Program-made: the position numbers and the translations under genes
In this document: piece after piece, positions 1-64,000 of the stretch
How the letters are laid out: each line of letters begins with the position of its first letter
How positions within the stretch are numbered: position 1 is the stretch's first letter
Virus record (IMG/VR): IMGVR_UViG_3300045125_000040
Location: 94,791 to 158,790 of that record
Length of the DNA: 64,000 bases
Origin: a virus
Strand: one strand, 5' to 3'
Notes under the pieces: generated by a model
Seen by the model: only the letters and a program-made list of their open reading frames with translations
Database searches by the model: none
What the model was told of the DNA's origin: nothing

Positions 1-375
1 TTTATTGGTAAGGCAAGATTAACAGAAACACCAATGGGTAAAGTTGCTATTGGTCTTTTGGAATCTGGTGGACAACTTGGCGTATCTACTCGTGGAATGG
101 GTTCTTTAAAAGAATCAAATGGCGTCATGATAGTTCAAAGAGATTTCAGCTTTCAACAGTTGATATTGTATCAGATCCAAGTGGTCCTGATTTGTTTTGT
201 TAATGGTATTATGGAAGGTGTTGAATATTTTTATGATCCAGTAAAGAATACTTGGATGGAAGAAAAATTAGATAATACTAAGAAGAAAATTAAAAAGCTA
301 TCAAGATCACAAATTGAAGAACAAAAGATGGCTATTTTGAGAAATTATATTTCTTCATTGGTAAAGTTCAAATAA
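1..375 (+). CDS. 21: Prohead core protease gp21 (5'-truncated, frameshifted)
   Basis: TPMGK...LGVSTRGMGSL and DIVSDPS...FVNGIMEG motifs of T4 gp21; directly upstream of gp22/gp23. Confidence 0.93.
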   Translation, partial: FIGKARLTETPMGKVAIGLLESGGQLGVSTRGMGSLKESNGVMIVQRDFSFQQLILYQIQVVLICFVNGIMEGVEYFYDPVKNTWMEEKLDNTKKKIKKLSRSQIEEQKMAILRNYISSLVKFK

Positions 376-376
376 T

Positions 377-384
377 TATAAATA
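377..384 (+). promoter_or_regulatory. T4-type late promoter TATAAATA
   Basis: Exact gp55 consensus ~35 nt upstream of the gp22 ATG. Confidence 0.85.
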
Positions 385-417
385 GTTAAAGCAAATTCAC
401 AATAGGAGACTATTCTA

Positions 418-1582
418 ATGGCTAATTTAGAACAAGAACACGATGTAGAAGACTTCGCCACAATGGATGAGGCAAAGATGAATCTGGTGGAAAGCACGAA
501 GAAGAAGGAAGGAAGAAGAGGAAGAGTCTTCTAAGAAGCATCATCGTGGTAAAAAGAAGATGAAAAAGGTTGAAGAGAAACTGAAGTTTCTGAGGAAGCT
601 CTCGCCGCTGCCTCACTTCATCCCGGTGCTGCTCGAGGTGAAGGAATGTCAAAGATTGGCATGATGTCATCTGTACTTGGTAAAATGCATAATATGTCTA
701 AGGGAGACCTAACCCATTGGTTCAATGCAACCATGGCACTGGTTGGTCCGGTAAGACTCTATGGTGTTGGTGATAATTCTGTTCGTAATCAAGCAACCGT
801 TGATTCCAAAGCTTGGTTCAGGACCAAAGACAAGAGATCCAATGCCACGTCTAAATGTTAAAGAAGACGTAGAAGAAATGTTTGATGGACAGGATCTATC
901 AGAAGAATTTAAAGAAAATGCTGCGACTCTATTTGAGGCTGCTGTTTCTGCACGTTTGATTGCTTTGAAACTGCTCGTCTTGAGGAAGAGTATGAAGCAA
1001 AGTTACACGAAGAACTTGCTGCTTTCGGTGAAGAACTAACATCACAGCTAGATGTATATCTTGATTACGTTGTCGAGAACTGGATGAAAGAAAACGAAGT
1101 AGCTATTGAATCAAGCCTTCGCAATGAACTTGCAGAAGAGTTCATTGAAGGATTGAAGAACTTATTCGCTGAACATTACATTGATGTCCCAGAGAATAAG
1201 GTTGATGTTCTTGAGGCAATGGCTGAAAAAGTCAATTCTCTTGAAGAAAAATTAAATGAAACAATTTCTGAAAACATTGAGCTAAGAAACTATGTTGTTG
1301 AAGGTCAAATGCAGGAAATCTTTGCAGAACTAGCATCTGATCTAGCACTGACACAACAAGAGAAGTTCTCTCACTTGCAGAAGGAATTGAATTTGACGGT
1401 GATCTTGACGTTTATGCCAGAAAGCTAATGATCGTTAAAGAGAACTATTTTAAGAATGAAAGTTCTTCTTATTCTTCAAATATTGAGGAAGAAACCTTGA
1501 GGGCGATGTTGCAGAAATTCGTAACGTTGATCCAGTCGTCAACCGTTATGTTCAGGCTATCGCCAAAACTGTTAAAAAGTAA
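418..1582 (+). CDS. 22: Prohead core scaffold protein gp22 (rejoined across frameshifts)
   Basis: LSEEFKENAATLFEAAV, YLDYVVENWMKENEVAIE, FIEGLKNLFAEHYIDVP motifs; lies between 21 and 23. Confidence 0.9.
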
Positions 1583-1587
1583 ATTTT

Positions 1588-1595
1588 TATAAATA
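1588..1595 (+). promoter_or_regulatory. T4-type late promoter TATAAATA
   Basis: Exact consensus upstream of the gp23 RBS (AAAGGAAA). Confidence 0.85.
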
Positions 1596-1628
1596 AAATA
1601 AAGCGTATTTCTAAGAAAGGAAATCTAA

Positions 1629-3025
1629 ATGTATCTAGCCGAAGAAATTCAAAATAAGTGGGCACCCGTCCTAGACCATGATGCTCTTGGTACCATTAAG
1701 GACCAGCATCGTCGTTCAGTTACTGCAGTTATGCTTGAGAATACTGAGAAGGCACTCCGTGAGTCAGCTGCTCATGGTTCTTATCAGACTCTAACAGAAA
1801 CTGATTCACTAACTCCTGTCAACATGATGGGTGCTTCAAGTTCAACAGCTGGTGCTGGTGGTATTGATACCTTCGACCCAGTTCTAATTTCACTAGTTCG
1901 TCGTGCAATGCCTAACCTCATTGCTTATGACATCTGCGGCGTACAGCCAATGACAGGTCCAACTGGACTTATCTTTGCTATGCGTTCAAAGTACAACAAT
2001 CAGGGCAATGGTTCTGGCAACACTTCATTCGCTGGTGTTCAGGCCAACGAAACCTTCTATAATGAAGTTGATACTTCATTCTCAACTCGTGTTGATAACA
2101 AGACTGGTTTCGGTAACGCTCATATTGGTACCTATTCGAGTGCAACTAATACCACACCACTAACTGCTGTTTCACAGTATAACACTGGTTCTGGTATGTC
2201 AACTGCACAGGCAGAAGCTCTTGGAACTAGATTCCAACACAGCTTCCCACAGATGGCATTCTCAATCGAGAAGGTTACTGTTACTGCAAATACTCGTGCT
2301 CTAAAGGCAGAGTATACTCATGGAACTAGCACAGGATCTCAAGGCTATTCATGGTCTAGATGCTGAGACAGAGCTAGCCAATATTCTTTCTGCTGAGATT
2401 ATGGCCGAAATCAACCGTGAGGTTGTTCGTACCATCAATATCACTGCAGTTGCTGGCGCACTAGGATAATGTTACTACTGCTGGCGTCTTCGATCTTGAC
2501 ACCGACTCAAACGGTCGTTGGTCAGTTGAGAAGTTTAAGGGCCTAATGTTCCAGCTAGAGCGTGAAGCTAACCAGATCGCCAAGCAGACACGTCGTGGTA
2601 AGGGTAACATCGTTATCTGTTCTTCAGACGTTGCTTCTGCACTACAGATGGCTGGTGTTCTTGATTACGCTCCTGCTCTTAATTCAAACAACCTACAGGT
2701 TGACGATACTGGCAATACCTTCGCTGGTGTTCTAAATGGTCGTCTACGTGTTTACATTGATCCATATGCCATTGGTGGTAACTATATCACTGTTGGTTAT
2801 AAGGGTTCAAGTGCATTCGACGCTGGCCTATTCTACTGCCCATACGTCCCACTACAGATGGTTCGTGCAGTTGATCAGTCAAGCTTCCAGCCAAAGATCG
2901 GCTTCAAGACTCGTTACGGAATGGTTGCAAACCCATTCGCAGAGGGTCTTAATAAGGGTCTTGGTGGTCTTACTATCAATACTAACAAGTATTATCGTCG
3001 TGTGATTGTAAATAATCTCATGTAG
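1629..3025 (+). CDS. 23: Major capsid protein gp23 (rejoined)
   Basis: LVRRAMPNLIAYDICGVQPMTGPTGLIFAMR and FQPKIGFKTRYG signatures; LTE propeptide-type cleavage site. Confidence 0.98.
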
Positions 3026-3049
3026 GACACGGAAAAACCATATTTGTGG

Positions 3050-3057
3050 TATAAATA
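3050..3057 (+). promoter_or_regulatory. Late promoter TATAAATA for the downstream endonuclease
   Basis: Exact consensus immediately before the gp23 terminator hairpin. Confidence 0.75.
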
Positions 3058-3059
3058 TT

Positions 3060-3086
3060 ACCGGGAAGAAATTCCCCGGTTTTTTT
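3060..3086 (+). terminator. Rho-independent terminator after gene 23
   Basis: ACCGGG...CCCGGT stem followed by a T run. Confidence 0.8.
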
Positions 3087-3101
3087 ATTTGGAGAATAAC
3101 A

Positions 3102-3761
3102 ATGGAAAAATATGGGTTTGTATATATCTGGTATGATAAAAAAACGTAATATGTTTTATATTGGATCTCATTGGGGAACAGAAGATGATGGATATGTATG
3201 TTCATCAAACTGGATGCGTGATGCATATAGATATCGTCCACAAGATTTTAAAAGACGTATTGTGACAAAAGTTTTTACTAATAGAGTTGATCTTTTGAAA
3301 GAAGAAGAACGTTGGTTGTCTATGATAAAAGATGAAGAAATGGTAAAAGCTAATACCACATATGAGTCAAGAAAGAATGTTAAATATTATAATATTTCAA
3401 AGGTTATTAAAAATCCTTGGCATATGACAGAAGAAGGTGTTAAGACTATAGGTCAAAAAATTTCACACTCTAAAAAAGGAAAAAGTGTTCCGGCCCCACT
3501 AGAAGAGGAGCAGCTATATCAGCCGCTAAAAAAGGAAAAGCACTTACAGAAGAGCATAAAGAAGCTTTACGTGGAATAAAGAAAAAACCACACACTGATG
3601 AATGGAAAAAGAATAATTCTACTATGATGAAAAAAACATGGGCTAATGATGAAGAAAGAAAAAGAAAACATTCAGAAAGAATGAAAAAACGTTGGGAAGA
3701 ATATAGACTAAATAAATCGTTAGACAAAGATCTAACAAATTCAAACTTTATGGGGGAGTAA
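3102..3761 (+). mobile_element. Free-standing GIY-YIG homing endonuclease (Seg-like) with NUMOD3-type basic repeats
   Basis: MEKYGFVYIW...FYIGSH...YVCSS N-terminus; KISHSKKGK / TEEHKEAL repeats; same position as T4 segD. Confidence 0.85.
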
Positions 3762-3774
3762 TCCCCCTTTTTTT
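3752..3774 (+). terminator. Rho-independent terminator
   Basis: GGGGGA-GTAA-TCCCCC (GNRA loop) + T run. Confidence 0.85.
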
Positions 3775-3807
3775 ACATAAATAGTTGAAATAATACCAGG
3801 AGAAATT

Positions 3808-4540
3808 ATGAAATCTTTCTTAGAATATATATTAGAAGAAACACATAATGCTCCATCCGGAGTTATATTTGATGGTGATAAAAAAGCATATGTAGGTTCT
3901 CATCATGGGAAACCAATAATTTTATCTAATGATTTAAAATCAAAAATTCTAAATTTAGCAAAAGAATATGGAATTTGGTATGAAGGAAACGGTGATGACA
4001 TTGCTCCGAATATTAAACTATTTGGTAATAAAAAAGCATATGAAGGTTCTTGGGATAAAGAATTCGCTAAAACAGTAAAAGGTTATCCTATACATTTTAT
4101 AGGTGGTATATTTTCTAATGTAAAAGAAAACAATAGAGTTAAAAAACTTACATCACCAAATTTATCTATATTTGATGCTATAATAAAAAAACAAAAGGGT
4201 AATAAGTATTTTGAAGATCGTAGTTATAATGAACATGATCTTACTAAATTTCTAATTGCGGCTAGTGAAAACAATGTAGATTTTTTAAAAATGTCACAGT
4301 TGTCTGCAACAGAAGAAAATATGCGTAAATTTCTTACTACTGGTGAAAAATTAATGTGGCCTGATAACTGGCAAGAGTATCCAAATAAACTAGGTAAATT
4401 GGCAAAGAAAGCCGAAGATGAAAGAAATAGGTTTGTTCTAAAACAGAAACAAGGGGTTTTTGTTTTTAGGTTCTGGACACTTATTAGAATTAAAAGCATT
4501 AGATAAAAGTCTTAAAATGATAGGCGGGGAAAAAGCATAA
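3808..4540 (+). CDS. Hypothetical late protein with capsid-targeting-like leader; possible TraB/Tiki-superfamily fold
   Basis: CATAAATA at 3776-3783; starts MKSFLEYILEE; GSHH, ERN and (after one frameshift) GSGHL motifs. Confidence 0.6.
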
Positions 4541-5061
4541 TGTCAGCAATAGATAACACGCCACAGAATAAAAATTTCTTATCACCATTAAACTTTAAAT
4601 TTTTTATAAAACGTTCACCCCATGTTAACTTTTTTATCCAGAAGGTTAATATTCCTGATCTTGTATTGAAAAATGTAAATTACCCTAATCCTCTTGTAAA
4701 TATACCTATTCCTCGTGAACACCTTGATTATGGAACTCTGAATATAACATTCAAAGTGGATGAAGATTTACAAAACTATATGGAATTACACAATTGGATT
4801 AGAGCATTAGGTAAACCAATAGATTATGATGAACATAGAGTATTAGCTCAAAAAGCTATTGTCACAGGAGAAGGTATCTTTTCAGATATCTCTTTGATGG
4901 TATTATCAAGCACTAAAATGGCGAATTACGAAGTTGTATTTGCAGATGCACATCCTGTCAGTTTAACCGGAATGGTATTTAATACTACAGATACAGATGT
5001 GAATTATATTGAGGCATCAGCATCATTTAAATATACCTATTATGAGATTAATAATATTTGA
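4540..5061 (+). CDS. 3: Tail completion and sheath stabilizer gp3
   Basis: NFLSPLNFKF, F.VDEDLQNY.ELHNW, F.Y..Y C-terminus; upstream of uvsY. Confidence 0.88.
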   Translation: MSAIDNTPQNKNFLSPLNFKFFIKRSPHVNFFIQKVNIPDLVLKNVNYPNPLVNIPIPREHLDYGTLNITFKVDEDLQNYMELHNWIRALGKPIDYDEHRVLAQKAIVTGEGIFSDISLMVLSSTKMANYEVVFADAHPVSLTGMVFNTTDTDVNYIEASASFKYTYYEINNI

Positions 5062-5086
5062 CAAGTCCTATAAAGTATGATATGAT
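5058..5086 (+). promoter_or_regulatory. Sigma70-type early/middle promoter
   Basis: TTGACA-N17-TATGAT before uvsY. Confidence 0.75.
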
Positions 5087-5110
5087 ATGTTGTTTACAAT
5101 GGAGTGATAT

Positions 5111-5542
5111 ATGAATATTGAAGATATATTATCTGAATGGAAAGCTGATGGTAATATTGATAAAACTGAATTAGGTGATGAAGCATTAAAGAAGGCTAAA
5201 CTTCATCACAAATATTATCAGATTTTAATCACAGAAAGACTAAAACTTAAAAAGCTTGATTCTGAATTAAAAATTCTCAAGCTTGAAAAGTATGAATATT
5301 ACACTCAAGGCGCATCTCAAGAGCATATTGAAAAGGGATGGAAGCCTCTTAGTAAAATAATAATAAAATCAGAGATTCCTTTGTATATGGACAGTGATGC
5401 AGATATCATTCGTAAAAATCTTATCATTTCACAACAACAAGAAAAAGTAGATCTTATTATGGATATTTTAAAAGTGATTCACAATAGAGGATATGATGTG
5501 AAGAATGCCTTGGAATGGCAGAGATTCACCATGGGAGGATAA
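5111..5542 (+). CDS. uvsY: Recombination mediator UvsY
   Basis: W..D..ID..EL..E.LK..KLH.KY; RGYDVKNALEWQRF C-terminus. Confidence 0.9.
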   Translation: MNIEDILSEWKADGNIDKTELGDEALKKAKLHHKYYQILITERLKLKKLDSELKILKLEKYEYYTQGASQEHIEKGWKPLSKIIIKSEIPLYMDSDADIIRKNLIISQQQEKVDLIMDILKVIHNRGYDVKNALEWQRFTMGG

Positions 5543-8037
5543 TGAAAGAAATTATTCAAATTGAAAAATATAATGAAGTTTATAATAGGATAAAAGCAGA
5601 TCCTGGTATAATCATGGAGATGAGTGATTATTTCACTTTTTCTGTGCCCGGAGCCAAATTTACTCCAGCATATAAGAACAAATATTGGGATGGTAAAATA
5701 CGCCTTCTGAATTCAATGACTGGTTTATTATATGGTGGACTTCTGAACTATGTAGAAGAATTTTGTAATTCAAGAAATTATGATATTGAATATATTTCAG
5801 ATTTTTCTACACAAGAATTTTCTTTAAAAGAGGCCAATGATTTTGTCATAAATATTAAACCTGCGATGCAACCTAGAGATTATCAGCTAGATGCATTCGT
5901 TCATGCTGTGAGGGAAAGACGAGCATTGCTCCTTTCTCCCACAGCGTGTCATATGGCCGGGGATAAAGTTTTGATGTATTCAGGAGAATGGAAAAATATT
6001 GAAGATATTAAAATAGGTGAATATGTTATTGGTGAAGATGGACTACCAAAGAAAGTAATCAATACATTTAATGGAGAAGATGATTTATATCACATTCAAC
6101 CAAAAAACAATTCTTCTAAAATAACTGTCACTGGAAATCATCTTCTTCCTCTTAAATTTTCTGATTATTCTAAAAAATATGGTTATGGAAAAGGAGATAA
6201 AAATTTTATAGAAAATTTAAGTGTCGTTGAATATATTAACAAATCAAAATATTATAAACATTCTGCTAATATATTTTATAACAATAAAATTATTAATTTT
6301 GAAAATCAAAAAGATCCAGAAACTTTGTTGTCTCCATACTTTATTGGCTGTTATTTAGGTGATGGTCACTGTGGTTCTTGTGCTATAACAAATATAGATA
6401 AAGAAATTATTGATGAAATATATAAACAAGCAGAAATATCATCTTGTAATGTTGTTATTAATCAAAACATAACTTATTTTTTAAGAGGTAAAATAGGAAA
6501 AAAATAAAATATTAGTCGAATTTGAAAAATGTGGTTTGTGTTTTTCTGGTAAAAATAAATTAAACTGTGGTAATAAATTTATACCAGACACATTATTAAA
6601 ATCAACACCAGAATTTCGTTTTGAATTATTAGCTGGATTAATTGATACAGATGGAACACTTGATAAAAACACAAGTTTTGTTTTTACATCAAAATCATAT
6701 ATTTTAGCAAATGATGTTTTGAAATTAGGAATTTCCTTGGATTTAGATGCAGTATCGCATCAAAATTAAATAAAAAATATAATAAAATCTATTATAATGT
6801 GAGAATATGTGGTGATATTGAAAAAATACCAGTAAGAATATCTAGAAAAAAATGTGTAAAAAAACTATAAAGGATAGTTATAGATCAAAGTTTGATGTGT
6901 TATACCATGGAAGGGATAAATACTATGGAATTCAGGTTGAAGATCATCTATACATAACAAATGATGGAATGATCACACATAATTCTGGTAAGTCCTTTAT
7001 CATCTATTTACTTGTGAGGTATTATGCGAAAAGAACTCTTATTATTGTACCAACTACTTCTCTTGTTAGTCAGCTTGCCAGTGATTTTGCTGACTATGGC
7101 TTCGACTCTGATGCTTACGTACATCGTGTCTTTGCTGGACAGGATAAGGGATCAACAAAACCAATCACAATCACAACTTGGCAGAGCATATACAAATTAC
7201 CTAGCGAATTCTTTAGTGACTTTGATGTTGTCATCGGAGACGAAGCTCATCTCTTCAAAGCAAAATCTCTTACTTCTATACTTGCTAAGATACCCAATGC
7301 ACGCTACCGTTTTGGATTTACCGGAACATTGGATGGTACTCAAACCCACCGCCTCGTTCTTGAAGGACTCTTTGGACCAGTCAGAAAAGTAATTTCTACT
7401 GCAGAACTGATTGAAAAGAAGCATCTAGCAGAGTTTAATATCAAAGCCATTGTTCTTTCTTATCCAGATGACATAAGAAAGATGATAGCAAGATCAAAAT
7501 GATTATCAATCAGAGATTGACTATCTTGTTAGGTGTGAAGCCAGAAATAAATTTATTACAAACCTTGTACAATCATTAGAGGGTAATACTCTTTTACTTT
7601 TTCAGTTCGTTGAGAAGCATGGAAAGGTATTATATAATAGTCTGATTAATGAATCAAGTGATAGAAAAATATTTTTTGTTTCTGGTTCAGTTGATGGTGA
7701 ACAACGTGAAGAAATAAGAAGGATTGTTGAGAATGAACGGAACGCTATTATTGTTGCTTCTTTTGGTACTTTTTCTACCGGCGTCAATATTAAGAATTTG
7801 CATAATATTATTTTTGCTAGTCCTTCAAAGTCAAGAGTTAGAAACTTGCAAAGCATCGGTAGAGGCTTACGTAAGTCGGATAGTAAAAACAGTTCCACTC
7901 TCTACGACATCAGTGACGACTTATCCTGGAAGTCCAAACGAAACTTCACGCTCTTACACTTCATGGAGCGAATAAAGATATATAATGAAGAAAAGTTCAA
8001 TTATAAACTGTATAAAGTTTCACTGTGTATTAAATAA
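5542..8037 (+). CDS. uvsW: DNA helicase UvsW, interrupted by an intein
   Basis: YWDGKIRL, PRDYQ, LLSPTA/SGKS, DEAH, GFTGT, LQSIGRGLR SF2 motifs. Confidence 0.95.
5947..6983 (+). mobile_element. Intein with LAGLIDADG endonuclease in the UvsW Walker A motif
   Basis: Begins C (CHMAGDKV), block B TGNH, PYFIGCYLGDG and LLAGLIDTDG motifs, ends THN followed by +1 Ser (SGKS). Confidence 0.93.
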
Positions 8038-8058
8038 TATCTTCATGGTCACAGTATT

Positions 8059-8086
8059 ATTATACAGGGAATAAAAAATATGTCAA
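8059..8086 (-). promoter_or_regulatory. Sigma70-type promoter pointing antisense into uvsW
   Basis: Minus strand TTGACA-N16-TATAAT. Confidence 0.55.
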
Positions 8087-8112
8087 GTTAAATTTTGTTA
8101 ATGTGAGGAAAA

Positions 8113-8680
8113 ATGAAAAGTACAGATAATGATTACAATCAGCCTAGTCCTTCCAAGAAGAGAAAGACCAACTATATCAATAACAAAACTTTATATGGAG
8201 CTATGATTCATTACAAAAATGACATACAACACGCTTTAGAACATGATGCGGATAAACCAAAAATTCCTAACTATATTGGTGAATCTATTCTTTTGATTTG
8301 TAACAATTTAGCAAAGAAACCAAACTTTTCTGGGTATACATACAAACAGGATATGATTAATGACGGTATCATGGATTGTGTTGCAGCTGTAGACAATTTT
8401 AATCCAGATAAAACAAACAACCCTTTTGCGTATTTTACACAGATTGCATGGAATGCGTTTTTACGTAGAATACAAAAAGAGAAAAAACAGACATATATAA
8501 AGCATAAGAATTTTGAGAATTCATACCTATTCACAGAGATTTTTGAAGATGCTAATCATGCTATGCATTTGAAATCCAATGATTATTCTAATGAGATTGT
8601 AAAATCTTATGAAGAGAAATTGACAAAGACGAAAAAATCTGTTAAACTGGTTGGACTTGAAAATTTGCTGAAGGAGTTAA
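8113..8680 (+). CDS. 55: Late transcription sigma factor gp55
   Basis: NYINNK, IPNYIGE, KPNFSGYTY, NPFAYFTQIAWNAFLRRIQKEKKQ. Confidence 0.95.
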
Positions 8681-8682
8681 AA

Positions 8683-8871
8683 ATGAAGAATGAACATCTT
8701 GTTCCTGTTAACATTCAGGATATTGTAGGAAGACTTAGCGAGAATAATCTAACTCAGAACGAAAGGTTTGTTCTGATTCAGCGTCTTGAAGCCATTCGTG
8801 ATTATTGCACAGATGCTGTAAAGAAGCATAACTTTGTTGATATGGGTCAGGTTTGGTCAAGAAAGAAGTAA
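8683..8871 (+). CDS. Small hypothetical protein
   Basis: Own RBS (AAGGAG) and TTGACA-N17-TAAACT promoter at ~8620; fused to gp55 in the ORF track probably by an indel. Confidence 0.6.
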   Translation: MKNEHLVPVNIQDIVGRLSENNLTQNERFVLIQRLEAIRDYCTDAVKKHNFVDMGQVWSRKK

Positions 8872-8880
8872 GATAAATCT

Positions 8881-9936
8881 ATGAAAATAGCAGTAATTAC
8901 TGATTCACATGCGGGAGTCAAAAATGACTCCCTTGCTTTTCATGACTATATGAAGAGGTTTTATGATTTTTTTTATGAATACCTTGACGCTAACAATATC
9001 TCAACTGTCATCCATTGCGGGGATATTATTGATCGTCGTAAGTATATTAACATTTATACTGCTTATCGTTTACGCAAGGACTTGATTGATCCTGCGATGC
9101 AGCGTAATATTAAATGGCATCAGATCCTTGGTAATCATGATGTTTCCTTTAAAAATACTAATGATGTCAGTTCTTTTCGAGAGCTTTTTCATGCATATCC
9201 CCTAAATATATATGATCAGGCAACAGAGATTGAACTAGGTGGTATTAATATTCTTCTGTTGCCTTGGATCAATGAAGAAAACAGGGAACATGCCCTAAAG
9301 CTAATTAAGGAAACTAATGCTCAAATTTGTTTCGGACATCTTGAAATTCAAGGTTTCGAAATGTATAAAGGATCTCCCGTATCTCATGGAGACGATCCTA
9401 AATTGTTTGAAAGATTTGATTTCGTTGCTAGTGGTCACTATCATCATAGGTCAAGCCGTGGTAATATTAATTATTTGGGGAGTGCTGCAGAGTATACTTG
9501 GTCTGATTATAATGATCCACGAGGCTTTAATATATTTGACACAGAAACCAGAAAACTAACATTTATTGAAAACCCATTTAAAATGTTTCATAAGTTTTGG
9601 TATAATGATGAAAAGACTAATTTCCTAGAACAGGAAATAGATTACACGCAGTTTGCTAACAAATGTGTGAAGGTAATCATTCAAACCAAAAACAATCCTT
9701 ACTTTTTTGAAACATTTATTGATAAGGTTCAGAAACAAAATCCGGTAGATTTACAGGTAGTTGAAGATCATCTTAATCTTGGATTAGAAGATGATCAAGA
9801 GATTGTGGATGAAGCAGAATCAACATTACAGATATTTAAGAATTATATTAATAATGTTGATGCTAAAGGAATTGACAAAACCAAATTAGAAAATAAAATT
9901 AATGAACTATATCATGAAGCTTTGACGCTGGAGTAA
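8881..9936 (+). CDS. 47: Recombination nuclease gp47 (Mre11/SbcD-like)
   Basis: ITDSH, GDIIDRRK, GNHD, SGHYH metallophosphoesterase motifs. Confidence 0.95.
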   Translation: MKIAVITDSHAGVKNDSLAFHDYMKRFYDFFYEYLDANNISTVIHCGDIIDRRKYINIYTAYRLRKDLIDPAMQRNIKWHQILGNHDVSFKNTNDVSSFRELFHAYPLNIYDQATEIELGGINILLLPWINEENREHALKLIKETNAQICFGHLEIQGFEMYKGSPVSHGDDPKLFERFDFVASGHYHHRSSRGNINYLGSAAEYTWSDYNDPRGFNIFDTETRKLTFIENPFKMFHKFWYNDEKTNFLEQEIDYTQFANKCVKVIIQTKNNPYFFETFIDKVQKQNPVDLQVVEDHLNLGLEDDQEIVDEAESTLQIFKNYINNVDAKGIDKTKLENKINELYHEALTLE

Positions 9937-9939
9937 ATT

Positions 9940-10356
9940 ATGTCTGTTCTTGATGATATTATTATGAAACATTGTCTTATTAGTAAGAATCAACCAGATG
10001 CGCTTGGTGAAATTCTCAGGAGTTGGGCATTCAAAAAAGAATACGGATGTTATTCTTGTTTTGATTTGATTGAAGAGTTTCAAAAGGTAGAAGTCACACC
10101 ACGAGAATTTAAATTACTTTGGGGTCGTGAATATGATTCAAACAATAAAGATGATTATTGGGGGTTTGATGAAAAAAATGCATTTGAAGAAATTGAATGG
10201 TTCAAGCATCCTAATGGTATTGAAGTAGGGTGGCACTGGGATGGTGATGGTCTATTAGGTTTTTATATTCCTGAAATGGAAGATGAATATTATGATGGAA
10301 CTCTGACTAATTCTGATTGTAAAAAGAATTATGGATGGGAATTTGGTGAGAAATGA
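9940..10356 (+). CDS. Hypothetical protein inserted between genes 47 and 46
   Basis: 138-aa ORF with RBS; stop overlaps the gp46 start. Confidence 0.6.
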   Translation: MSVLDDIIMKHCLISKNQPDALGEILRSWAFKKEYGCYSCFDLIEEFQKVEVTPREFKLLWGREYDSNNKDDYWGFDEKNAFEEIEWFKHPNGIEVGWHWDGDGLLGFYIPEMEDEYYDGTLTNSDCKKNYGWEFGEK

Positions 10357-12057
10357 TAAAATTCAAAAAGATACGATGGAAAAATTTTCTTTCAACTGGC
10401 AACGTCTTTACAGAAATTACTCTGAACAGTTCGGAGACTACGCTTATTGTTGGCACGAACGGGGCTGGAAAGTCTACACTTCTAGATGCACTGTCTTTTG
10501 GAATGTTTGGAAAACCATTCCGAAAAATCAACAAGCCTCAACTTCTAAACTCAATCAATCAGAAAAACCTGGTTGTTGAGGTAGAATTTTCTATTGGTAC
10601 AAACGAATACAAAGTCATTCGTGGTATCAAACCAAGTGTCTTTGAAGTCTATAAGAATGATAGTCTATTAAATCAATCTGCAGAATCAAAAGATTACCAA
10701 GAGATCCTTGAAAATCAAATCTTAAAAGTTAATCATAAATCTTTTTGTCAAGTAGTAATCCTTGGCTCTGCAACATTTCAACCTTTTATGCAGCTTCCTG
10801 CTGCACAGAGACGTGATATCATTGAAGATCTATTGGACTTACAGATCTTCTCTACTATGAATGTCTTATTAAAAGATAAAGTTTCTCTTAATAAAGAAGA
10901 ATTAGAATCAATCAATTCTGATAAAAAGGTTCTAGAGTCAAAGATTGAAATGACAAAAGAACATATGAAAGAAATTCAGATCAATAATGAAAAATTGATT
11001 GAGGAGAAGAAAGCTTTAATTAAAGATGCAGATGACCAGATTAAAGAATATACAGAGAAATATAATTTCTTTTTGGACGTTATTACTACTCTAAAACTAG
11101 AGCTTGATGATGATAACTCAATCAAAGATAAACTTAACAAATTATCAAAATTACGCAATCAAATTGAGATTAAAATTGATCTTTTAAACAAAGAAGTAAA
11201 ATTTTTAAATGATCATACTAGTTGCCCAACATGCAAAACAAGATATTGATGAGTTTTTTGAGTGAAGAGTATTGAAAAAATAAAAAAGATATTACTGTTA
11301 AAAAAGATGGGATCAAAAAGCTTAATGAAGAGTATGAAAATCTAAACGATAAACTGAATCAGATTATTAAAAAGAATGATGAAATTCAAAGACATGAAAT
11401 GAAAAAATTGAATTAAGAACATCAATTTCTTCTTTGTCTAGGTATATTGATCAGTTAGATTCAGATATTAAAAGATTGATCTTGTTCATAAAGAAAGATC
11501 AGACACCAAATTATTGGATTATGAAACTGAACTAAAAAGAATTGAAGAGAAATTTAATGAACTAACGGATGAAAAAAACATTCTTTCTGCTGCTTCTGTT
11601 CTATTGAAGGACAATGGCATCAAGTCAAAGATTATTAAACAATATATACCAATTATTAATAAACTTATTAATAAGTATCTCGCTTCAATGGATTTCTTTG
11701 TATCCTTTGAATTAGATGAAAATTTCAATGAGGTAATCAAGTCAAGGTATAGGGACGAATTTACTTATGCATCTTTTTCAGAAGGTGAAAAACAAAAGAT
11801 TGACTTGGCTCTTTTGTTCACGTGGAGAGCAGTTGCAAAGTTAAGAAATTCTATTAATACAAATCTATTAATTATGGATGAAGTATTTGATTCTTCTCTG
11901 GATCAAAATGCAACGGATTATCTAATGACATATCATACGTGAAGTTTCTAATGACAATAATATAATTGTTATATCACATAAGGAACATATGAATGAGAAA
12001 TTTACAAATGTTATCAAGTTTGTGAAACATAAAAGTTTCTCAGAGATAGGAGAATAA
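10353..12057 (+). CDS. 46: Recombination ATPase gp46 (Rad50/SbcC-like; rejoined)
   Basis: WKNFLSTGN, GTNGAGKST, CPTC hook, FSEGEK, IMDEVFDSSLD. Confidence 0.95.
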
Positions 12058-12063
12058 TACGAC

Positions 12064-12533
12064 ATGAATTTAAATAATACATATTTATTAGAACCATGTG
12101 AATCTTTTGATTTTAAAATCCTCCATTTGATGCTATTCAATATGCACAAACTTTAATGAAGTTTATGTATGAAAAGAATGCACTTGGCTTGGCAGCGAAT
12201 CAGGTAGGAACACCATACAGAATTTTTGCTATGAGAGGGTCTCCAGAAAATTTCGTATGTTATAATCCAAGGATTGTAGAAAAAAGTCAAAAAGAAATAG
12301 TTTTAGAAGAAGGGTGTTTATCATATCCTAATTTAATTATTAAGATAAAAAGACCGGAATCAATTAGAGTCAGGTTCTCAACACCTAATGGCGATACTAT
12401 AACAAAACAATTCACGGGAATGACCGCCAGAGTATTTCAACACGAATATGATCATTTAGAGGGTATTCGTTTTTATGATAAAGCTAATAGATTTCACCGT
12501 GACCAAGCTATGAGAAAGTGGAAAAATAAATGA
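12064..12533 (+). CDS. def: Peptide deformylase
   Basis: GLAANQVG, EGCLS, QHEYDHLEG motifs. Confidence 0.93.
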
Positions 12534-13231
12534 AAGAAGATCATTTTACACAAGACGAAATTGATGAAATGATTTCAGATTATGAAAATCTGTCTAAAAA
12601 AATCATCACTATAAATCTTAATGATACTCCAACAGATTTTGTTTGGCCAAAACATGATGTTGAATGTATTTCAGTTTTGTTGCATGATTGGCCCAATCAT
12701 AATAAAGCACTTGATAAACATGTTAAAGATGGTAACGCAGTATTAATTGCTGGAGGTAATGCAGGTCTTTATCCGTTTTTTTATTCATTAAGATTTAAAA
12801 AAGTATATACATTTGAACCAGAAATTTTGAATTTCTCATGTCTAGTAGATAATTGTAAATCCGCTAATGTGATAAAATTTAATGCAGGTCTTTCTGATAA
12901 ATCAGAATTTGTTGGATTTCATTTATCTCTTAATAATAATGGAATGCATCGTATAACTGATACCAAGTCTGAATCTGCTTTTGAAATTTTTACATTAACA
13001 ATTGATTCTTTAAATATCCCTGAATTGTCTTTAATTCATCTGGATACAGAAGGATGTGAATTAAAAATATTTAAAGGTGCTATTGAGACTATAAAGAGAT
13101 GTAAACCAATCATTTTAACTGACCTGACAGTTGATGAAGAAGAAATAACTAAATTATTGACTGAACTTGGTTATGATAAAAAAGAAGAATATGGCATAGA
13201 AAAGACTGCCATCTTTGTTCCCAAGGAGTGA
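12530..13231 (+). CDS. FkbM-family methyltransferase
   Basis: AGGNAGLY, YTFEP, IHLDTEGCE. Confidence 0.8.
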   Translation: MKEDHFTQDEIDEMISDYENLSKKIITINLNDTPTDFVWPKHDVECISVLLHDWPNHNKALDKHVKDGNAVLIAGGNAGLYPFFYSLRFKKVYTFEPEILNFSCLVDNCKSANVIKFNAGLSDKSEFVGFHLSLNNNGMHRITDTKSESAFEIFTLTIDSLNIPELSLIHLDTEGCELKIFKGAIETIKRCKPIILTDLTVDEEEITKLLTELGYDKKEEYGIEKTAIFVPKE

Positions 13232-13363
13232 TTATGAAATATTTTCCATTTGACACATTAAATAAAATGGTTTATTATCAAGCCAAATTCGAAGAAACTT
13301 TTTATTAGTTTTTATTCTATTGGTCATTTTTACTTTAATTAAAATTTTTAATTTATTTGACAA

Positions 13364-13555
13364 ATGACAATAGAAAAATTTTTAAATTATTGTGAATATT
13401 CTAATATTCAAATCGCACTAGACTTAAACCCATTCACATGGGGGTTTAAATATTATTATACTGGTCCAGATGATTTAGACCCCGGAATGTATTATTTGAC
13501 ATTTAAATTTATTTGTGTTAGAATGACATTTCTATTCGATGATGGGAGTTGGTAG
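13364..13555 (+). CDS. Hypothetical protein
   Basis: 63-aa ORF overlapping the next start. Confidence 0.5.
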   Translation: MTIEKFLNYCEYSNIQIALDLNPFTWGFKYYYTGPDDLDPGMYYLTFKFICVRMTFLFDDGSW

Positions 13556-14099
13556 TGAACATTTTCTATATTGATCATGACCCTGTTCAGGCTGCACAGT
13601 GGATGGTAGACAAGCATGTTGTTAAGATGATTCTTGAATCAGCACAACTATTGTCTACTGCCCATCGTGTTCTTGATGGCATGGAAAGTATTGGAACAAG
13701 TCCTTCTGGAAGAAGTAAAAGATATGGGAGTTATTTGATGCTCGTGAACCAATTGTTTATCAAGCTACGCATATTAATCATCCATCTGCTGTATGGTGCC
13801 GCAGTAGCATCCAGAATTATGATTGGTTGGTAGAACACATGTTTGCTCTTATGGAAGAGTATACACATCGTTATAATAAAACTCATAAGTGTTATGGTGA
13901 ACTATCATACACTCTTCAGTCACCTCCCAAGAATCTACAGGAATATGACTGGACTCCTATGCCATCTTGTATGGACGAACAGTATATAATCTCAAATGAT
14001 CCCATAATTAATTACAGGAATTACTATATAAACGGTAAAACCAATCTTCATAAATGGACAAATCGTGAGGCACCACTTTGGATCTCAAGCCAACATTAA
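13555..14099 (+). CDS. Pyrimidine-dimer glycosylase/DenV-related protein (rejoined)
   Basis: NIFYID.DP..AA....DKHVVKMILESAQLLST, THINHPS, EYTHRY.K.H, YRNYY. Confidence 0.75.
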
Positions 14100-14656
14100 T
14101 TATTGATGATTTAATCCCATCAGATAAACAACAAGAATTTCATGACATCATCATGTCTCAAAGAGCATGGTGTTTTGTTAAGGATATGACATATTCACGT
14201 GGAGATGTAAAATATCCATCATACGGATTTAATATGTTGTTTAAACATCCAGAATATGGTATAATGTCTGAATTGTATGAGGCCGTGTCAGTTCCTATTA
14301 TTAATGCTCTATTGGAAAAGACAGACATATCTATCAATGACATATTTTTCAATAGAGCGTTTCTTCAATTGCCTTTGTCTCCTTCGTTTTATAAAGGTCA
14401 AAATGGTCTTCATGTTGATTTGGCAGAACCACATTATGCATGTGTATACTATCTAAATGATAGTGATGGAGATACAATTATTATGGAACAATCTACTGTA
14501 GATACTGCTCCTGGTTCTCAAGGCGTTGATGTTAAAATTCATAGAAGCGTAACACCAAAAAAGGGTAGGATGGTTATCTTTGATGGTCGGAGATATCATT
14601 GTTCAAGCCAACCAAAAGAAAATTATCGTGCAATAATAAACTTTGATTTAACTTAA
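14078..14656 (+). CDS. 2OG-Fe(II) oxygenase superfamily protein
   Basis: HVD, YYLNDSDGDT, PKKGRMVIFDG..YHCS, R..INF. Confidence 0.85.
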   Translation: MDLKPTLIIDDLIPSDKQQEFHDIIMSQRAWCFVKDMTYSRGDVKYPSYGFNMLFKHPEYGIMSELYEAVSVPIINALLEKTDISINDIFFNRAFLQLPLSPSFYKGQNGLHVDLAEPHYACVYYLNDSDGDTIIMEQSTVDTAPGSQGVDVKIHRSVTPKKGRMVIFDGRRYHCSSQPKENYRAIINFDLT

Positions 14657-14659
14657 AGG

Positions 14660-15052
14660 ATGTATAATATGAATATGTTCCAAGATGTGAAAGAATTTCA
14701 AACACTTATGGGTCAACTTGTAGGAACAAGACCAGAGTTTCCTGATGGTCCAGAACGTGCTCTACGTATGAGACTTCTAGAAGAAGAAATGAAAGAATAC
14801 GAACAGGGTGAGTATAATAATGACCTCGAAAACATCGCTAAAGAGCTTGCTGATATTATTTACATTGTCTGTGGCACTGCTGTATCCTATGGAATCCCTC
14901 TTGACGAAGTATTTGCCGCCGTCCATGCGAGTAACATGGCAAAACTAGTTGATGGTAAACCCATTCGTCGTGAAGATGGTAAGATTCTAAAACCAGAAGG
15001 TTGGACTCCACCAAACATCAAGGCTATTTTATATGACAAGGAAGGTGATTGA
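14660..15052 (+). CDS. MazG-like NTP pyrophosphohydrolase (PRA-PH/DR2231-like)
   Basis: LLEEE..E, KELADIIY, VHASNMAK, REDGKILKP. Confidence 0.85.
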   Translation: MYNMNMFQDVKEFQTLMGQLVGTRPEFPDGPERALRMRLLEEEMKEYEQGEYNNDLENIAKELADIIYIVCGTAVSYGIPLDEVFAAVHASNMAKLVDGKPIRREDGKILKPEGWTPPNIKAILYDKEGD

Positions 15053-15408
15053 TGAAGACTATTATATATGATGAATCCGGATTTTCAATTGGTGAGGTGG
15101 GACCATTGTTAAATACAAATACGCATAATATTGAATATAAATATGCAGAAGATAAAATCATTGCAGACTTCAAGTCATACATTGATAAGACTTACCAAGA
15201 GCATTACAAAACCGACAATGACAAAGGTATTGAGTGCTTTGACGCTTGGATTGCTCTTGGGAACTCTTCAAGTTCATTTCGTGATACTGCTATCAAGTAT
15301 CTTTGGAGATATGGTAAGAAGAATGGACTAAATAAGAATGACCTACTCAAAGTAATACATTATGCTTTGATGATGTTATATGTAGATCATTATAAGGATC
15401 ATAAATGA
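15052..15408 (+). CDS. DUF3310-like protein
   Basis: YI..TY..HY, IKYLWRYGKKNG...DLLKVIHY. Confidence 0.7.
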   Translation: MKTIIYDESGFSIGEVGPLLNTNTHNIEYKYAEDKIIADFKSYIDKTYQEHYKTDNDKGIECFDAWIALGNSSSSFRDTAIKYLWRYGKKNGLNKNDLLKVIHYALMMLYVDHYKDHK

Positions 15409-15618
15409 AATCTATTGATGAACATAATAAGAAAGAATAAATTCTTTCAGAGTGTTAGAAAAAGTTGGAACTGGTATTCAATGTCCTCAATGTGGTGATG
15501 AATTATTAGAAACTAATCCCGGCACATTATTGATGTCAAATCCTCCACAGAAAAATGTTCATTGTCCCACTTGTAAATATAAAAGTTATATTATAGCATA
15601 AAGAAAGGGTGAATAATA

Positions 15619-16639
15619 ATGGAAATTAAAATCCCAATTGAAAAGTTACGTGAGAGAAAGCTTTTTGTAGCCACGCCAATGTATGGTGGACAGTGCGCCG
15701 GTATGTTTGCCAAGTCATGTGCAGATTTATCAGCTATTTGCACACAGTATGGAATTCCTCTACAGTATTATTATCTCTTCAACGAATCACTAATTACACG
15801 TGCTCGTAATTATTGTTGCGATGAATTCATGCGTTCTGAAGCAGAACATATGATGTTTATTGATTCTGATATTGGTTTCAACCCACAAGACGTTATTGCT
15901 CTTATGGCGCGCTACAGGCTAATGATGAAGAAAAGTATGATATCATTGGCGGTCCATATCCCAAAAGTGTATTTCTTGGGAAAGGTAAAACACGCTGTTG
16001 ATAAGGGTATCGCTGATGACGATCCAAATATTCTAGAAAGATTCGTTGGTGATTATGTTTTCAATCCCAAGGGTGGTCAGCAATCTATCCCACTCCAATG
16101 AACCAGTAGAAGTTCTTGAGAGTTGGAACAGGATTTATGATGGTCACTAAGAAGGCCATGCAGAAGTTTTATGATGCTTATAAGGATCAGTATTCATATA
16201 AGCCAGATCATGTTCGCACAGAACATTTTGATGGTTCAAGAGAAATTCTACAATTTTCCAGGCAGAGGTTGACCAAATCGACTTTGGGCGTTATTATGAG
16301 TCTGAAATGAAGCGGTTGGCTTCTCTAAAGCTAAATGATCCAGATGCTATTCAGAAAGAAATCACAAAGATTTTTGATACAGCAAAGGAACTTAATAGCA
16401 AAAAGTCAAAGCGTTATCTTTCAGAGGATTATTGGTTCTGTCAGAAGGCACAAGATATTGGTCTTAAGACATGGTTCTGTCCATGGATGAAGATGCAGCA
16501 TGTTGGAACTTATATATTTGGTGGATCATTGGCTGACTTGGCTCAGATTGGTGCTTCTGCAACTGCTGATCCGAGGTGCTATTGGCGGGAAGCCAAAGAA
16601 AAAGAATTAAGATTGAAGGGGTTATATTATGAAAATTGA
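15619..16639 (+). CDS. Conserved GT-A-fold glycosyltransferase-like protein (rejoined)
   Basis: FVATPMYGG, NESLITRARN, FIDSDI (DxD), GTGFMM, RYLSEDYWFC. Confidence 0.7.
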
Positions 16640-17284
16640 TGCTGATACTATCAATGTGTTGAAGAGTTTTTCTAAAATCAATCCTTCTATTGTGTTTTCA
16701 GAGGGAAATATCATAAAGTCAACATCTCCCAAGAAGTCTGTTAAGGCTATTGCCAGAGTCAAGACTAACTTTCCCAAGAGATTTGCAATCTATAATCTGG
16801 ATCGTTTCATTGGTATTCTTAGTACTTTTAATGATCCAGATATGGAATTTAATGATACTTCTGTTATTATTTCTGATAATAATAAGAAAATCAATTATGT
16901 ATATGCTGATGAAAGCACATTAAAAATCTTTGACAAAAGAAATTCCTTTTCCGTCGCCTTATATCACATGCACAGTTACAAATGAAAATTTGAAAGATGT
17001 AGAAAAAGGCGGCGGGTATTTTGGCGTTTCCTGAAATTGTTATTTCTGGTGATGGAAGTAACCTATATATTCAGGCAATGAATTCGGCTAATCCATCAGC
17101 GGATGTTTATTCAATTAACATTGGATATACTGACAAGGTGTTTAGGGCTGTGTTTAATTGTGAGAATATTAAATTTCTACCAAGGAATTATGAAGTTAAT
17201 ATTGCATCATCAGGAATTGCACATTTCGTAAGTGAAGATGTTGAATATTATATTGTGATTGAAGCAAAACCTTCAATGTTCTGA
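16629..17284 (+). CDS. 45: Sliding clamp gp45 (rejoined)
   Basis: T.NVLKSFS.IN.S, FAIYNL..F, YYIVIE; precedes 44/62/regA. Confidence 0.88.
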
Positions 17285-17326
17285 TGGGGGTTATTCCCCC
17301 ATTTTATATTATGATGGAGATATAGT

Positions 17327-18263
17327 ATGAATGAAGAATTCTTGTGGGTAGAAAAGTATCGCCCTAAGACTATTGAAGACACGGTTCTTCCATGTGATCT
17401 TAAGAAAACTTTCAGCTGTTTGTTTATCAGAAGAATATTCCAAATTTGATTCTATCAGGCACATCAGGTATTGGTAAGACTACCGTTGCACGTGCTATGC
17501 TGGAGCAGTTGGAGTGTGATTATATTGTAATTAATGGATCTATGAATGGAAACATCGACACTCTCAGAAACGAAATCCTCAACTTTGCCTCAAGCGTCAG
17601 TTTTTCTGGTGGAAGAAAATACGTCATCCTTGATGAGGCAGACTACCTCAATGCCAACTCAACACAACCTGCACTCCGTAACTTTATGGAGGAGTTCTCC
17701 AGAAACTGTGGTTTCATTCTCACTTGTAACTTCAAGAACCGTATTATCGAACCGCTCCACTCAAGGTGTTCGGTAATTGATTTCAAGATTAACAAGAAGT
17801 CAATGGCCAAACTTGCTACACAGTTTTTTCAACGTGTCTGTGATATTCTACAGAATGAAAATGTAGAATATGACGAGTCTGTTGTGGCAGAAGTCATTAA
17901 TAAATATTTTCCAGATTGGAGGAGAGTATTAAATGAACTTCAAAGGTATTCTACGATTGGTCGTATTGATTCTGGTATTTTGGTTAATCTACAAGAAACT
18001 TCAATCAAGGAACTTGTTAAATACCTAAAGGACAAGAATTATACAGAAGTTCGTAAATGGGTAAAGAACAATCTTGATACAGACGTAAATGAACTTTTCA
18101 ATCAATTTTATGAAATTTCATCTGAAATCTGTACAAAGCAGACTACCCCTCAACTTGTATTGGACCTAGCGAGGTATCAATACCAACATGCATTGTGGCA
18201 AATCCAGAAATCAATTTTCTTGCTTTCCTTGTTGAGGTCATGATGAACTGTGAGTTTGTCTGA
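17327..18263 (+). CDS. 44: Clamp loader large subunit gp44
   Basis: LWVEKYRP, G.GKTT, ILDEADYL, PLHSRC, FPDWRR. Confidence 0.95.
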
Positions 18264-18645
18264 TGACATATGATTGGAGATATGAAAATAGTATTATAAA
18301 TGGTAAAGAGATTCCCGTTGATGATGATTATTCACAATGGAGAACCAATAGTATCCTTGCTAATCCAAGGATACGGTTTTATATGCGAATGAAATTAACA
18401 TGGTTAATGTTAAGATCAGATGCATTATGACTATTTGTTTAATTCTATTCGTAAGTATAAACGATGGTCTAAGCCATTATCAATACGCAGAAAAAAAGAA
18501 AAAGAGAAAGGAAATGGAGTTAATTTCTTTAATTTCAGAATATTATAAATATAATACACTTCGTGCTAAAGAAGCAATTAAAGTTCTTTCGGCAGAGGAT
18601 ATAGAAATTATAAGAAAAAAATTAGATAAAGGTGGAGTAAAATGA
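18263..18645 (+). CDS. 62: Clamp loader small subunit gp62 (rejoined)
   Basis: YANEIN, HYDYL, EYYKY...KA.EA..VLS, KGG end; synteny. Confidence 0.8.
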
Positions 18646-19042
18646 ATGAATATTTGGACTCTCTAATTGAGGTTAAGATAGCCGAAGAAGAAGATTTTCT
18701 TAAAATAAAAGAAACATTGACCAGGATTGGTGTAGCTTCACGTAAAGAAAAGAAATTATTTCAATCTTGTCATATTTTTCCACAAGCAGGAAAATATTAT
18801 ATTATTCATTTAAAGAAATGTTTATTATTGATGGTAAGCCATCTAATTTTTCTGAGGAAGATAAAGGCCGAAGAAACAAGATTATAAGTCTCCTACAAGA
18901 ATGGGGATTATTGAAGATCGTTGAACCTGAAAGAATTCAGGAACCAATGGCCTCCATGAGTCAGATCAAAATTATCAATCATAAAGAAAAGAATGATTGG
19001 AATTTAGAATCAAAATATAATATGGGCAGAAAAAAGAAGTAA
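18642..19042 (+). CDS. regA: Translational repressor RegA
   Basis: DFLKIKETLTRIGVAS, LFQSCHI, RRNKI..LL.EWGL. Confidence 0.93.
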
Positions 19043-19359
19043 GGATATATTATGGCAAGAAAAGTCAGCCGCTGATTTAAAACTACGGAAAATCTCTCAA
19101 ATTCTATTTCCAGAAACAAAAGTATTTGAGAGAGTAGAAGATAGTTGAAAAAATAAAATATATGGTTGATTATTCAATAGATAACAATCTATACGCAGTT
19201 CTTATTGATCTACAAGAAGGTAATAACACCAAGCTTGTCAGAATACAATTAATAAATGTATTGAGGCTCTTAACAAGGTCAGAGACATTCTAGAAGCCAG
19301 TATGTATTTGGAGAAAGACGCCAGATATATTATGGTGGACATGATAGAGGATAAGAACG

Positions 19360-19596
19360 TTGAAGACATTTAATCCAAATAATTGTGAACAGAAAGAAAT
19401 TTCTTTAGAGTCACTTGACATTTTGGAAAAAATGATAGATACTAGGTTTGAGTATTTGATAGAAAAAATGTATGAGAACCATTCTTATGCATTAAACATA
19501 TATGAAAACAAATACTTACCACAAAAACAAAAAATGTATGAAATTCTCAAAAAGAGATTGACAATACCAAAAATAAGTAGTATACTGTATAAATAA
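19360..19596 (+). CDS. Hypothetical protein
   Basis: 78-aa ORF. Confidence 0.45.
   Translation: MKTFNPNNCEQKEISLESLDILEKMIDTRFEYLIEKMYENHSYALNIYENKYLPQKQKMYEILKKRLTIPKISSILYK
19558..19595 (+). promoter_or_regulatory. Tandem sigma70-type and late promoters
   Basis: TTGACA-N17-TATACT followed by TATAAATA (19588-19595). Confidence 0.7.
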
Positions 19597-19619
19597 TCGA
19601 GATTGAAGGAGATTATAGT

Positions 19620-19826
19620 ATGGGTGATGTGAATATTAATACAGTATCTAACATGTTTTCTGCGGTAAATGATAGCGTAACACTATATCGTTTTGAAAAT
19701 GGTTGGATGGTTGAGATCAATGGACGAGATCACTTTGATGAATGGCCAACAATAAAGATTGTCTGCTCTGATCTAAAAAGTGTCTTGACTCTTCTAGAAG
19801 AATATAGTAAGATTAAACTCACTTAA
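19620..19826 (+). CDS. Hypothetical protein
   Basis: 68-aa ORF with strong RBS. Confidence 0.6.
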   Translation: MGDVNINTVSNMFSAVNDSVTLYRFENGWMVEINGRDHFDEWPTIKIVCSDLKSVLTLLEEYSKIKLT

Positions 19827-19847
19827 ATCTTGAAACGGAGATATACA

Positions 19848-20022
19848 ATGGACGGTATTCAGATTCAGATGCAAGATCCCTCCGGTAACTGGAGAACGTA
19901 TAATCTCACAACGAATTTTTCCATGCCAGATTCGTATGGAAATGGAGAATCTTCGGCGTCAGTTCCCTGAAAGCAGGGTACGTGCCGTTGATATGAACGG
20001 TCGGCTAATCGACATTCTTTAA
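19848..20022 (+). CDS. Small hypothetical protein (frameshifted)
   Basis: RBS GGAG; ends RVRAVDMNGRLIDIL. Confidence 0.5.
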
Positions 20023-20041
20023 CATGAAAGGGTAATATATA

Positions 20042-20261
20042 ATGACAAAGTATCAGAAGGCTTATGATGCACTAGTTAATAAGGGTCTGGAACTAACGAC
20101 GAAGCAGATTACGTCACGTTTTGGTGTTGCTAATCCCTATGACGTGATCTATATGCTCCGTAATAACGGTTTTCAATATTGTCAATGAGAAGGTTACAAA
20201 TCGTAATGGTACAAAGACTTCGAAGTATCGTTACGTAGCCGCAAAGACAAAGAAGCGGTAA
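20042..20261 (+). CDS. Small winged-HTH-like protein (frameshifted)
   Basis: ELTTKQITSRFGVANPYDVIYMLRNNG...KYR. Confidence 0.5.
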
Positions 20262-20265
20262 TATA

Positions 20266-20339
20266 AGCGGGTGGGAGGTATAGTTATCTTGCCGGTTTCA
20301 TACGCCGGTAAAAGTGGGGGCAGTTCCCACCCGCTTCCA
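20266..20339 (+). tRNA. Divergent tRNA with CAT anticodon (Met-like)
   Basis: Acceptor AGCGGGT/ACCCGCT, anticodon arm CCGGT-TTCATAC-GCCGG, CCA end; non-canonical T loop, T stem appears 2 nt short. Confidence 0.6.
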
Positions 20340-20444
20340 ATAATACGAACTTCCTGATTGTATTCTTTTTTTACCTCTATTTCTCGAATACAATTTTCGT
20401 GCAGGTTTTCTGTGATCCTGTGGAAGAAAAACAGACAAGTTTAC

Positions 20445-20520
20445 GGACTCTTAGCTCAGTAGGTAGAGCATCGGACTTTTAATCCGCTGGTCTTGGGTTC
20501 GAACCCCAAAGAGTCCTCCA
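20445..20520 (+). tRNA. tRNA-Lys(TTT)
   Basis: Canonical cloverleaf, CT-TTT-AA loop, GTTCGAA, CCA. Confidence 0.95.
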
Positions 20521-20546
20521 CTATAAATAGGGCAAGGAGATTGCCC

Positions 20547-20748
20547 ATGAGTGTAATTGATTTTACAAAGTTAAAAGAGAAGCAAGAACTTCAGCGTGAA
20601 CTAAAAAGAATGGCAAGAGCGTTTACGTTTGGCTTATGAATATGATTGGAAAGATCCTTCAAGAGCTATCTGCCATTCTGAAGTTAAAAGATTAAAAGAA
20701 CTTTTGGAACCAGAAACAATTATTGACAAGATAAGTAGATTGAGTTAG
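20547..20748 (+). CDS. Small late hypothetical protein (3' end uncertain)
   Basis: TATAAATA at 20522-20529, RBS AGGAG, starts MSVIDFTK. Confidence 0.4.
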
Positions 20749-20751
20749 TAT
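20723..20751 (+). promoter_or_regulatory. Sigma70-type promoter for the tRNA-Asn/ncRNA region
   Basis: TTGACA-N17-TAGTAT. Confidence 0.55.
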
Positions 20752-20753
20752 AT

Positions 20754-20828
20754 TGGAGTGTGGCGCAGCGGTAGCGCAGGTGACTGTTAATCACTTGGTC
20801 GCAGGTTCGAATCCTGCCTCTCCAGCCA
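20754..20828 (+). tRNA. tRNA-Asn(GTT)
   Basis: Cloverleaf, CT-GTT-AA loop, GTTCGAA, CCA. Confidence 0.95.
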
Positions 20829-20830
20829 GT

Positions 20831-20965
20831 TTAGAGAAGGCAGTATCGCATCACGGCTATGGATCTGCGGAGCTATAGCGAGGTCGGGAGATGAACCGTG
20901 AGGAGGCCATCGTAACCTTGGAAACCCGGATACTGAAAAGAGGATGCATACTCGTTCCTTTCTAA
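20831..20965 (+). ncRNA. Candidate structured ncRNA directly after tRNA-Asn
   Basis: GC-rich; nested stems TTAGAGAAGG/CCTTTCTAA, CAGTATC/GATACTG, TCACGG/CCGTGA, GCTAT/ATAGC. Confidence 0.55.
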
Positions 20966-21043
20966 TTTAATAGACTATGGGGTGGACGCCATAAATAGTC
21001 CCGTGAGGGTCCACGGTTAGACCCTCCTTTAATGGAGAGAAAG

Positions 21044-21320
21044 ATGAAGAAGTTTTTAATTGTTCTTACGTTTCTTGGTTTAATTGCTGCAACTCCAGCT
21101 AATGCATGAGTATCGCTATGGGTATGGTGGATACTATGGAGGATGGGGTCCAGGTGCAGCAGTTGGTGCGATGGCTGGTGCCGCTATTCTTGGTGGTGTA
21201 ATTGGTGGTGCTATTGCCTCGCAGCCCTATTATGGTGGATATTATAATGGATACTATCCACGTAACTATTACTATTATAATGCTCCTCCTCCTGTTTACA
21301 ACTATTATTATGGATGGTAA
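21044..21320 (+). CDS. Secreted Gly/Tyr-rich small protein
   Basis: Signal peptide MKKFLIVL...TPANA; GAAVGAMAGAAILGGVIGGAIAS glycine zipper. Confidence 0.7.
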
Positions 21321-21321
21321 A

Positions 21322-21588
21322 ATGAAAAAGCTTCTATTGGCTTCGGTTTTTGTCATGATTTCTACAAGTTCTTTTGCACAGTATATTATTTCTGGTTATG
21401 GTCCTGTTACAGGAAATGTATATATTGCAGAGCCATATGTATATCCTGTACCAGTTCCTGTGGCTGTGCCTCAACCAGTTCCTGTTCCTGTTCCAGCCCG
21501 TAGACCAGTTTGTACTTCATATCCTGATCCATGGGACACACTAGGATATATTTTTGGTGATCCCTTTATGATCACTACTTGTTATTAA
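21322..21588 (+). CDS. Secreted Pro/Val-rich small protein
   Basis: Signal peptide MKKLLLASVFVMISTSSFA; (VP)n tract; two Cys. Confidence 0.7.
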   Translation: MKKLLLASVFVMISTSSFAQYIISGYGPVTGNVYIAEPYVYPVPVPVAVPQPVPVPVPARRPVCTSYPDPWDTLGYIFGDPFMITTCY

Positions 21589-21596
21589 CGGCTAGT

Positions 21597-21672
21597 GCGG
21601 GTGTAGCTCAACGGTAGAGCAGTCACTGCTCGCAGTGACAGGGTGTTGGTTCAAGTCCAGCCACCAGCACTA
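21597..21672 (+). tRNA. tRNA-like element without a canonical anticodon loop
   Basis: Normal D arm (GCTC-AACGGTA-GAGC) and T arm (GTTCAAGTC); anticodon arm GTCACTG-CTCG-CAGTGAC; ends CTA. Confidence 0.6.
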
Positions 21673-21795
21673 TAAAAAAAGAGTTTAATTATGGATAAAA
21701 GTATCTTCAAATTATGTGGATGAAAGTTCTAGCGTTTTTCTTCTAATGATAACAATGGGATTTATTCTACAAGATTTATATACCTTTGGATAATT

Positions 21796-21870
21796 GCGGG
21801 TATAACTCAGGGGTAGAGTGTCAGCCTTCCAAGCTGTTCGTCGCTGGTTCGAATCCAGTTGCCCGCTCCA
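21796..21870 (+). tRNA. tRNA-Gly(TCC)
   Basis: Cloverleaf, CT-TCC-AA loop, CCA. Confidence 0.95.
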
Positions 21871-21874
21871 TTTT

Positions 21875-21903
21875 AAAGAGAGAGTGAAAACTCTCTCTTT
21901 TTT
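21875..21903 (+). terminator. Terminator after the tRNA cluster
   Basis: AAAGAGAGAGT-GAAA-ACTCTCTCTTT + T run. Confidence 0.85.
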
Positions 21904-21949
21904 ATTGACAATTTTTATATTTGGTATAATAATATCATGATAAACAATC

Positions 21950-22357
21950 GTGACGAAAAAATATATGGCCTTCCTTAGACGACTGGCCATAAACAATCAA
22001 ATGAAAATGAAACTCGCTGCGTGTCTTGTTATACGCAATGAGATCATTTCTATTGGTCTTAATTCTGATAAGTCACATCCTATGCAGAAAAAATTCTCAA
22101 AGAATAGTGATGCGATCTTTAAACATGCAGAGGTTGACTGTATTATCAATGCTCTGCGTCATGTTGATCAAGAGGATTTGAAGTCTGCCACTCTTTATGT
22201 CCACCGTGTCAAGAGACAATACAAAGGAGATAAAGAGTGGTCTGATGGAATGGCTGAACCGTGCTGTGGTTGTTATAAAGCCATAGAGCATTTCGGTATC
22301 AAAAGGACCGTCTTTTCAACTGATGAAGAATCTAAATTTGGAGTCAGTTGGGTCTAA
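21950..22357 (+). CDS. Zn-dependent cytidine/dCMP deaminase family protein
   Basis: HAE and PCCGC zinc motifs. Confidence 0.8.
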   Translation: MTKKYMAFLRRLAINNQMKMKLAACLVIRNEIISIGLNSDKSHPMQKKFSKNSDAIFKHAEVDCIINALRHVDQEDLKSATLYVHRVKRQYKGDKEWSDGMAEPCCGCYKAIEHFGIKRTVFSTDEESKFGVSWV

Positions 22358-22999
22358 AAATCTCAATTACTTTATTGATATAGTGTTTTCTGTCTTTCAC
22401 AAATAGTTGTGGTAATTCGTCATCAACGGCGATCATCACAACTATTTGTGGAATTTCTATTTTATTGCAACCATTCAAACATCATAGAATAACAGGTTGT
22501 CTGTAGAAAATAATCTGTGATCCAATCTTCCTTCTTCATCTTTCTGGATGTCTTAAAATCAATAATAGAAGGTACGCCATCAAATTCAGCAATCAGATCA
22601 CATCTTCCTGCTGTTCTGAGGACCAATAGAATGTAGAGGAAGTTCAACACCATAGATATTATCTACGTGTTTATCAAGATATTGCTTTAATGATTTGAAC
22701 GAATCAAGCCCAGAAGGCATAGCTCCTTGGGCATAATTGTCTTCATTTAAAACATATTTTTCCGCAATTCTATGAACTGCTGTTCCACGTCTGGAAGCTT
22801 GAACCATAATCTTTTTGGCTTCTTCTTCGCCTACTCTTTTTTCCATTCTAACAAAGGTTTCATATCTTTGTTTCTGGATAGAACAGTGGTCACAGATGGG
22901 AATTTTGACCAGTAGGAAGAACATAATGACGACTGCCATCAATATATTCTTCCCCTAGTTCTATTTCTTTCACAAACTTATGATTAAAAGTTTTCTCAT
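22344..22999 (-). CDS. PD-(D/E)XK exonuclease (rejoined)
   Basis: ASRRGTAVH, AGRCDLIA, IIDFKTS, YFLQ..Y. Confidence 0.85.
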
Positions 23000-23002
23000 A
23001 TA

Positions 23003-23756
23003 TCACACAGTTATCCTCATTTTATCCTTTAGAATTATATATTCTTTAACTAGAGCGGATCTTACAATATCTGCTGCTTCAAACTCTATTAGATTGAAAG
23101 ACTTCATACTACGAACAACTCGCATGAAGTCAGTCAATCCGTTTCTTTCATGTTCTCTTGTAAAAGTCACTCTGACGGAAGTCTCCACAGAATATAACTT
23201 TACAGTTATAACCCACTCTAGTAATAACAGAATCAAGTTCATGTAATGTCGCATTCTGCATTTCGTCTACGATGACAATGCAATTGTTAAGAGTAATACC
23301 ACGAATGAAAGATGTAGACATAAACTCAACAAGACCTTTATTCTTAAGGTAGTCGTATGCGTCTCCTCTTCCAAACAATTCTGAACATATTGCATAATAA
23401 GGTGCTTCATATACCTTAGTCTTTTCTTTAGAGTTTCCTGGAAGAAATCCCATATCTCTCGTGGGAACTACCGATCTAACGATAACAATCTTTTTATAAG
23501 AACTGTCTGGATTAGTTAGTATCTGTTTCAGCGAAAGATACATCGCCATAAAGGATTTACCTGTTCCGGCGATGCCATGTAACATCAAATTCTTATCATT
23601 ATCAAATGCATTAAAAGTATGTCTTTGATTTTGAGTTAATGGATCAAAATGTTTTAAATTAAAATTCAGTTTCTCTTGATAATTTTCTGATTGTTTTCCT
23701 TGTTGGCGAAGAAGTCTTTTTTCTCTACGTGTTAATCTTTTGGTTTCTTCTTCCAT
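23003..23756 (-). CDS. phoH: PhoH-like ATPase
   Basis: GIAGTGKS, GFLPG, FIRGIT, DEMQN, GDFRQSD, DIVRS. Confidence 0.93.
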
Positions 23757-23763
23757 TTTACCT

Positions 23764-24006
23764 CTAAAATGTGTTGATGGTGCTCCTTGATATGCCTTTT
23801 TGATTGCCCTTCTTCATATGTTTAAGCAGATCACGGAAACCCTGATCAGGTTTACCCATACCTCTGCCAGAATGGATCATTGGTGCACCATTTACGAGTT
23901 GAGTTATGTGCTTATTCTCTTCAAGGAAAGAGTCTAGTTCTGATATAGACATAAACTCTTCATACTCTTCACCAGTTTCATTATTTAAAAACTTATATGT
24001 AGGCAT
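23764..24006 (-). CDS. FmdB-like small protein
   Basis: MPTYKF.N..TGE..E.FMSISE. Confidence 0.6.
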   Translation of the reverse strand: MPTYKFLNNETGEEYEEFMSISELDSFLEENKHITQLVNGAPMIHSGRGMGKPDQGFRDLLKHMKKGNQKGISRSTINTF

Positions 24007-24347
24007 TAGCACACCGCCTTAATATCTTGATCTCGCAACCTAGAAATTGTTACTTCATTTATAGGTATATATATCTTTGAAGGAGGTTTCTCCGGTTTTT
24101 TCCAGATGTCTTCCACGGGTTCATTCCAAATTGTATCTTCTATAGGAAGTGTTTTCTTTACTGGTTCTGGATTTGTATAACAAGTATCTGCTTCGTTATA
24201 CTGAGTTGTTGGGCGATCTGGCGTAACTTTCATGAAAACAAGATTTAAATGATCTTGAATTATATTCCATTGTTCTTGTGTTGGCGCTGCTCCACCATTT
24301 ATTTCAGAAAATCCTTGTAACCAATAAACAAATTGTAAAGAATCCAT
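24006..24347 (-). CDS. Hypothetical protein
   Basis: QFVYWLQGF.E...PTQEQW.IIQDHL.LVF.KVTP. Confidence 0.6.
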   Translation of the reverse strand: MDSLQFVYWLQGFSEINGGAAPTQEQWNIIQDHLNLVFMKVTPDRPTTQYNEADTCYTNPEPVKKTLPIEDTIWNEPVEDIWKKPEKPPSKIYIPINEVTISRLRDQDIKAVC

Positions 24348-24348
24348 A

Positions 24349-24549
24349 TTACCTCCACGTATCTTCTGATACATCGTCAACGAAGTCCTGATCTTCATCT
24401 TCGATTAATGCTGAGATATCTTTAGTTCTCAAAGCACGTTCAACACGCTTTGCCTTGCGCTTGTTTTCCCTCTCACGAGGATCATCATGATATTCATCAT
24501 GGTCTGAATAATCGTTCTTCTTAAACTTCTTTAGTGCTGACTTGCTCAT
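24349..24549 (-). CDS. Hypothetical charged protein
   Basis: MSKSALKKF... ORF. Confidence 0.55.
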   Translation of the reverse strand: MSKSALKKFKKNDYSDHDEYHDDPRERENKRKAKRVERALRTKDISALIEDEDQDFVDDVSEDTWR

Positions 24550-24967
24550 TCTGCGATTAACCCTGGTAGCCCTTCCTTGACATGTTCGATTGTGATACCT
24601 GGAAATGGTAACTTCTTGTCCTTCATTGAACAAAGAAGTTTTGCATCATTGGAGAAACTCTCTCCAAAAGTTCCACGAACATCATTTCCCTTTTTGCTTG
24701 GGGAAGATTATCATGAAATCCTTTAACGAAATAACGTAGCTTTTCTGCTTCTTTCTTTAGAACGTGTTCTTGATCTACTAATTCATTTGGTGTATATGGT
24801 GGCACTCCTTCTGGGAGCAACCATACGACATTTGGATCAAACACACCCTGTAAAATGATTCTCAATGGAACACTATCATTCTCTCTGAGAGCGTCAATCT
24901 TTTCTTGTGTCTTTCGCTTTTTGCCAATTTTTTCAAGCAATTCATATAAACTAGTTACCATACCCAT
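24546..24967 (-). CDS. Conserved T4-like hypothetical protein next to rnh
   Basis: FDP...W.LPEG.PPY, KRE.MF..LLE motifs. Confidence 0.7.
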
Positions 24968-24978
24968 TTATTGTCTCC

Positions 24979-25853
24979 TTAAAATTCACTTAAATGTTCT
25001 GTTAAATTTCGAAGTTTCTTTTCCATAAAATAACCTAGCATTTTACTGCGATCACGATTGGTTTGTTCAGCATACTGAACCATGACTTGTTCTTTAATTT
25101 TATTTGGAATAAAAGACAAGTCTATTAGTTGTCTATTGCGATCAAAGTTACGTGCAATAGATGTTTCTATTTGAGATTGAATTGTATTGATTAGTTCATT
25201 AGTTTTCTTAGATGTAAGGCGCTTCTGTCTATCGCCTTTTTTCCTAGTGACAAAATAATCGTCTTGTGTTAGCACGTTAGGAATTCCATCTCCTTCATCC
25301 CCGTGCATTATGTGCTCGCAAAGATACATATTGGGGTCTTCATGACTAATCCATTTTTTACGTGTAGGATCATATTGTTTAACATTTTTTGTATTTATGT
25401 AACTGAATGAAATCTTTGTCTCCAGAAAGTATAAGAATAGTTGGTCTATCAACTTGTGATGGATTCGATCCAAACTCTTCACATAAAGTAGCAATAATAT
25501 CATCTGCTTCGGCTTAGATTCTACATCAATTACTCTGTATGGAAGGAACTCTTTAATTTCTGCTCTAATCTTATTTAGATATTTGAAGATTTCTTTCAGT
25601 TTATTTCTGATTCTTGTATGTTCTTTTTACGGTTTGCTTTGTAATAAGGGAAGATTTTCTCCCGCCAGTAATTAGTATTATCACAGGCGATTATCATTTC
25701 ACCATATTCACTACCAAACTTAACTTTATATGATCTTAAAGAATTTAAAACCATATGACGAATCATATTTTCATCTAATGGAGCATTAGTATGCTTACCC
25801 AACTGCATTAGCATATTAGATAGCATTACCTGATTCAAATCTACAATAATCAC
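24979..25853 (-). CDS. rnh: RNase H / 5'-3' exonuclease (rejoined)
   Basis: IVDLNQ, YWR...FPYYKANRK, EADDII, GDEGDGIPNVL. Confidence 0.93.
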
Positions 25854-25861
25854 AAAATCAC

Positions 25862-26248
25862 CTATTCAGTTTCTGGGTTTTTCAAATCAATTGCTAGTTC
25901 TTCTACGATTTTAAATGCACCCTCTTCATCATCTTTAGGAATAAAAACATTTTCTGCTATGATCTGAAAAGGATGATATTCTCCGTAATATTTGCACATA
26001 TATGATCTTAGTGCTTCTATTATCAGAGCGCCATCTTTAACATCATCTGTTTCTTCATCTGATAAGCCAAAACCTGCTATATCTAAATTATTAAAAATAA
26101 TAGGAGCAAGATTTAATATTGTTTCTTGAATATGATAATGTTTCATCATATCTACATTACGCTGAATGTCTTCTACTGTTTTTAATTCTTTTTCTATTTT
26201 TACGTTAGCCTTGGGAAAGACTATAACATTATCTTGTTTATCTTTCAA
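25862..26248 (-). CDS. Hypothetical protein
   Basis: DNVIVFP start; HPFQ motif; TTGACA promoter upstream. Confidence 0.6.
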   Translation of the reverse strand: MKDKQDNVIVFPKANVKIEKELKTVEDIQRNVDMMKHYHIQETILNLAPIIFNNLDIAGFGLSDEETDDVKDGALIIEALRSYMCKYYGEYHPFQIIAENVFIPKDDEEGAFKIVEELAIDLKNPETE

Positions 26249-26284
26249 TATATTACCCTATTGGTCTAGAGTTGTCAATGATAT

Positions 26285-26872
26285 TTATAGTTTTAAACTC
26301 TTTCTATCTTTATTTGTATACACTAATCTAATTTGTTGTGCTAAAGTATGCATTAGAATCTGATGACAATCTTCAACTACACCGTAATTGTTTGATTTTA
26401 CATGTATAATTTTTTCACAAAGGGAGTCTGATACAACCTTTCCACCATCAAAACCAACAAAAGCAATACTGGTGTAATTCTTTTTATTTGCCGCTTCAAG
26501 ACCTTTTATGATATTAGGAGATCTTCCAGATGAAGAAATAGCTATCACCAGAGCATGTTCTTCGTTTATCCATTCAATTTGTTTTGAAAAAATTTCATCA
26601 TAAGAAATGTCATTAGCAATAGCTGTCATAAGTGACATGTTAGCGGCCAGATTACGAATATTAGGGAACAAATCATGAACATCCGTTCTAATACCCTTTG
26701 TATGATCACATCCCCAATGTTCGGCAATGGCAGCAGAACCACCATTACCCATGACAACAATAGGCATTTTGATTTCCATACTGATAACTAGTTTATCAAA
26801 AATATTTTTTAACATGTCTTCGTCAACAGTATCTAATGCATCATTGATCATTCTCTGATAATTTTTTATCAT
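26285..26872 (-). CDS. gmhA: Phosphoheptose isomerase (SIS domain)
   Basis: GNGGSAA.AEH, TAIAND..Y..IFS.Q, ISSSG.S.N, ED.H. Confidence 0.88.
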   Translation of the reverse strand: MIKNYQRMINDALDTVDEDMLKNIFDKLVISMEIKMPIVVMGNGGSAAIAEHWGCDHTKGIRTDVHDLFPNIRNLAANMSLMTAIANDISYDEIFSKQIEWINEEHALVIAISSSGRSPNIIKGLEAANKKNYTSIAFVGFDGGKVVSDSLCEKIIHVKSNNYGVVEDCHQILMHTLAQQIRLVYTNKDRKSLKL

Positions 26873-27849
26873 TAGATAGTCTCCAAAGTAGAGCCACTTT
26901 TTGTGAATTTGAAATTAAATCTATCATAGTTTTCATGGCTTCTAACAGTCTGTTTTTATGTTTATCCTGTACATATAGAAGTAGATATCCTCCACCACCA
27001 GCGCCAAGAATCTTACCACCAAGAGCACCATTAGACATGGCTCTATGATACATTTCATCTATCTTATCATTAGATACGTTGTCTGTCAACTGCTTTTTTA
27101 TCTGCCAAGCCTGATCTAATAGATTACCAAAATCATCAACTTTTCTTTTCTGTAAAAGTTTTAGTCCTGTTTTGGCTACACTCAACCATAGCTTTAGTCT
27201 GTTCTATGGTAACAACATTTTTTAAATTTTCTACCTGTTTTGTTAGAACAGAAGCAGTACCTGTCGGTTTATACCTGTATTAAAACAAACAAGATTGTTT
27301 GTTTAGCTCAAGTAATGCAAGTTGATCTACATCAACCGGCTTGACTTTTTATATGATTTTACTAAAATAAATTGCATTGAATCCACCAAAAGCAGCGGCG
27401 GACTGATCTTGTTTACCAATAGGTTCATTACATTTTACAATTTCAATATAAGAAGCTAGTTCTGCTAGTTCATTATGATCAATGTTTCTACCAGTTGTTA
27501 TCCTATGCAAGGCATTAATAAGACCCACTGTGAATGTTGATGATGATCCTAGACCTGTTCCTCTCACCGGAACGTCAGAGAAAGAACAAATTTCAATATT
27601 GGACGGCAAGTCAAAATGTTTTAAACATTCTCTTACACGATTATGTTTTACTTCCTCAATGTTATTAACATGTTCTAATTCTGAATAGATAACTTTTAGA
27701 TGAGGAGCAACACATCTATTAATAGCCAAATAGATATGACTATTAATAGTTGTTGAAAGAACCATTCCATCATTTTCATCATAGAATTGAGGAATGTCAG
27801 ATCCACCACCAAAGAATGAAATTCTTAAAGGAGTTTTTGAAATAATCAT
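26872..27849 (-). CDS. hddA: GHMP kinase, heptose-7-phosphate kinase HddA-like (rejoined)
   Basis: TPLRISFFGGGSD, GTGLGSSS, GKQDQ, GGKILGAGGGG. Confidence 0.85.
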
Positions 27850-28834
27850 ACTTTATACACAAACATTTGTCCAGAGTTTTTCTTGACTCGACTGTTGGAT
27901 ATTGATTCAATAGTTCTCTTAGTGTTGATTCCCATTGTGAACTGATCTTTTTAATATTAAATCTGTTATCAGCATATGCTTTAACAAATTTTAAATAATT
28001 TTGTGCTTCGTCGGTATTAACAACATTAATAGCATGTTCAAGATATCTATAAAACATTTGTGCATGTTTATTGATATCTTCATTGTATTGATACATGGTT
28101 GTTAGCATACCAGAAGTATCAGAAAGAGCAGCTAGATTAGGATGAACACACATTAGTCCTGCTGACATTGATTCAATAAGAACTCTACATGCGGTTTCTT
28201 TCCAAATATTAGGATATGCTAGAATATGTGCGTTCTCCACATGCTTTCTCAATACCTCTTGTGAGGCAAATCCATGATATGTCATGTGTGAATGATTTCT
28301 GATTTTATCATATAACGGTTCAAAATTCTTATCAGCATCTTCCCATCCATAAATCTTGAATGAAGAAAATACATCAAGATGAATGTTATCATACTTCTTT
28401 GATAGACTATCAACTACAGGATATAGAAGTTCAAGACCTCTCTGTGGTGTTGAGAAATAAATCAAATTTATTTTATTTTTATCTTTTGGTAAAAGATTTA
28501 AAGGCTCAAATGGAGTTTCAATAATATCAACCTTTTCGTTCAAAGGAATATTTAATTTTAGATTGAAATCATTAAGATGCCAATTACAATTGAAAATCAT
28601 TTTGTGAAATCTATTACGACTATTTTCATCCTTGAGATGATTTAATTCAGGATCTTCTGGTAGATCATGGCACCAGTAAATACGAATCTTATCCTCTTCA
28701 AGATCTCTGAAACGTGAAGGAATGATCTGAAATTCTTTTAATAGTTCTTCAGGAACATACTTAGCAAGTGTTCTCTTGGTAATCTCAGTACCGCCATTTG
28801 CATTCTTTGATACTTCATTTTCTTCAAAGCCCAT
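27846..28834 (-). CDS. GT-B (GT4-like) glycosyltransferase
   Basis: GGTE, W.HD, YFSTPQRGL, YP..W.ET.C....E.MSAG. Confidence 0.82.
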
Positions 28835-29368
28835 TATTTAACTCCATTATTAATTTACATGCAGACCATAAGTCTTCTTTTATAAAATCTGGTTTGATAT
28901 CTCCATATTCATCTGGAATATTCCAAACTTTAATACCAACGTATATAGTAGTCAAGCCAGACTTATTTCCCGGCACGATATCTTTCCAACGATCACCAAT
29001 CATATAACTTTTAGATCTATCAATTTCATATGTTCTTATCAATGCTTCTATCATACCATTATTTGGTTTATACAAGTCTGAATCTTTATTAAGAGCATAT
29101 AGGACATGATCTACACCAGCCTCATCTTCAAGAAATGTACATATATCATCTAGGTCGGTCATATACATTTCGCCATCCATAACGCCTCGGCTTGGTTTGT
29201 AACCACAAATACCATATAGTTATTTTTTTGAATTTTTCAATAGCTTCAAAGACATTAGGATATAATTTTAATTCATCTAATGTCCATGGGGATCATCATT
29301 CTTCCATCTGGTCGTGAAACCAGATGATTGATAACTCCATCTTTATCTATGAATACTGCTTTGCGCAT
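28824..29368 (-). CDS. gmhB: HAD heptose-bisphosphate phosphatase GmhB-like (rejoined)
   Basis: MRKAVFIDKDGVIN, VVTNQ, KPNNGM, MIGDRWKD. Confidence 0.85.
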
Positions 29369-29763
29369 CTTTCTCTCAATTCACTAGATGAATAGTTATG
29401 TACTCTTTTAATAAATTCAATCTTTATACCACGATCATTACATACTTCTGATCCTGTAATTTTTTTATTTTCATAATCAGAACCAATAAATCTTTTATCA
29501 ATATTAAGTGTTGCTAACATATTGATAATATCTTGTTCCGACTCATATGGAATAATTTCATCAACTGCTTTCATAGCATTGAGCTGTTTCCATCTTTCAT
29601 ATACAGATTGAATTGGTTTATTTTTCGTATCTGGTCTCTCAGTTGTGGGGTCAAAGTGTAACCCCACAATGAGAAAATCACATTTTCTTTTGGCCTCTTC
29701 AAGCATAGCCACATGTCCTGCATGAAGTAGATCAAAAGCACCAAAAGTAATTCCTATTATCAT
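29347..29763 (-). CDS. Cytidylyltransferase-family nucleotidyltransferase (TagD/HldC-like)
   Basis: GAFDLLHAGH (HxGH), KPIQS..ER, GSDY, YSSSELR. Confidence 0.85.
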   Translation of the reverse strand: MIIGITFGAFDLLHAGHVAMLEEAKRKCDFLIVGLHFDPTTERPDTKNKPIQSVYERWKQLNAMKAVDEIIPYESEQDIINMLATLNIDKRFIGSDYENKKITGSEVCNDRGIKIEFIKRVHNYSSSELRERCAKQYS

Positions 29764-29764
29764 T

Positions 29765-30329
29765 TTATATAATCCTAAAACATCCGCCAAAGTCGTGTGG
29801 TTTACCAATATAATCTATTTTATATTTCGTTTCTGATAAAAATTCTTCAAACGCTTTAAACTCATGATTTCTCCAAGGTTCTGTATCTCCACCATAACCA
29901 ATAATTTCATCAAAAACCAAAATTGTTCCCTTTTGCATTCTTGGTTTCAAACAATCAAAAATTGTTTTGGTTGAAGAATATAAATCGCAATCTATATGAA
30001 CAAAGGCAACTTTTTCCTTGTGTTTTTTTAAAAATTCAGGCAAAGATTGTTCCATACCACCCGTCAATATATACTACATTTTCTGGTATATCAATTGGTT
30101 TTGCAGACTTAAATTCTCCTTTTTTATGCGTATATCCTTCCCAATCTTCTGGTAATCCTTCAAAAGAATCAAAAGAATATAAAATATTTTCTTTTAAAAC
30201 AGATGATAATATTTGAGTACTCCCACCACTACCAAATTCTAATATCAATCCATCTGTATTAATATATGATATAAAATCTTCTAAACTTTTATTTTCAGAA
30301 GATTTAATTTTATCTACATCTATTATCAT
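29765..30329 (-). CDS. TylF/MycF-like SAM-dependent O-methyltransferase (rejoined)
   Basis: LEFG, FDSFEGLPEDW, FVHIDCDLYSST, VFDE. Confidence 0.8.
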
Positions 30330-30688
30330 GCTTGCCTTTCCAAAAATTCATGATTCATTCTTGATGGGAGAAAATATTCATCAATTAATGTTAATACAAC
30401 ATTCTTATCATATGGTTTACAAGAAAACACATCTATATAGGCATCCCCTGTGTCATCACAGAAATGAGCACAAATATTACTAGTCTCAATAAGCTGAACT
30501 AATGTATATCCAGCTTTATTATCTTCTCCAAAATGAATGACCTGTGGCTCGCCATATGCTACCATGTCAATCTGTTCAACCAAGTCCTTGGCAAACTTTC
30601 GGATAATTTCTGCATTTGTTACTGCATTTCTGTTGCAATTTCCTGCATTAATTATTAGGTGATACCCCCAATAGGTGTTTTCTTTCAT
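30326..30688 (-). CDS. speD: S-adenosylmethionine decarboxylase proenzyme
   Basis: WGYHL, GYTLVQLIETSNICAHF, YIDVFSCK. Confidence 0.85.
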   Translation of the reverse strand: MKENTYWGYHLIINAGNCNRNAVTNAEIIRKFAKDLVEQIDMVAYGEPQVIHFGEDNKAGYTLVQLIETSNICAHFCDDTGDAYIDVFSCKPYDKNVVLTLIDEYFLPSRMNHEFLERQA

Positions 30689-30710
30689 TTCTACCTCTGT
30701 CCGTTAAGAG

Positions 30711-30986
30711 TTAATATTGGTATGAATCAATAATTTGTACATAATTAACATGTGAAACATCAAAATTAACCCACATACCTTTTGAAATATTCCAAGCGGC
30801 AATCATATTTGGGTTATCATTATGATACTTACGTTCATCTTCCATTTCATTTATATAAGTTTTTGGGAGATGATCGGGCATAAGTGTGCAACGAATTTCG
30901 TGTTTATTACCAGCAGTATCTGTGAAATATAATGCCATAGCATTTTCACGAAGATCCTTTAGAAGAGTATCACGTTCATAAATCAT
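30711..30986 (-). CDS. Hypothetical SH3-like protein
   Basis: MIYERD...R.CTL...W. Confidence 0.55.
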   Translation of the reverse strand: MIYERDTLLKDLRENAMALYFTDTAGNKHEIRCTLMPDHLPKTYINEMEDERKYHNDNPNMIAAWNISKGMWVNFDVSHVNYVQIIDSYQY

Positions 30987-30988
30987 AA

Positions 30989-31268
30989 TTAAGCTCCAAA
31001 ATAATTTTTCAGATTCCAATAGTATCTTTCTCTTGTCGCCTGTCTCTTCATTAATCTGTTGCTGCAATTGATGATATCCTCCAATATGGAAACCATCAAT
31101 TACTATTACAGGAAAAGTTTTTGCTTCTGGAAATTTGCTAAGAAGAATATCACGTGTGAAATCTTCATCTAATTTGTATTCAATAAAATCTTTACCATGA
31201 ACACGAAGTAGCTGTTTTGCTTGATCACAAAAAGTGCAATTTGTTTTTGAATAAACCTCAATTGCCAT
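30989..31268 (-). CDS. Glutaredoxin
   Basis: YSKTNCTFC, TFP.I.IDG..IGGY. Confidence 0.9.
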
Positions 31269-31381
31269 TTAAAAGTTCCTCCCAATACAATTCAATATCT
31301 TTTTTGAGGACGGATCGTATCCTTTATCATACATATCCGCCATTACTAACATTTCAAGGTCGCTGAACATCAATAAGTCTC

Positions 31382-32083
31382 TTATTTAGTTTTTACATAA
31401 CTGGCTTTGATATTCTTCTTTTCAAGAACTTCAAATCCATTAGCGAATAGATAATCCTTTTCAATCATATCATGATCATACATCCAGATATCATCAAATA
31501 CCCATACAGCACCAATTGGAGACTTTAAGGAAAAGAAAGAAATTTCTGTAATAACTGCTTCATTTGTATGAGGACCATCATAGAAAACAAAAGCATATTC
31601 ATTTACAAGCTTCTTTTCTTCATCATATACTGGAACACCAGTTGAATAACGATTAAAGAATTCAGTGTCTTCCAAACAGAAGAATGTAAAATTTAATCCT
31701 GCATTATATGCATAATAATATAGAGAAGGAATAATACGATTTCTCATATCATTTGTATAATCAAATTTTGTAGGGAACTTTACGTCTTTTGACATAGGAT
31801 CGCCCTCTACTTCATACTTACCCGGATAATGAATAGAGGCATTAATGTTTGTAATATCAAGATCAATATTACCATATGGATCAATACAGAACATCGCACG
31901 ATTGTTGTTATGTGTATTGACCAATGTATCAATAATCATCTTAGCAGAACCACCACGACGAGTACCAATTTCCACAATAGCGCCTGGTGTATGTCCAACA
32001 TGAGCTACTGCATTTACAAGAATTTCATATTCCTGTGAATCAACAGCAAAAACTTCTTCATCACTAAACCTAATAATAGCCAT
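31382..32083 (-). CDS. Class I SAM-dependent methyltransferase
   Basis: VEIGTRRGGS, IDPYG, FYDGPH, VFDD. Confidence 0.8.
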   Translation of the reverse strand: MAIIRFSDEEVFAVDSQEYEILVNAVAHVGHTPGAIVEIGTRRGGSAKMIIDTLVNTHNNNRAMFCIDPYGNIDLDITNINASIHYPGKYEVEGDPMSKDVKFPTKFDYTNDMRNRIIPSLYYYAYNAGLNFTFFCLEDTEFFNRYSTGVPVYDEEKKLVNEYAFVFYDGPHTNEAVITEISFFSLKSPIGAVWVFDDIWMYDHDMIEKDYLFANGFEVLEKKNIKASYVKTK

Positions 32084-32084
32084 T

Positions 32085-32324
32085 TCAACCTCCGTATAAA
32101 ATTTTAATCATACCAACCAGATATATCAATAATACCACAGATTGTATAATTGTCAACGATAGTTTTTTCCAATGTAATGCCATGAGAAACCATAAGAAAT
32201 TTCCTATAACACTCATATATATGTTAGCTGGATATAGATTCCATGATGTTAGAGCAACGCCTAACATCAATGTTATTGTTGCAGCCCACTCAATAAAAGT
32301 CCACCACTTGGTCTGCGATTCCAT
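32085..32324 (-). CDS. Small membrane protein
   Basis: Three hydrophobic segments. Confidence 0.6.
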   Translation of the reverse strand: MESQTKWWTFIEWAATITLMLGVALTSWNLYPANIYMSVIGNFLWFLMALHWKKLSLTIIQSVVLLIYLVGMIKILYGG

Positions 32325-32856
32325 ATTTTATTGCCTCTCTGGATGTGAGCCAAATATCTTCTGCAGGTAGTAGATATTTTTTAATAGTTGCTTCTGATTG
32401 ACCAGTACAACGCTTATAATGGTCAATAATTCTACGACTCGTATTATTGAACTCTTTTACTGATGCCATAAGTTCATGTTCTTTACCAATTGAACCCCAA
32501 GAGAATTGGTGAGAAAGAATGGCGGTATTACGAGTAATGAACCTCTTTCCTTTTTGTCCTGCCATAAACGTAAGTAAACCACAAGAAGCAATTTCACCCA
32601 AACCATAGGTATACACCGGAATCTTAGAGCCTTTGATAGTATCAATGAGAGCAAATGCTGCTGGAACTGAACCACCAGGTGAATTAATAATCATTTTGAT
32701 TTGTTTTGGTTTATCCTTGCTAGTCATTAGATTTCTTGCAAGGATGAATGTCATAGCATCTGAACAGGAACTATTATTAAAATCTTGTGAGAAAATATAA
32801 TAATGATGTTCATCTAGGCTTGGAACTGGTTTATCTTCTTCTTTTACATTAATCAA
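32290..32856 (-). CDS. clpP: ATP-dependent Clp protease proteolytic subunit
   Basis: INSPGGSV, IASCG (catalytic Ser), SHQ, EAIKYGIAD. Confidence 0.9.
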   Translation of the reverse strand: MINVKEEDKPVPSLDEHHYYIFSQDFNNSSCSDAMTFILARNLMTSKDKPKQIKMIINSPGGSVPAAFALIDTIKGSKIPVYTYGLGEIASCGLLTFMAGQKGKRFITRNTAILSHQFSWGSIGKEHELMASVKEFNNTSRRIIDHYKRCTGQSEATIKKYLLPAEDIWLTSREAIKYGIADQVVDFY

Positions 32857-32872
32857 TTATGCCTCCATGATA

Positions 32873-32901
32873 AAAAGGGTGGCACGGACCTGCCACCCTT
32901 T
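32873..32901. terminator. Bidirectional terminator
   Basis: AAAAGGGTGGCA...TGCCACCCTTTT inverted repeat. Confidence 0.8.
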
Positions 32902-32907
32902 ACTTAG

Positions 32908-33429
32908 TTATCTCTGAATGTGCATGTGGTTAAAGTGACCAGCAACACGCCAGAGGACTGTATAACCTGCTCGTCGGGCAGATGCCGCAATGCGGTCAAA
33001 CTTACCTCCATAAGCAGAATGTGCTTCATTCACGCCACGACCAACATTAATGTCAATCGCACGACCAGCATAATGCGCCCAACCATGATGAACATGGTGA
33101 ACACCACCGAATGCTGGATGTTCGGACACTCTTAGTCCCATATTCTGAAGCATATGTCCATATGATACAATAGATTTTGACATAGGTCCAGAATAGTTGT
33201 GAGTGTAAGTATGATAACGGCTGCTATGATGGGCAGCATGTTTTGGTGAATGTACTCGAAACTGTGGTGTTACAGTCCAATTACTTCCACCTAGAAGATC
33301 ACCAATAGGATCAAAGGTGACTTCTTCGTGTTTTGAATACTGAGTATTCTGACTACGACTTGCTTCTGCTACATTGCTGAATGCAAAAATAGCTGATGCT
33401 GTCATCGCAGCAAAAATAATCCTCTTCAT
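32908..33429 (-). CDS. Secreted Hedgehog/DD-peptidase (M15-like) fold protein
   Basis: Signal peptide; H-x6-D (HYAGRAID) and HFNHMH zinc motifs. Confidence 0.65.
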   Translation of the reverse strand: MKRIIFAAMTASAIFAFSNVAEASRSQNTQYSKHEEVTFDPIGDLLGGSNWTVTPQFRVHSPKHAAHHSSRYHTYTHNYSGPMSKSIVSYGHMLQNMGLRVSEHPAFGGVHHVHHGWAHYAGRAIDINVGRGVNEAHSAYGGKFDRIAASARRAGYTVLWRVAGHFNHMHIQR

Positions 33430-33462
33430 TTTATTACCTTTCTGTTATGTGTAACTGACACA

Positions 33463-33858
33463 TTAGCACGGATGATAATTTAAATGTGCTGTTCCATTAA
33501 ATCCAAGGGCACTTCTTACATTTTGGTTTACGTCAATAGTTCTACCTCTGACGAATGGCCCTCTATCAGTTACAACGGCTACTACTGATCTACCATTCGA
33601 AGGGTTATGAATACAAACCCTTGTACCGAATGGTAAAGTTCTATGCGCCACCCCATAGTGATGACGCATACCCGAAGCTGTCCGTCCACTTCGGTCATTA
33701 TACCACGAAGCATTATGTCCTGCTCCAGCGGAATAATTATTTATATGCTTGTTTTTAGCATAGTTAACTGGTTTAAAAATGTTTGTCAAATCATCTAAAA
33801 AAGATGCTTGTGCTGTACCACAAAATAATGTGATAATTAATACCATAAAATATTTCAT
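33463..33858 (-). CDS. RlpA-like double-psi beta-barrel lytic transglycosylase
   Basis: Signal peptide; ASWY, TASG, AHRTLPFGT, TDRGPF..GR.ID. Confidence 0.88.
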   Translation of the reverse strand: MKYFMVLIITLFCGTAQASFLDDLTNIFKPVNYAKNKHINNYSAGAGHNASWYNDRSGRTASGMRHHYGVAHRTLPFGTRVCIHNPSNGRSVVAVVTDRGPFVRGRTIDVNQNVRSALGFNGTAHLNYHPC

Positions 33859-33873
33859 AACATTTCCTTATGT

Positions 33874-33949
33874 TGGTTGTCGTACCGGGAATCGAACCCG
33901 GATCGGACGCTTATAAGGCGTCTGCTCTGACCTATTGAGCTATACGACG
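33874..33949 (-). tRNA. tRNA-Ile(TAT)
   Basis: Cloverleaf; GACGC-CT-TAT-AA-GCGTC; CCA. Confidence 0.9.
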
Positions 33950-33953
33950 ATAA

Positions 33954-34030
33954 TGGTGCCCTTGGTCGGATTCGAACCGACACTTGGTTGATTTTGAGTC
34001 AACTGCCTCTGCCTGTTGGGCTACAAGGGC
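33954..34030 (-). tRNA. tRNA-Leu(CAA) with short variable loop
   Basis: GTTGA-CT-CAA-AA-TCAAC; CCA. Confidence 0.9.
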
Positions 34031-34031
34031 A

Positions 34032-34107
34032 TGGTACTCCGGGTAGGATTCGAACCTACGGTAGGGCCGTTATGAGCGGCTGGCCTTGACCACTTGGCGA
34101 CCGGAGT
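34032..34107 (-). tRNA. tRNA with CAT anticodon (Met or Ile2)
   Basis: GCCG-CT-CAT-AA-CGGC; GTTCGAAT; CCA. Confidence 0.9.
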
Positions 34108-34113
34108 GTATTA

Positions 34114-34569
34114 TTATGCCAACAAACGGTCAGCAGCAATAGAAGCAGCAAAGGCGTTTGGTTTAACAAAAGGAATAACGTTACACATACCTTTAATATA
34201 TCCAACCGCCTCTGAGATTACACAATGTGAACTATACTTGATATTTGGATTGATGTCAAGATGTATTTCACAATGTTTATTACCAATTGCTTCTTCTAAA
34301 TCAAGATACATTTGTGCTGTCTTAATAACTTCATTCATAAGACGCATACGTGGTTTGTCTTTTTTCTGGTCATAATCTATTTCTGAAACTACTTGACCAA
34401 AAATTTTACACCCTCTACACCCATCATAATGTATAACAACTACAGTTGCATATTCGGCAAACCACGTATTTCTTTTTAAAAATCTGGCTGAATCTGAACC
34501 AATATAGATTTTGGTTGTATCAGATGTATTCATAATAAAGTTTCTAACTTCGTCCAGATCCAGATTCAT
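34114..34569 (-). CDS. RNase H-like YkuK family protein
   Basis: IYIGSDS, R.MNEV, EIHLDIN, VKPNAFAAS.AAD. Confidence 0.85.
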   Translation of the reverse strand: MNLDLDEVRNFIMNTSDTTKIYIGSDSARFLKRNTWFAEYATVVVIHYDGCRGCKIFGQVVSEIDYDQKKDKPRMRLMNEVIKTAQMYLDLEEAIGNKHCEIHLDINPNIKYSSHCVISEAVGYIKGMCNVIPFVKPNAFAASIAADRLLA

Positions 34570-34572
34570 TTA

Positions 34573-34812
34573 TCACCTAATCTGATAAACTGCTGTACCA
34601 CAAGATGGCTTAATAACTACGGTGCCTTCCCATGGACGTAGCCAACCACTGTGCCAAGTTCCACGAACACAATACATTCCACGATGAACAGGAACAGACC
34701 AGTCGCCTGTAAATGGTGGGTCCTGAACCGGATTATAATAGGTACCATATGGTGCCTGTGCCATAGCAGACGTGCTAAACATCAGTGCAGCTAGAATTAA
34801 AATCTTTTTCAT
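34573..34812 (-). CDS. Secreted small protein
   Basis: Signal peptide MKKILILAALMFSTSAMA. Confidence 0.65.
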   Translation of the reverse strand: MKKILILAALMFSTSAMAQAPYGTYYNPVQDPPFTGDWSVPVHRGMYCVRGTWHSGWLRPWEGTVVIKPSCGTAVYQIR

Positions 34813-35099
34813 AGTCCTAGAACTCCTAGACCTAGAACACCACGATTACGTGGGGCGATATCAATCTGCAGATCACCACCATCATTATCAACATCAACAT
34901 CAACGTCAGCGCCCGGAGGAGCAGTTACAACCATACCATGTGGCGTAACCTGAACTGCTGGAGCCAGAACACCCTTGCTCTTTGTTGGACTTGGAACTGC
35001 AACAGTCTTACCATTGTGGGTCTCATCATGAGTATGGAGAGCAAAAGCTGATCCAGTTAGACCAAACACAATAGCAGTAGTTAGAAAAAACTTATTCAT
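34809..35099 (-). CDS. Secreted small protein
   Basis: Signal peptide MNKFFLTTAIVFGLTGSAFA. Confidence 0.65.
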   Translation of the reverse strand: MNKFFLTTAIVFGLTGSAFALHTHDETHNGKTVAVPSPTKSKGVLAPAVQVTPHGMVVTAPPGADVDVDVDNDGGDLQIDIAPRNRGVLGLGVLGL

Positions 35100-35270
35100 T
35101 TTTTATTCCTTTTCATTTCATTATATTCATTAGGAGTTAAATGTTGATGATCTTCGCAAGGTTGATAATTAAACCAAGAATCAAATGTTATTGATCTCTT
35201 ACCACAAATCTCGCAACGAACATCATACTTTTCAAGAAAACTTTTATTTTTCTCGTCAAGATTTTCCATA

Positions 35271-35372
35271 TTATCCTCTACGCTTACGACCCTTCAAACG
35301 ACGAGCCTTACGCTTCTGACTGCCGACTTTACGGCGACCCTTACGTGGTCTATTTTTTCTTGCCCAACTCAA
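35271..35372 (-). CDS. 33-aa extremely basic peptide
   Basis: TTG start with AAGGA RBS; MSWARKNRPRKGRRKVGSQKRKARRLKGRKRRG. Confidence 0.6.
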   Translation of the reverse strand: MSWARKNRPRKGRRKVGSQKRKARRLKGRKRRG

Positions 35373-35384
35373 TGTTTTTATCCT

Positions 35385-35610
35385 TTCTGTTTTTTGATCT
35401 GCCTAAATAAAATCCTTCTGGAATATTATCAGGATAACACATTTTATCTTCATTACCATTAGTGTACCATCTAGAGCCTTTCCCATTAAGGACAGGTTTT
35501 ATTCCTTTTTCCTTTCACCATTTGACGCCATACATCTCTTCCTTCATTCTTACCAAGTTGATTCTGTAGCTTGATAAGTAACTTTCGCATCTTCTTACCT
35601 TTTTTCATAA
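35385..35610 (-). pseudogene. Homing-endonuclease DNA-binding domain remnant
   Basis: SRWYTNG...IPEGFYLGR motif without a nuclease domain; frameshifted. Confidence 0.4.
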
Positions 35611-35620
35611 TACCACTCCT

Positions 35621-36000
35621 TCATATATTTGTCAAGTATTTTGTCTTATGTATTTTTGCTGATATCCACTGGTTATAGTATTCTTCTGTCTCTAAAACTC
35701 TACGATCTATTTGTTCCCGTAGTTCCAGATAAGACATTTGAGATTTATTAGTACAGAGATAGAGAATTTCTCTTTTGAAGTTATTGATTCCAAACAATTC
35801 CACGTGTTCATTAAGTTCTTTATTAGAACCATAGTAGGTTTGCCAATCGCTTTCTACTTTAGATTTTTCTTTTTACCTTTAACTTGTTTAGTTCTTGTAA
35901 AATGAAAAAATCTTTTTACCAATATATTTTTTATTGGTAGCTATATTGGTGATCATATAGACCATTCCAACATAGCCTTCTGGTATTTCTTTTAAATATT
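35621..36000 (-). CDS. Conserved GIY-YIG-like protein (start uncertain)
   Basis: GMVYMITN...KYIGKK...ESDWQTYYGSN...FKREIL..C. Confidence 0.7.
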
Positions 36001-36234
36001 CACCTTTGTATTCCCACATCCCAAAGTCTCCTTCGGGATATTTATCCTACCAGCGGTGATATTTTTTTGTGCTCTTATATCTTTATTGTTCCAAGTCCAA
36101 CATTCACCAGTTTCATCCTGAAAACATACCCAATGTAAATCGTGTTCAAATCCGTAATCAACAAGGAAGTGTGCCATTGCTTTTCCTTTCGGAGTAAGCA
36201 ATGGCAATGGAGGATCAATCCTCGTAATCGTCAT
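35992..36234 (-). CDS. Hypothetical protein
   Basis: TPKGKA.AHF.VDYG.EHDL.WVCF. Confidence 0.6.
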   Translation of the reverse strand: MTITRIDPPLPLLTPKGKAMAHFLVDYGFEHDLHWVCFQDETGECWTWNNKDIRAQKNITAGRINIPKETLGCGNTKVNI

Positions 36235-36430
36235 CCGGATTCATTTCTGACCAAACTTCATCAAACGCTTCATCAACAGATTTATAAACATCATAAAGTT
36301 CTGCGCCATTATCTTCAAAAATTGGAATCAATTCTCTGTATATGTCACATCTTGCTTCATAATCAGCAACGTTTGCTCTAATTACTGTGGCAATTTCTTC
36401 AAATATTTGTGAACCTGTTGACCATGCCAT
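36215..36430 (-). CDS. Hypothetical acidic protein
   Basis: 71-aa ORF, MAWSTGS start. Confidence 0.55.
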   Translation of the reverse strand: MAWSTGSQIFEEIATVIRANVADYEARCDIYRELIPIFEDNGAELYDVYKSVDEAFDEVWSEMNPDDDYED

Positions 36431-36847
36431 TTATTTTTCCTTCTTATTATTTTGTTGATAAATTACTGAACCGTAAATCTCCTCATAAGATAAACCATCT
36501 GTCACTGGTCCTGGATCTGATATAGAAAATTGACCAGTAGTAACATTACTAAAAGTTTTAATATGTCCTACGTTATCAACAATATGATCTGTTGAACATG
36601 TTATTCTAGATGGGCAATTATCATGTGGACATACGTATCCATAAGATTTACCATATTCAAAAAACATATCACAAATAGGACATCTAGTTCCTGCGTTTTT
36701 AGTTCTTAACCAATCTTGTTTTGGTTTCCATCCTTCTTGTGGAATAGTTGTGAATGGATTAGGAACAGGTGGTTGTTGCCACCTTTTTCCTAATTCATAT
36801 CCATCTTTGAAACCTTGTTGGTATCCATCTTTCCATTCATCACTCAT
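36431..36847 (-). CDS. Hypothetical protein with CxxC motif
   Basis: GY..GF..GY; CPIC...CPHDNC. Confidence 0.55.
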   Translation of the reverse strand: MSDEWKDGYQQGFKDGYELGKRWQQPPVPNPFTTIPQEGWKPKQDWLRTKNAGTRCPICDMFFEYGKSYGYVCPHDNCPSRITCSTDHIVDNVGHIKTFSNVTTGQFSISDPGPVTDGLSYEEIYGSVIYQQNNKKEK

Positions 36848-38730
36848 ATTTCACAGTTCCCTGCTGAACAAGCCAATGTTTGAGCACCTTCTACGTTATC
36901 AACCATTTCGATAAGATTATCCCAATCAACATTAGTAGGAATATTTATAATAGCTTTATTATATTCCTCTTCTGTAATGGTCTCATATGGTGCTTGTTTA
37001 TATGAACCACCATCATATGGTAGGAATGAAACACCTGACATTTCATCAAAATGATCATAAACCCATGCACCAACACGTGGCCATTCTGCTTCAGTTACAT
37101 TAATTGTAACAGATGGCTTATGTTCACACCAATGACGCTGATACTTCAACCAAAGTTCAAGATGATCAATAGCAGTTACTGACTCTCTAGTAATTGAAGT
37201 TTCTGGTAACTTCATTGGGAAAGAAAAAGACAGTAGTAGAGTGGGGTTTTGTAACGTCTGGCTCATGAGGAACACCGGAAGCGATAAGATGCCCAGTAAG
37301 AGGATCTTTGTTATCCGATCTAACCCGCCTAATGTAAAAGCGATCGTGACCGGGATGGATACCGCTAGGGAGATAACACAAGCTGAGATACAGTGCCGGA
37401 TGGCTTGACACAGGTAATAGCAACTGACTGACTGATTCCAAGTTTTTCGCTCCATTCTTTATTGGTATCAATAGAAACTTGCTTCAATCTTTCTAGACGA
37501 GCAGGAAGTTCTGGATCATTATAATCATTCATTAATGGACTATCATAGATACCAGTTAATGAAACACCAAGAAGTCTTTCTTCCTCTGTATTCTTCTGCC
37601 AAATCTTACGAAGATATGGGAAGTTTGTTAGGGTTGACTGGAACGTTCCAAGGATTGTTGCAATTCTAATCTTTGTTGCAAGGCTCTTTTCAGTGTCATC
37701 AGATCTAATAACAACTTCTGTGAGATTACAGAATTGATAAGGGCGAAGGATAATCTCCGAGCAGGGATTAGTTCCAAATTCATGGTTAGGGTCTCTTCTT
37801 CCAGACTTCTTAGCCACTCGTTGAGATGCATCTCTACTAAAGATTCCTCGCTCTCCTGACTTTGATTCATAGATAGAGAGCCATTCTTGCATGAACTGCC
37901 CGACTTCTGGCTTTTCTGTGTAGACTGCCGAATTGTTGGATAATGCTCTTTGGACATTTGCTTCCCACCATGCTCCTGCTTTTGCATGACGCATACGATC
38001 ATCTGAAAGGTTTGATAATGAAATCATTGCTGAACGACGAACGCCACCAACAACTACAACCTCACCAATCTTACACATAATATCATGGCACTCAAGAGAA
38101 GTCAAACGACGACCTCTAGCATTCTTAAAAATCTTAATAACAAACTTGAATAGATCATTCAATGGTTCTGGACCAGATGAACGGCCACCAAAGGTCTTAA
38201 GAACAGCGCCAGCTGGACGAAGTTGAGATAGATCCACTTTGGAACTTCTCCAGCATAGAGCAATGAAATAAGCATATCGAAGTGCTTTGGACCAACCTTC
38301 CTTGGAATCACGAACTGTAATCACAGTATCGCAATCATAAGTTGTTCTGGAATCTCTGGTAGCTTGTTTACATACTGACGTTCAACAGAGAAACCAACAC
38401 CTGTGCCATTCATAAGAATACACATGGCTTCATCAAATGCCTTGGGATCATCAATAGGTAAATAGAACAATTATAACCAGCAACATTATCACGATCTAGT
38501 GCCTTACCAGCGGTCATCAATGCTCGCATAGAAGGCATAACTTCTAGATTAAGAATAGCATTAAATACTTCTTTCTTTAGCTTTTCATCATCAATCTTAA
38601 CCTTATCAAACATATAGTCAACATAGCGTTGGACTGTTTCATGCCAATGTTCTCTACGATTCTTCTCTGGTAGAAAACGTGCATATCTTGACTTGTGGAT
38701 GTACTGCTGGTATACGTTCATATCTGTCAT
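36844..38730 (-). CDS. nrdJ: Class II (adenosylcobalamin-dependent, monomeric type) ribonucleotide reductase (rejoined)
   Basis: YIHKSRYAR, MPSMRALMTAG, GTNPCSEI, TCVKPSGTVSQL, CEHKPSVT, C-terminal CSAGNCE. Confidence 0.93.
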
Positions 38731-39066
38731 ACTTTTACCTCATAAACTGGTTTGCTTTAATTTCTTCATCTGTTCGATCATATTTAATGATCCTCTCGAA
38801 CCATTATGTATTACTATTGCAGCATCAGCATATTCTGCCATCTGCCTATTTCTGATTGGTCCTGCTGCTTTACCGTGTTTCTTCCAATCAGCAGGAAACA
38901 TTTTTACTGGAGTATCGGATATCTCGCCTATTTCCCAACCTAATTGGTCTACACCTTTGGCGCATCCGCATACTATCTCTGATATATTTTTAATAAAAGG
39001 CTGAACTACGTCATTAACAATTTTGAAGTCAGTAATATCTCTACTTCCTGCTATGATTACTTTCAC
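38726..39066 (-). CDS. YspA/DUF2493-type SLOG protein
   Basis: VIIAGSR, G.AKGVD, ADW..HGKAAGPIRN.QM. Confidence 0.8.
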
Positions 39067-39085
39067 TAATAATCGCCTTCATCTG

Positions 39086-39349
39086 TCATACTTTTACCTT
39101 GATGTTTGAATTATGAAGCAATTCTATTGATGCTACATATTTCTTCCATGTAATAAATGGTTTATTTTCTCTGATAGCAAAATACAATGTTGGTTCAAAT
39201 GTAATTTCATCAAACTTTATCGCAACTACGAATAGGTCGTTTTCAGTATGACCTTCCATAATATTCTTTACTTCTTTTTCATCTTTAACTACATGAAAGT
39301 AAAATTCAGCAACAACTGTGGTTGTTTCTGGTCTTTCAATTATTTTCAT
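39086..39349 (-). CDS. Hypothetical protein
   Basis: 87-aa ORF, overlapping junctions. Confidence 0.5.
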   Translation of the reverse strand: MKIIERPETTTVVAEFYFHVVKDEKEVKNIMEGHTENDLFVVAIKFDEITFEPTLYFAIRENKPFITWKKYVASIELLHNSNIKVKV

Positions 39350-39636
39350 TCTTTATCCCTCTTGTAAATATACTTTTTCTTCTGTTCCGGCGTCCATGAT
39401 ACTGTGTGGTCATTCATCTCATCGAACACCTTTATATATTCTTCTTCTGTAATGACTCTATGTGAAAATATATCTTCGCTGATGTGCTGTTGTGCAAACT
39501 CTTCTAGTTTTTCAGAATTATACATATCGTAATTAACATCATCAAGCGCATACTCATTCGGTTCATCGTCATTTAGTTCGACTGCATAAACATGACGAAA
39601 CATAGAAACGGTTTCAACCAATACTATTTTAGGCAT
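39346..39636 (-). CDS. Hypothetical protein
   Basis: VLVETVSMFR..Y.VE motif. Confidence 0.6.
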   Translation of the reverse strand: MPKIVLVETVSMFRHVYAVELNDDEPNEYALDDVNYDMYNSEKLEEFAQQHISEDIFSHRVITEEEYIKVFDEMNDHTVSWTPEQKKKYIYKRDKE

Positions 39637-39801
39637 CTTTCACCTCAATAAGCAAATATTCCTTATCATACATTGGATAGATATACCATCCTGCTTGTAG
39701 ATCAAGTAGCCATGACTGTGACTTTTTGAAATTAACTGGCATATGAAAATAAAATGTCACATGCTTATGCATATTTGATATACCACCAGCAATATTATAA
39801 C

Positions 39802-40573
39802 TCATGACCACCACTTCCACCACCAATCTCTTGATGACTTTTCTAGTTCTTCTTTGATTTCCTGTTCAAACCAGTAATCATTCAATGATGGGAACTGCTT
39901 TAAGATTTCTTCACGGGCAGCAATAGCAATCTCACGATGTTCCTTCTGTGTGCCTTCTTCTGCACGAACATCAATGTAATGAATCCAAGAACGAAGCGTC
40001 CCTGACATATATAGACGGGTCTTGGTTAGACCTTCTGGTAAAACTGCTCTTGCTTGTTCCTTTGCAATACCATTTCTGATTGCCCATTCATATGTTGATT
40101 TAGCATGAACTTCAACATTGTGTTGTTTAATTTCCCATTCGTTTTGTAATGGAAAATCCTGAACTTCAATGCTATTCTGTCTATTCTTCTGATCCTGTAG
40201 TCGTGCTTCTCTTGTTACGAAACCCATGTCCCTTTGTTGGGTCGGCATAACGCTGACTAAACTCCTGAAATGAGAATGAACGATGACGAACAATCTGATG
40301 AGCAATGTCACGGGTTGTTTCAATGTCCATAGTAATAGACACCATCTCAAAAGGAGACCAGTGCTTATGTGCGATTAGATACTTTAGGAGTTTTGGTGCG
40401 GTTAGTGTGTTGTGCTGATTAGATGGGTTTGATACTCTTGCTGTATATGCGATAAACTCTTCTGGAGACATGCGTCTAGTTTCATCTGCCCTACCATACT
40501 TACCTCTTCCTGTTGTGATTTTAAATTCTTCTCCAACAGGAACTGTAATTCCAATAATCTTCGCTGTGTTCAT
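39802..40573 (-). CDS. thyX: Flavin-dependent thymidylate synthase (rejoined)
   Basis: [36 protein letters not shown]. Confidence 0.93.
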
Positions 40574-40825
40574 ACTTCAATGACCTCATAAGTCTGTTCA
40601 AAGATACCAGGATGACATGGATAAAACTCTCCATGAACGCCTCGAATAATATAATCTCGTAGTCGTGCAGTCATTACACCTTCTAGAGTCATAATCTGAA
40701 TAGAAGGTTCTGCATTGTCATCTCTTCGGAAGCAACAATCCCTTACACCAATCAGCGACGATTGGAGCATTACTATCTAGTAGCTGCATAACTTCAACTT
40801 CAACTGGTTTCTTACGTGCTCTCAT
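40570..40825 (-). CDS. Conserved phage protein (PGDYG-like)
   Basis: [29 protein letters not shown]. Confidence 0.65.
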
Positions 40826-41847
40826 ACTTTACTCCATTTCTGTAATGCTAGTTTCGCTGCAAGGTCTTTATGTGTATTCTGATCAATTATATACTTTATG
40901 AAGTCAGATGTCAAGCCCGCCAGAACCATATCATTAATATCTTTATGATGTAGATTTTCTGGCCAGATACAAACACTATATCCCTGCATAATCGCCTTAT
41001 CTAACTTCTTATAAGTCTCTTTACTTCTTGGTTCATTATCATATACAATTACCACGTTCTGACTTGCTGAGAGTGCTGATTGCAGATACCAGGTCGCCGC
41101 CAGCAGTAGCAACAGAATTTGGAATAAACATAGAATCGAGCGGACCTTCCACGACATATATGCGCTTTGAACCATCCAGAGTGTCCAGACCATACAATTT
41201 AGGTACATCAGACCTAAGTATAATTGTAATGTATTTAACTTTCGAAGATCCCCGAAGAGATCTTCCTTGGAAGGCATGAACGGACTTATTAACATCCAGA
41301 AAAGGAATAAGAAGTCTTGTCTCATCCTTAACCAAAGCTTCAGTTGAAAACTTGTCGGGAATGTGATCATTGACGAAATGCATAAAATTAGGACAAGCAA
41401 ATAACTTGGCATGATATTCATTAGGTATCTTTCTGGCTACAACAAACTTTTTAATTGGATTATCAGGATTTAACTGACTAACCTTCTTCAAACCTTTAAG
41501 AATACCTGATCGCATGTATACAGGTTTCTTTAGTTTTTCAACAAACCTTTCTAGGTCTAATTGCTGTTCTGATTTTGCATCTTTTAGTTTTTCAAGCTGG
41601 TATTCATTGTAGATATTCTCATCAATCAGTTTAATAAATTTAGGAATGCCCATTGTAGCATTACAATTGTGACAATGGAACATTAATTTACCTTCTTTTG
41701 GTAAATATATCCTCGTGCTTTAGTTTTATTGGTTTCAGAGTCGCCACAAATGGGACACCTGAAGTTGTAAAGGGTTGGACCTTTTCTCTTGAACTTCTCT
41801 AATCTAGGAGAGATAATACCAATATACTTATGAGCCAACCAATCCAT
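40822..41847 (-). CDS. 61: DNA primase gp61 (rejoined)
   Basis: FRCPICGDS, CHNC zinc finger; VEGPLDSMF, YDNEPR, KDINDM. Confidence 0.95.
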
Positions 41848-41881
41848 TAAATAATCCTTTATATTTCACGATCACAGTATT

Positions 41882-41909
41882 ATTATACCATGAGAGAAAT
41901 ATTTGTCAA
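41882..41909 (-). promoter_or_regulatory. Sigma70-type promoter for primase
   Basis: TTGACA-N16-TATAAT. Confidence 0.7.
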
Positions 41910-41910
41910 G

Positions 41911-42324
41911 CTAAACTTTTAGGATTATTTCTAATAATTTGTGACCATAAGCAATCAAAAATCCTGCAATGGCAATGCCGCCCATGTATGTATACATTAC
42001 CTTTTCCATGTCAGATATTTTTTTGGAAATTTTCTCATACTGCTGATTATTTTCCTCACTCATCTTTTCGATTTCTGATAATATACTTTTGTCTTCTGAT
42101 CGCATAGTATTGTAAACAATATTAAGTTTACCATCAACTTCATCTCTTCTTCTCTCAAGAACATCGACAAGACTATCCATAGTTTTTTCTTGATGTGAAA
42201 GTCTTAGTTCATGTACTGCTATCATTTTATTAAGATCAGCAGAAATTTCTGTTAATTTTGTTATAGCATCTTCAATTTTTTCTTGTCTATATTCTAAATT
42301 TGTATATGCTTTTTCATCTGCCAT
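41911..42324 (-). CDS. Coiled-coil protein with C-terminal transmembrane helix
   Basis: KMIAVHE.RL; terminal hydrophobic helix. Confidence 0.65.
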   Translation of the reverse strand: MADEKAYTNLEYRQEKIEDAITKLTEISADLNKMIAVHELRLSHQEKTMDSLVDVLERRRDEVDGKLNIVYNTMRSEDKSILSEIEKMSEENNQQYEKISKKISDMEKVMYTYMGGIAIAGFLIAYGHKLLEIILKV

Positions 42325-42820
42325 TATTCTTCTCTCTTCGTGTTTTACGAGGACCAATAATGTCTGATAAAGGCTTTCTCTTAAACATTTTAAAATTTAA
42401 AAGAGGACTATAGGTTTCTATCCCGCCATCACCAATATTATTAGTAGCAATAGCAGATTCGGTTTCAACTATATTTGATGGAATTAGCTTTTAATTTAAA
42501 CACATTTGTAAAAGTTGTATTATACTTTCTCATAATTCTTCCGGCAATAGCATTAGCTTCGTCTTCTTTTTGCCCCTCTGACTTTCTGACTTTCATTATA
42601 TTTTGTTTATAATGAAATAACTCATGAGCAATTGTTCTCATAGTATCATCAGGATGTCTATCAGTTATTCTAATAAAAATGTCGTGATTTATTGAATGCC
42701 CAAATGCATTTTTAGCATTTTCAGACTTGCCAACGAAATGAATTTTTGGTAATGTAGTGAGACCTAATTCTCTGGCCGCAAATTTTATAAATTTTTTAAT
42801 TCTAAAATTTCTCTGGCCAT
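42314..42820 (-). CDS. HExxH zincin-like protein (frameshifted; not in the ORF track)
   Basis: RHPDDTMRTIAHELFHYKQ...EDEANAIAGRIMR. Confidence 0.65.
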
Positions 42821-43209
42821 TAGATCTTCCTTAAGATATCAACTATTTTTTGATCCATCTCTATTTCATCAGTATTTACAATTTTATCATCGCCTACATC
42901 AAATAATTTATCAGGTAATATATTTAATAAAATAAGAAATGGTTTAATAAATTTCATTTGTGGTTTTAGTTTTAAATAAAGTATTTTACATGTCGCAGGT
43001 GAACCAAAACAATTATACAATATGATTATGTGATTGAGAATTAAACGTTCTTTTAATTCCCCATTATCAGTGTATCTTGTGATAAGTTTTTTAATATATT
43101 TGATTCTATTTAGATCTTCAATAAAATCTTCAGTTGATGTGTATTTCATATTGTCATAATGAGATGCACAATATAATAAAAAGTTTTCTTCTGTCAGTTT
43201 TTCATTCAT
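42820..43209 (-). CDS. Conserved T4-like hypothetical protein
   Basis: LTEENFLLY...HY.N, EDL.RIKYIK.L, LKERLILNH. Confidence 0.75.
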   Translation of the reverse strand: MNEKLTEENFLLYCASHYDNMKYTSTEDFIEDLNRIKYIKKLITRYTDNGELKERLILNHIIILYNCFGSPATCKILYLKLKPQMKFIKPFLILLNILPDKLFDVGDDKIVNTDEIEMDQKIVDILRKI

Positions 43210-43210
43210 A

Positions 43211-43484
43211 TTACCAAGTATTCAATGTTGCACGTTTCCATGTATTATTACTGACACAAACATAAAGATAATCAGTATCTCTGGCTATTGTTCCGGCAAC
43301 ACCATTAGAAGATGAATTTGCCGGAACAGTCGTTTGAAATGACAAGATTTGCAGCAAAAGTACTGAAATTAACAGTTCTAACTGAAGCATTACCAGAAGG
43401 GTCTCGGAGGACTAAGACCCTATCAGTTGCAGCTACATTAGCAGCTGTCGCTAATTGCGAGACTTTTATACTGTTATCTGTCAT
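43211..43484 (-). CDS. Small virion structural protein
   Basis: MTDNSIKVSQL...; C-terminal YLYVCVSNNTWKRATLNTW motif. Confidence 0.6.
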
Positions 43485-43494
43485 AAATTACCTA

Positions 43495-44494
43495 TTAGTT
43501 TGAGTCAGGTAGAATAGTATCTTCAGTGCTATTAGAATCAGCAGTTGTTGCTGGAGTTCCATAAGCTGCTGTCTGAGCACCAAGTGAACCCATAGCTACT
43601 AGTGTCTCGTAATGAACACGACCAGCACGACCACCAGTTCCTTCTCTACGAACTACCCAACCGGCATGTGCAACACCACTTGTTTTTACCACCACCAGCA
43701 ACAACATAGCCAGTGGCTGTATCACCCTTGATAGTGTGTGTTTCACCGGGATTAGTTGTTCTTGCATCTGTGATATCAATATTAGCACCACCAGATGTTG
43801 CTGATAGTTTAAGAACAGTTGTGTTAGCAAATGAAACATAATAATATGTATTGCCCTGTTAATCGGTGCAATAGGAGTATTACCTGTTGGAACACCATAG
43901 AATAGTCTATCACCAGCTTGCCATATTGAATTTGCAGTTGATACTAGTAGGTATCATTAGTGTTGCTAAATCCAGTTGGAATTAGCTGTAATATTAATTG
44001 CTGATGGAGCAGCAATTGCAACAGATGGATTGCTAACAATATTAGCACCAGCCTGATTAATCTTTAATGTAGTAATCTTACCAGCAAGGGTAGTTGAATT
44101 GGCAAAAGCATTAACTGCAGTTGCATTAGTTGAACCATTGGCCCAAGTTAATGTTACCGCTGCATTAGCGCCACATCCAGAACCTTGTGATGTTACATAA
44201 GTAAGAGCTAGATTACCACCGGTAACACCGGCTTCTGCTGCACTAACACCAAAAACACCAACTGCAATGTTTGCCATGAAGGCACCAACAGTAGTGTTAT
44301 TAAACATGTTAACATCTACGCCAGCACGTGAACCGGCAGAAGTGTTGCCAAAGTGTGCATTAGCACCATTCACTCTATTTACCTGATCACCCTTGACAAG
44401 TGTATATGTGCCGATTGGAGCACCATTAGATGTTTCTTTTGTAGTAGTGCTATTAGCTGTTACTGACTGAGTCGTTTCTTCCCCACTGGGCCAT
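43495..44494 (-). CDS. Virion structural protein (rejoined)
   Basis: MAQWGRND start; VAHAGWV...GTGGRAGRVHYETLVAM; late promoter upstream. Confidence 0.7.
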
Positions 44495-44509
44495 GATAGT
44501 TATCCTTTC

Positions 44510-45008
44510 TTAATTCTTTTTAGTCTTCCAGGGAATATCCTTGGGGTTGCTGATTTTCAAAACAATATATTTCTTTATTATTTATAGAATCGTAATACGC
44601 ATTTCTTTCCAGCAGAGGCTCCTGTTTTCCATATTTTGGATGAGACTCGCCTTTAACACCATAAAGATGATTATTTTTACCAGTATTAAGAATGCTTAAT
44701 TTTTTCTTATTTCTGGCCTTTTTGCAGGGTTGTTTTCTAAATTAGTTTTAATGTTTCTTAAAGATACATCTGGTCTTTTACAACCTTTTCTTTTTTACCA
44801 TTAATCCTAGAAATTTCTCGGATAATTTCTTCTTTGTCTATACAACCAGTCAAACCTTTCCATGCAATATAATCTTCTACACCAACCATGTTTTTCAAAT
44901 AAAATACGATGTGCTTCCGCATGTTCTTCAATAGATAATTCAATTATATTTGAAGGATCATTAGATCCATCCCATATGTTTAGGTATTATATGATGTTTA
45001 TGGGCCAT
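44510..45008 (-). mobile_element. HNH homing endonuclease (frameshifted; 3' end uncertain)
   Basis: MAHKHHIIPKHMG...N.IELSIEEHAEAH; NHLYGVKGESHPKYGK NUMOD-like tail. Confidence 0.7.
44579..44586 (-). promoter_or_regulatory. Late promoter TATAAATA
   Basis: Exact consensus on the minus strand. Confidence 0.7.
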
Positions 45009-45074
45009 AAGTTACCTTTTATCTATTTATTATTTTCAAAATCTAACATATCTTTTAAATAGTCAGATTTTGTG

Positions 45075-45338
45075 TTAATCTTTTTCTAAATCACCATGTA
45101 CTTGATTGACATAATGTGATGGTGGTTCTACTGTTTCTTTTTGTACAACTTGTCGGTGAATTACTTGTATTTTCTTTGGTTCAACAACAGGTTGTTTTAC
45201 TTCTTGTTTTACTTCTGGTTTTGGTTCTTCAACCTTAACTATTCTTTTTTCAATAGGGTCCCATCTGTAAGTGCCAGCCTGTGGAGTGTTTTGCTCCACA
45301 GTTTTTACTGTCATTTGCCCTTTCACAATAATAGGCAT
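45075..45338 (-). CDS. Hypothetical late protein
   Basis: 87-aa ORF coupled to the upstream stop. Confidence 0.55.
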   Translation of the reverse strand: MPIIVKGQMTVKTVEQNTPQAGTYRWDPIEKRIVKVEEPKPEVKQEVKQPVVEPKKIQVIHRQVVQKETVEPPSHYVNQVHGDLEKD

Positions 45339-48116
45339 TACTTAACCTTTTTAGAATCAGTTAAAGTCTTTCTATCCATTTTTTGAAACACCATCAGACA
45401 TATTCTCTTCGGGTGCTTCTGGAGCAAAGGCTTCAAATACAGAATTTAGATGTGCAATTTCTTCATCAGAAAATGTTACTTCTTCTTTAACTCTAGTTGG
45501 TTTGTTATCTTTAGTAACTTCACCTGATCCTTGATAATCACTGCTAGTCTTTCTGGGAGCAGTTGTCTTAGAAGATTTTGCTGGTGTTGATGTAACAGCG
45601 CCAGCACCAAGATAATCAGCTGAATCTGAATTATCTGCCTCTTCCATTTTCTTACCGGCACGAAGTGCTTTGAAATCTTCTGCATCAATCTTATCTGGAT
45701 GTCCAGCTAAAGAAGCAATTTTCTTTTGTTTATCAGATAACTTCTTAGCAGCCTCAAAGACGTTACCGGCTTTTGTATTTTGTAGTTCAAGGAATGAATC
45801 AATAAATGGATTACCAGTTGATTCTTTCATCTTCTTCTTTCCACCAGATTCTGTTCTACCAACAGATGAAACACTACCAAATCCAAATCTTGAAGTTGGG
45901 CTTCCAACAACATCCTTTGCAGAACCAGAGCCAGACATTGATGTTGGAACTCTCATGCTTGGAGGAACAGAACTTGATGGTGTTGAAGCTGGAGGTGGTG
46001 AAGAATCGGACTTCATTGGTGACTGACCAAGTTCTCTTCTTACGAAATCACTGGCTGCAGCACCGGGAGCTTCTTGTCCGGGTCTTGGTCTATTTGAAAC
46101 CAATCCTGAATCTGATGGTGAAGATACCTTTGGAGTCTGTGCTGGTCTTTCAAGAGAAGAGTTCCACCGGGAGTGCCTACACCCTTTTCGCCACCACCAG
46201 GAAGTCTTTGAACGCCACGTGCTGGATCTTCAGCAGAATCACGTGTTGTACTTGGTAATGTTTCTGGCTTACCTTGATTGTTTTTTGAATAATCAATCTT
46301 AGCTGGATCTCTTCCGGGGCTAATACTTGAAAGTGATTTATCTGGTCTTGGTCTTAAAAACTGTGGGTTTGCACTTCTTAGACCTGGATTATCCTGTGGT
46401 CCTTTTGGTCCAGCTGCTTTTGGTACAGATTGACCCGGTGCTTTTGGTTTATTTTGACCATACTTAAGAAGAATGTCTTTGCCTGTGCCTGGATCACGAT
46501 AAGTCTTTCCTGGTCCAAGCTGCTTCATTTTTTGTGCAAATGTTTTTTCAAATGGTGTCATTTCGTCAATATATTCTTCTGACATTTTTTTCTTTCCTTT
46601 TGTCTTTCCGCCACTTTCTGTGTCCCATGGCATTTTAATTTGAAATCCGGGTGCTTTTTCTGTTTCACCACCAATACTCTTTGGCATTCTCATTGGCTGT
46701 GCAGTTTCTGGTGATGCCATTGCTGGTAGAGATGTAGTCTTTGGTGCTGGTGTTGCAGCAGTATTAGCTTTTGGTGTTTCTGGTTTTGGCGTCTCTGCTT
46801 TGGGTGCAGGAACACCAACTTTAGTCTGCTTACCCATAGAAACATATTTTCTGCACCCTTTGCTGGTGCAAGATTTGTTTGATATTTCTTACCAGAATAT
46901 TCGAATTGACCTGTAGCTTTTGCGCCTTTTTCAGCAGCAGCTTTTCTGGCAGCAGCGAATGCTTGTTTGAAAGACTGTTTTGTTTCTGGTGAAACTTTGG
47001 GTGTTTCAGTCTTTGGTGTTTCCGCTGATGTAGCAGCATCTCCTGATGGAGCCTCTGCCTTTGACTCTTCGCCACTTTTAGCGCCTATTACACCAAGACC
47101 TTTTAATGCTTCGTTACCAGCAGCCAATCCTAATCCTACAACAGCGCCTCTTGCTATTTTTGTACCAAGAGAAGTTTTTGGTTTTTCTGGTGCAGGAGCT
47201 TTTTCTCCTTTTGGTGGTTCAGATGGTTTTTCTGTTCCTTTTGGTGGTTCAGGTGGTGGTGTTGTTCCACTTCCTCCACCGCTTGATTTTGGCGGTTCGG
47301 GTGGTGTTAATTTTACTTTTCCTACTGACGTGTCTGGTTTTAATTCTGGTATTCTTTCATAACCACCATGTGGCATTTTTCTAAATTTAGGAAGTTTTAA
47401 ACTCATTTCATCAATATTTCTTTGAACTTCAGCAAGAGCTTCAGAAATACTCTTTTTCTTATCAGACATTTTTTCTTTCCTCCGCTCTCTTCATCAGAAG
47501 TTTTAAATTGTTTGCCCTTGGCATAACTTGAATAATCAGGTGTTAAAGATTTACTAATATCTGTATTTATTGGTTTTGGTGTTTCAGATGCTTTTGGTGT
47601 TTCAGGTGCATTTGCTATCTCTGGCTCTTTTGGAGTCTCTGGCTCTTTTGGTTGTTCCGGTTCAAAAGAAGATTTCATTCCAATAGCACTTCTAAATTTT
47701 TTAGCTGTTTCTGCAGCAGCTTTTGCTCCAGGAACATAATCTCCTATAGCTTTGCCTATTTTTCTTCCAATGTCTGTTTCAGCGCCCATTTTTGCAAATT
47801 CTAAACCTGCCGCTGTAGGATTTACTGTAGTAATAACGTCCGTGGCAGCGCCCCAATAGTCTTTTTCTTTTGCTTTTCTAATTGGTTCTGTTACAATAGA
47901 TTTAGCACCTTCTATTCCTGCTTTTTTAATATCTTCTTTAGAACCTCCTTTCATAGCAGTATCAGCAGCTGATAACCCACCAGTGACTGCGGCAGTTCCT
48001 GTTGCCATCTTAATTCCTGTTTTTCAAAGCAGAACCAATAGCACCTTCATCAATCTGTTCTTGATTTTTTCAGCTAAAAATTTTTGAAATTCTTTAAAAT
48101 CTTTATTTGTAGTCAT
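45338..48116 (-). CDS. Large low-complexity modular head-internal protein (~920 aa if rejoined)
   Basis: Starts MTTNKDFKEFQKFLAE; recurring ESGG..KKKM and IDE junctions; P/K/A/T/G-rich. Confidence 0.6.
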
Positions 48117-49486
48117 TTGGAACTTTCCCGCTATCTACGTATGTATTGAGATCTACTCTATTTAAATCTGGATTAATAATAACATTAGGATAAACTTTTG
48201 TTTTTCCATCTTCACGATATTCTTTTGCTTCTTTTTAGCATCTTTATGAACTTTTTAATCAAAGAAGACATTTTTCTGGCTTCATCAATAATTTTATGCT
48301 TTATTTCAGAATTTCTTGCTGTCTTTGATCTAATTGTTAATGGGTCAGCATCTCTTCTGCCAACATATTCAATTTCTTTACGATCACCAGCATCTGGTCT
48401 AGGCATATTTTCAATTTTCTTACGTAGCTGACCAGCATCCTCATGAACTAATCTCTTTTTGCTCTATGAGTTAATGTTGGTGGTCTATGTCTATGTTCTA
48501 CATCCATATAATCATCTTTTGAAAGACTTGGTTTGGGCATAGAAATACCGGGAATAGGAACAACTGCAATTTTAGGTTTTGGACCCACCAGCAGGAGGGG
48601 AAGGAGCAGGTTGGAACTGGTGTTTTAGGTGCAACAGCAGGAACAGCTTTAGTGGCTGTGGGTGTTGCAGTTTTGTTGCAACTAATCCAACAGGAACACC
48701 AAGTGCAGTTGCTACTTTAGTAACTATACTTTGTTTTGGTTCTGTTGTAGTAACAGGAGTTGCTGTAGGAATTTCAGTTGCAGTTTTTGTAGCAGTTGCC
48801 GTTGTGGTTGGAACTTCTGCTTTTGTTGCAGTTGCTGTGGTTGTTGATGTTTCTGGTTTTGTAACAACTTTAGTTTCTGGTTTTACTTCAGCAGGAAGAG
48901 TTTCTGTTTTAGATGGAACAGGGAGATTAGTTTTTACTTTTTTCTCAGCTTTTTAACTAATGCAGGTAGTTGTTCTTTACCAACAACAACTAATTGTCCA
49001 AGTGAAGTTGGTTCTTTCAATTCTAATCCAGCTATTCTTTCAAGACCTTTTAATACATCAACTCTACTCTCAGCAACTCTGCCATGAATAGAGGTGATTT
49101 AGTTACCTTTGCAATGTTTCTGGCATTAGAAGCTCTTTCTGATTGTTCATTATGTCCGGGTTTAATTACAGGAGTAACAGTTTGTCTTGAAGTAAACTGT
49201 GGACCTTGAAACTTACTTGTTCCAACTACACCAATTTCTTTTAAATCTTTTTTCTTTTTACCATCTTCAGCATGTAACTTACTCAACACCGGTAGTTCCA
49301 CTACCCATGTATTCCATACCTTCAGTTGACATCTTATCAAAGTCAGCAACTTTTCCCATAGGAGCATCTATGTCTTCTCTTTTTACCTTCACGAACTTTT
49401 CTAATAGTATGTTCTAAAGATTTTTTCTTTTCACAGCAGCATTTGCCTTCATGTACTAATCTAATAGTTTGTTCTAGAGATTTCAT
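48103..49486 (-). CDS. Low-complexity head-internal protein (rejoined)
   Basis: Tandem SLE(Q/H)TIR.V.EG repeats at the N-terminus; T/A/K/P-rich middle. Confidence 0.55.
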
Positions 49487-49488
49487 TT

Positions 49489-49935
49489 TTATGCCTTTAT
49501 AAATGAACGTAGCATCCATCCATGCTTTTGATGGGCTGTTAGACGGTCTTGAATTATATTTGATACTGCATAATGTTTATGTTTTTCACATAGTTCATAT
49601 GCACTAGTTAAAGAAGCAATCACTCTTTCATTATCAGCAGCTAATTTGCTCATCATAACTAAACCATCTGGAATAACTGTTGCTTCTTCAATAGTTGTTA
49701 GTTGTAAAAATCTTTTCATTGAACCAGGTGTAAAAGCATCAAATGTTCTAATTGATTCGGCTATCAAATCAATTGCTGGATTTAATTCCTCATATAAAGA
49801 CCCAAGAAACTTGTGGTATTCAGAGAAATGAGGACCAGTAACATTCCAATGAAAATTCTGCACCTTAACTGCAAGTACATAAGTATCTGCTAGTGCAACC
49901 TTTAAAGCATCAACTGGTTCAATTTTACCTATCAT
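49489..49935 (-). CDS. dps: Dps/ferritin-like DNA-protection protein
   Basis: LAD, NFHWNVTGPHF..YH, DLIAE, K.GWML.S. Confidence 0.9.
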   Translation of the reverse strand: MIGKIEPVDALKVALADTYVLAVKVQNFHWNVTGPHFSEYHKFLGSLYEELNPAIDLIAESIRTFDAFTPGSMKRFLQLTTIEEATVIPDGLVMMSKLAADNERVIASLTSAYELCEKHKHYAVSNIIQDRLTAHQKHGWMLRSFIKA

Positions 49936-49938
49936 TTT

Positions 49939-50800
49939 TTAGCCTTTAACATTAGTTGGTTTGGGTGACTTAACATATGGCTCACCTCTGATATTAGTCT
50001 GAAACTTCTTTTTCACCATATGAGAATTCACTACCGGGGCCTTTAGCCTGTGAACGTGCAGCACTAAATGCCTGACCACGAGAGAAGAATTCTGGTCTGG
50101 ATGGTGGAGTTGGAGCATCAACCTTTGGTGCTTCGGTCTTTGGTTTATCATATGTCTTTGGTGTAAGAACGTCAGCTTCATAACTTGAAATAGAACGACC
50201 TTGTGATTTCTCTTTCATTCTGCTTGCAACATCAGAATACTTTTCACCACCAACGTCGTGTGGTTTTAGACCCTGACTATGGCCTCTTTCATATGACTTG
50301 GCTACTTCTTTAGCAGCATATGGTGCAACAACACCAGCAACTGTTCCAGCTACGCCAGTTAATGCTCTTGCACCTGTGGCAACTGCTGGAGCTACCTTGG
50401 TCATAGCCTGTCTACCAGCCTGTGCCATTCCTTTTACAACTGGACTTGTCTGTTTGGCGGCTGCCATCTTTCCACCGACATTGACACCGCCCTGAGAGAA
50501 TGATGTAGAAATTCTTGTTGGTGTTCCTCTCATTGAACCTGCTTGTCCTGCTGGCATTGATGAAGTTGGTGCTCTTGGTGGTGCTGCTCTTGTAGTTTGA
50601 ACTTTACCAGTCATAGGACCACCTTGAGCAGCCAATCTACCTGATGCTCTAGTGGACATAGATGTTGGTCTAGGAGCAGCCCTTTTTACACCGGGAACTC
50701 TTTCACCATAAACTGCAGGAGCTTCTATCTGTGGAGGAGGAGCATAAGCAGCTACTTCTTTAATAACTCTTTTGATAATTTCTATATTTTCTGGTTTCAT
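49939..50800 (-). CDS. Low-complexity basic head-internal protein (rejoined)
   Basis: IKRVIKE leader; C-terminal QAFSAAR...EFSYG.KKFQTN module. Confidence 0.6.
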
Positions 50801-50812
50801 TTGTAATTCCTC

Positions 50813-52390
50813 TTAGCAATTCCATGCACGTAGTGATTTATTAATTCCTGAATTTGGATCACGAGCAGTTTTAGCAGAAGTTAATTTAGCTTTCATGCCT
50901 TTCATTCTTGAACAGAATGATTTGCGGCGTTTTGCTGCTTTACTACCGGGTTTTAGTTTTGGAAGGCTTTGTTGTTACTGCTGTTTTTAGCTTTGAACCG
51001 GGATGTTCTCTACGATATGACTCAACACCTTTTTGGTTTAATCCGCCAGTTTCACGCTTGCCTTCTTTTCTCTGCCATGCAGGAGACTTTGCCTCTTCAA
51101 TATATTCATGAACAACTCTTTTGATTATTTGACCGGGGGTCTGTTTTGCATAAACGTCTACCAATTCATCGCTCCTATAAATCTTGATGATGGTTTTCTA
51201 AAATCTTTTGAATGCTTCTCTGCATTTTCTGAAATAACTGCTTTTTTCTTGATTTGTCTGACTACACCGGGAGATAAATCGCCTCTGTGATTAGGAACAG
51301 ATATATTTCTATCAGACTTTGGATGTTTGAAAATAGTATGACCGCCCTTTGTTCTATCTTCAGACCAACCATTTGATTTTAAATGTTTATGGAGGTCTCT
51401 TGTTGTTTCTTCTTTAACTGGACCTTTTTCGACTTTTGCCAATTTCTTGTAATAGTCTGGACGTTCAGACAAGTGATCTCGTGCAATTTCTGCAGCGTCT
51501 CTAGTATTACTTGTATGTTCTTTTTCAACTTTAATGCCTTTCTTTAAAGCCATTTTGATGTCAGATAAGGAGTATTATGTTTTTTAGCGATTGCATCTAA
51601 AGAAGGTGTAGGAACATTCAATTGTTCTTTTACTGGTACACAATCAGGAACTTCTTTTGTTCCTTTCTTCTTCATACCAACTTGTTTGTAACCAGACCAG
51701 CATTTTTCATCTAATTCTGATTCTTCTGAGACGGATTTCCATCCGCCGCCTTTTGACTTGTACCATTTAGCAGCCCAACCATTAGCATATGCAGATGGAT
51801 ATACATCAAAACTTACTGCGAGCTAATGACTTTGCCTTTGCCCAAAGGGATGGATTAGTAGGAGCATTCTTTTCTTCAAGATATTCTTCTGAAATTTTGC
51901 CTTTACCAAAATTAGAAACGTTTATTGGCTTTCCGCCTTTTCTGATCTATCTGCCACGGGATCATGTCTCCTTTTAGCAGCAACAGCGGCTGCTCTTTCT
52001 TTTAGATAATTTTGCTCTTTTTTCGTTGGACATACATTTTGGTTTAGGTTCGCCGGGTTCTCTAGCACAAGGACCAGCGACATTTCCTTTAGAATCAATA
52101 CGTTTCCATCCACCTTCGGGATGTTTAGGATTGAACCAATTTCTTAAATCTTCGTCTAATTGTGCCGCAAATCCACCAGAAATAAATGAATTTACTCTAT
52201 CAAAAGCAAATGATTCGGGTGATCCGCCAAATGCTTCTGTCCATGTGACAAATCCTCTGCGGTATACTTCTTCCAGTATATCCACAGAAATGCCTGAATT
52301 TGATGATTTTTTGTAAAGAGATAGCTTTGCTTTGTCAGATAAGTCTACGGCAGATGTATCTAGCCTGTTATAATCATTAAAACTTTTCAT
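50813..52390 (-). CDS. Multi-module late polyprotein containing a HicA-like domain (~525 aa rejoined)
   Basis: Continuous reading across indels; modules separated by LDE, LEE, VSE, VKE, ISE, IEE. Confidence 0.65.
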
Positions 52391-52456
52391 ACGGAGTTTC
52401 CCATGGGTTTTCCTATTTTATGTGAGTCTGCCGTAGCCTTATCACACTGACATTTC

Positions 52457-52464
52457 TATTTAGT
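52457..52464 (-). promoter_or_regulatory. Late promoter variant ACTAAATA
   Basis: ~65 nt upstream of the polyprotein ATG. Confidence 0.6.
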
Positions 52465-52466
52465 TT

Positions 52467-53782
52467 TTATGTGATTTCTTCAAACATCATAGCTCCAGCG
52501 ACATTACTGGTAGATGTTCTACAAGTTACCGCAAGAGTAAATGTTGTTGTAGTATTTGCGAAAGTATTTCTTTCTAATTGATATTTGAATATTTCAGTAT
52601 CAGAAAGACTGAGAGAACCACCACCCTGAACTGTTGAAGTTATATACCCGGTATTTAATTCTTCACCACCTGACATAGTGGCGGTAGTATTAGTATTATA
52701 TTGAACGGTAGATTCTGTCGCAACATTTGCCCATACGGCTCCTGTTATAGTTGCTCCCTTGATGACCTTATATTGATACTCAGCCGCATTTATTGGTAAT
52801 AGATCAATTTGTTTAGGAATAACCACAGAATCAGGAGTATCAGGATTTAATCTTATAGAAATAACAGGATAATATGTTCCTGGAGGATTTAATTGAACAC
52901 CTGAAACAACATTACTTGATATTGACCTTGGAACGCCTGTTAATGTGTAACCGCCTTCTGATATAACAGTCGAACAATTGTTTATATGTGCTATTTGAAG
53001 CTGTTGTTCCCGTGTTTTCAATTTCCATACGAAGAGGCAAACATGCCGTTTGCATATATGCACCTTGGGAGAAGTGTTTGAATTAGCATGATGGAAAGAA
53101 TGACAATGAATTAGTTCACCATTAATAACAAATCCCATACGAACAGAACCAACACCAAGCCATTCAACATCTATGAATAAAATCTGTGGGTTATCTAAAT
53201 TTAAAGTTAATAATGATGCGCCAGTTCCATCTAATTTATCTATGTTCCAATCAGGCTTGATCAACACGAATATCTTGAACAACACCGCTTACCTTTGTTC
53301 TTTTAACAAAACTTACTCCACTGGTTGTTGCAGCAGAACGCTCTAAAAAGAAACCATTATCTGTTCCAAAATATCCAATTCGTTGACGAAGGTTTGTCTT
53401 GGCAGGATTCATGACAAAAGTTGTCATGACTTGTAATGATTTACCTGGCTGATAAGAAAAAACTTTTTAGTTTCACGGTATACATAAGCGCCAGAGGCTG
53501 TCGTTACTGTACAATCGAAATTGATGAAGTATTAGAATTAAATAGATAAGTTCCACCAGCACTATTAGCAGCATTTACTTTACCATTATCTCTATATCTA
53601 TGATAAGAATCAAATAGAGTGAAAGGACTAGAAGTTCTGGCACGACCAAATCCATCAACTGCCATACCTGAAGGATTAGCTGGACCAACTAGATTACCAA
53701 ACTGATCAGAAAGCATAACCACTTCAAATATAGTTTTACCATCTGGTAAATACTGATGTGTATCTTTACGAAATTGCGCCAT
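52467..53782 (-). CDS. Conserved virion structural protein (rejoined)
   Basis: DGFGRARTS.P.TLFDS, FSYQPGKS, EWLGVGSVRMGF, TVISEGG. Confidence 0.7.
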
Positions 53783-54027
53783 TATTTCTTGCCTTTAGTT
53801 CTAGGATCAAAGGATTTAAATCCTACAGGATTATATTTTAACTGGCTATTCTTCATCATTTTCATCAAAGCGCCATTTTCTTTGTCTTTTGCTAATTCAT
53901 TTGTTGTTATATATTGTTGTAATGGATCAACATCAACTGCTGGATTTCCTGAAACGTCGCCAAATCCACGAACGCCATCACCGGCTGATTGTGTTTCTTC
54001 TTTGATAAATTCTTTGAATGAAAGCAT
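53782..54027 (-). CDS. Small late protein with capsid-targeting-like leader
   Basis: MLSFKEFIKEE; CTAAATA at 54049-54055. Confidence 0.65.
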   Translation of the reverse strand: MLSFKEFIKEETQSAGDGVRGFGDVSGNPAVDVDPLQQYITTNELAKDKENGALMKMMKNSQLKYNPVGFKSFDPRTKGKK

Positions 54028-54057
54028 AATTCGCTCCTGTTTTTATCTTATTTAGAT

Positions 54058-54088
54058 AAAAAAAGAGGGTAGGCTTTCGCCTACCCCC
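54058..54088 (-). terminator. Rho-independent terminator
   Basis: GGGGTAGGC-GAAA-GCCTACCCT + U7. Confidence 0.88.
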
Positions 54089-54210
54089 AATTTCTTCTAA
54101 CGACAATATGTGTTGGGAGGAGACCCCACCTTTTATCCCAACTATTCCGTGGCCCTTCTCTTGTTTAGGCTCGTGCCGCTGACGCTATGCGTCCTACATA
54201 TTTTCGCTAA
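54058..54210 (-). ncRNA. Candidate late ncRNA (own promoter and terminator)
   Basis: CTAAATA at 54214-54220, multibranch stems, terminator, no ORF. Confidence 0.55.
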
Positions 54211-54395
54211 GACTATTTAGTAAAGATGGTGACTTACTAATAATAAATGTTTGGTGTAAAACCTGAAAGACCACCACCTAAATTCAAAATTTCATCATTT
54301 TTTTAGCATCATTCTGAGTTTCAAAACATTTAATGATATACCCTGTAGCCTTTTCTTCGACACAATAAGTCTCCCCAACCTTTGTAATCTTATAA

Positions 54396-54581
54396 TCAAC
54401 CGCCATGATTCATCTCCTGTATACATTTACGAATTTCATTGGTAATCAGATCTTTACAATAGGAACACTCTGGCGTCCAAGCAAGCATATTGAGAACCTG
54501 TTGTTCTGTTGGCCCTGTGCCATAATTTAGAACCGCCTTGATGTCAACAGTATCAATATAGTTACAGGAACATACAATCAT
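54396..54581 (-). CDS. Bfd-like [2Fe-2S] ferredoxin
   Basis: MIVCSCN...ECSYC pattern (CxC...CxxC). Confidence 0.75.
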   Translation of the reverse strand: MIVCSCNYIDTVDIKAVLNYGTGPTEQQVLNMLAWTPECSYCKDLITNEIRKCIQEMNHGG

Positions 54582-54727
54582 CTTATTCTCCCCGTGACAT
54601 TGCTACTGCTCGATGGTAATAACGGTCAAAAATACCCAATCGGTCTTCCTCGGAATAACAGTCAGGAATAGGAAATCCTTTTACCTTTATCCAGATATCA
54701 TCTGCCATTGCTAATCTAAATTTCCTA

Positions 54728-56152
54728 TCATTTGAAATCCATCAAACTTTTTTCTATCAAATTTAGGTTTTGGTTTGTCTTCGCTCATTTTCTTCCTCCA
54801 TGAACTTGCCCTTATCCAATCACTGGGCGATCATCTACTAATCCTTCCTGCGCTGATTGGTCTACATCATAGAGACGCATTTTACTACGATCAATCCCAA
54901 CGATAAACCTCCGATTAGAACTAGGGTCGGAGTAACGATTTTTAAGCTGTTTAACCATAATTTGGCTGAGCGATTCGAGTTCTTCTGACGAGATGAGGGC
55001 GAACATGAAGCCAGCAGTGGCTGGTAGACCGAAAGATTCTGATGTGTCTTCAAGTCCCACGTCGCTATTCGAATATCCCGAACGAGTTGTCTGTGTTGCT
55101 GACACGATAGGAACGCCGTATCTCGACTGCAAGACCTTCTAAGTTCTTCGGCGATTGCTTTGACGAGCGTGTAGGAATTGACGTTTGCTCCATGTTTAAT
55201 CCTCGATGATAAACAAACAGCTTAGATAGTCAATGTAAATAATGTACTAGGTATAAAGTCTCTTTCTTAATCTTCAAATTCATTCAGAAGATGACGGAAG
55301 TTTGCTGAACCAAAGCCACAGGCAGTGGGATATTCCTTGATGATAAGTTTACCTGTAACCTTAGTCTTCAACTTCTCTAATTTTAGCATCATAAGACTGC
55401 TCTGGGTAGCAATGCTAGTTCATCAACAGCAACATCTAGTAAGCTGGCATCAATCCTTTTCGGCAATACGTTCCTCCGCCATTTCCAATGTGATGTATGG
55501 GTGACGTTATTGCCCCTTGAGAGATTGGCGGCTGCACAGTGACACATGAATAGACTTTTGCCAACTCCGGTTCCGGCGAGGGCAATGTTGAGGGTCTTGT
55601 TGGGAAGACCGCCGTTTGTGATGACATTAAGGTAGTCGAGATCAAATGGCACTCTCTTTTCTTTTCTATGGTAGAACTCATAGCGTTCACTGGCATCGTC
55701 AATAAAGTCATGGCCAATGGGAGTGTCGAAAGAAACTGCCAGCGCATCTGTGAGAATTTGTGGAATAGAACCTTTAGATATCGAACCATTCTTTTCATCC
55801 ATAATTTTAATAGACTCTCATAATGCCAAGATACAATGCTTTATCTTGACAAAACTTTTCAGTCTCGATCTAGCAACCATCCAGCTTAGAATTGGTTGCC
55901 TCAAGAGAAGTGATAATCTCTTTTCCGTTCTTGAATGTTTCTTCATTCAATCCATCTTTATTGGACAGATCAATTGCTAGTGCTTCAATACTAGGAAAAG
56001 AGTTATACTTCTTAACATAATCATCAACTAGATCAAATACAACACGCTCTGAATAATCCCTGAAAATACTCTGTCTTTAGAAAAGGGATAACCTTTCTAG
56101 CATACTCATCATTATGTAATAGATTAGATAGGATTACTCTTTCAATGCTCAT
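54728..56152 (-). CDS. 41: Replicative helicase gp41 (rejoined)
   Basis: LAGTGVGKSLFMCH, IKEYPT, VSATQTTRSG, SESFGLPATA, KQLKNRY. Confidence 0.95.
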
Positions 56153-56459
56153 TCAGGCTCCTTTACTCTTCTGATATCATCAACTCTAATGACAAAACGA
56201 TCAGTAAAATCAGCAAAAGATCGTTCTGCCATTACCCTAGTCTCAATATCCTTCATTGCTTCTTCAACGATACCGACAATATCATCACGAACAGACTCCA
56301 TCACTTTTTCAGTGATCTTCCTCTTGATATCAGATCGAATCCTGTCATTTACTGCTGTTAGAAAATAACCATCCGTGATGTCTGGATCTAGAGTATGCCA
56401 TCATTCATACTCATCATTATGTAATAGATTAGATAGGATTACTCTTTCAATGCTCATTC
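56101..56459. repeat. Perfect 54-bp direct repeat (56101-56154 and 56406-56459) duplicating the gp41 5' end
   Basis: CATACTCATCATTATGTAATAGATTAGATAGGATTACTCTTTCAATGCTCATTC occurs twice. Confidence 0.9.
56149..56401 (-). CDS. Hypothetical protein between the direct repeats
   Basis: Open frame TLDPDITDGYF...RRVKEPE; stop overlaps the gp41 ATG. Confidence 0.5.
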
Positions 56460-56709
56460 CGTCTCCCTTGATTCAAAGTATTTTGCCTTTGTACCGCAGA
56501 AATGTTCTCTACTGTCCTTTCTGAATGTTTCACAGAAATAGAAGTTATCAGCAGTAGCCTTTTCGCCTCGTTACTGGTGAAAATAGTTCCTTATCATCAA
56601 ATATTGCTTTGACGTGCAAACAGTGCGGAAAAAGGAATCTGAACAAAAGCCAGACCTCCAAATCTGCCACCACTTCTTTGGTGATTTGTATGTTGACCAC
56701 TTACAATCT

Positions 56710-57767
56710 TTACATAGTTTCATTCTCATCCTCATCATTATAAACTAAACTGCCCTCTGTATCAAGTGAATATTTACGCTTGATATATGAAGCGAAGTCT
56801 GTTTCCTTAAAGATAGTCATCCAAAAGTCTCTATTGTCCACGATTTCATTCGCTCTATGGTTCTTTCCAGAGACTTCACCAGTCGTGCGATCCACAACGG
56901 CATACCATCCCACTTTAGGCTTAACGATATAGCCTCCATCAATGGCCACGTCAAGAAGACCACTCCAACGATTAATCCCGCCCTCATAATTAACAGTGAT
57001 TGGGATTTTAGATTTTTCACGGACATAACGAGACTTTTCCACGTTGATAACAAAGTGATAACCAGCGATTTCTGTTCCATCTTTCTCCTCGCTGTCTTCC
57101 TAGAATCCAAATATTGTCAGCACCATAATATGCGCCAGTGCCACCACCAACGACATCTTTAGGAAACATACCAATTTCTTTGTAAGTATGATTAACTGCC
57201 ACAAGCGGAATATCTTCAATGTCAGATGGGGAGTGATCATTCGGAATAGTGATTTCAATTGCTTGGCACGAGACATGTCAGCAACTGACTTCTCATTCAT
57301 AGCATCTTCAACTTCCTTCTTAGAAGCTAGATTACCAATAGAATCAATAATAATTAGAACCTGATCGTCCCTCTGTAAATCCTTTAGCTGTTTCATAATA
57401 TCAAACTTTAGTTCTTCAACATCAGTAATTGGCGTATGAACAACAGAGTCCAATGGAATGTTAAACTTGTTAAAGTATGATTGTGGTGTTCCAAACTCTG
57501 AGTCATAAAATAGAATGACACCATCAGGATACTTCTTTAGGAATGATGATGCTAGAAGCAAAGCAAACCCTGTCTTGAAGTGCTTTGATGGTCCAGCAAG
57601 CATTGTTAGACCCGAGTGATACCACCATCAACAGCACCAGATAGAGCCACATTAATCATTGGCACTGGTGTAGGGATCATATCTTTCTTTGTGTAAACCT
57701 TACTATCTGTTAATGTTGATGTAAGATCAATTGTAGAATTTTTAATTAGACGATCTTTTAATGACAT
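56710..57767 (-). CDS. uvsX: RecA-like recombinase UvsX (rejoined)
   Basis: AGPSKHFKT, FYDSEFG, DSIGNLASKKE, DMSRAK, EKSRYVREK; TTGACA-N17-TATACT upstream. Confidence 0.95.
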
Positions 57768-57849
57768 TATTAATCCTTCTTTCTAAAAACATTCTCATCA
57801 AGTTCTAGTATATTATAGTTCCTATCTTCTGTCAAGGTAGATTTTCTAC

Positions 57850-58577
57850 TTTTTTATTCCTATATTCGCCGCCATCAACAATGAGACAGCCAAAGGATCA
57901 AAAACCAAAACAATCAATATGATAACAAATCTAACCGCTTTTTCTAATTGATTGTTATCAGCTTGACCATATATTATATCAGCTATATATTTTACTGGAC
58001 CAACTTCGGCTTCAATCTTACGAACAGCAGTTTCTATCTTAACTTTTTCTATTGTCAGTTCAGAAATCTTTTTAACCTCTTCTTCTTCTTCTTACGAAGT
58101 TGATCTCTATTCTTTTTCTGACCATCCGCCGCTCTTAGTGAAGATTCTCCACGACCTTTTTCTGTTATTTTATTGACTGCATTATCAATTTGTCCTAGTT
58201 GTTTATCAATATCATTTATATTTTGTTTTTCAAAATCAATTTTTTGATTTAATATTTGTAACTGTTCTGTATTACCAGAAGACATATTAACAGTTTGATC
58301 AATGTGTGCTTTTGACAGAAAACCAAATGTTCCCATAGATGAGATAAACATTAATATAATTACAATAACAGTTAAATAATATCTTAATACTTTTGGACAT
58401 ATGTTCCAGTTATTATATAACCATGATGCAGTTACTAATTTACCTACTTCTAAAGCGCCTCCCATAAAAATAACAGGATAAAACGCACCAGCAAATAGTG
58501 CTGTTAATCCATAAACTGAGTAAAACCCCGAAACCCAGAGAGTATCAGGCAGTTAATAATGCTATGTAATTAATCAT
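57850..58577 (-). CDS. Membrane/coiled-coil protein (ends approximate)
   Basis: MGGALEVGKLV.ASWL, MGTFGFLSKAH, EAEVGPVKYIA, FDPL. Confidence 0.65.
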
Positions 58578-58876
58578 TCTTCTATTATTTCATTAAGTTT
58601 TTTAATGAAATAATTTACTTGTGGAACTCTGTTTTCCCAATGAATATAATCTTTATCAGGTTCTTCCGAAAGATTTTGTAGTAGTGGCATAACATGTTCA
58701 CGTATTTTAGATATTTTATTATTTAAAACCGTTTCTTTATTTTTAACATCATCTATAAGAAGAGTTAATTCATCAACATGTCTTAATGTGTCTTCTATTC
58801 TTTTTTTAAGTATTTCTTCGTTTGCTTTGATATCATTTTCTGATATCAACGAAAATTGGAATTCATTGTCTGCCAT
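58574..58876 (-). CDS. Hypothetical protein (paralog of 58921-59190)
   Basis: MPLLQNL...PDKDYIHW.NR. Confidence 0.65.
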   Translation of the reverse strand: MADNEFQFSLISENDIKANEEILKKRIEDTLRHVDELTLLIDDVKNKETVLNNKISKIREHVMPLLQNLSEEPDKDYIHWENRVPQVNYFIKKLNEIIEE

Positions 58877-58920
58877 AATATTTCCTCCTTTATTATTATT
58901 TTTATCGGAAATTTATTATT

Positions 58921-59190
58921 TTAATTATTAATATATGCATCCATCTTTTTGATGAATGTATCTATTTGTTTTACTCTTTCTGTGCCACTCCATTTAATAA
59001 TATCCTTGTCAGGGTTTTTCTTAAGATTAAGTAATAGTGGCATAATCATTTTTCTTAATCCCTGTAGCTTCACCTGTGTAGCTCCAAGTTGGTCTTGAAG
59101 CTCCATTTCACCAGCTTGTAGTTCATCACTACTAATCATATCAAAATTAAAATCTTCGGACGTAAATCCGAAATCGTCTTCTGTGCTCAT
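58921..59190 (-). CDS. Hypothetical protein
   Basis: DFGF...MPLLLNLKKNPDKDIIKW. Confidence 0.7.
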   Translation of the reverse strand: MSTEDDFGFTSEDFNFDMISSDELQAGEMELQDQLGATQVKLQGLRKMIMPLLLNLKKNPDKDIIKWSGTERVKQIDTFIKKMDAYINN

Positions 59191-61697
59191 TAGAAGTCCT
59201 CCAGCGAAAGTTTTTTTTTCTGTTTTCCAGTTGATAATATTTGTTATAGACTGTAGTGGTTCAAGAAATGTCTTTTAAATTGCATTTCACGATCAACATA
59301 CTTATCTATATAATTTAATTCATCAGGCAAAATATCAGGAACAGCAATTACTGTTTCATGAGTTGGATTTGGTAACTTGAGATATGCAAATTTAATCTTA
59401 TCACCCTCAGATATAGGAGGGATAGTTTTGATATTAAGATTTTTTAACATCTTATTGAACGTCAAAGCTCCCTTTACATGAATTGGTGTTCTGTCTTTAT
59501 ACCCATCCTCAATAGAACCATCAAGAACTGATTTGTTGCTCATAAAATATTCTGATAATCCATTCACACCACGGGGGAATGCAACTTCATCAAATGGTAG
59601 TGTAATAAATTTATCATGAAAGTCATTTACTAGCTTTATTAGTTCATTTTCATCCTTATTCATAATTATATCAAAAGACTTCTTGAGATATTCTCTGACA
59701 ATATGAGGTTTGTCAGAACGCACAGCCTCAATTCCATGGATCTTTAGTTTAGGATGTTCGTATTGAACGCCTTCAACATTCCATGCATTAAGAATATACA
59801 TCTTCTTCTTTCGCCAAATGCCCTTATTGGCGATAGTCTCACGCTTCATCTGCATCTTTTGTTGATATGCATTCATATAAACAGCAAGTCCTTGATAGCA
59901 ATTATCAATATATGGCTGTATCTTTTGTTCACAAAACTGATCAATAGCACTAACGATTTTCAATTCATCATACTCTTCTCCAAGAAAAGCATTAGAAACC
60001 AGTTCTTTCATTTCAATATAGATTGAGTCAGTGTCAGAGGCAATAACATACACCTTTATTCTCTGTCTTCATTGCCTTGTTCATAAACTCATTCATTTTC
60101 TTTTCAATCCATCGAATAGACACCATTGACGAAGATGTAATTGCTTCTGCAAGATTGAAGTCGAACCAACGTAGAAAATACTGATTGCCTAAAGCGCCAT
60201 ATGCAGAGTTTAGCTGAATTTTCTTGGCCATTTGCATATTATGATAACGTGCAATGAGTTTTGCATCTTCAAGTGACTTGGTATTCTCATAACGTTGCTT
60301 GGCTTCAAGCATCAACTTCTTATACTTGGTACGATCATTATACATCTTTTCCATTAGCGCGGTAGAAACCCTTGTTCGTCCTTACGAAAAGTACAACCAT
60401 TAGCAGCATATGATAATTCAGTAAAACACTGATATTCTTTTTCATTCAATAAATCATCAATTGATGGCATACCTTCATATCTATGAAAGAAAGTCTCTGG
60501 ACTGATATTATACTGCATGATTAGATGTGGATATAGGCTGTTCAAGTCAAATGACACAACCCATCTATACATATCAGGAATTGGATCGCTGGCATGACCT
60601 CCCATAAGTTCTTTATCCATTACATGATTTTTCGGCGGGGAGAAGCAGCGATATTCTTATCCATAAGATAGTTATGAATAATAATATCCCATGGACGAAC
60701 AGTTGTCATTGTGTCATTGAAATTGAATCTTGGCGTCATAGGCCAAGAGCCATGACTTGTTCAAGAAACTTCAATTTGTCATCTAGTTTGTCAACCAGAA
60801 ACAGCATCGTGGATGTTATACTCAATGAACTTCTGAAAGTTATTCTTATAAAGTTGTAGTAGATTTCCACATTCAGAATAATCAATCTTATTCTCACCAA
60901 GTTCAATATTGGCAATGAAATCAAGTTTATATGATTCCTGATTACCAAATGTAAACTTGCGATACAATTGATAATAGTCTAGAACTGAAATTCCTTCAAT
61001 AGAATAACTTTGGTTTTCTTTACCACGGAATTCAATTGTCTTTCTCTGACAAATCTCCATGGTGATAATTTTTTAATCTGATCTTCATCAAGAACTGACT
61101 TGATACGATTACAGATATAAGGAATGTCGAAGAATTCAATATTCCATCCGGTAACAATATCCAGTGTCTAATGCTTTCCAGCAAGCCAGAAACTTTTTAG
61201 CAACTGAACTTCATTATCACACTGAATGTAAAATGTCTTATCATCATCCGTATTAAATTCATCACAACCAAATACATAGTTACGATTGCGGCAACGAATA
61301 GTAATGGCGGTGATTGGTTTATCTGCTTTCTGAATATCTGGAAACCCTTCATCAGCAGCACACTCAATATCCAGTGAACCAATCTTAATTAATTTGGGAT
61401 CATAATCAATATCACCACCATAATTCTCATAAATATAAACATATGAAAAGTTGGTCAGACCATAAACTTCTCTATTAACGACAGTTTCGTTTTCTGTGAG
61501 AAACTCCCGTGCTTTACCCATGGTTTCAAAGTAAATTTTATCTACTGACTTACCATCAATAGTTTTATAAGCCCCACCTCTTTTTTCTAGAAAGAGATAA
61601 GGCTCATATTTAATTTTTTCTTCAAAACGAAGTCCCATGTCATAACCACGGACATAGATATTATTACCCCTTGAGAAAAGTTTGTATAGAATTTCAT
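59190..61697 (-). CDS. 43: Family B DNA polymerase gp43 (rejoined)
   Basis: DIE exo [30 protein letters not shown]; TTGACA-N17-TATTAT upstream. Confidence 0.96.
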
Positions 61698-61759
61698 ATA
61701 TCCTCCAATTCGGAACAAGGGGTAATAATACTATATGGTTATGGTTATGTCAAGTGATA

Positions 61760-63560
61760 CTATTCACGAATTGGGATTTTACCCTCTAATAGATCCTTAA
61801 TCTCTTCGCCTGATAATGTTTCATATGTCAATAGACCATTAGCAAGAGTATCTAACTGATTTCTCTTTTTAGTTAGAATATCCTTTGCCGTATGATAAGC
61901 ATTATCAAGGATCTTCTTAATTTCAAGATCAATAAGTCTCTGAGTTTCTTCAGCAACCTTTGGACCATGAAATACGTCAGCATTAGGGTCAGTATATGCA
62001 ACGTTACCTAGTGGAGAGAACCCATACTGAGTAACCATAGCACGAGCAATCTTTGATGCCTGTTGAATATCAGCAGCAGCACCAGATGTAACATTATCTG
62101 ATCCAAACACTAGTTCTTCGGCAGCACGTCCACCCATTGCCATAGCCAGATAAGCAATCATTTCCTTATAAGACTGAGAAATTTGATCACGCTCTGGTAG
62201 AGACTGAACCATACCTAATGCACGTCCACGAGGAATAATAGTTGCCTTGTGAATCGGAACAGATCCTTCCATATTCAGAGAGACAAGAGCATGGCCACCT
62301 TCATGATAAGCAGTTATCTTCTTTCTTCTTCTGACATTAGAAGAGATCTACGTTCTGCACCCATAAGAATCTTATCACGAGCATCATCAAACTCTTTTGC
62401 TGTGACAATTCTCATAGAACGACGAGCAGCAAGCAATGCAGCTTCATTAACAAGGTTTGCTAGATCAGCACCAGAGAAACCCGGAGTGCCTTTTGCAACT
62501 GTTCTAAGATCAACATCCGCACCTAGTGGAACTGCTCTACTATGAACCTTTAGAATTTTCTCACGTCCCATAATGTCTGGATTGCTAACAGTAACCTGTC
62601 GATCAAAACGGCCAGGACGAAGCAAGGCAGGATCAAGCACATCCACACGATTTGTCGCAGCGATAATGATGATACCTTCATTGTCATTAAAGCCATCCAT
62701 TTCTACAAGTAGAGCATTAGAGTCTGTTCACGTTCATCGTTACCGCCACTAATTCCAGCATTACGATTACGACCAACAGCATCAATTTCATCAATGAAGA
62801 TAATGCAAGGAGCATTCTTCTCTGCCTGTTCAAACATATCACGAACACGTGATGCGCCCACGCCAACAAACATTTCAACGAAATCTGAACCTGATAGATG
62901 AAAGAACGGAACTCCTGCTTCACCAGCAACTGCTTTGGCTAACATAGTCTTACCAGTTCCTCGGAGGACCAACAAGCAGAACTCCCTTGGGAATCTTACC
63001 ACCAACTGCCTGAAACTTATGTGGTGCTGATAGAAATTCTACAACTTCCTGTAGATCTTCCTTGGCCTCATCAACACCGGCAACGTCATCAAGCTTTAAC
63101 ATCAATCTCTTCCTCAAGAAAGAAGTTTTGCCCTTTGACTTACCCATGCTCAAAGTGGACCACGACCACCCATACCACCAGTAGTTCTACAGGATAGCCA
63201 AATCCAAAGACCAAAGAAAACTAATACTGGCAATAGATTAATGAAGATACTAGTAAAGATACCTGTTTCTTCTGGTGGTCTAGCATTAATTTAGAACTTT
63301 TCTTATTCTTAATCTGTTCCATGAAACTTCCAATCGATGGAAACATACGTCTGAAAAGTCCTGTTTGTCAGAAAAATGACCAGAAACTTCATTACCAGAA
63401 ATTGTTAGGTCATGAACACGATTTTCGTCAATCTGGGTAATCAATTCACTGAAACTAACTTTCTTGAAACAGTCCTGTGATTTGTATTATCCCAGAGAGA
63501 ATACAGGAAAATTCCTGTGATTGAAAACAACACCCAAGGAGTAACCTTTCTCCAATCCAT
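61760..63560 (-). CDS. ftsH: FtsH AAA+ zinc metalloprotease (rejoined)
   Basis: Two N-terminal TM segments, [39 protein letters not shown]. Confidence 0.93.
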
Positions 63561-63628
63561 AATACTTTCCTTCTGTATATTACCGCATCTTCATTATATA
63601 CTATGCTTAAAAATATGTCAAATATTTA

Positions 63629-63912
63629 TTATCCAACACGAGCAGCACGGAAGTGCATACCATCTGGTCTGGACCAATCACCACCCCAAATCCAACCTTC
63701 TTCTTTGAATGCTTTAACAATAAGAGAATCATTAGTAAATGAATACTTATTGTAACCTGGTTTCTTACCTAACATATTCCATGGAGCAGCAATATCTACT
63801 GCCAATGCCCATGAATGAACTGATGCTGTAGAACCACCACGCTTTGTTCTGATATTCCAGCAACCAGAAAATACATGTAGTTGTTGTGCCTTAATCTTGT
63901 CATAGTCCTTAT
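63629..63912 (-). CDS. M15C-type peptidoglycan peptidase (endolysin-like; 5' truncated by read end)
   Basis: R, SVHSWALAVDI, WGGDW..DGMHF. Confidence 0.82.
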
Positions 63913-64000
63913 TGAAGCGGCGCACGAAAAACGCGAAAGCGTTTCACGATAAATGCGAAAAAACGGTTAAACACCCAAATCGATGTAACCGAACGAAGCA
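63913..64000 (-). other. Oxford Nanopore rapid-kit adapter (Mu transposon end); artefact
   Basis: Reverse complement of GTTTTCGCATTTATCGTGAAACGCTTTCGCGTTTTTCGTGCGCCGCTTCA plus TTGGGTGTTTAACC flank and CTTCGTTC-like leader. Confidence 0.93.

Follow-up and report, generated by a model that had tools for sequence, protein, structure and literature searches.

A T4-GC119 family gene with an embedded HicA domain as a candidate capsid-loaded, gp21-processed cargo polyprotein of a T4-like phage

The internal proteins of phage T4 are the textbook case of proteins that are injected together with phage DNA to act against host defences. IPI, IPII and IPIII are products of late genes and carry a capsid targeting sequence (CTS) of about 10 amino acids, in which positions 4 and 7 are hydrophobic or aromatic and position 10 is Glu; after cleavage behind the Glu of a hydrophobic-x-E motif, the small basic products stay with the DNA, are injected and constitute a hypervariable anti-defence set. 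The textbook cleavage rule of the T4 prohead protease gp21 is L/I-x-E (Black, Showe and Steven, 1994). The T4 CTS reads MKTYQEFIAE (PMC8442874), residues 4 and 7 being needed for targeting and residues 8 and 10 for processing, which an Asp in position 10 abolishes (PMC9026906), and it is the only element common to all the otherwise diverse anti-defence internal proteins of the T-even phages (PMC3012670). More generally, T4-type prohead proteases cut C-terminal to Glu within short motifs (PMC5694885), and a gp21-related protease cuts the ejection or inner-body proteins of phiKZ, 201phi2-1 and SPN3US C-terminal to Glu at x-X-E. Polyvalent proteins are a further point of reference, as they join several unrelated effector-type domains in a late or virion context, and their proposed route is delivery alongside the DNA followed by processing into units (Iyer et al., 2017; PMC5512222); cyanophages are not mentioned in that survey. 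T4-like cyanophages and pelagiphages dominate ocean viromes, and no counterpart of the T4 internal proteins has been described for them.

We analysed a gene in a 64,000-nucleotide stretch of the IMG/VR virus record IMGVR_UViG_3300045125_000040 (record positions 94,791 to 158,790; hereafter the window), for which an original prediction, made from the letters alone, had proposed a single late ORF of about 525 codons read through five or six single-base indels and encoding a packaged, protease-cut and injected string of modules. As sequenced, the locus is broken into seven ORF pieces, which together cover it in three frames of the minus strand (Table 1). When the piece carrying DUF5661 and HicA was used as a protein-database query, it retrieved an intact 526-aa protein, P0003, which is 95% identical over the piece and is a CDS of the metagenomic Logan contig L010; we used this as the intact orthologue. 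The window aligns to L010 with a nucleotide identity of 91.1% overall and 94.6% in the CDS, and exactly six frameshifting indels fall in the gene, each of them within a homopolymer run. Their net effect is −3 nt, hence a read-through product of 525 aa, as had been claimed, and all modules and every boundary tripeptide listed in the original prediction recur in the same order in P0003. Seven ORF pieces in the sequence as given might also be read as genuine frameshifts, in a decaying pseudogene or in several separate small genes. We rule out this very improbable reading: the breaks interrupt conserved domains, the PSAYANGW module and DUF6321 each being split across frames; every break is a homopolymer indel; essential genes of the same contig are similarly broken (gp41 helicase into at least five frame pieces, gp23 into three and gp21 into two); and the orthologue is intact. 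The frameshifts are thus sequencing or assembly errors, and the structural gene immediately upstream likewise has five indels in the window and is intact in L010. That the locus is a single gene and a member of a virion protein family is, in our judgement, almost certain.

Table 1. Features of the T4-GC119 family locus and related elements in window coordinates
Feature	Window position	Strand	Description
gp21 prohead protease gene, 3' part	1..147	+	Peptidase_S77, 44.2 bits
T4-GC119 family gene	50813..52390	-	about 525 codons as sequenced, 526 in intact orthologue
Module A, residues 1-80	52151..52390	-	MKSFNDY start, helical DUF5824-like domain, ends LDE80
Module B, residues 81-169	51887..52150	-	DLRNWF / GGW / Cys...Cys domain, pI 10.3
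Module C, residues 175-223	51724..51871	-	NPSLW...PSAYANGW, faint DUF5872 match, pI 10.1
Module D, residues 230-256	51625..51705	-	CWSGY...VPDC beta-hairpin mini-domain, pI 9.4
Module E, residues 257-328	51410..51624	-	DUF5661 (EHT motif), helical
HicA module	51227..51409	-	flanked by VKE and ISE sites
Module G, residues 390-434	51094..51226	-	SSRFxG...TPGQ, terminates VHE / YIEE
Module H, residues 435-526	50816..51093	-	DUF6321, pI 11.1
Indel -2, A run	52003		alignment to L010
Indel -1, GG	51942		alignment to L010
Indel +1, T run	51811		alignment to L010
Indel -1, T run	51568		alignment to L010
Indel -1, G run	51175		alignment to L010
Indel +1, C run	50962		alignment to L010
CTAAATA	52457..52463	-	66 nt upstream of ATG; TATAAATA at same place in L010
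Upstream neighbour, 438-aa virion structural protein	52467..53782	-	phrog_1645, 4.6e-117

Relatives of the protein were detected by tblastn in 501 phage records, nearly all of marine cyanomyoviruses and some of pelagiphages, with members in S-T4 and DSL-LC02, and protein searches for two length classes each saturated at more than 7,500 clusters (more than 15,000 in all at 90% identity). Members in P-RSM4, S-SM1 and P-HM2 bear the annotation 'T4-LIKE GC: 119', which identifies the family as the T4-GC119 of Sullivan et al. (2010), described there as a hypothetical protein within a mobile cassette, with gene sizes of 276-2985 nt and with no modular or protease-site analysis (PMC3037559). The usual place of the gene in annotated genomes is between gp16 and gp17; in the genome studied here it stands apart from terS and adjoins replication genes. 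With regard to virion association, purified S-SM1 virions gave 13 peptide counts for the orthologue (PMC3037559, Suppl. Table 8), the same study did not detect the orthologue of Syn9 in virions, and SSCSM1_29 of S-SCSM1 carries the annotation 'virion protein', based on CsCl-purified particles analysed by mass spectrometry. Of the delivery originally claimed, virion association of the family is supported, for the S-SM1 and S-SCSM1 orthologues only. The assignment as a late gene is supported too: PHM2_112 of P-HM2 belongs to the expression cluster 'Late (D)' in light and dark alike (PMC5082946), and in L010 the start codon is preceded, at a distance of 66 nt, by the canonical T4 late promoter TATAAATA (L010 1753-1760). 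In the window itself the CTAAATA 7-mer is not enriched (11 occurrences against 17.5 expected), and it is persuasive as a late-promoter signal only through the TATAAATA at the matching place in the orthologue.

The encoded protein is a succession of small modules (Table 1). Pfam searches with the gene and P0003 matched DUF5824 (weakly), DUF5661, HicA_toxin and DUF6321 (6.2e-17), besides the faint match to DUF5872, and PHROGs gave matches to 15 families, all without known function except one HicA 'toxin' phrog. Module C is preceded by the linker EYLEE, module D is flanked by LDE and VKE, and module H (DUF6321) is the best-conserved module of the family. All products predicted from cleavage at the sites considered below are basic (pI 9.1-11.1), while the N-terminal 80 residues (pI 4.7-6.1) and the linker peptides that would be excised are acidic; we regard module A as a putative targeting propeptide. 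No peptidase domain was found by Pfam in P0003 or the relatives scanned, and no T4 internal protein family appeared among the Pfam hits at E<=0.01.

The HicA signature named in the original prediction proved to be strong. HicA_toxin (PF07927) is matched with 55.5-57 bits, compared with a curated cut-off of 27, and with E-values of 6.1e-15 for the ORF piece of the window and 3.5e-16 for window positions 51239-51400. The module aligns over its full length with solved HicA proteins (1WHZ, 4C26/6G26), and the His of its KGGH motif matches that in the KGGH of 1WHZ and the H24A position of B. pseudomallei HicA (G-x-H motif); this catalytic His is kept in all five HicA-bearing relatives examined. The HicA fold proposed for 51240-51410 is borne out by the AlphaFold2 model, which shows an alpha-beta-beta-beta-alpha order (helix 332-340, strands 344-347, 352-356 and 363-367, helix 375-383). 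When the complete model was searched with Foldseek, HicA structures ranked first (4C26, 6G26, 4P78 and 1WHZ; TM 0.46-0.57 by target), the E-values being weak on account of the 526-aa query, and no match was returned for the other modules. Profiles of HicB (PF15919, PF05534) had no match anywhere in the 158.8-kb genome, which extends the earlier observation that no HicB is adjacent. A minority of family members have HicA, at four different positions and preceded by VKE, VTE, IEE or IDE. As judged from sequence and predicted structure, the module is a bona fide HicA domain outside any HicAB system. It shares sequence, fold and catalytic His with HicA of the type II HicAB toxin-antitoxin systems; here, HicB is missing and HicA is not a gene of its own but is embedded in a virion polyprotein, an architecture not found among the terms searched in a survey of HicA contexts, as far as that source was covered (PMC10865869). 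Strong as the HicA_toxin match is, a classical toxin-antitoxin or abortive-infection toxin of the phage is therefore a highly improbable explanation, and one that we discard, given a genome without HicB, the location of the domain within a late virion-protein gene and its varying position across relatives.

The original prediction further claimed that each module boundary bears an [ILV]xE motif resembling the gp21 site in gp23. The motif count in the 526-aa protein is within chance (13 seen against about 8 expected) and we therefore turned to position-specific and family-wide tests. In 77 non-redundant family members, [LIVM]xE was observed 920 times against 565 expected (z 16.7, a score that overstates independence as the sequences are related), compared with a ratio of 1.21 in the other ORFs of the genome; as for controls in the same 77 members, [LIVM]xD is hardly enriched and [AGST]xE is depleted. 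The positions are more telling, as [LIVM]xE lies one residue ahead of DLRxWF (module B) in 36 of 44 cases, 24 residues ahead of PSAYA (module C) in 39 of 46, one residue ahead of CWxGY (module D) in 25 of 38, and 11-15 residues ahead of the GGLNxKG core of DUF6321 (module H) in 37 of 41, and control motifs showed no preferred offset before the modules. When module B was considered without conditioning on the motif, P1 was Glu in 43/46 and P3 was L, I, V or M in 37/46, with P2 and P4-P10 varying with context. Alignments of relatives gave 247 large-indel junctions, and a site is found no more than two residues from the left junction in 57% of them and from the right one in 39%, compared with 11% for random positions; neither [LIVM]xD nor [LIVM]xK is enriched there and non-hydrophobic-x-E is enriched about twofold, so that Glu-rich linkers explain part of the junction signal. 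The boundary claim thus holds for the positions of the motif, which are far from random, and not for its number.

These patterns suggest that the precursor is probably processed at the [LIVM]xE sites. An alternative, which we consider unlikely, is that the protein is never cut and serves as, for example, one multi-domain internal DNA-binding or accessory structural protein; on that view the tripeptides would cap domains, belong to the linkers as such or be left over from module shuffling. Such an uncleaved protein is compatible with virion detection, which carries no size information, with the generally acidic nature of the linkers, and with the imperfect sites of the virion-detected S-SM1 orthologue, in which canonical sites are missing at some boundaries. 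It is harder to reconcile with the occurrence of the same tripeptide, with variable P2 and upstream context, ahead of at least five unrelated modules, and with the AlphaFold2 model of P0003 (mean pLDDT 69.7), where all seven internal low-pLDDT segments end at sites (80, 174, 229, 256, 328, 389 and 434), which places these in predicted disordered segments rather than folds; the three remaining sites lie inside helices.

The N-termini of relatives also speak against an uncleaved protein. A T4-CTS-like 10-residue leader with the same terminal motif, MK[STNK][FL]K[STDQ]F[IVFM][ASKN]E, opens 71 of the 266 family proteins, with module B or D coming straight after it (for instance MKSFKSFIAE before a residue D and MKKLKDFIAE before a residue R), and a looser leader pattern is present in 164 of the 266. 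The studied protein itself has no Glu near position 10 after its MKSFNDY start, and since no exposed site precedes LDE80, any targeting element that it has would be the 80-residue acidic region; the S-SM1 orthologue likewise has no CTS-like start. Three further CTS-like starts occur in the genome, at window 3808 (+), window 54027 (-) and genome 25694 (+). The phage does encode gp21, as predicted: Peptidase_S77 is matched at genome 94558-94937, in a gene that is frameshifted in the assembly and reaches into the window, and gp21 is presumably the enzyme that processes the polyprotein. The gp23 of the phage carries LTE at the presumed end of its propeptide, by comparison with T4 gp23. Against gp21 processing, P3 at the family sites includes V and M, whereas T4 gp21 is known for L and I.

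Comparison between relatives further indicates that modules come and go at these sites. P0005 differs from the protein in lacking the CWxGY and HicA modules, and P0037 has no HicA and carries a Hydrolase_2 cell-wall hydrolase module ahead of DUF6321, in a slot from IRE350 to IKE523. A Zeta_toxin/AAA_33 module is present in P0084, LysM in P0066 and P0085, and GNAT modules in other members. HicA, Hydrolase_2, LysM and Zeta_toxin thus all fill [LIVM]xE slots, in agreement with the module gain and loss at xxE boundaries that had been put forward as a check. Single modules were not recovered in the search for shorter homologues, which yielded only multi-module members of 240-288 aa; they emerged among tblastn hits in podoviruses without a gp21-type protease, in which DUF6321 is a stand-alone gene of 84 aa. 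In HTVC035P this gene product starts three residues before PAWQRK, that is, at the N-terminus of the predicted cut product, and in P-SCSP1i it directly follows the gene for the major capsid protein, beside another family module as a 58-aa gene; the P-SCSP1u cryo-EM paper does not mention the small genes after the MCP gene. The modules are accordingly autonomous and exchangeable. For the question of processing, these podoviruses argue in both directions, since modules that also occur, and function, in phages without gp21 count against gp21 processing and fit an uncleaved protein, whereas a stand-alone homologue that starts at the predicted cut fits cleavage.

Taken together, the site grammar, the linkers, the leaders, the stand-alone modules and the swapped modules favour, with somewhat better than even probability, a capsid-loaded, gp21-processed cargo polyprotein of the T4-GC119 family. 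We envisage that one late gene gives rise to a beads-on-a-string precursor, in which seven small basic modules, HicA among them, come after an acidic N-terminal targeting region. The precursor would be loaded into the prohead, where the gp21-type protease would cut after the Glu of the exposed [LIVM]-x-E in every linker; the basic modules would remain with the DNA and enter the host alongside it, and HicA would then most likely attack host RNA. No antitoxin would be needed, since the producing cell is already doomed. The earlier proposal that the effectors stay inactive while fused is unsupported, and it is also unnecessary, since a toxin expressed late in a lytic infection can do without an antitoxin. 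Of the packaged, cut and injected cargo originally predicted, the single late ORF, the virion family, gp21 and the modules swapped at boundaries are borne out; from them we infer that the protein resides in the head, is cleaved and is injected, and that its HicA is active.

Injection of an active HicA is a tentative suggestion. It is also conceivable, if rather improbable, that the precursor is processed and its modules are head-internal peptides for DNA packing and charge neutralization, HicA being only a nucleic-acid-binding fold and not a host-directed RNase. Every module is strongly basic, the HicA fold is dsRBD-like and most modules are DUFs without an enzymatic signature, all of which would suit such peptides; retention of the catalytic His across the HicA-bearing relatives would not, and neither would the Zeta_toxin, Hydrolase_2, LysM and GNAT modules of other members, which are typical effector or entry functions. 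Extending the cargo polyprotein reading to the family, we speculate that marine T4-like myoviruses, which count among the commonest of known viruses, may load a swappable string of effectors, with one CTS leader and up to eight modules, that is cut by gp21 and injected with the DNA. The exchangeable cargo might then include HicA for attack on RNA, a zeta-toxin kinase and cell-wall hydrolase or LysM modules, and, just as tentatively, DUF5661, DUF5824, DUF5872 and DUF6321 could be injected early-acting proteins.

The gene family and its presence in virions have already been published. What we did not find in the literature, the polyvalent-protein survey and the terms searched in the HicA context survey included, is the polyprotein grammar, the CTS-like leaders, the cargo with HicA and the rest, and a connection to the internal proteins of T4; our search found no paper that ties the CTS or internal proteins to cyanomyoviruses, nor one describing DUF5661, DUF5824, DUF5872 or DUF6321. 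If T4-GC119 is indeed the ocean-phage counterpart of the T4 internal proteins, a hypervariable gene could be read as a repertoire of injected effectors and several widespread marine DUFs would acquire a context. The leader and the [LIVM]xE grammar would moreover predict the injected proteome of uncultured phages, and could provide a route for loading foreign proteins into cyanophage heads.

Each of the described systems shares part of this organization. In T4, every internal protein has one gene, one CTS and one cut, whereas here up to eight unrelated modules share an ORF and every linker has a site; the Pfam scan shows no sequence homology with the T4 proteins, and in the studied protein an 80-aa acidic N-terminal region replaces the 10-aa leader. 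Polyvalent proteins usually exceed 1000 aa and bring their own metallopeptidase (MPTase), whereas the protein described here has modules of 27-92 aa, no peptidase domain, and punctuation that matches the prohead protease instead. The inner-body proteins of the giant phages have long propeptides with redundant sites; there, however, the cuts fall at A/S-x-E and strip propeptides from large single proteins, whereas in the T4-GC119 family the sites would release a chain of small modules.

The transcription unit that contains the polyprotein gene is predicted to open at a terminator/late-promoter junction, where a strong GAAA-tetraloop terminator is directly followed by CTAAATA; the L010 contig, which holds an intact orthologue of the locus, carries TATAAATA at 69-76 as the counterpart of this motif. 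From the junction, the unit runs through a 113-aa gene with a start resembling the T4 capsid targeting sequence (CTS), a 438-aa virion protein, the polyprotein, a Pro/Ala-rich protein and Dps. The last two genes appear to be co-transcribed with the polyprotein, from which the low-complexity Pro/Ala/Gly-rich gene is separated by a 12-nt gap with GAGGA inside. A virion structural protein of phrog_1645 adjoins the polyprotein here, in L010 and in phage S-T4, whereas the position of the locus differs: cultured cyanophages have it close to terS/terL, and the present genome has it close to replication genes.

Leaders resembling the T4 CTS and ending in [LI]xEE also start three further genes of the genome, none of which has a PHROG or Pfam family; their products are further candidates for head-packaged proteins.

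Features of the polyprotein unit, CTS-like genes and frame-broken genes (window positions unless stated)
Feature	Position	Strand	Details
gp21	1-147		2 frame pieces
gp23	1629-3010		3 frame pieces
CTS-like gene 1	3808	+	MKSFLEYILEE; just downstream of gp23
Dps/ferritin-like gene	49489-49935	-	Pfam Ferritin 3.6e-23; after 268-aa gene
Pro/Ala/Gly-rich low-complexity protein	49994-50800	-	268 aa; no family found; directly downstream of polyprotein
phrog_1645 protein	52467-53782	-	
CTS-like gene 2	54027	-	MLSFKEFIKEE; first in polyprotein-containing operon
Terminator	54049-54088	-	10-bp stem + T7, then CTAAATA
gp41	54854-56152		at least 5 frame pieces
CTS-like gene 3	25694 (genome)	+	MKSFRNFLTEE

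Homopolymer indels are abundant across the whole contig, and ORF-based annotation of the record, of any kind, will come out fragmented; ORFs of up to 1265 aa are still intact in its 50-90 kb part.

Beyond this genome, the polyprotein module DUF5661 is joined to enzymes in two very large metagenomic proteins. P0035 (1608 aa) combines a CCA-adding/poly(A) polymerase head with an HD domain and also matches PrimPol weakly, and P0034 (1191 aa) has a GNAT acetyltransferase; the two may be bigger cargo versions of the same polyprotein idea or else unrelated fusions. The T7-like cyanopodovirus Prochlorococcus phage P-SCSP1i encodes DUF6321 (84 aa) and a second family module, of the GLYANIHAKRKRIKAGSGE type (58 aa), as separate tiny genes (L020, the phage sequence, 2459-2877); both are flanked by the genes for the major capsid and tail-tube proteins, a location which suggests that they are virion-associated there as well.
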